From Hydrolagus colliei (lineage: Eukaryota), in the NCBI GenBank assembly GCA_035084275.1, contig CM068744.1, forward strand, positions 104,036,001 through 104,100,000: a stretch of DNA of 64,000 bases, read 5' to 3'. The notes under the pieces were generated by a model. The model ran no database searches. It was not told the DNA's origin and was given only the letters and a program-made list of their open reading frames with translations. The translations under genes were made by a program, and so were the position numbers. Within the stretch, counting starts at the first letter, position 1; every line of letters begins with the position of its first letter. Of the stretch, positions 1-64,000 are shown in pieces.

Positions 1-432
1 TTTGATATAGTGCCTTTCACATTGACAAGACATCTCAGAATGTTTCACAGGATATATTGTAAAATGGAGTGACTTATTTGCAAGAAGATTAGGCCAGAAA
101 AGCATAGTATGGTCATATGATCTGAAATGTAATATCATTGAATCTCTTGTTACAAAGAAAGTTTGTATTATGGTAATAACAATCCGCCGAGTATTTAATA
201 TGGCATATATAATGTCAAAGCATCTGAAAGTGCTTCATACATAATTGCAGTCGAATGGAATGAATCTGAAGTTGTATACAAACAATTTGCACACAGCAAA
301 GTCCCATAATCACACATGACTAATATTTCCGGAGGATTGGTGGTAAGAAAAAACTCCCCTTTTTCAATCCTATGGAACTGCTAGAATCAACCTAAAAAGG
401 AATATAGGTCAATGACACTTCTCAATTGATTT

Positions 433-1002
433 AAATGCCATGCTTGTCGGTGTTCCTAACTCGTCCCTCAATAGGCTGCAGATCATCCAGAACTCTGGAG
501 CCCATGTCCTCTCCCACACCAAAGCTCTGCAACCCCATCTCCATCATTCTCATCTGACTCCATTGGCTCCCCATCATTCGATGGACTCAATTCAAGATCG
601 TGGTCCTCACCTTTAAAGCCCTCCATGGCCTTGCCCCACCCTCTGCGACCTCCTAACCCCTCACCAACCTTTCCGCTCCCTCCGCTCAGCGAGCTCCAGC
701 CTGCTCCATGTCCCCCGACCTACCCACCCCATCATCGGCGGGCGAGCTCTCAGCCACTCTTTCCCCAACCTCTGGAATTCCATCCCACAATTCCTCCACA
801 TCACCCTCTCCCGAGCCTCCTTCAAGTCCTGCCTCAAACCCTCCTCTTCAACGATGCCATTGGTCACCCCACTTCCCCTCCCTTCCCTCCACACTCCCCG
901 ATTCTGACCCCAGCTCGGGTCTGAAACACTGACTGTCCAGCGTTTGGGATGTCCTCCCAATAGGAAAGCAGCTATACAAATTAAATTTTGCTGTTGTTGT
1001 TT
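433..1002 (+). mobile_element. L2 LINE 3' fragment
   Basis: Homologous to 4100-4686 (ctgcagatcatccagaactc, cattggctcccc, ttcaagatc); ends in the L2 tail and (TTG)n. Confidence 0.9.
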
Positions 1003-1789
1003 TGGGAGTCAGCTGGGTGTTTGACACTTGCAGAAATTGCACCGACTGTAAGAGTATTCAAACTAAACCAAGAATTCTATGCATGCCACCTTCGAATGGA
1101 AATTCGCGGGTTTGAAATGGAATGCACACTCCCTCTCGGAGGGACGCATCCTACTTACCTAAACCAGAAAATATTAAGCGCAGATAGCCAAGAGCAGACT
1201 GTAAGTTGGGGTACCTACCTTGCTGAAACCTGATGGACAGAGACTCTGATAATGAAGTGCTCACCCACCTGTGTCTCAGTCCAGATTGTGCACACAAAGC
1301 TCCGAATTGGGATTTGAAACCACAACCGTTTCATCCAAAGGTGAGAGTGATGCTAACTGAGCAATCCTGAAGCCTTACTTTCAATAGCTCTTCGATCATC
1401 TGATGCTTATTTGACAATGAACTATGCCAAGGTCAAGTGCAATCCTGTTCCTGCAGGTCAGCAAAGATCACTTGAGCAGGAATGTTGTCTTACATTTTTG
1501 ACTCCCTGAACTCAGAAATGTTGAAGCCAATTGCAGTACCCTAACTGCTAACCTGTTCAACTGCAAAATACAGTCACTCGAATTCATATGAGGCAAATTT
1601 AGGTGCTATATCAAGTACAACGATTATTATCTGATTCAGTACCAACAACAGCTTGCATTTATTTAGCATCATTCAAGTAGGATAACAGATGTGACTCACG
1701 TCAAGTGATGATAGGTAGGTTTTATTAATAACAAGACTCAGTTTATGAATGAACGTCAATAAAGCCACTTTAAACCCTCTTCATGCTCC

Positions 1790-2370
1790 CACTAGGTGAC
1801 ACCATCCGCAGACATGGGGTAAATTTCCACATGTGAATGGATGACACCCAAGTCTAGCTCTCCACTTGCACCCTCAACCCCATGACTACCAGCGTCCTGA
1901 CTGCCTGCCTGTTCGACATCGAGTCCTGGACAAGGCACAACTTTCTCCAGCTCAACGTCAGTAAAACTGAGGCCATCCTGGATGGCTCGCATCAGCGCCT
2001 CCACACCTTACGCACTGGCAGCATCAGCATCCATGGTTGCATACTCCATCTCACGAAGCGACAAAACCTTGGTGTCTTGTTCGACTCTGAACTGTCTTTC
2101 CTCTTCCTGATGCGCGCCATGAATAGCATTGCCTTCCATCACCTCCGTAACATTGTCAGACTCTGCCACTGCCTCACCCCTCAGACTGCTGAGACCCTCA
2201 CCCACATATTCGTCTCCATTCAGACAGCTCTGGTCTGCTCCATGTCAACCGTCCGACCCGCCCTACCATCGGTGGCCGGGCTTTCAGCCTCTCTGCCCCT
2301 ACACTCTGGAACTCCATCCCACAGTCCCTTCAGCTCGCTCTATCAATGTAATTTTGTTGTTGTTGTTGTG
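1790..2370 (+). mobile_element. L2 LINE fragment, internally deleted
   Basis: Degenerate YADD region, LNVSKTEAIL, NLGVLFDSELSF; jumps to the 3' end; (TTG)n tail. Confidence 0.88.
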
Positions 2371-2954
2371 ATAAAGGCAAGGTGCAGGTGCAGAGTCAAT
2401 ACAATGTGAAATATTACTTGAGTCTGCCTGATCCGTTTGTGGCAGGTGCATCGTGCTTTGTTTCCCTTCAGATCAGCAAAGTGAGGCTTTGTTCATGCAC
2501 TGTGGCTATTTCGCAAAGTGAGACTATTGTGCATTGTGGCGTCTTCATGCTTTTCAGGCCCCTGTTCCCTCTGTGCCATTCACTTGCAGTGTAATCATCA
2601 ACAAGATAATGTCAACAGCTCTCTTTCAGCTCTGTCAAATAGAGCAGTCGATTTTGTTCATGTAGCCACATTACCTGGATAGCATTTTGGTATCGTGATA
2701 TCTCTTGATGTTTTTGTTTTCGTTATTGGGGTACATTGGGACTTGTAGACAAAATCACCCTAGGATTTTGCTTTCTGACTTATCGTCTCGTTTTTGCACC
2801 AAAAAAGTCAAACTAAAGGTCAGAAAGCAAAAAGACTGGCATGAAACAGCTTCTGCACACTTTGGAATCATGATTTCATTTCAATTCCTACTAATTTGAT
2901 TGCAAAACAGAAGTTAATTCACATATAGAGCTATAAAACCATGGAAAACCCCTA

Positions 2955-4686
2955 CTCACCCCCCATTTCACACTTTCAACCCCACCACTCCGCTTTCAGT
3001 TACAAAAATAATTACCTCCATGAAACCCACCACGTGCTCATTGGACCCCATCCCCACCTCCCTCCTCCGCACCCAGCTCCATTTGTTAGCCCCGCTCATT
3101 TCTGACACCATTAACCTTTCCCTCTCCTCAGGCATCGTCCCTACCTCCCTTAAAACAGCCACCATTACCCCTATCCTGAAGAAACCCTCCCTTGATGCGT
3201 CGCAACCATCAACATATCGACCCATCTCCAACCTCCCGTTTTTATCCAAGGTCCTTGAAAGAGTGGTTGCGTCCCAGCTCCGCTCTTTCCTTTCAACTCA
3301 CTTACTTTTTGAACCCCTGCAATCAGGTTTCCGCCCAATTCATAGCACAGAAACTGCCCTGGTTAAGGTTACAATTGACATCCTAATCGCCTGTTACCAG
3401 GGCTCCCTCTGCCTCCTCGTCCTCCTTGACTTGTCTGCTGCATTCGACACAGTCGATCACACCATCCTCCTTCAACCTCTTTCCTCCCACCTCAACCTTC
3501 AAGGCACAGTCCTTGACTGGTTCCATTCCTATCTGACCCACCGTTTACATTTTGTTTCTTCCAACGGTTTTTCTTCAAACCCCCGCACAGTTTCTCACGG
3601 CGTCCCTCAGGGCTCTGTTTTAGGCCCCCTCCTTTTCACCCTTTACACGCTCCCTCTGGGCGACGTCATCCGCAAACATGGGGTAAATTTCCACATGTAT
3701 GCGGACGACACCCAGTTGTACCTTTCTGCCTCATCCCTCAACCCCCAGATCATCGATGTTCTGACAGCATGTCTGTCCGACATCGAGTCCTGAACGAGGG
3801 ACAACTTTTTGTAATTGAACGTGAGTAAGACCGAGGCCCTCCTGATTGGCTCAAGCCAGCGCCTCCGCACATCGGGCGCTGCCAGCCTCAACATCCAAGA
3901 CTGCACTCTCCACCTCACAAAGCCAATCAGGAACCTCGGCATCATGTTCGATCAAAAACTTTCATTCCTCCCCCACATCCGCGCCTTGACCTGCACCGCT
4001 TATTTCCACCTGCGCAATATTGCCAGGCTCGCAACTATCTTACCCCCCACGCTGCCGAAACACTCGTGCACGCATACATCACCTCACGGCTGGACTACAG
4101 AAACTCTCTCCTCGTCGGCCTCCCGAGTTCTTCCATTCACAGGCTGCAGGTCATCCAAAACTCTGCAGCCCGTGTACTATCCCGCACCCGCCTCCGTGAC
4201 CACATAACCCCCACCCTCGCTCGTCTTCATTGGCTCCCCATTCTCCAGAGGATCAAGTTCAAAATCGTCGTCCTCACCTACAAGGCCTTACACGGCCTTG
4301 CCCCGCCCTATTTAACCGATCTACTTTCCCCCTACACGCCCACCCGGACCCTCCGTTCAACAGGACCTGGCCTGCTCCAAGCCCCCCGCCCGAACCGCCC
4401 CACCATCGGAGGCCGGGCCTTCAGTTTCTCCGCTCCCACCCTATGGAATGCCATCCCTCAATCCCTCCATTTTGTTTCTTCCCTTTCCTCTTTCAAGGCC
4501 GGTTTGAAGACTTTCCTCTTCGACCGTGCCTTTTGTTCCACCCCGAACTCTTCGACCTCCCCTTCGTGTTTCACCCCTTCCCAAACACTCCCCTCTCAGC
4601 TCGGGTCACACGCCTCCTGTGCAGCGCCTTGGGACGTCCTCCCGACGTGAAAGGCGCTCTATAAAGGTAATTTGTTGTTGTTGTTG
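2955..4686 (+). mobile_element. L2 LINE, 5'-truncated, degenerate reverse transcriptase
   Basis: ORF pieces give YRPISNLPFLSKVLE, QSGFR, LLDLSAAFDTVDH, GVPQGSVLGPLLF, YADDTQLY, SRLDY.NSLL, LHWLP; in-frame stops near 3791 and 3812 and a frameshift near 4040; (TTG)n tail. Confidence 0.97.
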
Positions 4687-5867
4687 AAATTGTTCAGCAT
4701 GTAAAAGGCCATTGGATCTATCATGTCTGTGCGGGCTCTTTTCATTCTTTCAGTCCCATTTACCTGCCCTCCCACCAACCCTTGCATCTTATTCCCTTTT
4801 AAGTACTGTATTCATCTGGTCCCCTTTTGAAAGATAATAGGGATTCTGGCAGCAATATTGGTACTGGCAGAGCATTCTATATATCCTAACTATTCTATGC
4901 ATGAAAACAATTCTCCTAACCTCCCCATTTGATCATTTGCCCCACTTTGAACCCTATAGTTGTACTCAATCCCAGTTTAAATCTTGAAAAAATATTAAAT
5001 CATATCCAAGAATATGGACCAGATTGTTTTTTACTGATTAATTTGTTGCAATACCCAAATAATTAGAGTGCTTAAGGTCATTTATTTCATTGCTGTTTGC
5101 TAGGGTAAATGATCTGTTTCCTTTCATAACTATAGAGTGCCTTTCACATCTTCCTGATGCAATAGACAACAAAAATGTAATTTTGTTGTTGATAACTGTT
5201 CCACTTCAAACTAACTTGTGAAATGAAACATTACGAGACACTTTTGTGATGAGGAGCTATATTTAGCTGAATAAAATGCAGTTTATTTACAATCGAGTCA
5301 TCAAAGCACGCTTGTGTTGTCACTTAACATTATTGAGATTTGTAGAGTACTAGGTCTAATAATATTAATAATCCTTTCATTTGATATGATGTCTTTTGCA
5401 CCAGCAGAGTATTGCATAGAACTTCACATGATATACTGTGAAGGCCGTTACAAACATGAACTTGAGAAGAAAGGATATATTCATTTATTGTATGACAGAG
5501 AACAACCACTGGACAATTATTGCAAATATTGTATTAACCTAGTCTTGAAACTTATTGTTGTTTATTACTTCTGCCTTTTTGCTGATGTTCAAATTTTGCT
5601 GACAAATCATGAAAGCTAGTTTCTAAATTAATCATATTTCATTGATGACCTTGGTTTGGTCATTAGTATGACCAAACCAGTTAGTATGGTATGACATTTC
5701 CACAAGTGTTATGATAATAAAATTGTAATAAAAAGATATTCCAAAATGTTGTTTTCATGTAAAAATATATTTTGGACTTGCAGAATGTGGATTGGATTTC
5801 ATCCCTCCTTGGTTGATTAACTCTACAAAATAAATATTCAGTACACTTAATTAAGTACAAGTATCCA

Positions 5868-6540
5868 AAAAACAAAAACAAAATTACATTTATAGAACGC
5901 CTTCACCTCGGGAGGATATCCCAAGGCTCTGAACAGTTAGGTCGGGACCCGAACGGGATGGGGGAGGGGTGTAGGGTGGGGGGGGGGGTTGATAGGAGGG
6001 GATAGGGGGAAGGAGAGGAGGAGAGGGGGAAATTTAGGAGGGGGAGCAGAAGGCGTGGTCAAACAGGAAGGTCTTGAGACCGGCCTTGAAGGAGGAGAGG
6101 GAGGAAGCAAGGCGAAGGGACTGCGGGACGGAGTTCCAGAGTGTGGGACAGAGAGCCTGAAAGCCTGGCCACCTATGGTTGGGCGGTTTGGGTGGGGGAT
6201 GTGGAGCAGGCCAGAGTCCGCTGAACGGAGGGATTGGGTAGGCTGATAGGGAGACAGCAGGTCAGAGAGATAGGCAGGGGCAAAGCCGTGAATGGCCTTG
6301 AAAGTGAGGACGAGGATCTTGAATTTGATCCTCTGGGAGATGGAGAGCCAGTGGAGACAGGATGAAGGTGGGAGTGATGTGGTCGTGGAGCCTAGTGTGG
6401 GAGAGTGCACGAGCTGCAGAGTTCTGAAAAATCTGCAGCTTGTGAAGGGAGGAACTGGGAAGACCAATGAGGAGAGAGTTCCAGTAATCGAGCCTAGAGG
6501 TGATGAATGCATGGATGAGTGTTTCAGCAGCATAGAAGCC
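5868..6540 (-). mobile_element. L2 LINE 3' fragment
   Basis: Reverse complement of the same L2 3' region (LHWL..QRIKFKILVLTFKA). Confidence 0.92.
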
Positions 6541-6714
6541 ACTTTAGGACCTAAAATTTACAATACAAACCTACCTCACTTTAGCAACATTAAAGATGGT
6601 GGCCACGTCTGCTGAGTGATGGTGCTGCCATCCAGTGGCTAGTTATACCAATGTAAACAAACGCAAGAATACTTAAAAACACAAATTTTACTAAAATATG
6701 ATGTATTGTATTTA

Positions 6715-7305
6715 GTAAGGACCTCCACACCTCAGACACTGGCAGCATCATCTTCCGTGGATGCATACTCCACCTCACCAAGCTTGGTGTCTTGTTCGAT
6801 CCTCAAATGTCTTTTCTCCCCCAAGTCATGCTTTGACCCTCTCTGCCTTCCCTCACCTCTACAACATCGCACAACTCCACCACTACCTCACCCCTCAGGC
6901 TGCTGAAACTCTCCTTGATGCCTTCATCATGTCCAGGCTAGACTACGCCAATGCCCTACTTGTCAGCCTCCACAACTCCTCCCTCCATAAGCTGCAGATC
7001 ATCCAGAACTCTGCGGCCTGTGGCCTCTACTGCTCCAAGCTCCGCGACCCTATCAGCCCCATTCTTGCCCAACTCCATTGGCTTCCCAACACCCAGGATT
7101 CAATTCAAGATCCTGAGCCTCACCTATAAGGCCCTTCATGGCCTTGCCCCGACCTACCTCTGCGATCTCCAAAACCCCTACCAACCTGTCCGCTCACTCC
7201 ACTCAGCAGGCTCTGGCCTGCACTACGTCCACCGACCGCCCTTTTCAACCTTGCCATTGGTCACCCCCTTACCCCCCACACTCCCAAATCTCAACCCCAG
7301 ATGTA
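6715..7305 (+). mobile_element. L2 LINE fragment
   Basis: SRLDYANALL, LQIIQNSAA, LHWLP. Confidence 0.88.
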
Positions 7306-7329
7306 GTCCGAAACATTAATTCCTGTGAA

Positions 7330-7552
7330 ATATTGTTTGTAGGCAAACGAAACAGCAAATTTGTCTACAGGAGTGTTCTACAACAAACAGACATGAATTG
7401 AATGATTCACTTTTTGGGAGGATTTATTGGATGGCACATCTGACAATATAGTGCTCGCCCAGCACTGCACTAGAGTATCAACCTTGACTGCTTGTTCAAA
7501 GTCCATGAATGGTCTTTGAAACCATGACCTTCTGACCCAGTGGTGAGCCACA
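7330..7552 (-). mobile_element. Old Deu-domain SINE fragment (SacSINE1-like)
   Basis: Similar to the other copies (cagcactgcactagagtatcaacct...ccttctgacccag). Confidence 0.6.
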
Positions 7553-9509
7553 TATTCAAGGGGTTGGATTTCAAATTTCCAAAACATTTTCTAACCCTGG
7601 ATTTAGTCTGCAAAGTGATCCACTTGATGTAAAATACCCAGTACATAAGTTTGTAAATGTGTGCAATAGCAATTTAACCTTATGATTTGCAATTATTTCT
7701 TAATTGAACATTTGCAAAAGTCAACTGCACTAAAACAATAACCCTTGCCTCCTCCCATGATATGTTTAAACTGAGTGCCATTGTAAACAGCATATTCCAC
7801 TGTTTTAACCTGCCTTGTCCTTTATATGATAACAGCTGTAAACTCTGAGAAGTAATCGCAGTACTGTTAGCCGACTTTATTGTAGGGAAAATTGCCTTGT
7901 TTCAAGTAACTCCATAAGGCCAGAACCACTTTAAAGCTTTCAATTATATTGAAAGCAAACACACAACTTCACGCTTATTGATATAAGGCATCCTTTACTA
8001 TGTGGACAAGAGGTTTACTTTATGCTGCTAATTTGAGATTTAAACACTTTATCTGCACTTTATCTGGAATAGAACTTACTAAAACTAGATTGTGCAATAT
8101 ATTTGAGGCATTAAAAATTGTGACAATCCTGAGCTTCTTTCTCACAGCCTCTTCTGATTTAATCTCAGTGTAGCTACTTACACGTCTCTCCTCAATTGTC
8201 TGAGTCACAAATATCTTACACATTAGCATCCCATAGGTCCCATAACCCACTTCACAGGATTATTGTGGGCAGAACGCAAACATTCTTTTCCTCCTTACTA
8301 TCTCTTTACTTCATCGACCCATTGATGAACGTCCTCTTGTGGATGGGGGAAGCAACCTGGGTTTGAATAGGGTTGATCTAGATCCAACAGGCATTGTTGA
8401 TGGCTAGCCAGTCTGCCCAGCTCATCAATGATACAAGGACGGGCAGACAGGTCTACAATCCTGCAAAGTTAGTATCAGCTGGAAAATACCGACAAACGTA
8501 CCAGTGCTTTACGTTGGGGAACTGTGTACTCTCCATTAATACAGTATTTGTTGAAATTCACGAAACATCTCTGTAAAGTCCCAGAGAAGAAACAAATAAA
8601 TAGCAATCAAAGGTAGGTTTTGAAAGCTTGGGCAAAAGAGAATCGTTTAGCCCATCTTCTTGCTTTTTCCAGAGCTACTCTATAGACATAGGCAGTAGTC
8701 AAGATAATTTTGGAATCTTAAGTTAATCAAATAAAAGCTCCAGAACATTCAGCCATCCCATCTCTCCATTATTCATTACTGAACTTTTCTCTGCAGACAT
8801 AACCTCCATTGTTTCCAGTCCCATTAGCACCAAATCCTTTGTGTCCATTAGAGCACATGTTCACCTCAGTCTGTACCTGTTTCCATACGCTCGAAAGCTG
8901 TCAAATATATGCCCATTTCTGTTCCACTGACCCTCTATTCTCTGAGGGAAAAAAAAGTTTTTTTACTTTTTACTTTCCAGTCCTACTTGCCTCTCGTTCT
9001 GCTCTCATGGTCTAAGACAAGTGAAAGAACCTACTGACATGCACATCATCTTCTTGTCATTTTGAAAACCTCAATCATGACTCATGCCTTTTTTAGTATG
9101 AAAATGATTTCCGTTTGCAAAGCTCTATTCACAACTTATATCTCAATATCTCAAAATCACAATCTGAGATATCTCAATATCTGAGATTTTTGCTGATGTT
9201 TCTCCAAAGCTTCAGTCTTCTTTTGAAAAGTAGATTGCCCAAACTTCCCACAATATTCAGTGATCTGTAAAGAATTAGAATACATATTTGGACTTGTCAT
9301 CACATGACTTTAAGTCGCAAACTGGTAATGTATTTAATTATTTCTGTTGAAAGAGCTTCACATTGATTGGGAACATAAATGGATGACCGATCAATACACT
9401 GAATAATTTATCACTTTTACCTGCACTAAACCTCAAATTTGGTACGCATATTGCTGTTTCTTTTCCTTCCTTACATCAGATTAAAGTAGCTATATATCGT
9501 CGGAGTGGT

Positions 9510-9873
9510 TATAATAATAATCTTTGCATTTGATGTAGCGCCTTTGAGAGATTTCTCAAAATATACTGTACTGTAAAGTGAATTGACTGTATATTTTGGG
9601 ACTGAAAGGTGGCAGCCAATTTCACACAGTAGTGTCCCACAAACAGTCATGGATTGAGTGAACAATTTATTTGTTAATATATTCCTTTTTTTAAAAGAAA
9701 TTATTACCCTCGAAATGTGATCTGCCAATCAACGAACAACTGGATTCCTATTTTTGCTAGATGACCAGGGGCATGTGGAGTACAAATGACCAACGATTCG
9801 CCATGCTGGGAATCAAACCTAGGTATCTCATTTGTGAAGCAAGTGCTCTAACCACTGAGCTACAGGACTCCAG
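9510..9873 (-). mobile_element. tRNA-derived SINE, long variant
   Basis: Head ggagtcctgtagctcagtggttagagcac on the minus strand; tail caaatgcaaagattattatt. Confidence 0.85.
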
Positions 9874-10029
9874 ATAGTGCAACATTCAACTGCTGGAGAT
9901 ATTGGACCATCGGTCTTATAATCCCTTCCAACTTCTCTCCGTTCTCCTCATTTCTTCTATTTATTGGAGGGAGCACACAAGAGCATAACTACAATAACCG
10001 GTCAATTCGATCTGATGTTCACCCCTCGC

Positions 10030-10200
10030 CTTTGAGTTACTCCTGGAGTTCACCCCTCACTTTGAGTTCATTATTGGAGTTCTCCCCTCACTCATTATTG
10101 AGTTTACCCTTCACTCTGAGTTTTGTGTCGGGTGATTTCATCTCATTCCGAGTTCATGTCTGGAGCTCACACCTCATGTTTAATTCAGTTCCTCCACTTG
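10030..10200. repeat. Degenerate minisatellite (gagttcacccctcact-like units)
   Basis: Units gagttcacccctcact, gagttctcccctcact, gagtttacccttcact, gagctcacacctca. Confidence 0.6.
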
Positions 10201-11262
10201 ATTCCTCACTGGTCTCTGCTACTCAGAAGATCACATTAGTCACCGACTCCAGCATGTCATTTCTTCCCCAGACATCAGTGTTCTCCAATCCAACTGTCTG
10301 ATGTGTTATCAGGAGTCAAACAATGTGCGAAGACAACTATTTAGGACCTAACCCTTGAAAACTGATTTTACCTTGGATAATAGATAGAGTTAAAACTCCC
10401 TTTTGCGAATAGCCCTGTGTGGTGCATGTTTCCTGATACAAGGTTTTGTTCTGTTTTGCACCCTGATACTGACAAGAAAGCAATAGATTTAGGTCTCCGC
10501 TTATATAATATATCTGCTGATACAGTGTCCCTTTATCAGATCTTCCCCAGTTAAAGTACAATTGTCTGCCTGTGTTTTTCTCTCTGTGTTTGGCAAATTC
10601 AATCCCAGCATTTAAACTATGAAAAAATGATTAAAATAATTTGACTCACCTCACCCTACTGCCAAGATCAGAAGACAGGTTCAGATGAAGGTCGATTGGC
10701 ATTTTTATAATAATAATAATCCTTGCATTTGATAGAGCCTTATCACAACTTTGAGGAGTCTCAAAGTGCTTCACAGAATATACCGTAAAGTGAAATGACT
10801 GCATATTCTGTGGTGAAATACAGTAGTCAATCATGCACAGTAGTGTCCCACAAAGTCGTTGATTGAGTGACCTTTTCTCCTTGTTTTTTTAATGGAATTT
10901 GATCTCATTCTAATATACCTACCCAATAATGCTGCAAGCTGTTTTTAAAATATGAATCCAGCACCCTGTCTTTAACCACCAGTACTAATGGTTTGTTCTA
11001 GTTTACCTTGAACTGAGTCAACAAATCCATGTCAATAATATATTCAAGGAACAGGAGGAATCCCAGTAGAGAACTCTGAAGAATCCCATTCAAATGGCGG
11101 TGTGACCCTGGATTGTCCTAACTGGAAGATTCAAATCTCAGTCTGTGCCATGTTTGCTCTGAAATGAGACTGTTGAGATTTTATTTGACCCAAAGTTGTA
11201 GAAGACATATTCTCATGATGCTCTGTGTATTACAATAATACACTACTACTGTACTACTAGCA

Positions 11263-12320
11263 CTAATAATAATAATCCTTGCATTTGATATAGTGCTTTT
11301 CACATCTTCTAGACGTCTCAAAGCACTTCACAGAATATACTGTTAAGTGAATTGTCTGTATATTTGTGGCAAAATGTATTATTGTATTATATTGTATACA
11401 GGTATTCCTCGCTTAATGTCATAGTTGTGCTCTTGAAAAGTGCGACTTTAAGTGAAACGATGTTAAGCGGACACATTTTTCCCATAAGAATAAATGTATA
11501 AACTGGAGTTAGGTTCTTTTGGACATTTTTAATCAAAACGTTTCTAAAAAAAACATTATACGCGCTCCTTGACTGCCTGCCCAGCTTACTCACTGGCTGC
11601 CGGTCTCACTCTCTGCCGGCTGGCTAGTCTCACCTCGATACGGTCTCACTCTCTGCCAACTTGCCTCGCTCTCTTGCTGCCGGCCTAACTCACTACCAGT
11701 CTGCCCATCACACTCTTGACAGGCAGGCCCTAGTACCGTCATGCCCTCTTTCCATCCACTGGTGAACGACGTAATAGCGAACGTCACAGGGTTAAATGGA
11801 TATATGTTCCCTTTGAAATCAGAAATGTAATAACGATACAACATTGACTGAAGGAACGTTAAGTGGGGTCTACCTGTATTTATTCAAATGTATTGTGACT
11901 ATTCTAATCTCTACATTTGTAGGAATCCTGCAGCTCAGTGGTAAGAGCACTCGCCTCGCAAGCGAGAGAACTGCGTTTGATTCCAGGCGGATTCAAACCT
12001 TGGGCAATATTCCTTACTCCACACAATTGGCTGCCATGTTTTGCCCACAAATATACAGTCGATTCACTTTACAGATGTGAGAAGCACTATATCAAATGCA
12101 AGGTTTATTAATATCATTATTATTAAAACACAGCAGCAAATTACAGGCAGCAGTGTCCCACAAACAGTCATGGATTGAAGTGACCAATTTTTTTTGATTG
12201 AGGGATTATTATCAGGTCTGTGGAGTATGGAAATTTACCCAAGGTTTCGCCCTGCCATGAATGAAACCCAGGTCTCTCACTTGCTAGGCGAGTGCTCTAA
12301 CCACTGAGCTACAAGACTCC
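11263..12320 (-). mobile_element. tRNA SINE split into 11263-11376 and 12126-12320 by nested sequence
   Basis: 3' part ends tatttgtggcaaaat and resumes aaaacacagcagcaaatt...gagctacaagactcc; the interval holds a Tigger-like element and a + strand SINE (11922-12125). Confidence 0.65.
11399..11876 (+). mobile_element. Tigger/pogo-like non-autonomous DNA transposon
   Basis: TA|caggtattcctcgcttaatgt ... acgttaagtggggtctacctg|TA: imperfect TIRs with TA target duplication. Confidence 0.8.
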
Positions 12321-14876
12321 ACAATAAGTGTAAAAGAAGTTCCTAATTGGCTCACTTTTATTTCTGCTAGTGGTTATCCTATATTTATGCCCCCTTGTTA
12401 TGGACACACCCATTTATATTCATGCTATTCAGCCATTTCATAATTATAAATGACTATCAGATTCCTTCTCAAAATGCTTCATGTCCAAAACAAAACTCAT
12501 CTGTATAGTTTTTCTTAATGGCTGTAGCCCTGCATCCCTGGTAACATACAGTTCCAGCAAATTCACCTACTCTGCACTCTCAGTACTGTAGCATTGGAAC
12601 TGCTAAACAGTACTGTACTCCAAATACCCATTGTATAACTTTAACGTTAGTTTGTTCCTTTTGTCCTCTATTCCTCTGGATATAAAGCCAATAACTCTAC
12701 CTGCATTCCTTATGACCTTGTCCACCTGTGTTGTTGCTTTTCGAGAGCTATGAATCTAAACTAGCTCCTCTACCCTTCTTAGGTTCTTACCATACGACAT
12801 GCAGATGGCTTCTTGTTTCTTCCTACCAAAATACTGTCTATGGGAGAAATACAGTGGTGTCTCAAATGGAGTTCAACACTTTTGCAGTCCACCCAAATGC
12901 TGGCAGTCCATTTGGGTGTACTTCTTACCTTTCAACCAGATTCCTGAATCTGCTCTACAGTGATCGTGTAAACACATTTCTTTTTTCCATTAGCAGAACG
13001 AGCTGAGCTCTCAGCTCTTTGACCTTTGACCCACATCACCTTGGTAACTGCAACATCTTGTGTATTACTAGAATCAAATAATTCTTCCCCCCCAGGCCCA
13101 ACACCCCCCCCCCCCCCCACTGCCCCATCCACCCACCACCACCTCCATGATCGTCCTTTTTGTGAAGGATTCATTTCAATATATTGCATGTAAAACCTAA
13201 CCCATAATGTACGTACAACAACAAAATTACATTTATAGAGCGCCTTTCACATAGAAGTCAGAAAACATCTAATTCTGTAAAGGTTTTACTCCTTGCATAA
13301 TTATTCTGAAAGTATGAGTGATCAACTTTCTTCATCGTTTGAAAGTGCCCTAATCAAAATACTATTATAGCTTTTTTTGACATACTAGTGTTAAGCGCTT
13401 TAGGATGTGCTTCCGATGTGAAAGGTGCTACATAAACGTAAATTTGCATTGCATAATTCTGTTCAATCATACATATTCACAAGATTAACTTGGATGAAGT
13501 GGATTCTTAAGCCTCATTGATAACATCCTTGCAGAATACATACCCCACTGTCTTCATCATCAAGATTATTTAAATGAGTCCTGTGTCCTAGCCTCAACAA
13601 TCTTTCCTGCTAACCTGTTTGCTCCAATCATTAATAATAAAATGAGTTTACAAAGATTAGGTAGAATTTCAGACCTCTTGTGAAAACTGTTAGTTTCAAC
13701 CAGTCTGATATAATTATCTTGCAATCAGGGCACTGGAATCACTTCTGAAAAAAAAGGTTTTGGTTAGTTGATAAACAGCAATCTTCCTTGCTTGTTTTTA
13801 TGGGAGTTTTAAAGATCCAAAGGTATTTGAAAAAAGTTGTTTCTCAAAATGCCCTGGCTTGTGATTTTCAGACTAACTTCATAACTATTCAGGGGACATT
13901 GCTGTGGACTAATTAGTCACCACATTTGCCTGTAAATACATAGTCATTACACTTTATGGAAATTTTTGTGAATCTCTTTGAGACCATTTGATAGTATAGG
14001 TGCTGTGCTATATCAAAAGCAAGGATTACTTCATTATCTTACAATGTGATGGCCGCACGCTAGATATAATATTCTGGAAGCATGAAATTGAATGAACCAA
14101 AGAATTGACTTCACACAGACCTTTCTTGTGATCTCGGGAAGGGAGTGGTCAAGTGGAGGTCAGGTACTGATCAGCAGGGATGGTGGGGGTAGTGGGGGGT
14201 GGGGAGGTGGAACATTATAGGAGGGCAACTAAAACAAATTGCTCTTTGGGACATCCTCCCGACATGAAAGGTGCTATGCAATGTTATTTTGTTGTTGTTG
14301 TTTACCTCCTCCTAATCGCCAACTTCAAAGCTGCAGAGGCTTGCAGCTGTGGAGCAGCTTGTCTGTTTATTCCTTGGGTCGCAAAAGAACAATAAGTAAC
14401 AAAAAAAATTCAAGTAAAATTATCTTTTTTAGATAAAATGTCATTTCAATCCAAAACAGTTTTCTGGGACGCTGCTGTGTGCAATTGGCTGCTGCATTTC
14501 GCCCACAAATATACAGTCAATTCCCTTTATTGTATATTCAGTGAAGTGCTTTGAGACATCTAGAAGTAGTGCTCTGAGATCTCATCCTATTTGAAGGGCT
14601 CTATATAAACGCACCTTGTCGTTGTAGATGTTGTATGGAATACGTTTTTTTTACAGTAAAAACATTCCATTTCACATACAAGCTCAATGCTATTAGATCT
14701 CTCGCCACTGGGTGAGAAGGTTGTGGATTTAAGCTCCACATTGGAAAATGTGAGATCATAGTCTAGGCTAACACTCCAATGCAATACTGAGCTAGCACTG
14801 GAGAGGCTAGCCTTTGGATGAGCCATTAAACCGATGTTACATCATCGGTTAAAGATCCCATGGCACTATTTGCAAA

Positions 14877-15409
14877 TACATCTCCTTATTTAAGAAAGGA
14901 TGTACTTGCCTTGGAGGGAGTGCAGCGTAGGTTTATTGGGTTAGTACCTGGAATGAGGGGGATGAGTTATGACGATAGGTTGATTAATTTGGGCCTATAT
15001 TCTCTGGAATATAGAAGAATTAGAGGGGATCTTATAGAAACCTATAAGATTATTAAGGGGCACGACAAATTAGATAGTGAGAGATTGTTTCCCCTGGTTG
15101 AAGAATCTAAAACTAGGGGTCACAGTCTTGAAGTTAGGGGTCAGCCCTTTCACACTGAGTTGAGAAAAAACTTCTTCACTTAGAGGGTGGTGAATGTATG
15201 GAATTCTTTACACCAAAGGGCTGTTGATGCTCAGTCCTTGAACATATTCAAGACTGAGTTAGATAGATTTCTCATTTATAAAGGGATTAAGGGGTATGGG
15301 GATAAGGCAGGTAGCTGGAGATAGAGTAGAATATCAGCCATGATTGAATGACGGGGCAGGCTTGATGGGCCGCATGGCCTACTCCTGCTCTCATTTCTTA
15401 TGTTCTTAT
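14877..15409 (+). mobile_element. CR1 LINE 3' fragment
   Basis: SPYLRKDVLALEGVQRRF...YSLEYRRIRGDLIETYKI...TRGHSL; 3' UTR gatgggccgcatggcctactcctgctc and (ttcttatg) tail. Confidence 0.95.
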
Positions 15410-15530
15410 AACACAGCCGACAATCCCCCAAATAAATTGGCCATTCACTTCATGGCTGTTTGCAGGATGTGGCTTAGTGCAAATCGGCTGCTGTGTTTGC
15501 TTAGAAGAACACAGTCAGTATCCTTCACAG

Positions 15531-15851
15531 TAGGGTCCGGTGATATATCGATATATCGGTTATATCGATATAATTTTCACATCGATATGCCGATATTGGA
15601 ATTTAAAATATATCGATATATCAAAAAATTCTATATGAAAAAAATCAATATATCGCAAATATCGGTATATCATGTCCGGCGATATATCGATATATTGGTA
15701 TATATTGGTATGATGCAGACTTTTTCTACTTGCGCACCTCCGAATGCGCGCGAATGCGCAGACCAAAAAAACGATATCGATATATCGGTATATATCGATA
15801 TGGGCAAACCGATATATCAATATCGGAAAATTTCAATATCGACGGACCCTA
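15531..15851. mobile_element. hAT-superfamily MITE (321 bp)
   Basis: Perfect 9-bp TIR TAGGGTCCG/CGGACCCTA; perfect 8-bp TSD CTTCACAG (15523-15530, 15852-15859); many subterminal CGATAT/ATATCG motifs. Confidence 0.95.
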
Positions 15852-16767
15852 CTTCACAGTAAAATCTTTTGATGCATTTAGTAACTGTGATAAAATGCTG
15901 CATTAAATGCAAAGATTTTTATTATAGCGTAGATATGTACCAGCATGACCCAACACAAGGAATTGTCCCTTGTGTCTCAAATGGAATGCACAGTCTTGCC
16001 CTGGAGAGGTGCACCTTGCTTACCCAATTTCAGAGAGTTTTAGGCACAGGTTGGCAAGAGTCAAGGCTCAAGCGGTAATGCTGAAGTTTAACCAACGAAA
16101 ATCTCATAGCCTGCCACTGTCTGGCAAGCTCCATACTGCTAGTTTGTCTAGACCACCCTACCTGCTAGGGCTGTAGCTGTGGCTGACAAGAGCTGAATGG
16201 GAAGAATCCCTCTCCCCAGGCTAACCCTAACTCTTTTATGATTGTCTTTGCTGAAATCCGTAATTTCAGCAGAAAATTTTGGATCAAACCTTAGAGTTTA
16301 TTTCTCTGGCTTTCACAATGAAGGGTTTCACAACTTTTCTTTGGGAAAATAACAATATCTGTAGTGGCACTGTCTTCTGCTAATCTACAGTGTTCCCAAT
16401 TTTAATAAATGATTTGTACTGAAATGTTGCTGTTTGACGTTTGAAGAAAGCTGTTGGAGTGGTTGTATTAACGTGACATTAGCTTGAGGCAAGCAGCGAG
16501 TCACTTAACGTGCTGTAGATTCTTCTTTGTACTATCAAATCCTGAGCTTTTTCAACTGCCACTTCTTTCAACACAAACTAATCTCATATGGTTCTCAGTT
16601 TAGTGAAGCATTTCAATAACTACATCCACCGGGTATCTAATCTGAAAGTGAGCTCTGCTGTTTTCATTTTTCTTCCACTTTTACCCATGTGTTGCCTGAA
16701 GGCATTTTGTATTCCTGAGCACAAACATGAAAATGTGACCACCTATGTTTCAATCAAACTCTTTATT

Positions 16768-17140
16768 ATAATAATAGTAATCCTTGAATTTAATATAATG
16801 CTTTATCACATCTTCGAGATATCTCAAAGCACTTCATAGAACATGCTGTAAAGTGAATTGTCTGCATATTTGGGGCCAAAACATAGCAGCCTATTGCGCA
16901 CAGCAGTGTCCCACAAACTGTGATAGATTGAGTGACTAAATTTTTTGAGTAAAAGGAATTATTACCCCCGGAAAAGCAATTCACCAATTGACTTACAACT
17001 GGGTTCCTTCTTACTGCTAAGTAAGCAGAAGTGTGTGGATTAATGAAACGTGCCTAAACTTTCTCACTGCACGGGAATCAAACTCAGGTCCTCTCGCTTG
17101 CGAGGCGAGTGCTCTAACCACTGAGCTGCAGGACTCCACT
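16768..17140 (-). mobile_element. tRNA-derived SINE, long variant
   Basis: Full head, extra internal segment (...cttagcagtaagaaggaacccagttgtaag...), ATT tail. Confidence 0.87.
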
Positions 17141-17257
17141 TATTTAGGTTCTCTCTGGGAGTGAGGCAGGCTGAGCAGTGTGGAGGCAAAAGATGGAGAG
17201 TTGATATTGGGCTTGCACTGCTTTACATCACTCAGACTCCAACCCTGATACCTGGTG

Positions 17258-17342
17258 GTATGTATGTATGTATGCATACATACATACATACATATGCATG
17301 CATGCATTAATTTATTAATTTATTAATTTATTAATTTATTAA
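17258..17342. repeat. Compound microsatellite: (TATG)4(CATA)n palindrome, (ATGC)n, (TTAATTTA)4
   Basis: Read directly from the sequence. Confidence 0.95.
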
Positions 17343-17478
17343 CAGACTTTACTTACAAAGTAATCTGGTTAGAATTCCTGTTGACTCAGATTGTGTGTTT
17401 GTTTCAGCCGAGGATCTGACACAACTGGCTTAGCTCCACCACTGTTAAGTGTTCTAGTATAGGTGAAGGGTGCTATAT

Positions 17479-17820
17479 AATAATAATAATAATAATCCTT
17501 GCATTTAATATAGCGCTTTCCACATCTTATCAATGTCCCAAAGTGCTTCACAGAATATACTGTAAAGTGAATTGACTGTATATTTGTGGGCGAATTGCGG
17601 CAGCCAATTGCACACAGCAGTGTCCCAGACACAGTCGTGGATTGAAATGACCAATTTTATTATTGTGTTTTTTTTTGGAGGGATTATTATTAGGCGTGTG
17701 GAGTAAGGAAACTTGCCCAAGGTTTCGCCCTGACCTACCTGGATTCGAACACAGGTCTCCCCAGCTTGGTCTCCCCAGCTTGCAAGACAAGTGGTCTAAC
17801 CACTGATCCACAGGAGCTCC
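17479..17820 (-). mobile_element. Young tRNA-derived SINE, subfamily with a 14-nt head duplication
   Basis: Near-identical inverted copy of 29277-29625; B box GTTCGAATCC; (ATT)n tail. Confidence 0.95.
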
Positions 17821-20604
17821 AATATAAATATAGACTGTTGTTTAAGACACATTACCATGCTTATGAGGATCCATTCCAAACTACAGAGTCCCAGATGTGC
17901 ACTAATATTGTTGTCATTGAACCACTCATTACAGAATGGTATTATTGTTACTGTATCTATTCTAGTGAGTCAGTGGTACTGTTGTTCTTTTATATTATTA
18001 CATATACAGTATATATGTATGTAAATACAGTATATGCTGAAGCGATATTTGTGCTGGTGTATGAACTGAATTCCGGCACCTATAGTGTTACTGAGCAAGT
18101 GGTCCAGTTACAACCTTGTTATGCTTATTCTAGCATTGATGTTGGGGGGTGGAACACACAAATATTTCAAACAGATTCCTTGAGTAAGATTTCCGTTTGA
18201 AATCCTTCATCAAGGATTAATTCACTGCATATACTGTAAAGTGAAGTGACTATGTTTTTTTGGGTGAACGCAGCGGCTAATTTGTGTTCAGCAAGGTCCC
18301 ACTGAAGTAGATTGCCTGGATAACCAAGGATATTCACGCAAGGTCAACATTCAGCACATTTCAAGAGAAGAAAATGCAGAAAATGAACAAATAAGCAAAA
18401 GAAAAGAATTCCCTGAACTATCCACTGTCCACGTCAGGTACGTTACATTTATATAGCGCCTTTCATGTCGGGATAAGGCTCTATATCTATACTAAAGTTT
18501 AGTGGTGGGAGAATTATATCTCTGCAATCCTGCCTAGATTTCTTCTATGAGACATTTGTGCCTCAAAATATAAGGCTTCAAATTTAAAATTCAAGATTCA
18601 AAAGTGTGGAATTTTTTTCAAATTCGCTTTCAATATAAAAGCCGATCTTTTTAGAATTTCAAAAACTGGTATTCAAATTATGACTGAATTGAAAAATTTT
18701 CCACAATTCTGCACAATCAAAACTGTTAAGAGGTAAGTGCTCCAACTACTGGGCTGCAGGACTCCACAAATTGCAGACCCTTACATTGGAGTCAGTCTTT
18801 CTGAACCAGTGAACTTAAAAGGGTACCCTGCGCTTACTGATGTCTATCCAGAGACCCCTGCTGGAAAGCCTACATAGGTGAAGACAAGTCTCAACTGGAC
18901 TATGTTACTGATCACGTCCCAATATTCTGCATTAGAAAAGCCTCGTATAAGTTATCCCCTTGAGGACAAAAGGAGGCAAAAAAAATGGACTATTAAAAAG
19001 AAATGAGGGTGCAAAGTGCCATTCTGAAATGCCTGCTGCAGTTCCCTGTAACCAAAGCATGTTCTGCAATCATACATACTTTGTATTAAAAAATCCTTGA
19101 TACATTTCTGTATTTGTGTCATTAGAATACATGGAATTTTTTTCACTAGTATTACTATTAAAGCTTAAAAATGCATAGCTGCTCTGCACAAACTTTATAC
19201 ATTTTAGTGTTAGTCGCATTCAAGAAAAAAATTAATACTGCTCAGTGGTAAAATTAATTGACATGTTGCTAGTTTACATCAAGAAGCAGAATAATGAAGT
19301 TATTTTAGACCTATGTCAGATCCACTTACACATGAAATAAAACTTCTGACCGGATATTGGCCAAGGGAAAGCTCAACACAAAGGTGGAATATTGAAAAAT
19401 ATATGACTGCCATGGGTTTACAGAGAACTTTAGATCGTTGCTGTTTTGTCAGGAAAACACAGTCATGTGTGTTTTGTGCAATGGTGATTGTGGGACAGTG
19501 ATGAGCAAAGATGAGCAATGGATCACCAGGGACAAACAGACAGGTGCTTGTCTTCTCTAGAGACACGCGAGGTCAGTTCTTAAGGCTACACTTAGACAAT
19601 GTGAAGCCTTTGGCTTTTCATGCTCAGCTTTTGACCACCCAGCAGGAGAGAGATACTGAGGGATTTTTTTAAAGTAAAGATTCAAGCAGCTCCAAGGGAA
19701 TGGTCTGATCTTCCTATGTGTTGCAGGTGTATGGATCCTTTCTTTCATTTTAATGCTTAATATTATCTAATTGAATCGTATTCAGTTTCTATCATTGAGC
19801 ACTGACTTGCTGACTTTGTAATTTTTCAAAGAGGTGCCCAGCACTGCATTCCTGTAACCAGAAACTCACACAGTGACACTGTTCAAAGACAGAGTAAAAA
19901 AAAGTCTTCAAGAATTTAATGGCTTTTTATTAGATTTTTATTGACTTGAAGCCTTGCCAGGTTTTCAAACAGATTTTATGTGTCTTGCCTGCAGATAGGC
20001 TTTGTTCTCTAAAGTCACACTTCCCCTGTTAGAAGCAGAGTTATGGGTTATGATTTTGTTTCTTGAGGGAGTGAGGAGCCTGGTGGGGTAGGGGAACAAC
20101 AGAATGCTGCAGAAATGCCACCAAACAACTCACTTCACTTAAATTTTTTTATTTTATATTTAATTAAAAAATATGAATGGAAATTCATAATTAAAACATA
20201 AAATTAAGCATGAAAGCTGATAATGCCTCTATTGTTTCCTATGTTTCCCTCCACTTAATATACTCTATCTTTTCCTTTCCTTGTGAGTAAATTTTCTGGT
20301 TATTCACAGTAACTTTGTCCGTGAAATTGGATCCGAATCCTTTGCTGTCCTGTTTATTTGGCATTGAATCCCCATGTCTGAAAGAGATGATGTGAATTTT
20401 CTATTGATTTCTTCAAAGATGCAGTGGGGTGGGGGAGAGAACAATCACAGCATATCAAAAGCGTTCTTATTTTTCACTACACCCCAAACTACTTCCTCTC
20501 CCACTACCTCAACAATATTCAATGAGCATTTCTGCATATTAGTTCTGAGTTGGTTTGAAGCCGAATTAATGAGAAATGGAAGACACTGCGATATTAATTG
20601 AGAC

Positions 20605-20895
20605 TAATAATAATAATAATTCTTGCATTTGAAATAGCTCTTTTCACGTCTTCTAGATGTCTCAAAGTGCTTCACAGAATATACCATAAAGTGAATTGAC
20701 CATATACACGTGGGCAAAACACGGCAGGCAATTGTGCAGAGCAATGTCCCCCAAACATCTTGGATTGAAATGACCAATATATTGTTAATTTTTCGAGGGC
20801 TTATTAGTAGGCGTGTGGAGTAAGGAAACTTTTGCCCTGCCTGGAATTGAACCCGGGTCTCTCGCTTGTAAGGCACGTCCTCTAACCACAGGTTT
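20605..20895 (-). mobile_element. tRNA-derived SINE, short variant
   Basis: Same body and (ATT)n tail as other copies. Confidence 0.88.
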
Positions 20896-21159
20896 CCACA
20901 TAATATTCCCACAGTAAATATTTTACTCTTAACAAGGGAACATCGCTTTCATTAAAAGTGTAGTTAGCAAAAGCTTTTGTTTTCTTTGGCGAGAAAATCT
21001 GCTATATTGATTCATGAAGTGACTGGGAAAAACATACTTCAGTGTCCAATGTTGCATCAGGCGCTTGTAAATTAAAAAGTTGTACATTATTTTTAATGAA
21101 TGAAGGAAACGTTCCTTTAAACAGGGATGTTTTGAGCAGACCATTTGCTTCTCTGTTCC

Positions 21160-22023
21160 TCCAATAATAATAATCATCCTTGCATTTTTTAATATGGTGC
21201 CTTATTACGTCTTTGACACATCACAAAGCCCTTCACAGAATATATTGTAAAGTGAATTGATAAAACATGGCAGCCAATTGCGCACAGCAGTGTCCAACAA
21301 ATAGTCTTGGATTGAAGTGACCGTTTTGTAATTTTTTTTGAAAGAATTATCACCCTTGGATAAGCCATCCTCCAATTGTCTTACAACTGGATACCTATTT
21401 ACTGCTAGATAAACTGAAAGGTGTGTGGAGTAAGGAAACTTGCCTTTTGTCTTTTCCCGCTCAGGCTTCTCGCTCCCATCAATTCCACCCTCACCTGGCT
21501 CCATTGACTCCCCATCCACCAGAGGATAGAATTCAAGATCCTTATCCTCGCTTTCATGGCCATCCATGGCATTGCCCGCTTCTATCTCTCCGACCTGCTG
21601 ACTCCCTACCAACCTGTCCTCTGTTCATTTCTCAGGCCCAACCTGCCCTCCCATTGGTAGCCGGGTTTTCAGCTTTTCTGCCCTCACACTTGGGAACTCG
21701 ATCCCACAGCTCCTCTGTCTCGTTTCCTCCCTTGCCTCCTTCAAGGCCGGTTTCAAGACTCTCCTTTTCAACTGTGCTGCCCTTTCAGCTGCCCTCCCAT
21801 CTCTCTGCCTCCCCTCACCCTAACCCTTACCCCACCAGTGCCCCTTGCTCAGGTCCTGACCGCTGACTGTTCAGCGACTCGGCACATTATCCCGACGTGA
21901 AAGGCACTCTATAAATGTAATTATGTTGTTGTTGTTGTTGCCTAATGTTTTGCTCTGCCAGACATGAAACCCCCGTCTCTCGCTTTCCAGGCGAGGGCTC
22001 CATCCACTGAGCTACAGGACTCC
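21160..22023 (-). mobile_element. tRNA SINE (long variant) interrupted by a + strand L2 fragment (about 21450-21940)
   Basis: SINE breaks at ggaaacttgcct and resumes after the (TTG)n tail with ttgcctaatg...gagctacaggactcc; ttgcct is a possible TSD. Confidence 0.8.
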
Positions 22024-25000
22024 AAGAGTTAATGCCACCTGGCTCGTGATCCAATTTGGGGCAGAGGTGAGTGTAGACAGTGCAAGAGCACATTCAGTTC
22101 GGATCACTGTGAACTGAACAGATTGCAATCTCGGACGGGGTGGGGGGGGGGGGGGGGGGTTGCAATGCAAACAAAGCTCAAGATAGTCTCACCAAAACAA
22201 GGTCTTACATACCACAGCATGCTAACAATATCCAGATCCCTTTTTCCTGCTTTGGATTTAAGACTGGACAAGATTGTTCTGTAGCTGAAAAAGTAGAAAG
22301 AAATCTATGTTCTGTAAACCTTTGTATATTCAGAAAAATTTAATTGATGGGATATGCGGCTGAAAACATACTGTTTGCCATCTGATAATTAAATGGTGTT
22401 AAGATATTGACGGCATTGTTTTGGGTTCGTAAACACAAAGTGGAAAGCTACGAATAGTGTAAACAGCTGAATAAAATGTCATACAGTAAGTGTTATTAAG
22501 GGAGTTAAAAGTGGGTGGGTGGAGGGGTGGGTATGTATGAAGCCTTACTCGCAGCTGTGCTCTTATCTGGCCAGAGGAAGAAGCTCGGTAACAAAAGGGT
22601 CTAAAAAGCCCCAGTTGATGCATGGGAAAGCCATTGGCCGACCATTGTGGCTGCCCTTCTGCTGAGCAAATAGTTCAAACTGTTCATTCCCATCTTCTAT
22701 TCTCTCCCTGGTACATTGTTTGTGTCCTTGCATTTCATTCTGCGAGAGAGATTGCTCCCTGGGCCTGTGAGCAAACAGTCCAGAAAAGAGCCAACTATCT
22801 TCTCCCTGTTCCCTGGAGAACTAGCATTTTTATTTCGGCTTCAAGCTGTCAGAGAGCTGAAGAGTTTATGACAGTATCCTGAATTAATTGCCTTAAGTCG
22901 GGATAGACTATATTTGTCACCAAATGTCCGTCCATCCCACAAAAAACAATCCCCAAGCCTCAACACTTTATCTCACTCTGTATGTTTCAGTTATTGCCCG
23001 AGCAATAGTGTGCAACTTACTGAACAACGTGGTGCTAGAAAGGTGCTGGATATTCATTTTCAATGCGCTTGAAAAGTCAGGTTTTTCTTTTGTGAGCAGC
23101 GATGGGCTTCCTGGTTGGTGCGAATTGAAAAGGGTGACAAGTTTACTTCTGTTAAATGTTTTTTTATGTTTTTTGTGCAAGTTCGCAATTACGATAATAC
23201 TGCCGAAAAGCTTTTGCACTTTTTAAACCGATTGCAAACATTCTAAACACAAAACATTTCTGGGAAAAACAGTGAGACTATTTGTCATAGGTAAAATGTG
23301 CAGTTTATCGCAGTCTGGAGGAACCAAAATTACAATGTGTAACACAGGCTTGTATGAAAATAGAAGATTGTGCAGAATTGTGGAAAACTCGTACAATTCA
23401 ATCTTAATTTGGAGATAGTTTTCTGCAGTGCTTGTCAAAGGAGGCAGCTTCTAAATTAATAATTGTTGCATTTTGATATAGCGCTTTTTCACATCTTCTG
23501 GACATCTCAAAGTGCTTCACAGAATATACTGTAAAGTGAATTGACTCTATATTTGTGGGCGAAATTAAGATTAAATTCAAGAAATTTACAGAGTTCTGTG
23601 CAGTCTTAAATTGTAACATAGCAGCGATCATTATTTTGGGCTAAGACGGTAGTGTTTTGGCCCTCAAATTGTTTCCTCCTGCTATGATGCCGCTCTTAAA
23701 TCTGTAAAGTTACACCTCAAATATAGCTAGCTTTGTTGATTTGAGGGAATTGCAAGAGCTTGCAATATTTCAGCCGTCAAATAAAAAGAATAGGTCATTA
23801 TAATTCTACTGTTCATTTCAGTATCATAACTTGTTGGTAGTCATGATGATTTTTCAAAAGCTACGCTGCCCAGGCTTGTTAGAAGATCGGTTTCTCTCAC
23901 TTTGTTTCCCAGGAGCAAATTCAAGATGCCATCACCGAGCTCGTGTATTGGTATCGATCATTTTGAGCTGCTTTGTGTCAGATCACTGTGTGCTGTGAAG
24001 CACCCCCACCCCCACCCCCCCCCCCAACCTCATTGGCCCAGCAGCTGCTCATTTTAGTTTAGCCTTGGCTTGTAGCTGCTCTACATTAGGATGCATCACG
24101 CAAAGGGTGCAGATTTTGTTTGCTGCACTGTAACTGTGCAGTGAAGATGCCAACTTCGAGCAGCCAGTTTCAAACCAGCTGTGAATCAATGCAGTTCAAC
24201 TCAACCTTGAATAAACAACCAGAGATAAACGCCTGCTCATTTTCCTCCAGCCACCACCATCTCCCTGAAACACTGCTCGTACGCGTGACTTTAAACAGAT
24301 AATAAAAATAATAATCCTTGTATTTTATGTGGGGCCTACTACATCAAAATGTCTTATTACTGTGTATTATATGTAGATGCAACAGCCAATTTGCACGCAT
24401 CATATTCTCACAAATAGCCAGAAGGTGAACGATCAATTTATCAGGAAGATTATTGTGCAGGACACTCGGAAAAACACCCTTCTCTTTTTTTCGAAGGAGT
24501 TTCACTCCTTTTACGTCGGGAGGATGCCTCAAGACACTGAACAGTCAGGAAGGGACCAGAGCAGAGTGGGGGGAGTGGTCGGGATAGGGGGAAGGAGAGT
24601 AGGAAAATTGACTGTATATTTGTGGGCGAGATGTCTCATCCGAAAGGCAACGAAGAGCACTCCAGCGCCACAATGGAGTGTCAGCCTGCACTGTGAGTTT
24701 GTGCCCCTACAAGAAGCAGAGTGAAGGCGACATTCAGCTGCCTGTTCAAAGAGGCTGTAAATGTGATCAGCAATGGAATGGCCGCCATAATCACCAGTGG
24801 CATTCTTTCATGGGCGCGATGGAGCCCAAAGCATACAAGAGCTGCATAGATGAAAGTACAGCTCAAGCTCATTGTCACCATGGAGATTTCCTGTTTATTC
24901 TATGGGTGAGAACGATTACCGTGGTTTTCCGATGAATATTCTGCATCCCTATAACTGTTGTATGGTCATATTTGGTGTGTCAGCTTTTTTGTTCTTCATA

Positions 25001-25054
25001 CTGATACTTACCCGTAGGGCCTCAAGCAATTATTATTGAGTTGCAGTTTCAGCC

Positions 25055-25460
25055 TGCCTCAGTGGGCAGTACTGTCATCTCTGAATCAGACAGTTATGAG
25101 TTCAGGCCGCACATCAGGACTGTGAATTTACAGGTCAAGGCTGACACTCCAGTCAATATGGGGGGTTGTTGGAGGCACTGTCTTGCAGATTAAATATTAA
25201 ACCAAGCTCCTGTCTACCTGCTAGATGTTAAAGATCCACATTAGAGATCCTATTACACTATTTGAAAAGAGAGTTTCTTCTGGTATCCTGGCCAATAATG
25301 CCCCAAATAGAACTGTCCATTAATTTCAGTGCTGTTTATGGGACATTGGGAGATTTGATGTGTGCAGATTGGCTGCCACATTTACAATGCGATACAAATG
25401 CATATTTATATAGCACCTTGGGAAGGTGCTACATCAATGCAGGATTATTAACACTGTTAT
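25055..25460 (+). mobile_element. Old Deu-domain SINE
   Basis: gcctcagtgggcagtac...ggctgacactccagt...tcctggccaata...tgtgcagattggctgccac...aatgcaggattatt. Confidence 0.75.
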
Positions 25461-26509
25461 TAGTTGGCATTGACAAACACCTCCGTCAAAATCAGGTAGC
25501 CCACCACACAGTGATTGAACTAGGGATCTTTCTGTGTTGTAACAGCGAACTTGGCAACTGAATTATTTGGGATACATTCTGTAATCATCTCTCACCTTCC
25601 AGTTCTATCATTGAAATTTGTCATTTGTTCAATAACATTAGCTGTTATTGGTACCAAATACCTGGTACCAAATATTACGTGTGTATGACCCACTGTGAAG
25701 AACAGCACAGCAAAATTATGGCTCGTGTTTGGTATCTCATCCCAGAACTGGATTTCTGTGGCACTGCTACTAGGAAGAGATAAAGCTGATTTCACCTCCG
25801 ATAAGACATAGGACTCCAAGTCCTAGTAAGCACGAGATCAAAGTTGTGAGTAAACAGGCCAGGGCTGTATTAATCCCTTCAAAAAAAAACACATCAATGG
25901 CTATTGCATGATGTCAGGGTACAGGGTGGGTGACTGCAGGGAGATCAGATATACTAATCACAGTGTCCATAGAAAAGCCACCTATGAGACGAAGTTCCCA
26001 AATGCCATTGTGAGTTTCCACTTGACTTTACATTGTCCACCTGAATAAAGCCAGGGCTTCTGTGCAGCCAGGATCATCATACAATAGGGGGAGGTAAACG
26101 CAGAGCCTTTTTAAAAGTGCTTTACATACCCTCAAAGATAAAAAGAATCCTGCTTCTTTCTGTTCTTTTGTTTCCAGTAGGATATTTCTAAAACAAATTA
26201 CCTTACGTAAATTTGAAAAACAATAGGGTCAGGCAGTCTGTGTGAGTGGAGTGTTTACTTCTTAGCTGGAGATATTGATTCTGTCAAATGAATGATAGTT
26301 AATAAGTAACTGTTGAGAGGTAGCGGTGCTGTTGCCCTAGCTTAGCTGAACCGGTTCATACAGGTTTTGTTTTAACTTTTGCTCGTTGGGTCACCAAACA
26401 TCAGGTACATGATTAATGTCCCATTTTGACTGCCTTTCAATGAGGCATATATGGAATCATTTTGGTTCCATTCGGTTCCAATCGTGAATTGAAATGATCA
26501 ATTAATCAT

Positions 26510-26638
26510 TGGGGTTTTTTAAGGAATTATTATTAGATGTGTGGAGTAAGAAACTTAACCATTGGTTTCACCCTACCTGGAATCGAACCTAGGTCGCTTG
26601 TAAGGCGAGTGCTCTAACCACTGAGCTACAGGACTCCA
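26510..26638 (-). mobile_element. tRNA SINE 5' fragment
   Basis: Head ggagtcctgtagctcagtggttagagcactcgccttacaag on the minus strand. Confidence 0.85.
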
Positions 26639-27129
26639 AATGCAAAAGTGTTAATATTGGAGTGAGAAGATCTGGCAATGTTCTGTATACAACTATTACT
26701 ATGATTCCCACATACTTATCCACACACGAACACCATATGATTCTTGTTGATTAACCTCTTTGTGGAGTGATATATGTAGGCTGAGCATGGACGGAGTTCC
26801 ATGGTGATGTGCCAAGCAATGGAATATCAGAATTAAGTCAATGCTCTGTGACGGTTTATGTCCCTCTACCAGTTCGATCCGCAGTACTTCAAAGCATCTC
26901 TGGTAACAGCTCAGCCAGCCTGCCTCAACAGCCTTGCTTCGAGCAGCAGACTAGATATTGGGGCATTCCAATACATGGGAATTTCCATGTTTAGGTGAGA
27001 TGCCTGGAACTCTCAGTTTGGTTTGCATACTCTTCTTAAGCATGGCTAACTGTGCTTAACTGCATTCAGTCCAATTCATGATCCGTACTGATCTAACAGA
27101 TTGGAAAACATTCTTCATTTTTCATTGAA

Positions 27130-28124
27130 ATTCTTATTTCTTTTAATATATATTAATGATTTGGACTGGGGTGTGGGGAGCACAGTTTCCAAGTTTGCAG
27201 ATGATACTAAGTTAGGGATAATAATAAATAGTGAGGAGGATAGTAGCCATCTGCAAGACGATATAGACAAAATAGTAAAGTGGGCAGACACATGGTAGAT
27301 GAAGTTTAATGCAGAGAAGTGTGAGGTGATACATTTTGGGAGAAGAAATGAGGGGAGGCAATATAGATACAACAATTTTAAGGGGTGTGAGGGAACATAG
27401 AGACCTGGGGATTTGTATTAGCGACTCTTTGAAGGTGGCAGGACAGGTAGACAAAGCCGCTAAGAAGGCATACGGGATACTAGGCTTTATAAATAGGGGT
27501 ACAGAGTACAAAAGTCAGGAAGTGCTGACTAACCTCTATAAAACTTTGGTTAGGCCTCAGCTGGAGTACTGTGTCCAATTCTGATCACCACACTATAGAA
27601 AGGATGTTAAGGCATTGGAAAGGGTGCAAAGAAGGTTTACTAGAATGGTACCAGGATTGAGGGACTTCAGTTATGGGGAAAGGCTAGATAGGCTAGGTTT
27701 ATTCCCTTTGGAATAGAGAAGGTTCAGAGGAGGCTTAATAGAGGTTTATAAAATCATGAGGGGATTCGACAGGGTGAATAAGGAAAAACTGTTTCCACTG
27801 GTGGGCGAATCTGTGACGAGTGGTCACAGATTTAAAATAGTTTCAAAACGAAGCAGAGTGGAGCTAAGGAGAATTTATTTCATTCAGTGGGTTGTTCGAA
27901 TCTGGAATGCATTGCCTGAAAAGGTGATGGAGGCTGATTCAATAACAGCTTTTAAAAGAGAATTAGATCTTTATTTAGATCTTTAGGGAGAACAGGTCTG
28001 TTAGGTTATGGGGAGAGAGCGGGGCAGTGGGATTGAGTTGCTCTTTTCACAGAGCCGGCACAGACTAGATGGGCCGAATGGTCTCCTTTTGTGCCATAAA
28101 ATTCTATGATACTATGATTCTATG
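27130..28124 (+). mobile_element. CR1 LINE 3' ~1 kb, degenerate
   Basis: IYINDLD..SKFADDTKLG, YKTLVRPQLEYCVQF, several stops; tail attctatgatactatgattctatg. Confidence 0.96.
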
Positions 28125-29276
28125 AAAGGCTTGAGGGAATGTGAAATGTAAACAACTTGCGCTTACTGTATATAGTGTCTTTCGCACAGAATGCATGTCT
28201 TCAAGCATTTAACTGAGGATAGGAAGGAAATGAATTAGGGACGTTGATCAAAAAATGGTGTAAACACTATTTTTAAGAAGGTTCTGATGGCAAGGAGAGA
28301 GGAGGCGAGGTAAAGAGTTATTTTGGAAACAAGTTCCAGAAGGCACAGTAACTGAAAGTGCAGGTTTGTCAACATAGAATCAATTGAGATCTTTTAAAGT
28401 GAGATGGATAGATACTTAGGAAGCAAGGTATGAAGGAAATGAGGAACAGGCAGGGAAATTGGTTGTGATGGTCCACTTGAATGGTGGAACAAGTTTAATG
28501 GGCTGAATGGTTTATTCTTGGTCCTCTGTTACTATGTCTACGGGTTCCTATCCGCTCCATTTCAGCATATGTGTAAGACACCCACCTGACAAGGCAGGAG
28601 ATATGTACTGTGAGTTGAATTAGCCCAAACACTCTGATGCAAGATTCACATTAGAGATTCCAAGGTTGTACAGGCTTGCTTCACGTCTCCAATCAACATT
28701 CCATTTCCAGTAAGCAGAAGTTTTATTTTCAACAAGGACAGGAGTAAATAAACCCACGCTGTTTACACATGGGAATTTTTGGTAAACCAGCTACAGTAAA
28801 ACAAAATCACAGTAAATGCAAATGTCCAGCTGCAATGTGAATGGGGCTTCTGGGGGCTATTAAAGCTCCTAAGCAAAATGAGTTTGGATAGACTCAAAAC
28901 ATGTTCCCACTGGACATGTCATTGCTCTCCAAGTTGGCACAATTGGTGCTAATTTGGCAGTCATGAATGGTGTTGACATGAGGATGGGAAGTGAAAACTA
29001 CTCCCATTTTCATAGTTATAGTTGCAAGACTTGCTATAAGACTAGATGCCAAATTCATTGTTAACCCAGGTATATTTTAGCACTAATGATATTGCGCCTT
29101 TCACTTCTGGAGGATGTCTCAAATCGCTTCACAGGATATATGGTAAAGTATAATGACTGTAATTTGTAAGGCAACACAATATTCATTTTTGCACACAATA
29201 ACCCACACGCAGTCATGAAGTAAATTACCAATTTTAATCTGGTGAATTGTTGGCCAGGACACTGGAAGCATCTTGC

Positions 29277-29625
29277 GGAGCTCCTGTGGCTCAGTGGTTA
29301 GAGCACTTGTCTTGCAAGCTGGGAAGACCAAGCTGGGGAGACCTGTGTTCGAATCCAGGCAGGTCAGGGCGAAACCTTGGGCAAGTTTCCTTACTCCACA
29401 CACCTAATAATAATCCCTCCAAAAAAAAAACACAATTATAAAATTGGTCACTTCAATCCACGACTGTGTGTGGGACACTACTGTGAGCAATTGGCTGCCG
29501 CGATTCGCCCACAAATATACAGTCAATTCACTTTACAGTATATTCTGTGAAGCGCTTTGGGACATTGATAAGATGTGGAAAGCGCTATATCAAATGCAAG
29601 GATTATTATTATAATTATTATATTA
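29277..29625 (+). mobile_element. Young tRNA-derived SINE with intact A/B boxes, inserted in an older Deu SINE
   Basis: A box TGGCTCAGTGG, B box GTTCGAATCC, L2-like tail, (ATT)n; flanks ggccaggacac and tagtgccatggg match a minus-strand Deu SINE. Confidence 0.95.
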
Positions 29626-32600
29626 TCGTCCTTCTCTATTCAAGTAGTGCCATGGGCTAATATATTTGCAAGTGCTGTTGAATCCTGTTACAAGCTATTT
29701 CAACATAGACAGTTAAACTACTTTTGAGACCATGCACAAGTGTGGAAAATCTATATATTTATTCTTCACATCAATCCTGTTACAGATTATTTTGTTTGAT
29801 TTCTTTTTCTTTCATGCAACTACAATGTGTGAAGGAAACTTGAAAGGATCCTTCATGGGAGTAATATGAAGGCAGATTTTAAGAGTCACTTAAAATCACA
29901 GGTGAACTGGGACTTGCAGTATATCCCAAGTACTTACCGAATTACCGTTAAGTGTAGTGACCTGCTTTTGTTAACCTAAATGTACGGTCAATTCGCTTCA
30001 CAATATATTTTGTGAAGTGATTTGAGACTTCTGGAAGAAGTGAAAAGCACTATACCAAACGCAAGGATGATTGTTATTATTATAACACAACTATAGGGCA
30101 AATGCCTCACTGATCTGGGGCATTGTTGGCCAAGACGCCAGGAGAAACTGCTAACTCTTATAACATCATGGGATTTTTGGTATCTACGTGTATACAGTCA
30201 ATTCATTTTACAGCATATTCTATGAAGCGCTTTGAGATGTCTAGAAGACGTGAAAAGCGCTATATCAAAAATGCAAGGACTACACAGTACAGTACTCATG
30301 AAAATAAAGCCCTTCTTTTTCTCCTTTCTATACAACCATATTATGTATCCTTCAGTAACCGTATACTGTAACATGTAAAGTACAAATTCTTCCTCTCTTG
30401 AATTCCAGAATTACTTCGCATTCTCTTGGCTGTTTCACTTAAAATGTAATTTAAATGCTCAGTCAGTCTACTTGCTGATAATCCCAATTTTAAATCTGCC
30501 TGAATGGACAGATTACTGGTTGGCTGATTTAGAATTTGTTAAACTGACAAGTTTTTGAAAGGCATACTGGAGTTTGAAATAAAAAATGTTAGAGACAGAC
30601 TCCAAGCAGATCAAATATCGCATGTGATTGCATGGGAAAAACTGATCAATACAGTTATCTATGTTAATTCATTATCTAGTTTTCAGATCAAGCACCCAAC
30701 TTTAATATTTATGGTCTTTTAATACTTGGCTCACAAAAATGAATAACAGGACTATATAAAACACTGCAGCTAATAAGCTCCTCTGTTCACTGTGACAATG
30801 AAACTACAGCCTACTGGGCAACCAGAACTCATACTTTAGAGTTTGATCTCCATGTTCGGAATCCATTACCTCGGATGGTGGTGGAGGAGACTGAACCGAC
30901 TGGAATGTTTGAAAACAACATAGATACAGTAGTTGGAAAGTAAGGCTAATAATAACAACAATGATCCTTGCATTCAGCGCCTTGGAGCTTCCTTCTGACG
31001 TGAAAGGTGCTATATAAGTGTAATTTTGTCGTTTTGTTGTTGTTGCATTTGATATCTTGCCTTATCATGGTCTTCTAGACATCTCAAAGAATCGAGATGC
31101 GCTTCATAGAATATACTGTGAACTGTAGTGATTGTGTATTTTGTGGGTGAAACACGGCAGCCAGTTACACACAGCAGTATCCCACAACCAGTTGTGGATT
31201 GAGTGAGCAAATTTTTTATTTTTTTGAGCAAGGTGAATTAATGGTGGGCAGAAGTAGGCATAATAGATCTGCCGTGTTGATCTAATGAACTGGTTCAGTC
31301 TTGGAGCTGTATGCCCTTAATGTTCCTAAGGGGATTAAATGAAAAATTGTTTCCTGAGAAGCACTGGATCGAGAGTAGGAACAGGAAACCTGGCTGGCTT
31401 TCTTATTCTTAACATAGAATACTTATGGATGGGGAGGGGATATTGGTGGGTTACAGAAGAATTATTTCAATCTATAGGTTCGAATCACATTTCTTTTTCT
31501 CAGCAATGACTGTATGTGTGCTGTGTAACATGTTTGCAAACATGCTTGTTCTGTGAATTTTCAGTCTAAATAAAAGGAAAAGCGGGGGGAGAGGGATGGA
31601 GTGAGCCAGTGAACCCAAAAAGATTTTGCTCTGGGGCTGAAGATTGGTTGCATATAGTAGGGGCATCTGTATAGTCACGGCCACACAGTGATTACTTTTG
31701 CTGCTGATAAGCTTCCATTTCATACTAATTAAAAGACGGCTGAATGCTGGCTGTGGGCGATGGTTTAAAGAAATGTCAACATTTCACTTCCTAGAAACAC
31801 TGAAGTTGATTCAAACTGCAAACAGGAAAGTGAAATTTCTATGAAGCTGTTGCGAGAGATATTTTTCAACCATTGGACTGGGTAGTGAAGAAAACTCCTA
31901 CAACACGAGCTTGAGAGAGCATCTGTTTACAGATCAATTGTCTGTATAATATAGCAGTTATGACTTTGATTGCTGAATTGAATGTTATGCTTTTGTTGTC
32001 CACATCACCAATTGCATGAAATGATATGAAGAACTCCCTTAATTCACCTTAATTTGTTGCTTTCTTCAGTGAGGATATTATGTTGGTGGTCGATTAGCGG
32101 ATTGCTTTTCTGGGGATAATAACTCCTTAAAAAAAATTATAAATTGGTCACTCAATCCATGACTGTTTATGGGACTCTGCTGTGTGCAATTGGCTGCCAC
32201 GTTTCATCCACAAAATATAGTCAATTCACCTTACAGTATAGGCTGCGAAGCACTTTGAGACCACAAAAATATGGTAAGGTGCAATATCAAATGCAAGGAT
32301 GATTATTATTATTATAGTTCCTGCAGTTGATATAACACCTATAAGATTAGAAGCAAGAGTGTTACCAATTGAACCAAGCCTGTTCACTCCTGCATATTCT
32401 ACTACATTCCCCTTACACAGGCAACTTTATTAAGTCATGGATTTATGCAGCCTTCCACTTAACAATAGAGTCTCCCCTTTGGGGTCCTTATGGTGCAAAT
32501 TGCAATACAAAGAAATCAGTCTTTCCTCCTGAGTATATGTCACCTTTACAATCTGCCCCTCTTTAGTGTTGCTGGAAAATTTAACATGGGATCTGTCATT

Positions 32601-35600
32601 AATTTCCTCTGAGTAATAGACATGGGAGATTTGTGGCTACCAAGGGAATACATGAGAAAGGCAAAAGCAATTGAAATATGAGATGTATTCACTTTGATGG
32701 AGCTTTCGGTCATCTTTACCCCTTGGTTCTCTTTGCCCAGTTCAGGTGCCTAGCCAACGGTGTCAAGCACTTTGAGACATCTTCCCGATGTGAAAGCGCT
32801 GCATAAATGTAAATTTATATTGTAAAATTATTTTTCCATTCATTTCCAAACAGACTTTTTTTATTGATATCAAGTACAAATATGATTTTTTAAGGGAAGA
32901 CTTTTATTTGTTTTCTATCATTGTTAAACACAGGCGACACTACCACACTGCTGCCATAACTAATGAACAACGGAATCAGTTTAATCTCCATGTTGGAGGT
33001 GAAGAGGTGACACAGGATTCCTGTGCCACTGTGTACAAGGTAGAGAATAATAAATCATTGATTGTAATGAGTAAGTTGCAAGCATTATTTTAGCATTTTC
33101 CAAGTGTCTCACAGGTCTCTGCTTTAGAGTAACAGCCTCTAACAATTGCAGCAATGAAGCTCCAGGCAAAACAATTTGTAACTAAAACATAAGATTGCTT
33201 TCTCTCACGAATCCTGAGACTTAATAATATATACACAAGAAAATCTTCTTGTGTCAACGTACAGTTGCTTGGACATACCAAAAGTGATGCCTTACCCAAG
33301 CCCTTCACTCTCCCATCCCTTCCCGACGACTTTCTCAATCATGACTTCCATGAATCCAGGTCACAAAACCTACTTCTGTATCAGTTTTCAACTATCACAC
33401 GGTTCTGTTTTAGGCATTAACCTACTAATTGCATTAAACCAATTTCCAAATTATGATTGAATTTTTAAATTTCCAAAATACAAGGATTAATTTATTTATC
33501 GTTCAGGTAATTAATCAATGGAACCAAGTTGACAGGAAGTGTGGTTGAGTCTAGGACTCTGCATGATCTTGATGGGAAGACAGTACGCGTATTATGGATG
33601 AATGAGATCAACTAGGCAAAAAGGTTTCTTCAAACAACAGCAGCAACTTGCATTTATACAGTACTCTTCATGACAGTGTTAGTTGCCAGTGTTGGATGGA
33701 GGGAGAAGAGAAAGGGAGGTGGCTACAGTTGTGTTGGATGTGGTCAGATTTGAGGCAGAACGTGAAGGCAAAATACAAGGGTACAAGACAGAGAGTTGGA
33801 AGGAAGGAGTTCCAGAGGCTAGGGTTGTAGAAACTCAAGTCTCAGCCACTTATGGTGGAGCAGAGAAACCAGCGAACTCACATCAAGGCCGAGTAACTCT
33901 TGTCTCCCTAAACGGTTTGCCATCTGAGAGGGTATCCAGTGGATCAACATTTTGGGGACATGCAGAATTCAATATATGTCAAACCCTTCTGGCACTCTGA
34001 AACTTTGGCTCCAGCAAGGCTAATTTCAAGAGTTCAATGCATAGTGTAGTAAGAAGCTATGTTGTACAATGTATTGTCGAGCACTATGCACACTACTGTT
34101 CGTTTGGGGGATATCATGAAAAGGCTGTGCTATATTTCATGGAATAGAAACACGGTGACCAAACTTTTATTAGTCGTAAAAACAATTTTCAAAAGATCTT
34201 GGCAGCTGCAGAACTGACGAACTGAAAGTTTTTGATGACAGCTGGGCACCGTGTCTGTGATTATCTGTTGACTGTTAATCATCAACCTCCTGCTGTCAGC
34301 CACAAAAAGAGTTTCCCAGTCATTGGCCCCTTTCTGTTGTGAACAAAGTAGACCCGTAGCCATTGCTGAGGTGTGTAAGACATCTTGATTGCTCGGTGGT
34401 GTGAATATTTGCCAATAATTAAGTAAACAATTAATTGCTGTTCAACACGAGGAGTTTTCATTGTCTCACAAAACACAAAGTGTACCTTCAAAGCTTAAAA
34501 GTTTATTTTCCAATGTCAAATATTTATTGGCTGGTGTTTGATACAAAGGAATTGAGATTTTTATTTTTACATCTGAGCACACACATTTTTATTTGTTGTG
34601 TTTCTTTAAAATCTAGAAATCTGTCCGCGCACCCCCCCACCCCCCACCCTCTATAAAAGGAGGTATTTGTTTTGCAGATTTGGGTAATCCTTCAATATCA
34701 TAACTAATGGCCTTCACAGCGAGCTTTGGAAGGTTTCTTTGCCTGCAGGGAGCATCGCAGCAGTGTGTTAGTTATTCTGTACACACTACGCAAATTTATT
34801 TGGTCAGCCGGGTGTCTGACCCATGTGGAAATTTATCACTGTGCTGAAGAGTATCCAAATCAAACTGAAACTTCCATGCATCCCACCTACGCATGGAAAT
34901 TCCTGACTTATTTATTAGAATGGAATGCACACTGTCTCCTTGGAGTGACACATTTTGCTGACCTAATTCTAGACAGTACTAGGCACAGGTTGGCAAATGC
35001 CAAGAATGTGCGTTGGAGTACTGCTGAAGTGTAACCAGATGAAACCACAGTTTGCCATTGAAAGCACTACCTGAAACATGTTCCTTATTCCTGCTGCTTG
35101 TCCAGCTAGGATACCTAGCCATTAGGGCTTTTGCTTATAGGATTAACAAGATGAATGGGAAGCCTCCCTGTCCCCAGTGACTGGTCTGCGCTTCCAAATC
35201 CTAAAAGTGAACTGTGCTGGCTGGATTTTAATCAGCATTGTCCTGGAGTACTGCGGACCTCTGTGGCTCAGGAACTGGATTTCTGAGACCATCACAGAGA
35301 TTGAATCGATTCTGCTATTCCATGACAAACGTGCCACCTTGAAGCTAGTTCATCTCCAAGCAGATCTCACTTACTTCCATGATTCGGCACTATATCAAAT
35401 GCAAGGATTATTGTTATATCACCACAGCACAGAGCAAATTCAAACATATGGATTCACCAGTTTGTACATTCAAACCTGCATTTCCATGGCCTTGTACAAC
35501 ACCACCAGTGGCGTTAACCCATTGAGCCATGGGGAGAATAGGTTTAAGCTTCAATAAGGACCATTTTTACTGTTTGCATAAGCTTCTTTGGTAATTGATT

Positions 35601-36747
35601 CCCAGTGAAAACCATGTCAAAGTTAAATAACAAACTATTGATTTATTTAGTAAGCTGTGCGCAATATTTTATGGATAGTCATTGCAGCCTTATCATGATT
35701 ATTAGAACGCCCATTTGAGTTCTCTAATAGCTCATGAGGTACATTGACCATATGGTGATGCAGATCAGGAAGGTTCTGTTCCTTTTATGTGCAGGATATG
35801 CCTGCCTCACCTAGAATTCCTTGAAGATAAGCCACATCTGCAGATAAACAGGAGCAAATGTTGTTTGTGATATGAAATTTTAGGACAGATATATGGAATA
35901 ATATTTAAAGAAGTTTCCCAACACAATCAGTGTTAATTAGCACAAGGAATGGGTAAACGAATACCTCCAAATTCTTCATTTTGGTTAATAGGTGGCAGTA
36001 TTCCGATAAAGAACATAATAGTAATAATAATTCTTGCATTTGATATAGTGCATTTCACGTCTTCAAGTGAAATGTGCTCAAAGTGCTCCACTAATATCCT
36101 GAAAATTGTACTGACTTTGTGTTTTGTGGGTGAAATTACCTTCTTGTGATCCGTGCAGAATTCCAGCCTATGTTCCATGATAGCTGTATGTCAGACATCT
36201 TCTGGTTGGTTAAGAAGTACATGAAATTAACCTTTAAGTCGATTTGCTGAAGTCAGTGGAGAACACAGTTGTAACTCATGTGAAGGAGTTTTAAAGGAGG
36301 TTTGATTCCTGGGCAGGGGGGAAACCTCAGGTGAGTTTCCTTACTCCTTACTCCACAAACCTTGGTTTACTTATCAGTTGGTAGGAACCTAGTTGTTAGT
36401 CAATTGTCGCTTTCTGGAGGTAATAATCCCTTCCCCTCAAAAATTCTGCAATTTCTCACAAGCAATGATAGATTGAGTGACTCATAAAACATGCAGCCAA
36501 TCCATTTTATAATCAATTCTGTAGAGCGCTTTGAGATGTCTCAATAGTGTGATAAGGTACTATATAAAATACAAGGGTTATCATTATTAATATTGTTCCG
36601 ATACGTTTACAACCATATTCTTACCAGTAATCTTAGTTGCAGATTGGCAGGAAAGGAAACTATGACTTTGTCAATCCAAATTAATCTTAAATGTTTTCTT
36701 CTACTTGTGATATTGATTGTTTAACATTTATTATTCTGATTATAATA

Positions 36748-37010
36748 CAAGGCAGTCCTCGCTTAACATTGATTCGGTCAACGTTGCTTCATGATTAAGT
36801 TGCTGATGCATAGGGGAACATATATCCATTTAACGTCACGACGTTCACTATTACGTCATTCGCCAGTGGATGTAAACAAAGTACTTTGGATAGCGTAGGC
36901 GTATATAGACGTTGAACATTCGGTATTCTTATGCGGATTTGCTTAATGTCGTTTCTTTTAAAGTCACACTTTTCAAGAACACAACTATGACATTAAACAA
37001 GGACTAATTG
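36748..37010 (-). mobile_element. Tigger-like MITE, shorter relative of 11399-11876
   Basis: TA|caaggcagtcctcgcttaac ... cattaaacaaggactaattg|TA; shares gaacatatatccatttaac and cacttttcaagaacacaactatgacattaa in inverted orientation. Confidence 0.8.
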
Positions 37011-37149
37011 TATAGGTTCCAATTGTAAATAAAATTGTAAGCGTAATTCCTTCTAAATTGTTCAGTTAATATATGAAAATTGTTTGTCGCATTCACCTTC
37101 AAAACACATTACATTACACTTTCTTCAAAATTTAATATTTTGATCAAAA

Positions 37150-37470
37150 TGGCTTAAAAATGGCAGAGCTCGAGGTTCAGCCAGTGGGAGGGGGACGGGG
37201 AAGGTGATCGTAAGCTTGAAGAGAAAGCTCTTCAGGCTCAACCTGAAGATGGGAAAAGAGGGGGTGAGGCAAGGGATTTGGGGAAGGGAGTTCCAAAGTT
37301 TCAGGGTGTAGTGGCTGAAAGCACAGCCACCGATAGTGGAGCAGAGGATTCGGGGACAAGAAGGAGGCCAGACCCAGTTAAGCAAAAAGGGTACCGGGCA
37401 CTGCTGTGATGAGAGAGGAGTTTGTAGAGGTAGGGGGCTGCCAAGCAGTGGAAGGACTTAAACACAAGAG
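37150..37470 (-). mobile_element. Old L2 3' fragment
   Basis: TIGGCAFSH...LWNSLP...LKSFLF on the minus strand. Confidence 0.75.
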
Positions 37471-39606
37471 TGGTAGCACAGAACATTGCAATATTATAAG
37501 AAAAGTGAGTTTCTCCTTTATCTCTGTTAATAATTTTCTTTTTTTTTTAATGTTTGATAATTATGGTGTTATGGCCAATAATCCCCCAAATAAAATTGGT
37601 CATTTGCTTTTATTGCTGTTTGTGAGATATTGTTGTGCGCAAACTGGCTACTGTTTTTCCTACAGATACAGTAAAACAATTAATACACTTGACATTAAAA
37701 TTCCATGAAATACTTTGAGATGTCTCAGTGACATGTTTAGGTTCTATATCAAATGCAAGGATTATTGTACACTGATTCACAGGTCTTCCACTCCAAATAG
37801 ATTGCATCAAAGGGAATGATAGAGCAATTTGGAGTGATTCTGCTGATTCCTTAATATTTCCTGAAATAAGGAACTTTTCCACACCCCACACCCCCTTTGA
37901 AATTGGCCCATTTTAAATCCAAGGTGCAAGTTGTTCAAATTCAAAAAAGATAATCGTACTTTGAGTCTACTTTGTTGTGAGACTTTTTTTTAAAAACAAT
38001 CTTAACACAGATAAAGGGCCAAGGTCCACAGTGCATGGCCCGTGCATGCGTACATTTGTGTTTGAGTTCACCTCATGCTGGAAATGCAAATTATCCTAAA
38101 ACAAAACATTATGTTTGATATTTGCCTCAAACAAATAGGGATCTTTCACACATTTTTAAAAGTGTGAACATCAAGGCAAAAATACGTTCCATTTTTAATT
38201 CATAGGATTTTGACAAGTGTGTTTAATCATCTCTTATGTGTCGCAGGTGAAACCTGAAATATTCAAATTCTCTGAAGATGCTGAATAACAGCTGAGTTGT
38301 AATCGCCTCCCAAAAAAAGTCCAGCATAAGTAACAATATAGCAGTCAGTAATAAGTAGGAATCAGCATCTCATTCATTTAAAATTGGCGTTAACTCTGAC
38401 ACAGTCTCCTATAATAGATTGCTTGCACATATAGCAGACTGCATTCAGAAGAACACAGACAAGCACATTCTTTGTTTTCTTATACAGCTCAAAGTATTTG
38501 ATGTGGACAAAAAGGGAGTCATCAGTTTCTAAGAAGGAAGTTCTTGAACCTTGCAAAATGTTGGCACAAGTATGTGAGAGAGGGAGGGTAACAGCTTTTC
38601 AGATGAGAATAAGAAAGAAGAGACTTGTCTTATTTTCCAACAGTCGAATTCTGGAGGCAGGGTGTTGTTTGCTAACACAGGCTTGCTAGGCTGTTACAGG
38701 TTACAAGGCCACACAGAGATTGAGAGAATTGTTCAGGCTAAGGGCAGACTACACGGACAGATGTAGGTTTGCTCTGTAGTAAAACTTTCCTCTCTCACCA
38801 TTGGATTTTGTTTCTGTGACAATGTTCACCTCTCCTTGTCTGAACACATATGAATCCTTTCCTCTTCTATTTCAATACAGATTCATAGTTTCCTCTTGTC
38901 CTCAGTTATCTCACCTAGTTCTGAACCAGTTGGCAGACTCGAGCATGTGTTTGTGTGTGGTGGAGGGTATACCTTACATTCATATAGCGCTTTGAGCCGT
39001 CGATAAGACATGGAAAGTGTTTATAAATGTAAGGATTATTTATTATTATTACCAACCAAGGGCAATCTTTATCATAACTAAAGAGACATAAACTTTCCTG
39101 GATCTCTGGATATGGATCACAACAGGAAGAGCAGATATCCTGTTCTTGCCTAAGGTGTTGAAGTCAATTGCTAGATAGTAGTCAACTAAAGTAGTCAATA
39201 TTATACATAAGCTTCAAGGGGAGAATCAAGAAACTGAGTCACATTCTTCTAAAAGCCTCACAAGTGTTGGAAGATACACAATAAACGCAATAGCATTTTT
39301 TAAATTCCCTAACAGAACCCCAAAACACCAAGAGAGTTTCAAGTCCCATTTGGTGATGTAAGTGGATGGCATTCTGTAGACCCTGCTTGTGAATGTGGGT
39401 TGCAATAGCCAAGCATTAAATAGGAGCGCAGCCTAACATAGGGCCTCATGTCAGTTTGACTCAGGTGGTATCACTTTCACCTCTCTGTCAGAAGTTGCAG
39501 GTTCAGATTCATGTGTGGCTTACCAACAAAGAAAAACATAGTTATATTTTAATTAGCAAAGTTAGTATGCAGTAAAATATATTCTTGATCATTGATTGTT
39601 CCTTCA

Positions 39607-39895
39607 TAATAATGATTATCCTTGCATTCGATATAGCGCTTTTCAAGTCTTCTAGGCATCTCAAAGTGCTTCACAGAATATATTGTAAAGCGAATTGCCT
39701 ATATATATGTGGACAAAATGTGGCAGCCAATTGTGCACAGCAGTGTCCCCCAAACAATTTATTATTGTTTTTTATGAGAGATTATTATTAGACATGTGGA
39801 GTAAGGAAACTTGCCCAAGGTTTTGCCCTGCCCAGAATTGAACCTAGATCTCTCGCTTGTAAAGTGAGTGCACTAACCACTGAGCTACAGGATCT
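39607..39895 (-). mobile_element. tRNA-derived SINE, short variant
   Basis: Full head and tail matching other copies. Confidence 0.88.
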
Positions 39896-40277
39896 CATGT
39901 CAGGCTTGCTAAATTATTCCATCTCTTATGTAAACCAGAACTGTGATGATTTCTAAATGATTTTGGGCAGCCATGGCCACCCGCTTCTACTTTCAATGAA
40001 TCATTTTCACTCTTTAGCTGAGTTAGAGGCTTGAAATTCTATCTTGTCTTTGTCTGTAAGATTATTTTGTTTCCAAAGATAAATATATGCAGAATTGTGT
40101 AAGGTTCTTCAAATCAGTCTCAATTTAAAAGCTGTGTTTTTTTATGGTCATCCAACTGCCTGCACATCTGGAAACCCATCACCAAGCTTAAGAATTTTGA
40201 AACCAAATTGAGAGCTCTATGCATCCCACTTGCAACTGGGCTTCACTCAGAGGCCATGCTGTTGTGATTGTCTGAAA

Positions 40278-40671
40278 AAAAACTTTGTTATCCGGCACCC
40301 TGGGCACCTGACCATTGCCGGTTAGTTAAATACGCCGGATATTCGAGCGGCAAGTTGTCAAAAATCCTACAAAATTAACTTATTTTAAAACATACCATAT
40401 TAATAATAGACTAAATAACACCAGAATATTGCATGGATACTTACCAATAAAGCATTCCAGCACACTCGGTAGAATGATCGGTAAAAAAGCATTCCAGCGT
40501 TCGGTAAGTTTAATAAGTGTGCATGCGCATGCATGTGCAAAGTGAGCATACCGCGAGTGTCCTGGATGACTATGGTATGAGATCCGGTTGCTGGAATGGT
40601 GAATTGTATTGGAAGATACCAGTTGGTTGATCGTTCCGGTTGGTTGGTGCCAGATAACCAAGCTTTTACTG
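40278..40671. mobile_element. Second Tigger-like non-autonomous element
   Basis: Inverted termini aaaactttgttatccggcac / gtgccagataaccaagcttttactg|TA; outer left tip degraded. Confidence 0.7.
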
Positions 40672-41520
40672 TATTAATATAAGCAGATGATGATGAGCTT
40701 CTTTAGCCTCCCTGGTGTCCATCCCCACCCAATTAAAAATGGCCACCCAGTTTTTCTTAAAGAAGCAATGAATTTTTTTGCAACCATATAATATGTGTTA
40801 TTTCCTTATCTTTAGTTTTTATCAATCGATTGAAAAAATATAGCAGTAAAATGTACCTCAATAACACCAATCAACCCCTGCAATTGTCTCGCAATTCCCC
40901 TGTAGAAATTTAATGAAAGCATCCGCAATTCACCGCACGATTTGCAAAGCTCTCCACATTTTTATGCCAAAGGGTCCGAACTCTCTGTTGGTCCAGTCAT
41001 AACTAAACCAACTTCTGTCCTTAGCCCAAGAACTCCAATACAATACTAATTGTATTGTTGTCATCACTGCTCAAGCTAAGGTCATAACACATACCACGTC
41101 TTGATGACCACATCAGACAGTATATTTACCTACTAATCCTGCAGAATCCAATTATAGTATTTCTCTTCCAGTTTCTGTTGCATAGTTTCAGTTTATGCCA
41201 TTTTGCCCACAATATACTACTTTACAGGGTATTCTGTGAAGCACTTTGAGACATCTCGAAGACATGATAAAGTACTATGTCAAATGCAAGGATTATTATT
41301 GTTATAAACTCCCTGTTCCACCCAATCAGGCTCCCAGTTAGTTGTGTGAATTGCTTTGCAATGTTCTCCCAATATGAAAGGCACTACATAAATATAAACA
41401 TTGTGTTTTTTTAAACAGTTTATATGTTCATATCCAATTGATCTGAGATAGAAGGATGTGGAGTCAATCGATAGTAACTGCACCAATATTAGTTCTTCAA
41501 GTTGGGCCTTGTCTTCATCG

Positions 41521-42980
41521 ATAACAACAACAACAACAACAACAAAATTACATTTGTATCATGTCGGGAGGATGTCACAAGGCACTGGACAATTAGTGTT
41601 TTCGACGCGAGCTGTGAGCTGGGCTTGGGGAAGGTGGAGGACAGGGAGTGAAGGAGGGTAATCAAAGGCACGGTCGAAGAGGAGGATCTTGAGATGAGAC
41701 TTGAAAGAAGGAAGGGAGGGGGCAAGACAAAGGGACTGCAGGATAGAGTTCTATAGGTGGGAGCAGAATGGCTGAAGGCCTGCCCACCAATGATGAGAGG
41801 GCGAGGCAGCTGACATGAAGCAGGCCGGAGCCCGCTGAGCATTAGGAGAGGTAGGTAGAGGGTTAAAAGGTCACAGAAGTTCTACATCAATGATCTGGAC
41901 TTGGGTCTACATCAATGATCTGGACTTGGGTGTACGGAGTACAGTTTCCAAGTTTGCAGATGACACTAAGTTAGGGCGAATAGTAAATAGTGAGGAGGAT
42001 AGTAGCCATCTGCAAGAGGATATAGACAAATTGGTAAAGTGGGCAGACACATGGCAGATGAAGTTTAATGCAGAGAAGTGTGAGGTGATGCATTTTGGGA
42101 GAAGAAATGAAGGGAGGCAATATAGGCTAGATAGTACAATTTTAAATGGTGTTAAGGAACAGAGAGACCTGGGGATTTGTGTTAGTGACTCGTTGAAGGT
42201 GGCAGGACAGGAAGACAAGGCTGTTAAGAAGGCATATGGGATACTAGGCTTTATAAATAGGGGTATAGAGTACAAAAGTCAGGAAGTGCTGACTAACCTC
42301 TAAGACTTTGGTGAGGCCTCAGCTGGAATATTGTGTTCAATTCTGGTCACCACACTACAGAAAGGATGTGAAGACATTGGAAAGGGTACAAAGAAGATTT
42401 ACTTGGATGGTGCCAGGATTGAGGGACTTCAGCTATGAGGAGAGGCTAGATAGGCTAGGGTTATTCTCTCTGGAGCAGAGAAGATTGAGGGGAGACCTAA
42501 TAGAGGTTTATAAGATCATGAGGGGTTTCGACAGGGCAAATAGAGAAAAACTATTTCCACTCGTGGGTGAATCTGTGACTCGTGGTCACAGATTTAAAAT
42601 AGTTTCAAGGCGAAGTAGAGGGGAGCTGAGGAGAAATGTTTTCACTCAGCGAGTTGTTCGAATCTGGAATGCATTGCCTGAAAAGGTGGTGGAGGCTGAT
42701 TCGATAACAAATTTTAAAAGGAAATTAGATCTTTATTTAGGGAGAACAGGTCTATTAGGCTATGGGGAGCGGGCAGGGCAGTGGGATTGAATCGCTCTTT
42801 TCAAAGAGCCGGCACAGACTAGATGGGCCGAATGGCCTCCTTTTGTGCCGTAAAATTCTATGAATCTATGAATCTATAAAAGTAAGGGGGAGCAAGGCCA
42901 TGGAAGGCTTTGAGTATGAGGACCAAGATCTTCAACTGTATCCTATGTGTGATGGAAAGTTAGCAGAGTTGGGAGAGGGT
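41521..42980 (-). mobile_element. L2 3' fragment interrupted by CR1
   Basis: (CAA)n tail at 41523; L2 breaks at ggtcacagaagt (41880) and resumes aagtaagggggagcaaggcc near 42880. Confidence 0.8.
41881..42877 (+). mobile_element. CR1 LINE 3' ~1 kb, relatively young
   Basis: YINDLD..SKFADDTKLG, WQMKFNAEKCEVMHFG, VRPQLEYCVQFWSPH, RLRGDLIEVYKI, TRGHRFK; one break near 42301; tail attctatgaatctatg. Confidence 0.97.
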
Positions 42981-42984
42981 GCAG

Positions 42985-43660
42985 GTCTTCAAGGAGGCAA
43001 GGGAGAGAGCAAGGCAAAGGGATTGTGGAATGGAGTTCCAAAGGGTGGGGGAAGAGAGGCTAAAACCCCACCCTCGAGCAGGAGAAATGGAGCCTGCCAA
43101 ACCGAGAGCGCGGAGAGGTTGTTAGGGGATTGGCAAGGTCAGGGGGGTAGGAATGGAGCAAGGCAGTGGAGGCCTTTGAAAGTGATGAACAAGATTTTTA
43201 ATTCTATCTTCTTGAGCCAGTGGAACTGGGCGAAGATGATGGTGACAGGGTCAAGGAGCCTGGTGCAGGTGAGGACATGGGCTGCAGAATTCTGGATGAT
43301 CTACAGATTATGGAGGGAGGAGGTGGGGAGGTCGACAAACGTTTTTGAGAGTTTGCATAGTCAAGCCTGCATGTTATGAATGCTTGAGGGTCTTGGTGGC
43401 CTGTGGTGTGGGACAGTGGCAGAGCTGGGCTATGTTGCAGAGGTGGGGGAAGGCAGAGGTGGTCATTGCACAGATGTGTGATAGAAATCATAGTTGATGG
43501 TCAAACAAGACGCCAAGGTTCCGGACTGGCTTAGTGCACTGGCTCAGTGCATTCTTGTTTGTCAGCATCTGAGGTGTGGAGGCATGGAGGGGAGTCAATT
43601 CAGGAGGGCCTCAGTCTTGTTGATGTTCAACTGTAGAAAGTTAGCTCTCATCCAGAAGCT
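42985..43660 (-). mobile_element. Degraded L2 fragment
   Basis: AFITCRLDYANS and a reverse-strand LNINKTEALL-like segment. Confidence 0.8.
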
Positions 43661-46004
43661 AACCCATGCATCTCGCCATCAGCAGCCAAGGTTTTCAGCC
43701 ACTATTCTGTTTCTTTCTCGGAATGTTCTCCCCAAATCCCCTCTCCCCTAACAAACTATCTCTTTGATCATCCCCTTTGGTTAACGAAGGGGATAATCTC
43801 TATCCCCTTCGGCTAACATTCTCCTCCACCACCATCCCTTCCCAATGGTCCATATTGTCTTTGTAAAGCACTTTAAGGTGTTATCCAATGTGAGAGGCAC
43901 AATATAAATGCAAGTTTATGCCGTTGTTGATGTTGTTGTTGTTGCAGTACTATCCATTACTGGAGCAGTGAGATCTTGCAGCTTTAGGTGAAAACTAATT
44001 ACCAAGTTAATTGTCACACGTACATGTGACTGTCTAGAATAAAACCAAGGACATGAAGCATGAGGCACTAAAAGTGAAGCCTTCAATTGTTTCTAAATTC
44101 TAAGGGACAGGGATACGACTCCCTCACAGAGTCATATTTCCTATTCTTAAAAACCTCCACAAGGCAACAGCCTTCATCATAATTTATCTACATGCCTGCC
44201 TCAGAGATGTGCCTGAGAGAAAGGGGAAAGAAAGACTGAAGCTAAGAATTTTGCACCTCTCTGTAAGACGGCCACACAGGCGACAGAGACTGAGCTGAAT
44301 CCATAATACCACGAGAATCAGACAGGACCCTCACAAGCAAACGATAAGCTGCACAGTTACATCATTGCTTCCCATTCTTTTAATGCTCTTTTTCTTTCCC
44401 AAAATCAAAGACATATTATATGTCACTTGATTTGCTTGATGTGAATATGCAGCTTCTCTTTACCCTTTGCTTGATCACCAAAAATACCGAGCCAACACCT
44501 GATCACACCGTGCTCGGCGTTGGTGGGTTACTAAGAGAGGCGGGAGAGAGAAGGAAGCAGAGAGAAGTCAGTTTAATAGAGATAAGAAGAAAAATCAGTT
44601 AATCCATCTGTCATTGTCAATGGGGGAGGACAGGTTACAATCACCTGGTCACTTTAAACTATCAGAAGCAAATCAGAAAGGCTCAGGTTACTGAGCTCGA
44701 CATTTTAAATAAAACCTGACAATCTGTAAACAGCAATCCCTGGCCTATGTTTGCTGAATGTGTGCGATCGTGTCCTCCCTCTCCTCCTCCCAGTTTGTTC
44801 TTCAAGTGTGTCTGAATCCATTCAGAACATCGCAATAAATGTACCATTTTGTCTTAAGATGGAGTGTGATTCATTATTCCAAAGTGTGTTACATCTGGGT
44901 ACACTGTGGTACGTGACTGGACAAAGCGACATACTGCAGTACTGACAGAGGTTTGCTCGGCCAGACTTTACATAAATAGGTAGTTCTTCTTGTTTTGGCA
45001 CACAGCTGCCTTGGTAAGTGGTACCTTGTTCAGTTCAACTAGTTTCTTTTGCTTATTTTGTAATAGGAATTCTTAATAAGACAGGGTCGTGTAAATAGGG
45101 ACTCATTCTTTGAACCAGCAGTACACCAGGAGATCTGCTCAAATGTAACCTACTTTCCCGTAGGTTGACAAGATTCCTCCTAAAGACTTTCACCAATTAG
45201 ATGCCCAGGGATCCTAAACATTGTTAGATGTATTGGTGTTTGAAACACTCCTGATGTCGTTGACCTGAGAGGTTGAATGTGTTTTTTGATGCTTTAGTAC
45301 ACACTGGAAACCTGAGAGTGCACAGAATTACAGTCAGGAAAGTACTGCCTGGAATGGATTCATTCTTCCAAGGATTTGATTCAATAGCCTTAATTTATGT
45401 AAAAGTTCCCCCTATCCAAGGCCAAGAGGTGTAAAAGTTCAAGTGGACAAACAATACTGTTGTAAAGGAGTAAGGTGTTGGCATATGATTTGGTGCTAAA
45501 ACAGTAATGGTGCCACATTCTTCTTTCTGAGTGTTAGATTCTTGCAAGGTACAAAATCAGATGCTGGGATTGTTGTTAATTGGAAGCCATTTTCTGAACC
45601 AGCATTAAGTAAACAGGATGCATGCCTCTGAGGAAAGAGTGCACATTCCAAACCAGATACAAGGAAATTTCCAGATAGGTGGCATGCCTATGTGGAATTT
45701 TTTGTCTAGTTTGGATACTCTTAAGCATTAAAATTAAGGAGTTCTGTGTGTGTCAAAAGATAAAGTCGGGCTCCTTGCTACAAATAGCTCTACCAAAAAA
45801 ATCTGATATGTTGTGACTCTGGCCTTATAGTTTAACAAGACATCCCAGTGCAGTACGCAGGGAATGCTGTACATTCGGGAGTGTAGTTTTTCAGATGAGG
45901 CATTAAAACTGTTCCATCTATCTATTCAGGTGCAATAGAACAGCACTTCATTCCTTATGTCCTGGTCAGTAATCCTCGTGGCTGCTACATTTTCTTATAA
46001 ATGC

Positions 46005-46810
46005 ACAACAACAAAATAATAAAATTGCACTTATATAGCACCTTTCACATCGGGAGGATGTCCCAAAGCGCTGAACAGTCTGGTGGGGACCCGAGCGGGG
46101 GTGAGGGGTGGGGGGAGGTTTGAGATAGGGGAAGGGGAAGGAGAGTGGGAGAGGGGGAAGAGTTAGTAGAGCAGCTGAAGGCGCAGTCGAAGAGAAAGGT
46201 CTTGAGACCGGCCTTGAAGGAGGAAAGGGAGGAAGCAAGGCGGAAGGGCTGCAGGATGGAGTTCCACAGTGTGCGAGCAGAGAGGCTGAAAGCCCGGCCG
46301 CCGATGGTTGGAGGGTTAGGGCGGTGGATGCGGAGGAGGCCTAAGTCTGCTGAACGGAGGGGACGGGCAGGCTGATAGGGAGACAGTAGGTCAGAGAGGT
46401 AGGCGGGGGCAAGGCCAGTGAATGGCCTTGAAAGTTAGGACAAGGATCTTTAATTTGATCCTCTGGGGGATGGGGAGCCAGTGGAGAAGGGAGAGGGTGG
46501 GAGTGACGTGGTCACGAAGCCTGGTACGGGAGAGTACACGAGCTGCAGAATTCTGAATGATCTGCAGCCTGTGAAGGAAGGAGCTGGGGAGGCCGACGAA
46601 GAGAGAGTTCCATAGTCGAGCCTGGAAGTGATAAAGGCATGGATGAGAGTTTTGGCAGCGTAGAGGGTGAGGTAGTGGCGGTGTCTGGCAATATTGCAGA
46701 GGTAATGGAACGCTGTGCCGGTAATGGAGCAGATGTGGGAAAGGATGGATAGCTCGGAATCGAACAAGACGCCCAGATTCCTGATTGGCTTTGAGAGGTG
46801 GAGAGAGAAG
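46005..46810 (-). mobile_element. L2 LINE 3' fragment
   Basis: FDSELS, LIHAFITSRLDY, L2 tail with a (CAA) run. Confidence 0.93.
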
Positions 46811-48849
46811 CCACTACACTGGCCACAGTCACCACACTGGCCACAAATTCACTACAATCCTCTTTGAGCCATTTTGGTCACAATGATACAATATCAAAAG
46901 CAAGGATTACTTTTATTTAAAGCGGCACTTCAAGTCCAACATTGGGACATGAGTTCAGAGTCTGGGCTGACACTCCGGTGTAGTACTGGGGAAAGCGTTG
47001 CATTATTGGGAGGCTAAGGCGAATAATTCCTCCAGATAAATTAGCCATTCACATCACAGACATCTATTGATGTGCACAAAATGGCGATTATCGCATTTGC
47101 CCGTTACAAATCAGTCAATATACTTGACAGTAATTGCTATAAAGCTCTGATGCATTTCAACGCGATTATATACTTAAAATACACAAGTCTGCTTTTTCTT
47201 TATCATATAAAATCCAGGAATGTCCTTAAAAAAAGGTGTTGTTAAGTTTGCGGCCGATTCATGTCTGTGCTGTCTTTCTGAATAATGCATTACAGATGGT
47301 TTTAAATGTTGCAGCACACAATGCTGTTACAAATCGCATTGAAAGCAAGATGCCGCATTATTCTTGCAATATGCTCTGCACTATCGTTCTTTCCAAGTTC
47401 CTTTGAGAGAGCGGTTGATCACTGCGACATTTGTTTGGTCAGTTGCTATGGTATTCTTCCTTGATTGGATTAATAAAATTGATGTGAACTTTTTGAAGAT
47501 CATTCCTGAGGTTTGGACTTGGCATTCTGTGCAGAAAAACCCTCGGAGAGGAAATTCCATCTGGGTCTACTTTTACTCTATTTTCTTAGCATTTCAGCAC
47601 ATGCAGAAATTGGCAATTTTTTGGTTCAGGTTTAACTTTGAAGCTAGTTATTTGTTTTTGCAAAAGAACTTGCATAAACATGGTTTCCAAATTAAAACTG
47701 TATTTATGAATTTGCCAATTCCTGGACACTTTGAAATGTTAAGAAAATAAACAAAACTAAACCAGGTTTGAATTCCTCCACCTGCATTAGCAGTCTCAGT
47801 TAGAAGCTTTAGGAGCCTTAGTCTTAGACTGTTAAATAAAAGGTATTGTCTTTGACCAGCTGATTGCAATTCATTTACAAGAATACATCACTTGGAAATG
47901 ATCATTCACTACGCAGTTTGCGATATTTTTATGGAACGCAATGCGCAGGAATTTGCTCAAAAAGAGCTTTAACTATGTTACAAGACAATTATGCCTGAAG
48001 TCAATAAAATACACAAAAATATAGTCTTACATACAGTCTTAAAGCCTCACAAAATAAACTTAGCAAATATTATGAGAAGCTACTGTAAAAGAAAGTGCTC
48101 CGTCAACATTAAAATGTAATGGGAATCCATTGCCTAAGTGTTATTGCTTGGTTCATCTGTGTTGATTCAGGAGTGAGAGCCTGAAAAGTCCACTTGGAAA
48201 TGATCGCTAAATGGACTGTAGTTATTCAGTGATAGTTTTTCATGATGTTTTAACTGTCCAATTTCTGTGCAGTGACAAACGCTTAATATATAGTTCAGTT
48301 GCTTCTCTGCAATTCATTACTCAGGATGTTGGCCTGCAGAAGGGAGTGAATAGACTCAGAAACAAAAACAGCAATATTTTTAAAGAATGAGATTTGAAGA
48401 ATAATAAACACCCCAGAGTGATTTCAGGCAATAATCTGATTGAAAGTTCTCACAGAACAGCCCTGAGGTTTGATTTGTTTCTTAAAATAACTCCACAGTA
48501 ATTCCTACTTTTTATTATATGAACTTAACTTTACAGGATGGTTTCATTCCATTTTGAAAGATGTTTCTGAATGTCAGTGGCTATCAGTGATACTGACAAC
48601 CAGTCTTATCTAATGACATTAACTCCATCTTTGCTCATTCCTACTCAATCAGATGCAGTAGAGAAGCATAGCTAATGAATAACATTTTCTAAGATTCTAT
48701 AGGCCTCAAATTTAAGATAATGCAGAATTGTGAAAAATTCTTTAATTTTAGTATGATAGTCTTAATATGAAAGTCAGTTTCTTTTTAAGAACTGTGAAAA
48801 ACTGCTTTATCGTAACAATACTCTATGTATTCGATATGTATGATACAAT

Positions 48850-49245
48850 ATGATGCCTTTTGACATCATCCAGACAACTCAAAGCATTCACAGGAAGTGT
48901 TTCCAGGAATTGCTTCGCTTCACACTTTACTGTAAAGTATGATGACTGTATATTTGTAGGCAAATAAAACAGTCAATTTTCACACAACCATGTCTCATTT
49001 TTATTTGGGGGATTATTAGCGAGAAGAAACTCTTATCTTTTGTCCCGAATACAGCCATGAGATCTTTAACTTCCACCTGAACAGGGTTTAAGATTAACAT
49101 TTGATCCAAAGGACGACACCTCTGACAGTGCAGAAATCCTCCAGCATTGTAGTGTCAGCCTAAAGACTATGAGCTCAAAATCCCAATGTAAGGCTTGAAC
49201 CCCCAATCTTCTGACTTAGACGTGAGAGTGCTAACTGAGAGAGAC
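48850..49245 (-). mobile_element. Old Deu-domain SINE
   Basis: ccatgagatctttaacttccacctga...acctctgacagtgcag...gtgtcagcct...ttctgactta. Confidence 0.75.
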
Positions 49246-49789
49246 TGAATTTCAGTTGAAGATTGAATTCAGTAATATCCCACAACACGACTTGATTTAT
49301 AATTTAAAACCAGTTTTTAATTAGGATTATGTAAAATATTAGGTTTTACAAATTATTATAATTCTATATAGGTAAAGCACATTCATTGAGAACTAGTTTA
49401 CAGTTGATTAGCAAGCTATTCTGTACTTTAGAATACATCTTTAAATTAAATTATGAATACTCTCTAAATGCATTTCTGGAAAAGATTCATTTCTAGAATC
49501 TATCATTTGTACTAAAATCATCATCTGTTTTGCTTTTTTTATGGTCATGTTTAATTGTTATTTCATTCGGCATTCTCTTATCGTGCAAATAACTTTAAAA
49601 GCCCAGCCTGTGTAGATGCATTTGATCATGTTTATTTCATGGTCTGAGTACTTGGAAAATGTTTGTTTGTTTGCCTTCACAGTCACTACACTTTACAATA
49701 AAAAACAGCAGTGAGACATTTTGAAACATTTCAACCTTGAAGCCACTACACTGTATAATACTTTTTTGTATTTTATGGAGTGCATCATC

Positions 49790-50175
49790 ACATTGTAAAG
49801 TCATTTTAAAATGCTTGATAGTATTTTATTGTGAAATGTGGTGACTGTGTAGGCAAACATGACAACAAATTTGAGCAGAGCAATCTCCCACCAACAGCCA
49901 CAGTGTGAATAACCAACTTAATCTGGAGAATTGTTGGTCAATGCACCCAGAAAAATTCCCTTTTCTTTTGAGTATTCTGTGGGATCTGTAACATCCATCC
50001 AAATTATCAGACAATGCTTGATTTGGCACGTCATCCAACGAACAGGACTTCCAACAATGCAGCATACAATACACTGCACTGGGGTGTCAGTCTAGACTGT
50101 GATTTCAAAGTTCTGACATGGGGCTTGAACCATAATGTCCTGACTCAGAGGAAAGGTGCTACCAAGTGAGCAAGG
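49790..50175 (-). mobile_element. Old Deu-domain SINE
   Basis: gggatctgtaacatcc...actgcactggggtgtcagtctaga...ctgactcagaggaaaggtgctaccaagtgagc. Confidence 0.75.
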
Positions 50176-52687
50176 CTGACCTTTATGTAACATGCAGGGT
50201 TAATATTATTTGTTGTTTGAAACAAGAAACAAAACACATAGTCACAGATACAATTAAGCGACACCCGGAATAATATCTGAAGCACAATTCTTTTAAACAG
50301 ACTATTCACACAGAACCAAATACAAACATTAGACATTTCAGAAAGAATTGCTTTGAGCAATGGATCAATGAAGACATTTGTTTTGATTTTTATTTCTCTC
50401 ATTATGAAATGTGCAAATAGAATCTATCGCAACACTGATCTGCGGACTTTCGGAACTATAGTTCTTGTAAAAAAAAACAAGATTTTTTCTTGTTAACCTC
50501 TCAAAACAAGTTCAAAAATGAAAATAAATATAACGAGGCATTACCCATTTTTGAGTGTTGTCTGCCTCGAGGCAATAATTGCTGAGTGCTTCCTTATGGA
50601 ATTCTTCACTATAAGCTAACCATTTTTTGTGTTTTGAGGGAAAGTAAATATGACTTGTTGCCATCCATACTGCTAAGCTGGGCTATTAAGCTTCAAGCTA
50701 AAATGGCAATTATTCATCTGCTATATATCCAATGATTACAAACAGATGGACCTACATACATCAGTTCTTTTGCATCTTGGAGACTTGTGCTGCCAGCTGA
50801 AACTCAGAGAAACATTGTACAGTACTAAACAAGAGACAACAGGAAGATGGTGCCCGGAGGTGCTGTAAGAGCTAATAGGTAGGCCTCCATCCAACCCACC
50901 AGAGATAAGGCAGAGCAAATCAACTTCCGGATGGCATTCTCCTCTCAGCAACTGTTAAGAAATAAAGTGATAATAATAATTCTTATATATGTTAGAGCAC
51001 CTTTCATATCAGGCGGACATCTCGAAGCTTCATAATAATCTTTGTGAAATAGAGAGACTAAATTTATTGAAGGAGTTTTAAAACTAAAAATTATATGTTC
51101 ATATGCTTATGTAAATTAATGATTGTGTGCTCATCGTTACATTTTAAAAAAAGACCTACTTTGCACCAAAAAGTTGGATATCAAAATCTTCAATTCTGTG
51201 TAAACAGCGGCTGAGATACTATGTTTACACTTTCCTAATTTCTTGCTCATTCTCTGCTTTGTACATTGTCCCTGACATTTTCATAAAATAAAATGATAAA
51301 TGGAACCACAAGTTAAAATGGACCCATCCAACTCAGTCAGCATCTATAGTGGGGGCTGTTGGTTGCAGAATATTTCAGGTAAGGTCACTCTGAGGTCAAA
51401 GGCAGGCTTGTTTCACCTCGCTTTACTTGAATAAATGACCGAATATTTTTTTATCCAAAAGGAGTGCCTTCCATCTGTTCACCTCACAAGGATAATGCAA
51501 CGCGGCCTACACACCTTCAGTCACTGTGTGTCGGGCACACCTACCCCATCAATCACTCTGTCAAGTGTTTCACCCACAAACATATTAACACATACTGTAC
51601 ATATCTGTACAGGGTGGTTATGAGAGGCCGTGTTAAAACTAGACCCTACTTATGTATTTCTTTACACAGAGGGATCAACCGCGGAAATAAATTACCAGGA
51701 AGAATTGCAGAGGCCAGGACACTGGACTCATTTAAGAAACGCCTCGGTGGTGTAACGTGGTAGGGTGGGTATGCTGGAAGATTGAGATTAAATTGGATGA
51801 AAGGCTTTCTTCACCCTGAACGCCTCTTCCCATCTTGTGAGAGGCGTTCACACAACTACCAGAAAACACCTGGTGAAGGACACTCAAATGGAGAACTCAC
51901 ACACAGCAAGAATACGAATCATCCCTGCGTTTGACGTGGCGCCTTGTCTCGAAGCGTTTCACAAGGTTTCTGTGAAGAGCGGTGACTGTATTACTGGAGG
52001 AGAATGGGGCAGCCAATTTGCAATGGACAACGTCCTACAAACAACTATGAGCTGATATTATGCCCTATACCTACACCGTGTACAGATACCACATACGTCC
52101 ACATTGACACGAGTGCAATGATATTGCATTTGAGGTTGCCTCGGTTTTGCATTAACATGGTATCTGGTTATGCTTAAATCACTCAAAGTTTACAGCAGAC
52201 ACGTTTGAGTAACCAGGCACCTAGGATTCAGGCCAGCGATGTACACAGGGATACAGTTTCACACCTTTTTCCTCTTTGTATTGGCTGCCAGTCCGATTGC
52301 CTGTGATGCAAAGCTGACTTTTAAAAAAAAACTTAATTTAAATCGGTTGTGTGGTCGAGCGTTCAGTTGGACCCCATTCTTGAGCGTTTAAATGTCAATA
52401 GACGCAGTGAAAGAACTCCCCCCCTTATTTTAAAATAGGTCGAACAATTAATTCGAGGCTTGAACTGGTCAGTGGGGACGTTTTTGCATGTGTTTGGGGT
52501 CTGTGATTCCAGACCTCCGCTTCATTTGCGAAGGATACTGAACGACCAGCGTCGCTCCAATTTGTCAGCGTTTGCACAGAGTACCTGTGAATCGGTGTCT
52601 GCCACATGCCATCTGCTTCATTACACACAGCCTGTCTGGTCCATATTCAGATGCATAGAGCATATCAGAGGGCATATCAATTCTTTT

Positions 52688-52935
52688 ATTATATATATAT
52701 ATATATTCTCACAAGTGCATTGAACATTCCCATACCTACCTACCTACCTACACACACACACACACACACACGGAAACTCAAACAGTCAGATTCAGAGGTC
52801 GTATGCTTGTGAAATAGATACAATTCATTAACTTTATCACCATCACACACACACACACATACAGATACACATACATAAACACACATATACATGCATACAT
52901 ACACACACACACATACATGCATACATGCATACTCA
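52688..52935. repeat. Microsatellite cluster (TA)n, (CCTA)n, (CA)n, (CATA)n
   Basis: Read directly from the sequence. Confidence 0.95.
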
Positions 52936-55186
52936 CACCAAATCACACGCAGATACCAACACGTATGTACATATTTAAATAGCGCGCTCACACACTGTAA
53001 CATTCACCAAAAAAATCACTGGGGTACAGGCCAGACAGTATATAGTGTGTCACTGGGTGCAATTGCGTTGATGGCAATGTGTGTGCTGCGGCTTTGCTTT
53101 GGTGAAGCTCAGTTGTGGTGAAGCTGAACCGGAGTTGGGAGTTGCGAATAGAAAGAACAAAATACTGCCCGCGTTTCTCAAGTTGCTTCTCGACCCTTGT
53201 CGAGACGGTGCGGTGCGTGGACTTGACTGTCGCACACATCCGGACAGACTCCCGATCTCTGAACATCTTGTGAACGAATACACTTGCAAGCCGAGAAGGT
53301 TATCTCGGCGAATCCAGGTGCAAAACGGTCCGAGTCGTTAAAACAAAAGCGATCGATAAAACGATTCCGAGTCTCGGTCTTCGAATTCGGTGCATCAATT
53401 CAGAAGAATTGATCTGATTCTTCAGTTCAATCCGATTGAAGAGCGCGATCCTTTACCGAGACGCCGAATATTCGTCTCACACGCCGAATAACTCGTGTAA
53501 CAATTAAGACAACGTCAAAAAGATTTCCGTGGAGAAAACAAGGCTCTTTGCGTGGGTTTCAATATGTGTTGAGTCAAATCCGTGGTCCTTTCTCAAATCA
53601 TTCGTTGTGTTAACGAGCAGAAGTAATGGATTCGACACCGACCGAAAATTGTCATTCTTTTTCCTCTTTTTAAAAAAAAATAAAAATAAAACGCACCGAT
53701 ATCCGAGCACACTCGATGTTATACAGGTTTTTTTTACACACACACACACACACGCGCGATTTCAGATTGTTTTTATTGTGTTGTGGATTGAGCTACATTT
53801 ACAGATGTAATATATTTATTATATTTCTTGGACTGAGCTACATTTATAGCTCAATACAATTGGTTTTAGTCACCAACTTTTCAGTGCAGGGTGTCAGTGA
53901 GTGTTTCAGTGGGTATGTCTACCCACGTTTGCTTCTTGGAGGGACTCGGAAAATAAACCAAAACCTGTTTAACCGAACGAGTTAAAGTGAGACGAGGCTC
54001 CCGAGTCATAAATTGGCGGTATTAATAGTGTGAGTGTTCGATAATCGATAGGACAAAACCTGTACAATATCATGGACTTGGGCGCCTTTCGATAACATTT
54101 TTTTCCCGAATGTTTTGGGAGAAATATCAAGATGATATACATCAAGAGAAATATAGATGTAACTCCAGGGGGCATAATTTAGTGAACGAAACTACTTTGT
54201 TCTCCATTGAGAAGTGATCTCTAACAGATTCAGTATACCCTAAACACGAGAACGAGTAGCAAATGTGATCTGCAAATGACATGTCTGGTGGAATATAACA
54301 ATTAATGGAAAGGAAGGAAGGAAGGGAGACTACATTCTGGATCCACATCAGTTTGAATGTCTGTATAAATTCATCAGGGTTTATACAATCGCTTCCTATT
54401 TACCAGATGAAACATTAAAGCCCACAGAGTTACAGTCACTGGGGCAGAGACAAGCTCTCTCACTGTCGACCCTGTCCTGGGATTGCCTTTAAACCAACGC
54501 AGATTCGGTCAGTGATCTTTTCATTATCGACGAGCAACCAAATTCCTTGTCCTACGAATTTCTGACACAGTCTTGGTTCAATGCCTGCTAAATTCACAGA
54601 TTAGAATATTCCAACATCTCAATTGGGACCGATGTATCGCTGGGTGCCCCGCGATTTTTCTTTTTGCAACAGCAATGAGAATGCAGCTGTCCCTTTGGGT
54701 GACAGTTTCACCTTAAACCAAAAGGAACAACATAGACATCAACAGACATCTTATTGGCAATGTAACAGCAAGAGACAGGGATTGGGGGAGGAAAACACGG
54801 AGTGGGGAGACGGTTATCTCACTGTCCATTCTTGAACGCTGAACCCCGACACTCTCCATCAAATAGCTTTGACACTGCCGGAGAAGTCCTGTACATTGTG
54901 GTTATTTTGCAAATATTCTCCCTCCCGTCTTAAGATTTACCCCCCCTCGCACCCGACCTATAAACAGCAGTCGTTAGTTTACGAATTGCAGAACAGCTTC
55001 AAAGTTAAGACTGAATTCAACGATTTGCCGAATTCCGGACGCTCTAAAATGCTACATAAATAGAGTAAATGTACACCCTGGTGGGATTTCCGCCCACGAG
55101 AGTTTGCTTGTCTGTTGTAAACTTCGCTCATTTGTTTTAGGATATAATCAGTTATTTCGTATTGAAAGCGAATAGTCTGTTTCCCC

Positions 55187-55220
55187 TTCTCTCTCTCTCT
55201 CCCTCTCTCTCTCTCTCTCT
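55187..55220. repeat. (CT)n microsatellite
   Basis: Read directly from the sequence. Confidence 0.95.
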
Positions 55221-56196
55221 AGCACTGCGGGTTTTCATTGCTTTTGTACCATCATTCTCTCCTCCCGACTTCTAATAGGTCGCTTTATCATCCTACACAA
55301 AAATTGCTATTTAATTGCCTTATTACGAGAAGGTCAAGTATAGCTCGTCGGGCGGGGGGGGGTGGTAGATACACAGCCAGTGTGAGAGAGCGTATCTTTT
55401 AAACAGATTCTCTTTTATGGTTGTGTGTTTGCAAGGGGCGCCCTTAAAAATATAGATATTATTTCATTGTAGGAAGTATATGAATTATAATTCCACAAAT
55501 CACTGGATATTATCAGTGTCCCGGTTCAGCTCGGCTGCTAATTTATCGTTCATGAAATATTGCAATGCAACATTTCCGTACGAAAATATATTCGCATCGT
55601 AAATTAACTGCGTGTGTTTAAAATATCCCCCCCCCCCCCTGTTCTGGGTGTTATATCGTGTATTAAATTTGAAGAACGGGAAACTTTTTTCTTTGCCCTC
55701 GCCGCATCCAGCTTCCTCCCGAAGCTTTAATGTACTGCGCGGCGGCTGCTTCTACCCCCAAGACAGATAGAGGATTAGCAATATTTCAAAAGAAAGAAGA
55801 GTTAATGCTGTATAGTGTGAACTGTCCCACCCCTGCAATAGGCTAGAGCAGAATTACAGCTTGTAAGTTTCGTCTGCATCAGTCTCCCTGGAGACTGCGC
55901 AACTTGGGTGTTCCAGACCTTAGTTTAACTAGTTAAACCCCGTGTTTATTATCCCTGACTTTCTAAACTCGGCGCAAACTTTTTTCAACTGCCTGACGTT
56001 TCCAATACATTCGTGGTCCTCGTTTTCTCAGAAACGTTCCATCCAATCGACCCTTCGCGGTCTTGGTTATTTTTGCATCGATGAAAATCTCCACGTCGAC
56101 CAAATAGAAATGGAATATGATGGAACGTGTCAATTATATTTGGATGCCCACGATTTTTATGAATCCACTTCGGATGGTTTGAAAATAACATGTGTG

Positions 56197-56202
<6 letters not shown>

Positions 56203-56233
<31 letters not shown>
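56203..56233. repeat. (AC)n microsatellite
   Basis: Read directly from the sequence. Confidence 0.95.
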
Positions 56234-56235
<2 letters not shown>

Positions 56236-56371
56236 CACAAGCTTTGCGGTAGGTTCAGTGGCAATCACAGCCACGGTAAAGGGGAGCTAAGATCCACATT
56301 GAGGTCTAGCAGCAAATTTCACAAAGGTTCAATCTATAGTGGATGATGGTTTGGTTAGAGGCTGATGTATT

Positions 56372-57018
56372 CCCCCCCCCCCCCCCGCCCCCCCCCCACC
56401 CGCCCCCCTACCCTCCAGAAACCCCTGTAATTTATTGCCCCACAACCGACCTGTACAAAAATGTGGCGACTGGCGATATTTACTACTCGTAATCAAATAA
56501 CGCAAATGGTTAAAAAACATAATTAAAATGGCTCACAGAAGTAAACGGACCAGCAAACTCCCTTAATATAGGCGGTATCTGTGTACAGTTGCCATAACAA
56601 CTCTAAACCGTCCAAGCTTACAGTCTGTAACCTACTAGGTCTGAACCGAAGGCATTTGGTGCCTTTCCCCCCCCCCCCCCCCCCCCCTGATAAATCAAAT
56701 CTTTCCGAGAGAATCTCTACGTGATTTTTTTTGTGGATCCTGGGTTTGCAGCAGGGTGGGGGGGGGGGGGGGGGGGGGGGGGGGCGGGGATGTGTAACAG
56801 TGCGCTTTCTTCGCTGGGTTAACTCACGATTCAAACACCGTCACATTATAACCTAATTAAACTTTTCTCTCTTAAAGAGAAATCTCAGATCTGGGGCATT
56901 TGGAACGGTTTTCTGTTCCACTTAGCACCATGGCTCCGTGTTATGTCTCTACAGAAATCCTGTTCTTTTTTAGTGCATTGAGCGGTTTGGGGGGGGGGGG
57001 GGGGGGGAGGGGAGGGGA
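56372..57018. repeat. Cluster of poly-C/poly-G tracts
   Basis: Runs near 56372-56408 (C), 56667-56687 (C), 56758-56784 (G), 56989-57007 (G). Confidence 0.95.
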
Positions 57019-57680
57019 AGAACTATTCTGCTTTTGAAGGTATTACTTTGTTCTTTTCGTTAGCTCTGGACAATTCTGTTCCTTTTTTGGGGGTGGGATA
57101 ATTAATGCAATCCGCATCAAAAGGTATTAGGCGTTCTTTGGTGTTGACCGGTTTAAAGGACGGGGCCGAAATGTTGCCCAACATAGACTAAATAAAATGC
57201 CTCCTATCACACAAAATGTTAATGTTGCTCAGTTTTACAACAGTATAAACCCAAGTTCATTGCTGTAGTCCTACATTATTCCTCCACTCTTCCGAGCTGT
57301 TTTCTTTTTAACCAGCTTCGTGTGTTTAAATATATCGCGGATTTCTTCTGGAAATCTAAATGACCTTTCAGTATTTTACACATATGACTTTAAAATTAAA
57401 TCTCCTGAGCGGAGCAAGGTTTAGTCGTTAATGTTATGGCGTTAACTACAGAAAGGTTTTTTTTTAACGTGAAAGAAGCCGGCTACTTTGAACCTGCATA
57501 TGAAAAGGCCAGTTACATTTAATTCAGCGCTGGAGTGAGCTTCACAAAGGTTATTTCCCATCAGAGAATGTGAAATGAAGTACGTGGGTATACACTCATT
57601 TAATGACAAGTAATTGACAAATCCGAAGACTCGCATTACTAGAGGAATAGAACTGTATTAATTATTTAACAACCATTATA

Positions 57681-57880
57681 NNNNNNNNNNNNNNNNNNNN
57701 NNNNNNNNNNNNNNNNNNNNNNNNNNNNNNNNNNNNNNNNNNNNNNNNNNNNNNNNNNNNNNNNNNNNNNNNNNNNNNNNNNNNNNNNNNNNNNNNNNNN
57801 NNNNNNNNNNNNNNNNNNNNNNNNNNNNNNNNNNNNNNNNNNNNNNNNNNNNNNNNNNNNNNNNNNNNNNNNNNNNNNNN
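57681..57880. other. Assembly gap (200 N)
   Basis: Exactly 200 Ns; the round number suggests a placeholder of unknown true length. Confidence 0.99.
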
Positions 57881-58556
57881 CTAATCGAAAAAGGAGCAAG
57901 CTTCTCCCAGTGTCCAGGCCAACATTCCCCCAAATAAAATTGGGCATTCACTTCATAGCTGTTTGTGTAATATTGCTGTGTAAAAATTGGATATTGCATT
58001 TGTAATTTTGTTGTTGTTGTATTTGCTACAAATATATAGTCACTAACTACACTTCACAATATACCTAGTGAGATGCTTTGAGACACCTCAATGACGTGAT
58101 CAGTTGTTGCATCAAGTGCAAGGATTATTATTATTATTTCTATTATTATTTCATTCGCAACATCTCTAATTCATCTTGCTTCATCCATTGTCTATCAAGA
58201 TATCAACATTAAAAAATCCTTGCAAGGTATTAGTGGCATTAGGTTAAGGCAATTAGAGCATCTCTGAATGGCTCAGTGAAATAGGTAGTAATGTAGTTAT
58301 CTTATTGTACAATGTGCAGGCTACAATTACATAAAAATGACAATGCAACATAATTTGTAATACAGGAATTGCAAAATATTGTTGATTTATTGCAAATTCA
58401 GTTTGCTACCTGAAAACTGCAAACAACTAACATAACAAATCTAGCTTGCGATTTTTTCAAATTTCCACCATCAACAACATCATGTATTTATAAAGTGCCC
58501 TTCACACAAGATAGGCTGATTGAGACTCCAATCCAGTTTTACCCCAAACCTCATTC

Positions 58557-58875
58557 ATGTCCTGTAGCTCAGTGGTTGGAGCATTCGCCTTACAAGCATG
58601 AAACCTGTGTTCGAATCCAGGCAGGTCAGGGCGAAAACTTGGGCAAATTTCCTTACTCTACATGCCTAATAATAATCCCTCCAAAAGAAACACAATAATA
58701 AAATTGATCATTTTAATCCACGACTGTTTGTGGGATACTGCTGCGCACAATTGGTTGCTACGTTTTGCCCACAATTATACAGTCAAATTCACTTTACAGT
58801 ATATTTTGTGAAGTGCAATGAGACATCTAGAAGATGTGAAAAGCACTATATCAAAAAAAAGCAAGGATTATTATA
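58557..58875 (+). mobile_element. tRNA-derived SINE, short variant, upstream of the first visible chs exon
   Basis: gtcctgtagctcagtggttggagc...gttcgaatcc...gcaaggattatt. Confidence 0.9.
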
Positions 58876-59109
58876 CCAATTATATGATTTACTGTTCATT
58901 GTAATCCCACTTTAATTACTGTGATATAAAGTTATTTCATTGAATTGGTTGGAATATTTTGGCCACTGTAGAACATGTTTAATCTGAGCTAATTGTATTG
59001 AAGGTTAGAACCTATTCAATGAGGAACTTTTACACACAGCTATCCTTTTGAACAATGTTTCATTTTGACATTATTCATTTTGCTAAATAGTTTTTTTTTC
59101 TCTTTTTAG

Positions 59110-59464
59110 GTACAATAGTCAAAAGTGGAACCATCATCTCGCCGAGTGGAATTTTTATTACATCAATGATGCTTGTTTATTTAATCTGTGCATTACTTCA
59201 CCCCAAAGAGTTCCATCTTGTGGCCTATGGCCCCTTGTATTTCTTATGCATTCCTGCTGGCTCCGTTGTCTTATCTATTTACACATTTGTAAATTTGAAT
59301 GTCACATCTTGGGGAACAAGAGAATCTTCAAATACGCAAACTAGCGGCAATACGCCAACTGCTAAAGAAACATTCTTGAAGCAGTGCAAACTGGGCCCCT
59401 GGTATCTTTATTGTACAGTTCGTAAGCGAGTCAAGAATGCAGCTGACAAGGAAACACAGCAAAG
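59110..59464 (+). CDS. chs: Chitin synthase (GT2) internal exon carrying the SWGTRE motif
   Basis: Acceptor ttttttttctctttttag|G, donor CAAAG|gtagtg. Translates (phase 1) TIVKSGTIISPSGIFITSMMLVYLICALLHPKEFHLVAYGPLYFLCIPAGSVVLSIYTFVNLNVTSWGTRE..., matching the metazoan CHS pattern LHPxEF...YFLxIP...IY..VN.N..SWGTRE; motif at 59307-59324. Confidence 0.95.
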
Positions 59465-60203
59465 GTAGTGATTAATCATGACTATTTCATTATTGCTCAG
59501 TCCTGTTTAAACTATTTATAAATTTCGTAGACAAAAGCACAACCTGTGTAATGTTAAAATATTTGTTGTTGAAACTAAGCTACGTGGATTGATGCAGAAT
59601 ATAAGAAAGATACATCACATGCAGGAAGAATTGAAGAGATAGAGAAGAGATAGAGCAGCAATATTGCATTAGTTTCACATCCCAATGTGAGTTCAAAGTC
59701 CCAACTTGGGGATTGAACCCACAAGCATCTGAACTCAGAGATGTGTTACAGTTCAATGCCAATGAAGTTTGTAGCTAATGCACCATTGATCTGCAACCGA
59801 TAATTCAGATCGGTTTCAATCACAAAGAAAGATTGCTTGACATTTTGCATCAATTACCTCCAATGATCGCTGAGAATTTCTAACTGTGTTGCTTCAATTT
59901 TGATACTTCTCTCTATAGCAGTAAAGTTACCAAAGAGGAATTGAATTTAATAATAAGTAATAAGAAGTATCCAAACCTTTATCTTAGTACCTTATCAAAT
60001 CAACAAAACATCTCAAAGCATTTAACAGGATTTACTACACAGTGTGGTGTCTCTGGGTCTGCATGCTTAACTTCAAAACAACTCAGTTGATAACATGCTC
60101 ACAAGTCTTGTTGGTAGATACTGTATCAAATACCAGATTGTTTAAAATAATGGTTACTATTTAATAAAATAAATTAATCTTTCCATTTGTTATATTTGTT
60201 TGT

Positions 60204-60522
60204 GGAGCTCCTGTAGGTCAGTGGTTCTTGCACTCGCCTTACAAGTGTGAGACCTGTGTTTGAATCCAGGCAGATCAGGGCAAAATCTTGGGCAAGTTTC
60301 CTTACTCCACATTCCTAATAATACTCCCTCCAAAAAATACCACAATAGTAAAATTGGTCATTTCAATCCATGACTATTTGTGGGACACTGCTGTGCACAA
60401 TTGGCTGCCACAATTTGCCCACAAATATACAGTCAATTCACTTTACAGTATATTCTGTGAAGTGCTTTGAGACGTCAATAAGATGTGAAATCGCGATATC
60501 AAAATACAAGGATTATTATTAT
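60204..60522 (+). mobile_element. tRNA-derived SINE, short variant, in a chs intron
   Basis: ggagctcctgtaggtcagtgg...caaggattattatt. Confidence 0.9.
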
Positions 60523-60544
60523 ATATATGTTATTGCTTTCCCAG

Positions 60545-60597
60545 GACAATTGCAGAAACAGTTGACAACGTTGAAGAAAATCTACCACTGGAAAATT
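60545..60597 (+). CDS. chs: Chitin synthase, candidate small linker exon
   Basis: ttattgctttcccag|G...GAAAATT|gtgagc; 53 nt, phase 2 in and phase 1 out, open (R)TIAETVDNVEENLPLEN. Bridges the phases of the neighbouring exons; no family motif to confirm it. Confidence 0.6.
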
Positions 60598-61856
60598 GTG
60601 AGCAAATAGCACGTTAAATTTTTTTGCATTTTTTTGTAACATTGTCGTCTCACAGAGGCTTACTTTCAGTATGCAATAGCAGTGTTATGGGATGTTTTTA
60701 TGATAGCAAAACACTTGTCTTAATATGTTACAAAATGCATGGTTTCAGTTCTTATTTTGTGATCTTGAGGTCACTTCCAATATTTTTCATAAGTCACCAT
60801 CTATATCCCATCTCTGATCGGTCTCTCCTGATACCATACTTTTCAAATTCATACTTTCACAGCAATTTTATTTTAGGTCCATTAAGGTGATTTGTGTTGT
60901 TGCTGTTTGGGAGGAAAACACTTTTTCTGCTTTAGGTACACAGCGGGGTCATACTTTGTGTATCAGCAAGTTTATTTCCCTTTTACAATGGGACTAAAGC
61001 AATTTCAAGCTTGATTTATCCTAGAACCTAGAAGTGTCTCCCACCGAGGTAAGAGAACACAACTGGGTACAATGTACCTTCGGAGCTGAGTTTTTACCTG
61101 TTCAACATGTGTGACACACTTCAGGCCATCAGGAAGATGTCCTCACTCGAATTCCCTGTGAAGGAATCCCATTGGAAATCACCATATATTATCGCTCAAT
61201 ATCTATGGCCGAAGCAAATATCATTGGAATGTACTAAACATAACCATTGCCTGGAGCAGCATCCTCAAACAAGAAACAAAATAGTTTTAACTGGTTAAAA
61301 CCCACCTGTACACTACAGTGCCAAATACTCTGATACACACCTAGGAAGAGAGAACTTATTCCATCCCAGACATGTGAATTACCATGTGTCAATGGCACAC
61401 TTGGAACTCTGTCTGGTGTGAATATGCTTAAGTATGGCACTGCACAGTTAATGGTAATATAATGTCAAGGTTATGTGATCTTTTATCAATTAACCATTTC
61501 ATTAAGGCAGGTCATTGCCTACAAGGCAACAGTAGTTTAGAAGCTAGACTACCAAATGTGTGTAATATATTCAGTGCATTGAATTTTCAACATAATTGTA
61601 ATCCAACTGATCACTAAATTATACTAATACTAAAAATAATAATCATTACATTGGATAAATGATCTTTCTCTCTAGGAGGATGTTTCAAACACTACGCAGA
61701 ATATACTATGGAGTTGATAAATTGTGTATTTTGTAGGCAAATGCATACATTGTAAATGAACAAGATAGGCTGTGAGTTAGTGTATCTCTTAGGATAAGTA
61801 GTGATGACAATTGTGCAGAAATAGCAGAATCGTTATTTTACGGTTGTATTTCGAAG

Positions 61857-61921
61857 GTTGGATCCCACAACTAACAGGACATGGGTCGCACACACCATTT
61901 GTTGAAGACACACTGGAAGAG
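61857..61921 (+). CDS. chs: Chitin synthase small exon (WI...LEE)
   Basis: gtatttcgaag|GT TGG ATC...GAA GAG|gtacaa; 65 nt, phase 1 to 0; WIPQLTGHGSHTPFVEDTLEE joins DETLFW of the next exon, giving the CHS pattern WI...L..xE..FW. Confidence 0.75.
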
Positions 61922-62752
61922 GTACAATGATGCTTCTGTTGGATTTTAAATGACATTGTATTATTGTCCAGGCTAATACCCTGAAGATCTGGTTTGGGTT
62001 GAATTAGTCAGCTACTCAGGTTTAAACAGCCAACTGAATTCCCCATTTTGTGTTTTATTTCTCAATTGTTGCTTAGAATTGCCATCAAAAATAATGATTT
62101 ATCCCGACCATAGGCTTTTTATATAAGAGCACAGCATTGGCAGACCACAGCTTTAGCCAGCGAGTAACTGAGAATTAAATACCACTCGGTATATTATCTT
62201 CAGGAATCATAGAGATAAGAAGGAAGGTGGAGCATTAGTATTATGAGTCTAAAAGACCACAGTAAAAAAAGACAATTGGTGGGTGGAAGGGAGTTGCAGA
62301 CATAGACAATTTGGATATGGATAAGAAAAGTAATAGGTTTGAAAAAAAGATTTTGAGATGATTCAGTAGCTTGCCTCAAAGAAAACTTAGGAGGAGAGAT
62401 TTTGTAGGCATCCTTTTTGACTGTGCCTTCAGCCACTCTCCTACCTCTCTGCCCTTCTTCATCGCAACTCTGCCCCCACCCCCCACCGTGCTCAGGTCCT
62501 GATCCCCAACTATTCAGTTCCTTGTGATGTCCTCAGGATGTGAAAGGCACTTTACAACTATTATTTTGTTGTTGTTATTGTGGTAGGAGAACAAATAGAC
62601 CAATATTTTTGCTAAGTGGAGTTTTAGAGATTTTGTTTCTATTATTGTCACTGCATTTTGGGGATTATGAAAGTACTGGATTCAATGCAAAACACAGTAG
62701 CATAATTCAATGGCAAAAAAAGCATCTTAAATAGTCTCTTGTCTTATTGTAG

Positions 62753-62863
62753 GATGAAACATTATTTTGGTATGACTTGATTGACATTTATCTCAAACCT
62801 CTTCATGAAGATAAAGCTTATTTGGAAAAAGCAAACCACGATCTCTTGACTCTGAGGAACAAG
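62753..62863 (+). CDS. chs: Chitin synthase exon (FW..LI..YL.P...LRNK)
   Basis: gtcttattgtag|GAT...AACAAG|gtaggc; 111 nt, phase 0/0; DETLFWYDLIDIYLKPLHEDKAYLEKANHDLLTLRNK, the conserved pre-transmembrane CHS block. Absent from the ORF track. Confidence 0.93.
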
Positions 62864-63169
62864 GTAGGCTCTGACATTTCCTCTTTATTATTCACTGGGG
62901 ATGGCTTGATAATATCGATCGGTTGGAACTATCCTATTATCTAGTCTGGATTCTCGGGTGATGATGCTGTAGTGGTGGATGTTTTCTTAATTATTACTGT
63001 CACCCTCTGACACAAACATTACTTATAATCCATTACCCAGTATTTTCTCTGCAGAACAAATATTTTCCTTTTACATTCACAGTTTGCATTTATATATCAC
63101 CCTTCATGTATGATACTGTATAGGACAAGTGTTGCCATTGTTCAGGGAGGAGATGAACAAGTGTTAGGC

Positions 63170-63642
63170 TGCCTCAGTTGGTAGACACTCCTTTCTCTGG
63201 GTCAGAAAGTTGGAGGATTGAACCTCATGTTGGGATTTAGGCCACATATACACTCGGCTGTCAGTATAATGGAATGCTTGGAGTGTCATGCATGGTTGGA
63301 AGTGTTCTTTTAGATGAGATGTTAAATCACTTCACGTAACATTATGTATTCTGAAGTACTGTACTTTGAGGTATCATGACGATGTGGTAATGCGTTATAT
63401 CAAATGCAAGGATCATTATTATTGTTGAACCTGTCTGTTTGTTCAGGTAGATGTAAAGGATTCCTTGCCGATGCACTCCCAGTGTCCCAACCAACAATCC
63501 CCCTGATAAAATTGGTCAGTCACTTCCTAAATCTTTTGAGGGATATTACTGTGTACAAATTGGTCAATTAGAGAATGCAGTGAATACACTTTGAGACATC
63601 CAATATGAAAGGCGCCATACCAAATGGAAGGATAATAATATA
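63170..63642 (+). mobile_element. Old Deu-domain SINE in a chs intron
   Basis: gcctcagttggtagacactc...gggtcagaaagttg...gatgagatgttaaa...caggtagatgtaaaggat...aaggcgccatac. Confidence 0.7.
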
Positions 63643-63752
63643 CATAGGACAATCGATGAATCAATGAAGATCCATCACAATTTTCACCTATTGTTTCTTT
63701 GTAAACTTCCAGGATGTATGTAAGATTATGCTGGTACTTTTTGTTTCACCAG

Positions 63753-63970
63753 GCTGTTTTCATTTATATGATGATCAATGCAATTTGGATAGTGGCAACT
63801 GTCATCCTGCAAATCGTGGCTTCTACGATTGTAATCAGGATCCCAAAATTCCTCACAGATGGAAGTTACGTAGAAAATGAATTCATTTATGTGGACCCAC
63901 TTGGCATCATGTTTATAATTTCCTTTGCACTTCTTGTGTTGGTTCAATTCTTCACAATGTTATATCACAG
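63753..63970 (+). CDS. chs: Chitin synthase exon with C-terminal transmembrane helices (ends MLYHR)
   Basis: tttttgtttcaccag|GCT...CACAG|gtaaag; AVFIYMMINAIWIVATVILQ...DPLGIMFIISFALLVLVQFFTMLYHR, matching CHS LRNK-xVF..N......LQ...P.G..F......QF..ML.HR. Confidence 0.93.
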
Positions 63971-64000
63971 GTAAAGATCATTTACAAATACCAATAAGAT

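Follow-up and report, generated by a model that had tools for sequence, protein, structure and literature searches.

A partial chitin synthase gene in Hydrolagus colliei, assigned by sequence to a divergent chondrichthyan paralogue group

Which gene, and how much of it, lies near the right end of a 64,000-nucleotide stretch of Hydrolagus colliei DNA (hereafter the window), where an earlier note had seen a cartilaginous-fish chitin synthase? The five GT-AG exons it had proposed do splice in frame: between positions 59110 and 63970 of the forward strand they give 802 nt, or 266 codons, of open frame, and the remaining two frames of the splice contain 16 and 13 stops. All four introns (1080, 1259, 831, and 889 nt) run from GT to AG. 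Shuffling the bases of the 802 nt 5000 times never gave an open frame, a control that leaves the analyst's choice of exon borders uncorrected; skipping exon 2 or exon 3 introduces seven stops in either case. The five exons have no stop, frameshift, or broken splice site; the note had named disabling mutations elsewhere in the gene, together with a lack of spliced reads, as evidence against its reading.

Exon 1 (59110..59464) corresponds to residues 918-1039 of the Hemitrygon protein P0005 and encodes a membrane helix with LLHP, an interface helix, SWGTRE, and the start of a variable loop. Exon 2 (60545..60597, 53 nt) encodes a variable acidic loop, keeps the frame between its GT-AG borders, and aligns to P0005 and the Heptranchias protein P0001. 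The C-W-I block is found in exon 3 (61857..61921, 65 nt) and the FW..LI..YL.P...LRNK block in exon 4 (62753..62863, 111 nt), which was hit by tblastn matches from 107 alignments, so SWGTRE, W-I, and the LRNK block sit in exons 1, 3, and 4. Exon 5 (63753..63970, 218 nt) encodes two hydrophobic helices, reads as far as MLYH, and is bordered on its 3' side by a donor GT. All five exons are on the forward strand. Hydropathy peaks of the spliced peptide start near residues 7-14, 36-44, 194-211, and 237-248, revealing the membrane helices that follow the catalytic domain in animal type II chitin synthases. The locus had also been called possibly poorly annotated on the ground that three exons are missing from the ORF track; this argument fails, since exons of 53, 65, and 111 nt fall below any ORF cut-off and their absence is uninformative on annotation.

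Judged by their sequence, the five exons are part of a known chitin synthase family that is ordinary in cartilaginous fishes, being annotated in at least 15 chondrichthyan genera among the matches listed. The original identification is borne out by best matches, conserved columns, and trees. In the proposed homology search with the spliced peptide, the top 15 rows were all vertebrate chitin synthases and no best match fell outside this class; the closest were P0005 (52% over 268 columns, 288 bits), P0125 (52%), and P0010 (47%). P0001, with 62-66% identity to exon 1, was the best of 786 representative matches (E 1.1e-34). The window peptide is at least 47% diverged from every database protein. 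In the suggested Pfam profile check, exon 1 alone matched PF03142 (Chitin_synth_2) at positions 446-509 of 527, the only part available, with E 0.0074 and 15.4 bits, below the curated cut-off of 27 bits, while relatives score 90-107 bits. In a 41-sequence alignment the peptide keeps every one of the 17 invariant columns and 37 of the 44 that are nearly invariant, similar to its group relatives under leave-one-out (39/50, 39/49, and 37/49).

SWGTRE, encoded at 59307, follows the interface helix, the SWG(TRE) arrangement of animal type II chitin synthases, a GT2 family. PMC9556331 lists SWG as motif 9 and reports that the activity of PsChs1 requires its tryptophan. Exon 1 resembles the helix-plus-WG(T/K) stretch of the solved enzymes ScChs1, CaChs2, and PsChs1 (E 0.00035-0.006), which, unlike the window gene, are fungal or oomycete; an alignment profile matched solved chitin synthases at E 5.8e-21 and found six sequences, all of them chitin synthases. 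A hyaluronan synthase was rejected, as exon 1 matched solved chitin synthases at E 0.00035 versus E 0.54 for hyaluronan synthases and the profile found chitin synthases only. A processed retrocopy was likewise rejected because introns are present. The structure matches included none from an animal chitin synthase. The predicted fold of the Amblyraja relative P0009 is poor (mean pLDDT 60.8, catalytic core below 50), and Foldseek with this low-confidence model returned chitin synthases as top matches with TM-scores of 0.2-0.3 and about 15% identity, which adds little.

Within the family, the sequence places the window gene in a second, divergent chondrichthyan chitin synthase group (group B) and not in the common group. 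The phylogeny that the note had called for was run with shark, teleost, and amphibian chitin synthases, without amphioxus, tunicate, hagfish, coelacanth, or lungfish proteins, and the window gene fell in a clade of chondrichthyan chitin synthases. A quick tree comprised 53 rows hand-picked from 123 proteins, two further trees 26 chosen relatives, and a fourth tree 30 rows with the window sequence left out. The clade of the window gene with P0001, P0005, P0009, and P0010 received support of 100, 100, and 100/100 in three trees; in the long ones the window row has residues at just 37% of alignment columns. Group B branched outside each of the 20 remaining rows of jawed vertebrates (95/93; 95 in the 30-row tree), though attraction of its long branch to the lamprey outgroup may contribute to this. 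Topologies that unite group B with the common shark gene were rejected (p-AU 0.008 and 0.021).

The group-B models, annotated as "chitin synthase chs-2-like", form one clade at 100/100 and carry motifs as in the window gene. Hemitrygon XP_072907201.1 (P0005), Hypanus XP_059841336.1 (P0125), and Heptranchias XP_067845654.1 (P0001) show 52-53% identity to the spliced peptide, and Amblyraja XP_032880924.1 (P0009) 45%. In comparison, members of the common group (Callorhinchus XP_042189069.1, Leucoraja XP_055495972.1, and Heptranchias XP_067845652.1) share family and layout, but show 40-44% identity and form a separate clade. The type II chitin synthases of teleosts and amphibians (Danio, Xenopus, and salmon chs1a/b), whose class is the metazoan type II family according to PMC3942024, show 37-41% identity and cluster apart from group B, alongside the common chondrichthyan gene (95/93). 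QRRRW is followed by D-P-S-K in group B and by G/V/M/L-P-S-T in the common group; the group-B signature QRRRWDPSKIAN occurs in 7 of the 215 QRRRW-bearing proteins retrieved. Every shark, ray, and chimaera sampled yielded the common group, group B was recovered from sevengill shark and batoids only, and searches of the catshark and holocephalan groups returned only the common paralogue. Scoring 8000 candidates for shorter group-B models added one, Mobula P0280. In three species both genes lie on the same chromosome-size contig with neighbouring accession numbers. The skate LeCHS of Phillips et al., who announce a later treatment of chondrichthyan chitin synthase genes, agrees with the window gene in family and layout and may belong to either group. 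No description of the divergent group was found in the literature searched, which covered few subscription journals.

The window contains a partial gene. Its coverage is limited to the fifth of the protein that follows the catalytic part and precedes the tail, unlike the group-B models, and it may be one of several copies. The nearest relatives P0001, P0005, P0009, and P0010 retain DGD, QKFEY, CSPGCF, GEDRW, and QRRRW; the D,D,D,QxxRW signature with EDR and QKFEY falls outside the window, which has only sequence downstream of these motifs. Upstream tblastn with 123 proteins gave no match at E<=0.01, and with 321 proteins one, inside a LINE, so that no catalytic exon was found in the window. 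An assembly gap of 200 N (57681..57880) ends 1229 nt before exon 1, and with introns of 0.8-1.3 kb the next upstream exon would fall into it. Its true size is larger than 200 nt, as a 4150-nt contig of run X5 matches 57030-57679 with its letters 40-698 only and extends about 3.45 kb past the left edge. None of the contigs listed from runs X1, X5, X6, and X7 bridges the gap, though such a hole proves nothing. The CpG-rich stretch left of the gap differs from the right side, which together with the unbridged gap leaves linkage to a 5' half only presumptive; no gene was recognised in this stretch (53000-57680). At the 3' end, the terminal helices of the earlier note are present as the two in exon 5, but MLYHR is not the end, its R codon being split by the donor GT at 63971. 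In 15 of 19 listed cartilaginous-fish proteins 32-86 residues follow the motif (the other four lack a motif match, three being partial models). The donor GT and these longer C-termini point to at least one further exon beyond the window.

The block right of the gap (57881..64000) has raised contig depth, which hints that it is multi-copy and varies between samples, with library bias possible. Contigs were compared from four of 12 runs (X1, X5, X6, and X7), leaving aside X2-X4 as well as X8-X12 with their small shares. The X5/X1 depth ratio was 1.40-1.59 in 11 of 11 repeat bins versus 0.96-1.16 in 10 mostly unique bins; the median X6/X1 ratio was 1.16 versus 0.11-0.45, and that of X7/X1 0.084 versus 0.002-0.022. 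In X1 the block reaches 147-167, compared with 25.5, 28.4, and 36.3 in three contigs of other loci, though contig depth is not copy number and one other-locus contig in X1 stands at 230. Coverage of the left flank is very low in X1 and X5 (2.7 and 7.4), indicating uneven libraries. A recent multi-copy duplication is as likely as not, or slightly more so, and would account for the break in the assembly; should the copy-number hint hold, the locus is also mis-assembled and the gene count too low.

Our preferred reading, to which we give a probability of about 0.72, is that the five exons represent the post-catalytic membrane part of a likely working group-B chitin synthase gene, with its catalytic exons hidden in the gap and its last exon past the window. 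Less likely, but still to be weighed seriously, is a 5'-truncated or decaying duplicate: a recent segmental duplication would have copied the 3' end of the gene without promoter and catalytic exons, or left it under relaxed selection, the working copy being elsewhere. The 59 kb upstream without catalytic exons would fit it, as would the sample-dependent rise in depth and the several partial group-B database models (P0001, which stops at the exon-3 border, P0124, and P0280), but the gap explains the missing catalytic exons more simply, and frame, splice sites, and all 17 invariant columns are intact. The comparison with run X6, from another organism, cuts both ways. At least seven differences in exon 1 are among those listed, six of them amino-acid-changing (P = 0.015 for at least six of the seven if omega were 0.2), and exon 1 is as diverged (2.0%) as flanking non-coding DNA (1.9%); all six changes, however, sit on columns variable among relatives. 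No indel lies within exons among 12 listed of 29 from the four runs, and the intron-exon block recurs in a second, independent sample of this organism as well as in the second organism.

That the gene is an ordinary, only fast-evolving member of the common group (Callorhinchus, Scyliorhinus, Rhincodon, Leucoraja) is very improbable: its identity to that group and the shortness of its row leave some room for this, but identity to group B is higher (47-53%) and the three trees agree. Scarcely credible is a foreign block of parasite, prey, or fungal DNA, joined by scaffolding. The block adjoins the gap and differs in depth from the left flank, but its closest protein matches come from rays and sharks (29% for Daphnia), it recurs in the second sample and the second organism, and a SINE-like repeat is common to both sides of the gap; contamination was rejected on these grounds. 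This repeat of about 340 bp has a tRNA-headed copy upstream of exon 1 (58559..58891, forward strand; tRNA match 58558-58629) and an 85% identical copy in intron 1 (60191..60534, forward strand), with up to 19 and 25 overlapping matches elsewhere in the window, respectively. The intronic SINEs that had been cited against contamination have a SINE-like counterpart in intron 1; introns 2-4 contain shorter repeat pieces.

If it works as the solved chitin synthases of fungi and oomycetes do, the complete enzyme would take UDP-GlcNAc at the cytoplasmic side, its D,D,D,QxxRW core would extend a beta-1,4 chain, and the chain would then cross via a membrane channel, with the SWG loop of exon 1 adjoining the reaction chamber. 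From the fish literature, the chitin would enter epithelial mucus or gel. To our knowledge, chitin synthases are absent from mammals. Nakashima et al. make a related statement about membranes. As the site of the product we slightly favour the lining of the gut over ampullary gel, because the reports of ampullary chitin concern a catshark and a holocephalan, groups in which searches returned only the other paralogue. One chondrichthyan chitin synthase has been localised to skate ampullae (bioRxiv 10.1101/687301), and gut-specific expression is shown for one teleost subclade only (PMC10234404). A search of sequencing runs listed no RNA run that contains the locus, a result silent on expression. 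A bolder scenario appears improbable: an ancient second lineage, split before the shark/bony-fish divergence and surviving only in some cartilaginous fishes, with a product-binding helix altered (QRRRWD) to suit synthesis of the electrosensory canals' soluble, gel-forming chitin, and with a recent copy-number expansion in this species. The value of the gene is as a marker of the second, divergent paralogue group; two such groups allow a direct test of which enzyme produces the chitin of the gut barrier and which the unusual gel-like chitin found in ampullae of Lorenzini.

Rfam gave seven tRNA matches only, all SINE heads, and a test for a tail common to the SINE and a LINE gave a weak match to which we attach no weight (36 nt, 72%, E 0.042). 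Among 13 long frames elsewhere in the window (15 overall), Pfam identified a reverse transcriptase in two and nothing in 11.

The chitin synthase (CHS) sequence in the window is part of a real gene from a known family, and the part present is intact. Its five exons (59110-59464, 60545-60597, 61857-61921, 62753-62863 and 63753-63970) are separated by GT..AG introns of 831-1259 nt, and the fifth is followed by a donor GT at 63971. Spliced together, the exons amount to 802 nt with a single open frame of 266 codons, the other two frames carrying 16 and 13 stops; none of 5000 base shuffles of the spliced 802 nt was open, and the frame was lost if exon 2 or exon 3 was left out. The five GT-AG exons that the earlier note had proposed to splice in frame were thus borne out. 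MLYHR, taken there as the protein terminus, is an exon end only, because of the donor GT at 63971 and because the chain continues 32-86 residues past this motif in 15 of the 19 listed cartilaginous-fish proteins, these being the 15 where the motif was found. Exon 4, with 111 nt and phase 0 on both sides, could be skipped in frame and shows no sign of actual skipping.

The identification as a chitin synthase, also made in that note, stands on the top matches, the conserved columns and the tree. Exon 1 matched best a chitin synthase of the sevengill shark Heptranchias (62%, E 3.5e-34), which also ranked first among 786 hits when 1.84 billion representatives were searched. The spliced peptide is 52% identical to residues 919-1185 of the 1249 residues of Hemitrygon protein P0005; in a 41-sequence vertebrate alignment it retains all 17 invariant columns and 37 of the 44 that are nearly invariant. 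Among solved structures, exon 1 matched chitin synthases of fungi and oomycetes (E 0.00035-0.006); hyaluronan synthase was far weaker (E 0.54) and was rejected. Pfam PF03142 was matched with a score under its cut-off, since the window covers no more than the last 60 profile positions. The five exons encode one membrane helix and one interface helix, followed by the SWG loop, then a variable loop and a further pair of membrane helices. PMC9556331 describes D,D,D,Q(Q/R)xRW and EDR as the catalytic motifs of chitin synthases; the chain exits via a membrane channel, and the required SWG tryptophan sits on a loop close to the reaction chamber. All catalytic motifs are kept in the group B relatives discussed below, and by homology the window gene would work as other chitin synthases do. 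The predicted model of the Amblyraja protein XP_032880924.1 was of poor quality, and nothing further was gained from it.

The fetched chondrichthyan CHS proteins split into two groups, for which we found no description in the literature searched, though subscription journals or a supplement may hold one. Group A came from chimaera as well as from sharks and rays, and group B, among hit lists as distinct from genomes, only from Heptranchias, Hemitrygon, Hypanus, Mobula and Amblyraja. Group B is marked by QRRRWDPSKIAN, which was present in 7 of the 215 fetched proteins with QRRRW. Both groups share a contig in three species and have neighbouring accession numbers in four, which suggests a tandem cluster. 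The window peptide joined group B at 100/100, nearest to the Heptranchias protein P0001 and to P0005 (92/97), and two other trees also placed it in this group. In the long trees, group B fell outside the 20 other jawed-vertebrate rows (support 97, 95/93 and 95), and holding A and B together was rejected (p-AU 0.0083 and 0.0206); hand-picked rows, distant outgroups and the long group B branch count against this placement, and the short-region tree left group B among ray-finned sequences in a position that was not fixed. The P0001 model seems faulty, its exon-3 donor being read through into the intron, and its residues 579-605 match LINE sequence of the window. P0005 and its paralogue P0010 share a long near-identical N-terminal stretch and differ in the catalytic half, reflecting either gene conversion or model error.

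Phillips et al. (10.1101/687301) reported that the ampullae of both elasmobranchs and holocephalans contain chitin and that canal cells of a skate carry a transcript for a chitin synthase. Since catshark and ratfish have ampullary chitin and only group A was recovered for them (by genus or subclass), this speaks mildly against group B as the ampullary enzyme. Nakashima et al. (PMC6109156) describe gut membranes made with chitin in tunicate, lancelet and ray-finned fish, and state that mammals lack them; as their main text never contains the words shark or cartilaginous, gut chitin in sharks is an extrapolation. Holen et al. (PMC10234404) distinguish two teleost subclades, one gut-specific and the other low everywhere, and PMC3942024 classes Danio and Xenopus CHS proteins as type II; PMC8379299 and PMC10216261 give further context. 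The family itself being already known, what is worth following is the divergent group B and a hint at copy number.

This hint comes from sequencing runs with contigs matching the block right of the assembly gap (57881-64000). In X1, which may be the source sample, block-unique contigs had depths of 147-167, introns included, and in X5, an independent sample with the same organism label, their depths were 149-164; contigs from other places had 25.5, 28.4, 36.3 and 230 in X1 and 56.6 in X5. With 9 of 30 bins left out (left flank and mixed bins), the X5/X1 depth ratio was 1.40-1.59 in 11 of 11 repeat bins versus 0.96-1.16 in 10 mostly unique bins, and block depth in two further runs, X6 and X7, was several-fold below the prediction from their repeat bins. 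About 5-6 block copies in X1 and 3-4 in X5 would fit, and we put a multi-copy block at a little better than even odds. Bias is a live alternative, because depth is no copy number, as the tool itself warns, the runs carry no record of library type, and coverage of the left flank was strongly reduced in X1 and X5. Among the differences listed to X6, from another organism, at least seven fell in exon 1, six of which change the residue, all at columns varying among relatives; this share is near the neutral one (0.76), and with an omega of 0.2 it would be improbable (P 0.015). X6 contigs may be other copies, and the exon-1 differences give a weak hint of relaxed constraint. None of the 12 indels listed (29 in all) was exonic.

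About 920 codons with the whole catalytic core are absent from the window. Upstream of 59000, tblastn with 123 proteins gave no match at E<=0.01, and a search with 321 proteins gave one, inside a LINE. A run of 200 N (57681-57880) is separated from exon 1 by 1229 nt. This gap is longer than its 200 N suggest, because a 4150-nt X5 contig (record 9) on 57030-57679 extends about 3.45 kb past its left edge and does not fit the right side; none of the contigs listed bridged it. On the simplest reading, the upstream exons would lie inside the gap or be placed elsewhere. Near the left edge, X5 and X6 share an 11-letter gap difference. CpG observed/expected is 0.85 left of the gap versus 0.3 right of it, and a CpG-rich stretch (53000-57680), under-covered in X1 and X5, ends at the gap; between 56372 and 57007 it contains five runs of G or C, each 10-27 nt long. 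No gene was recognised in this stretch, which looks like the promoter region of an unrecognised one.

Repeats that match other places in the window cover about 23% of it. Pfam RVT_1 marks broken reverse transcriptase frames of LINEs at 2918-4647 and 41839-42787. A tRNA-headed SINE-like repeat of about 340 bp has copies in intron 1, upstream of exon 1 and elsewhere on both sides of the gap; the seven tRNA matches (9798-9869, 11924-11994, 12247-12318, 17068-17129, 26568-26635, 39824-39894 and 58558-58629) are all heads of this repeat and unlikely to be real tRNA genes.
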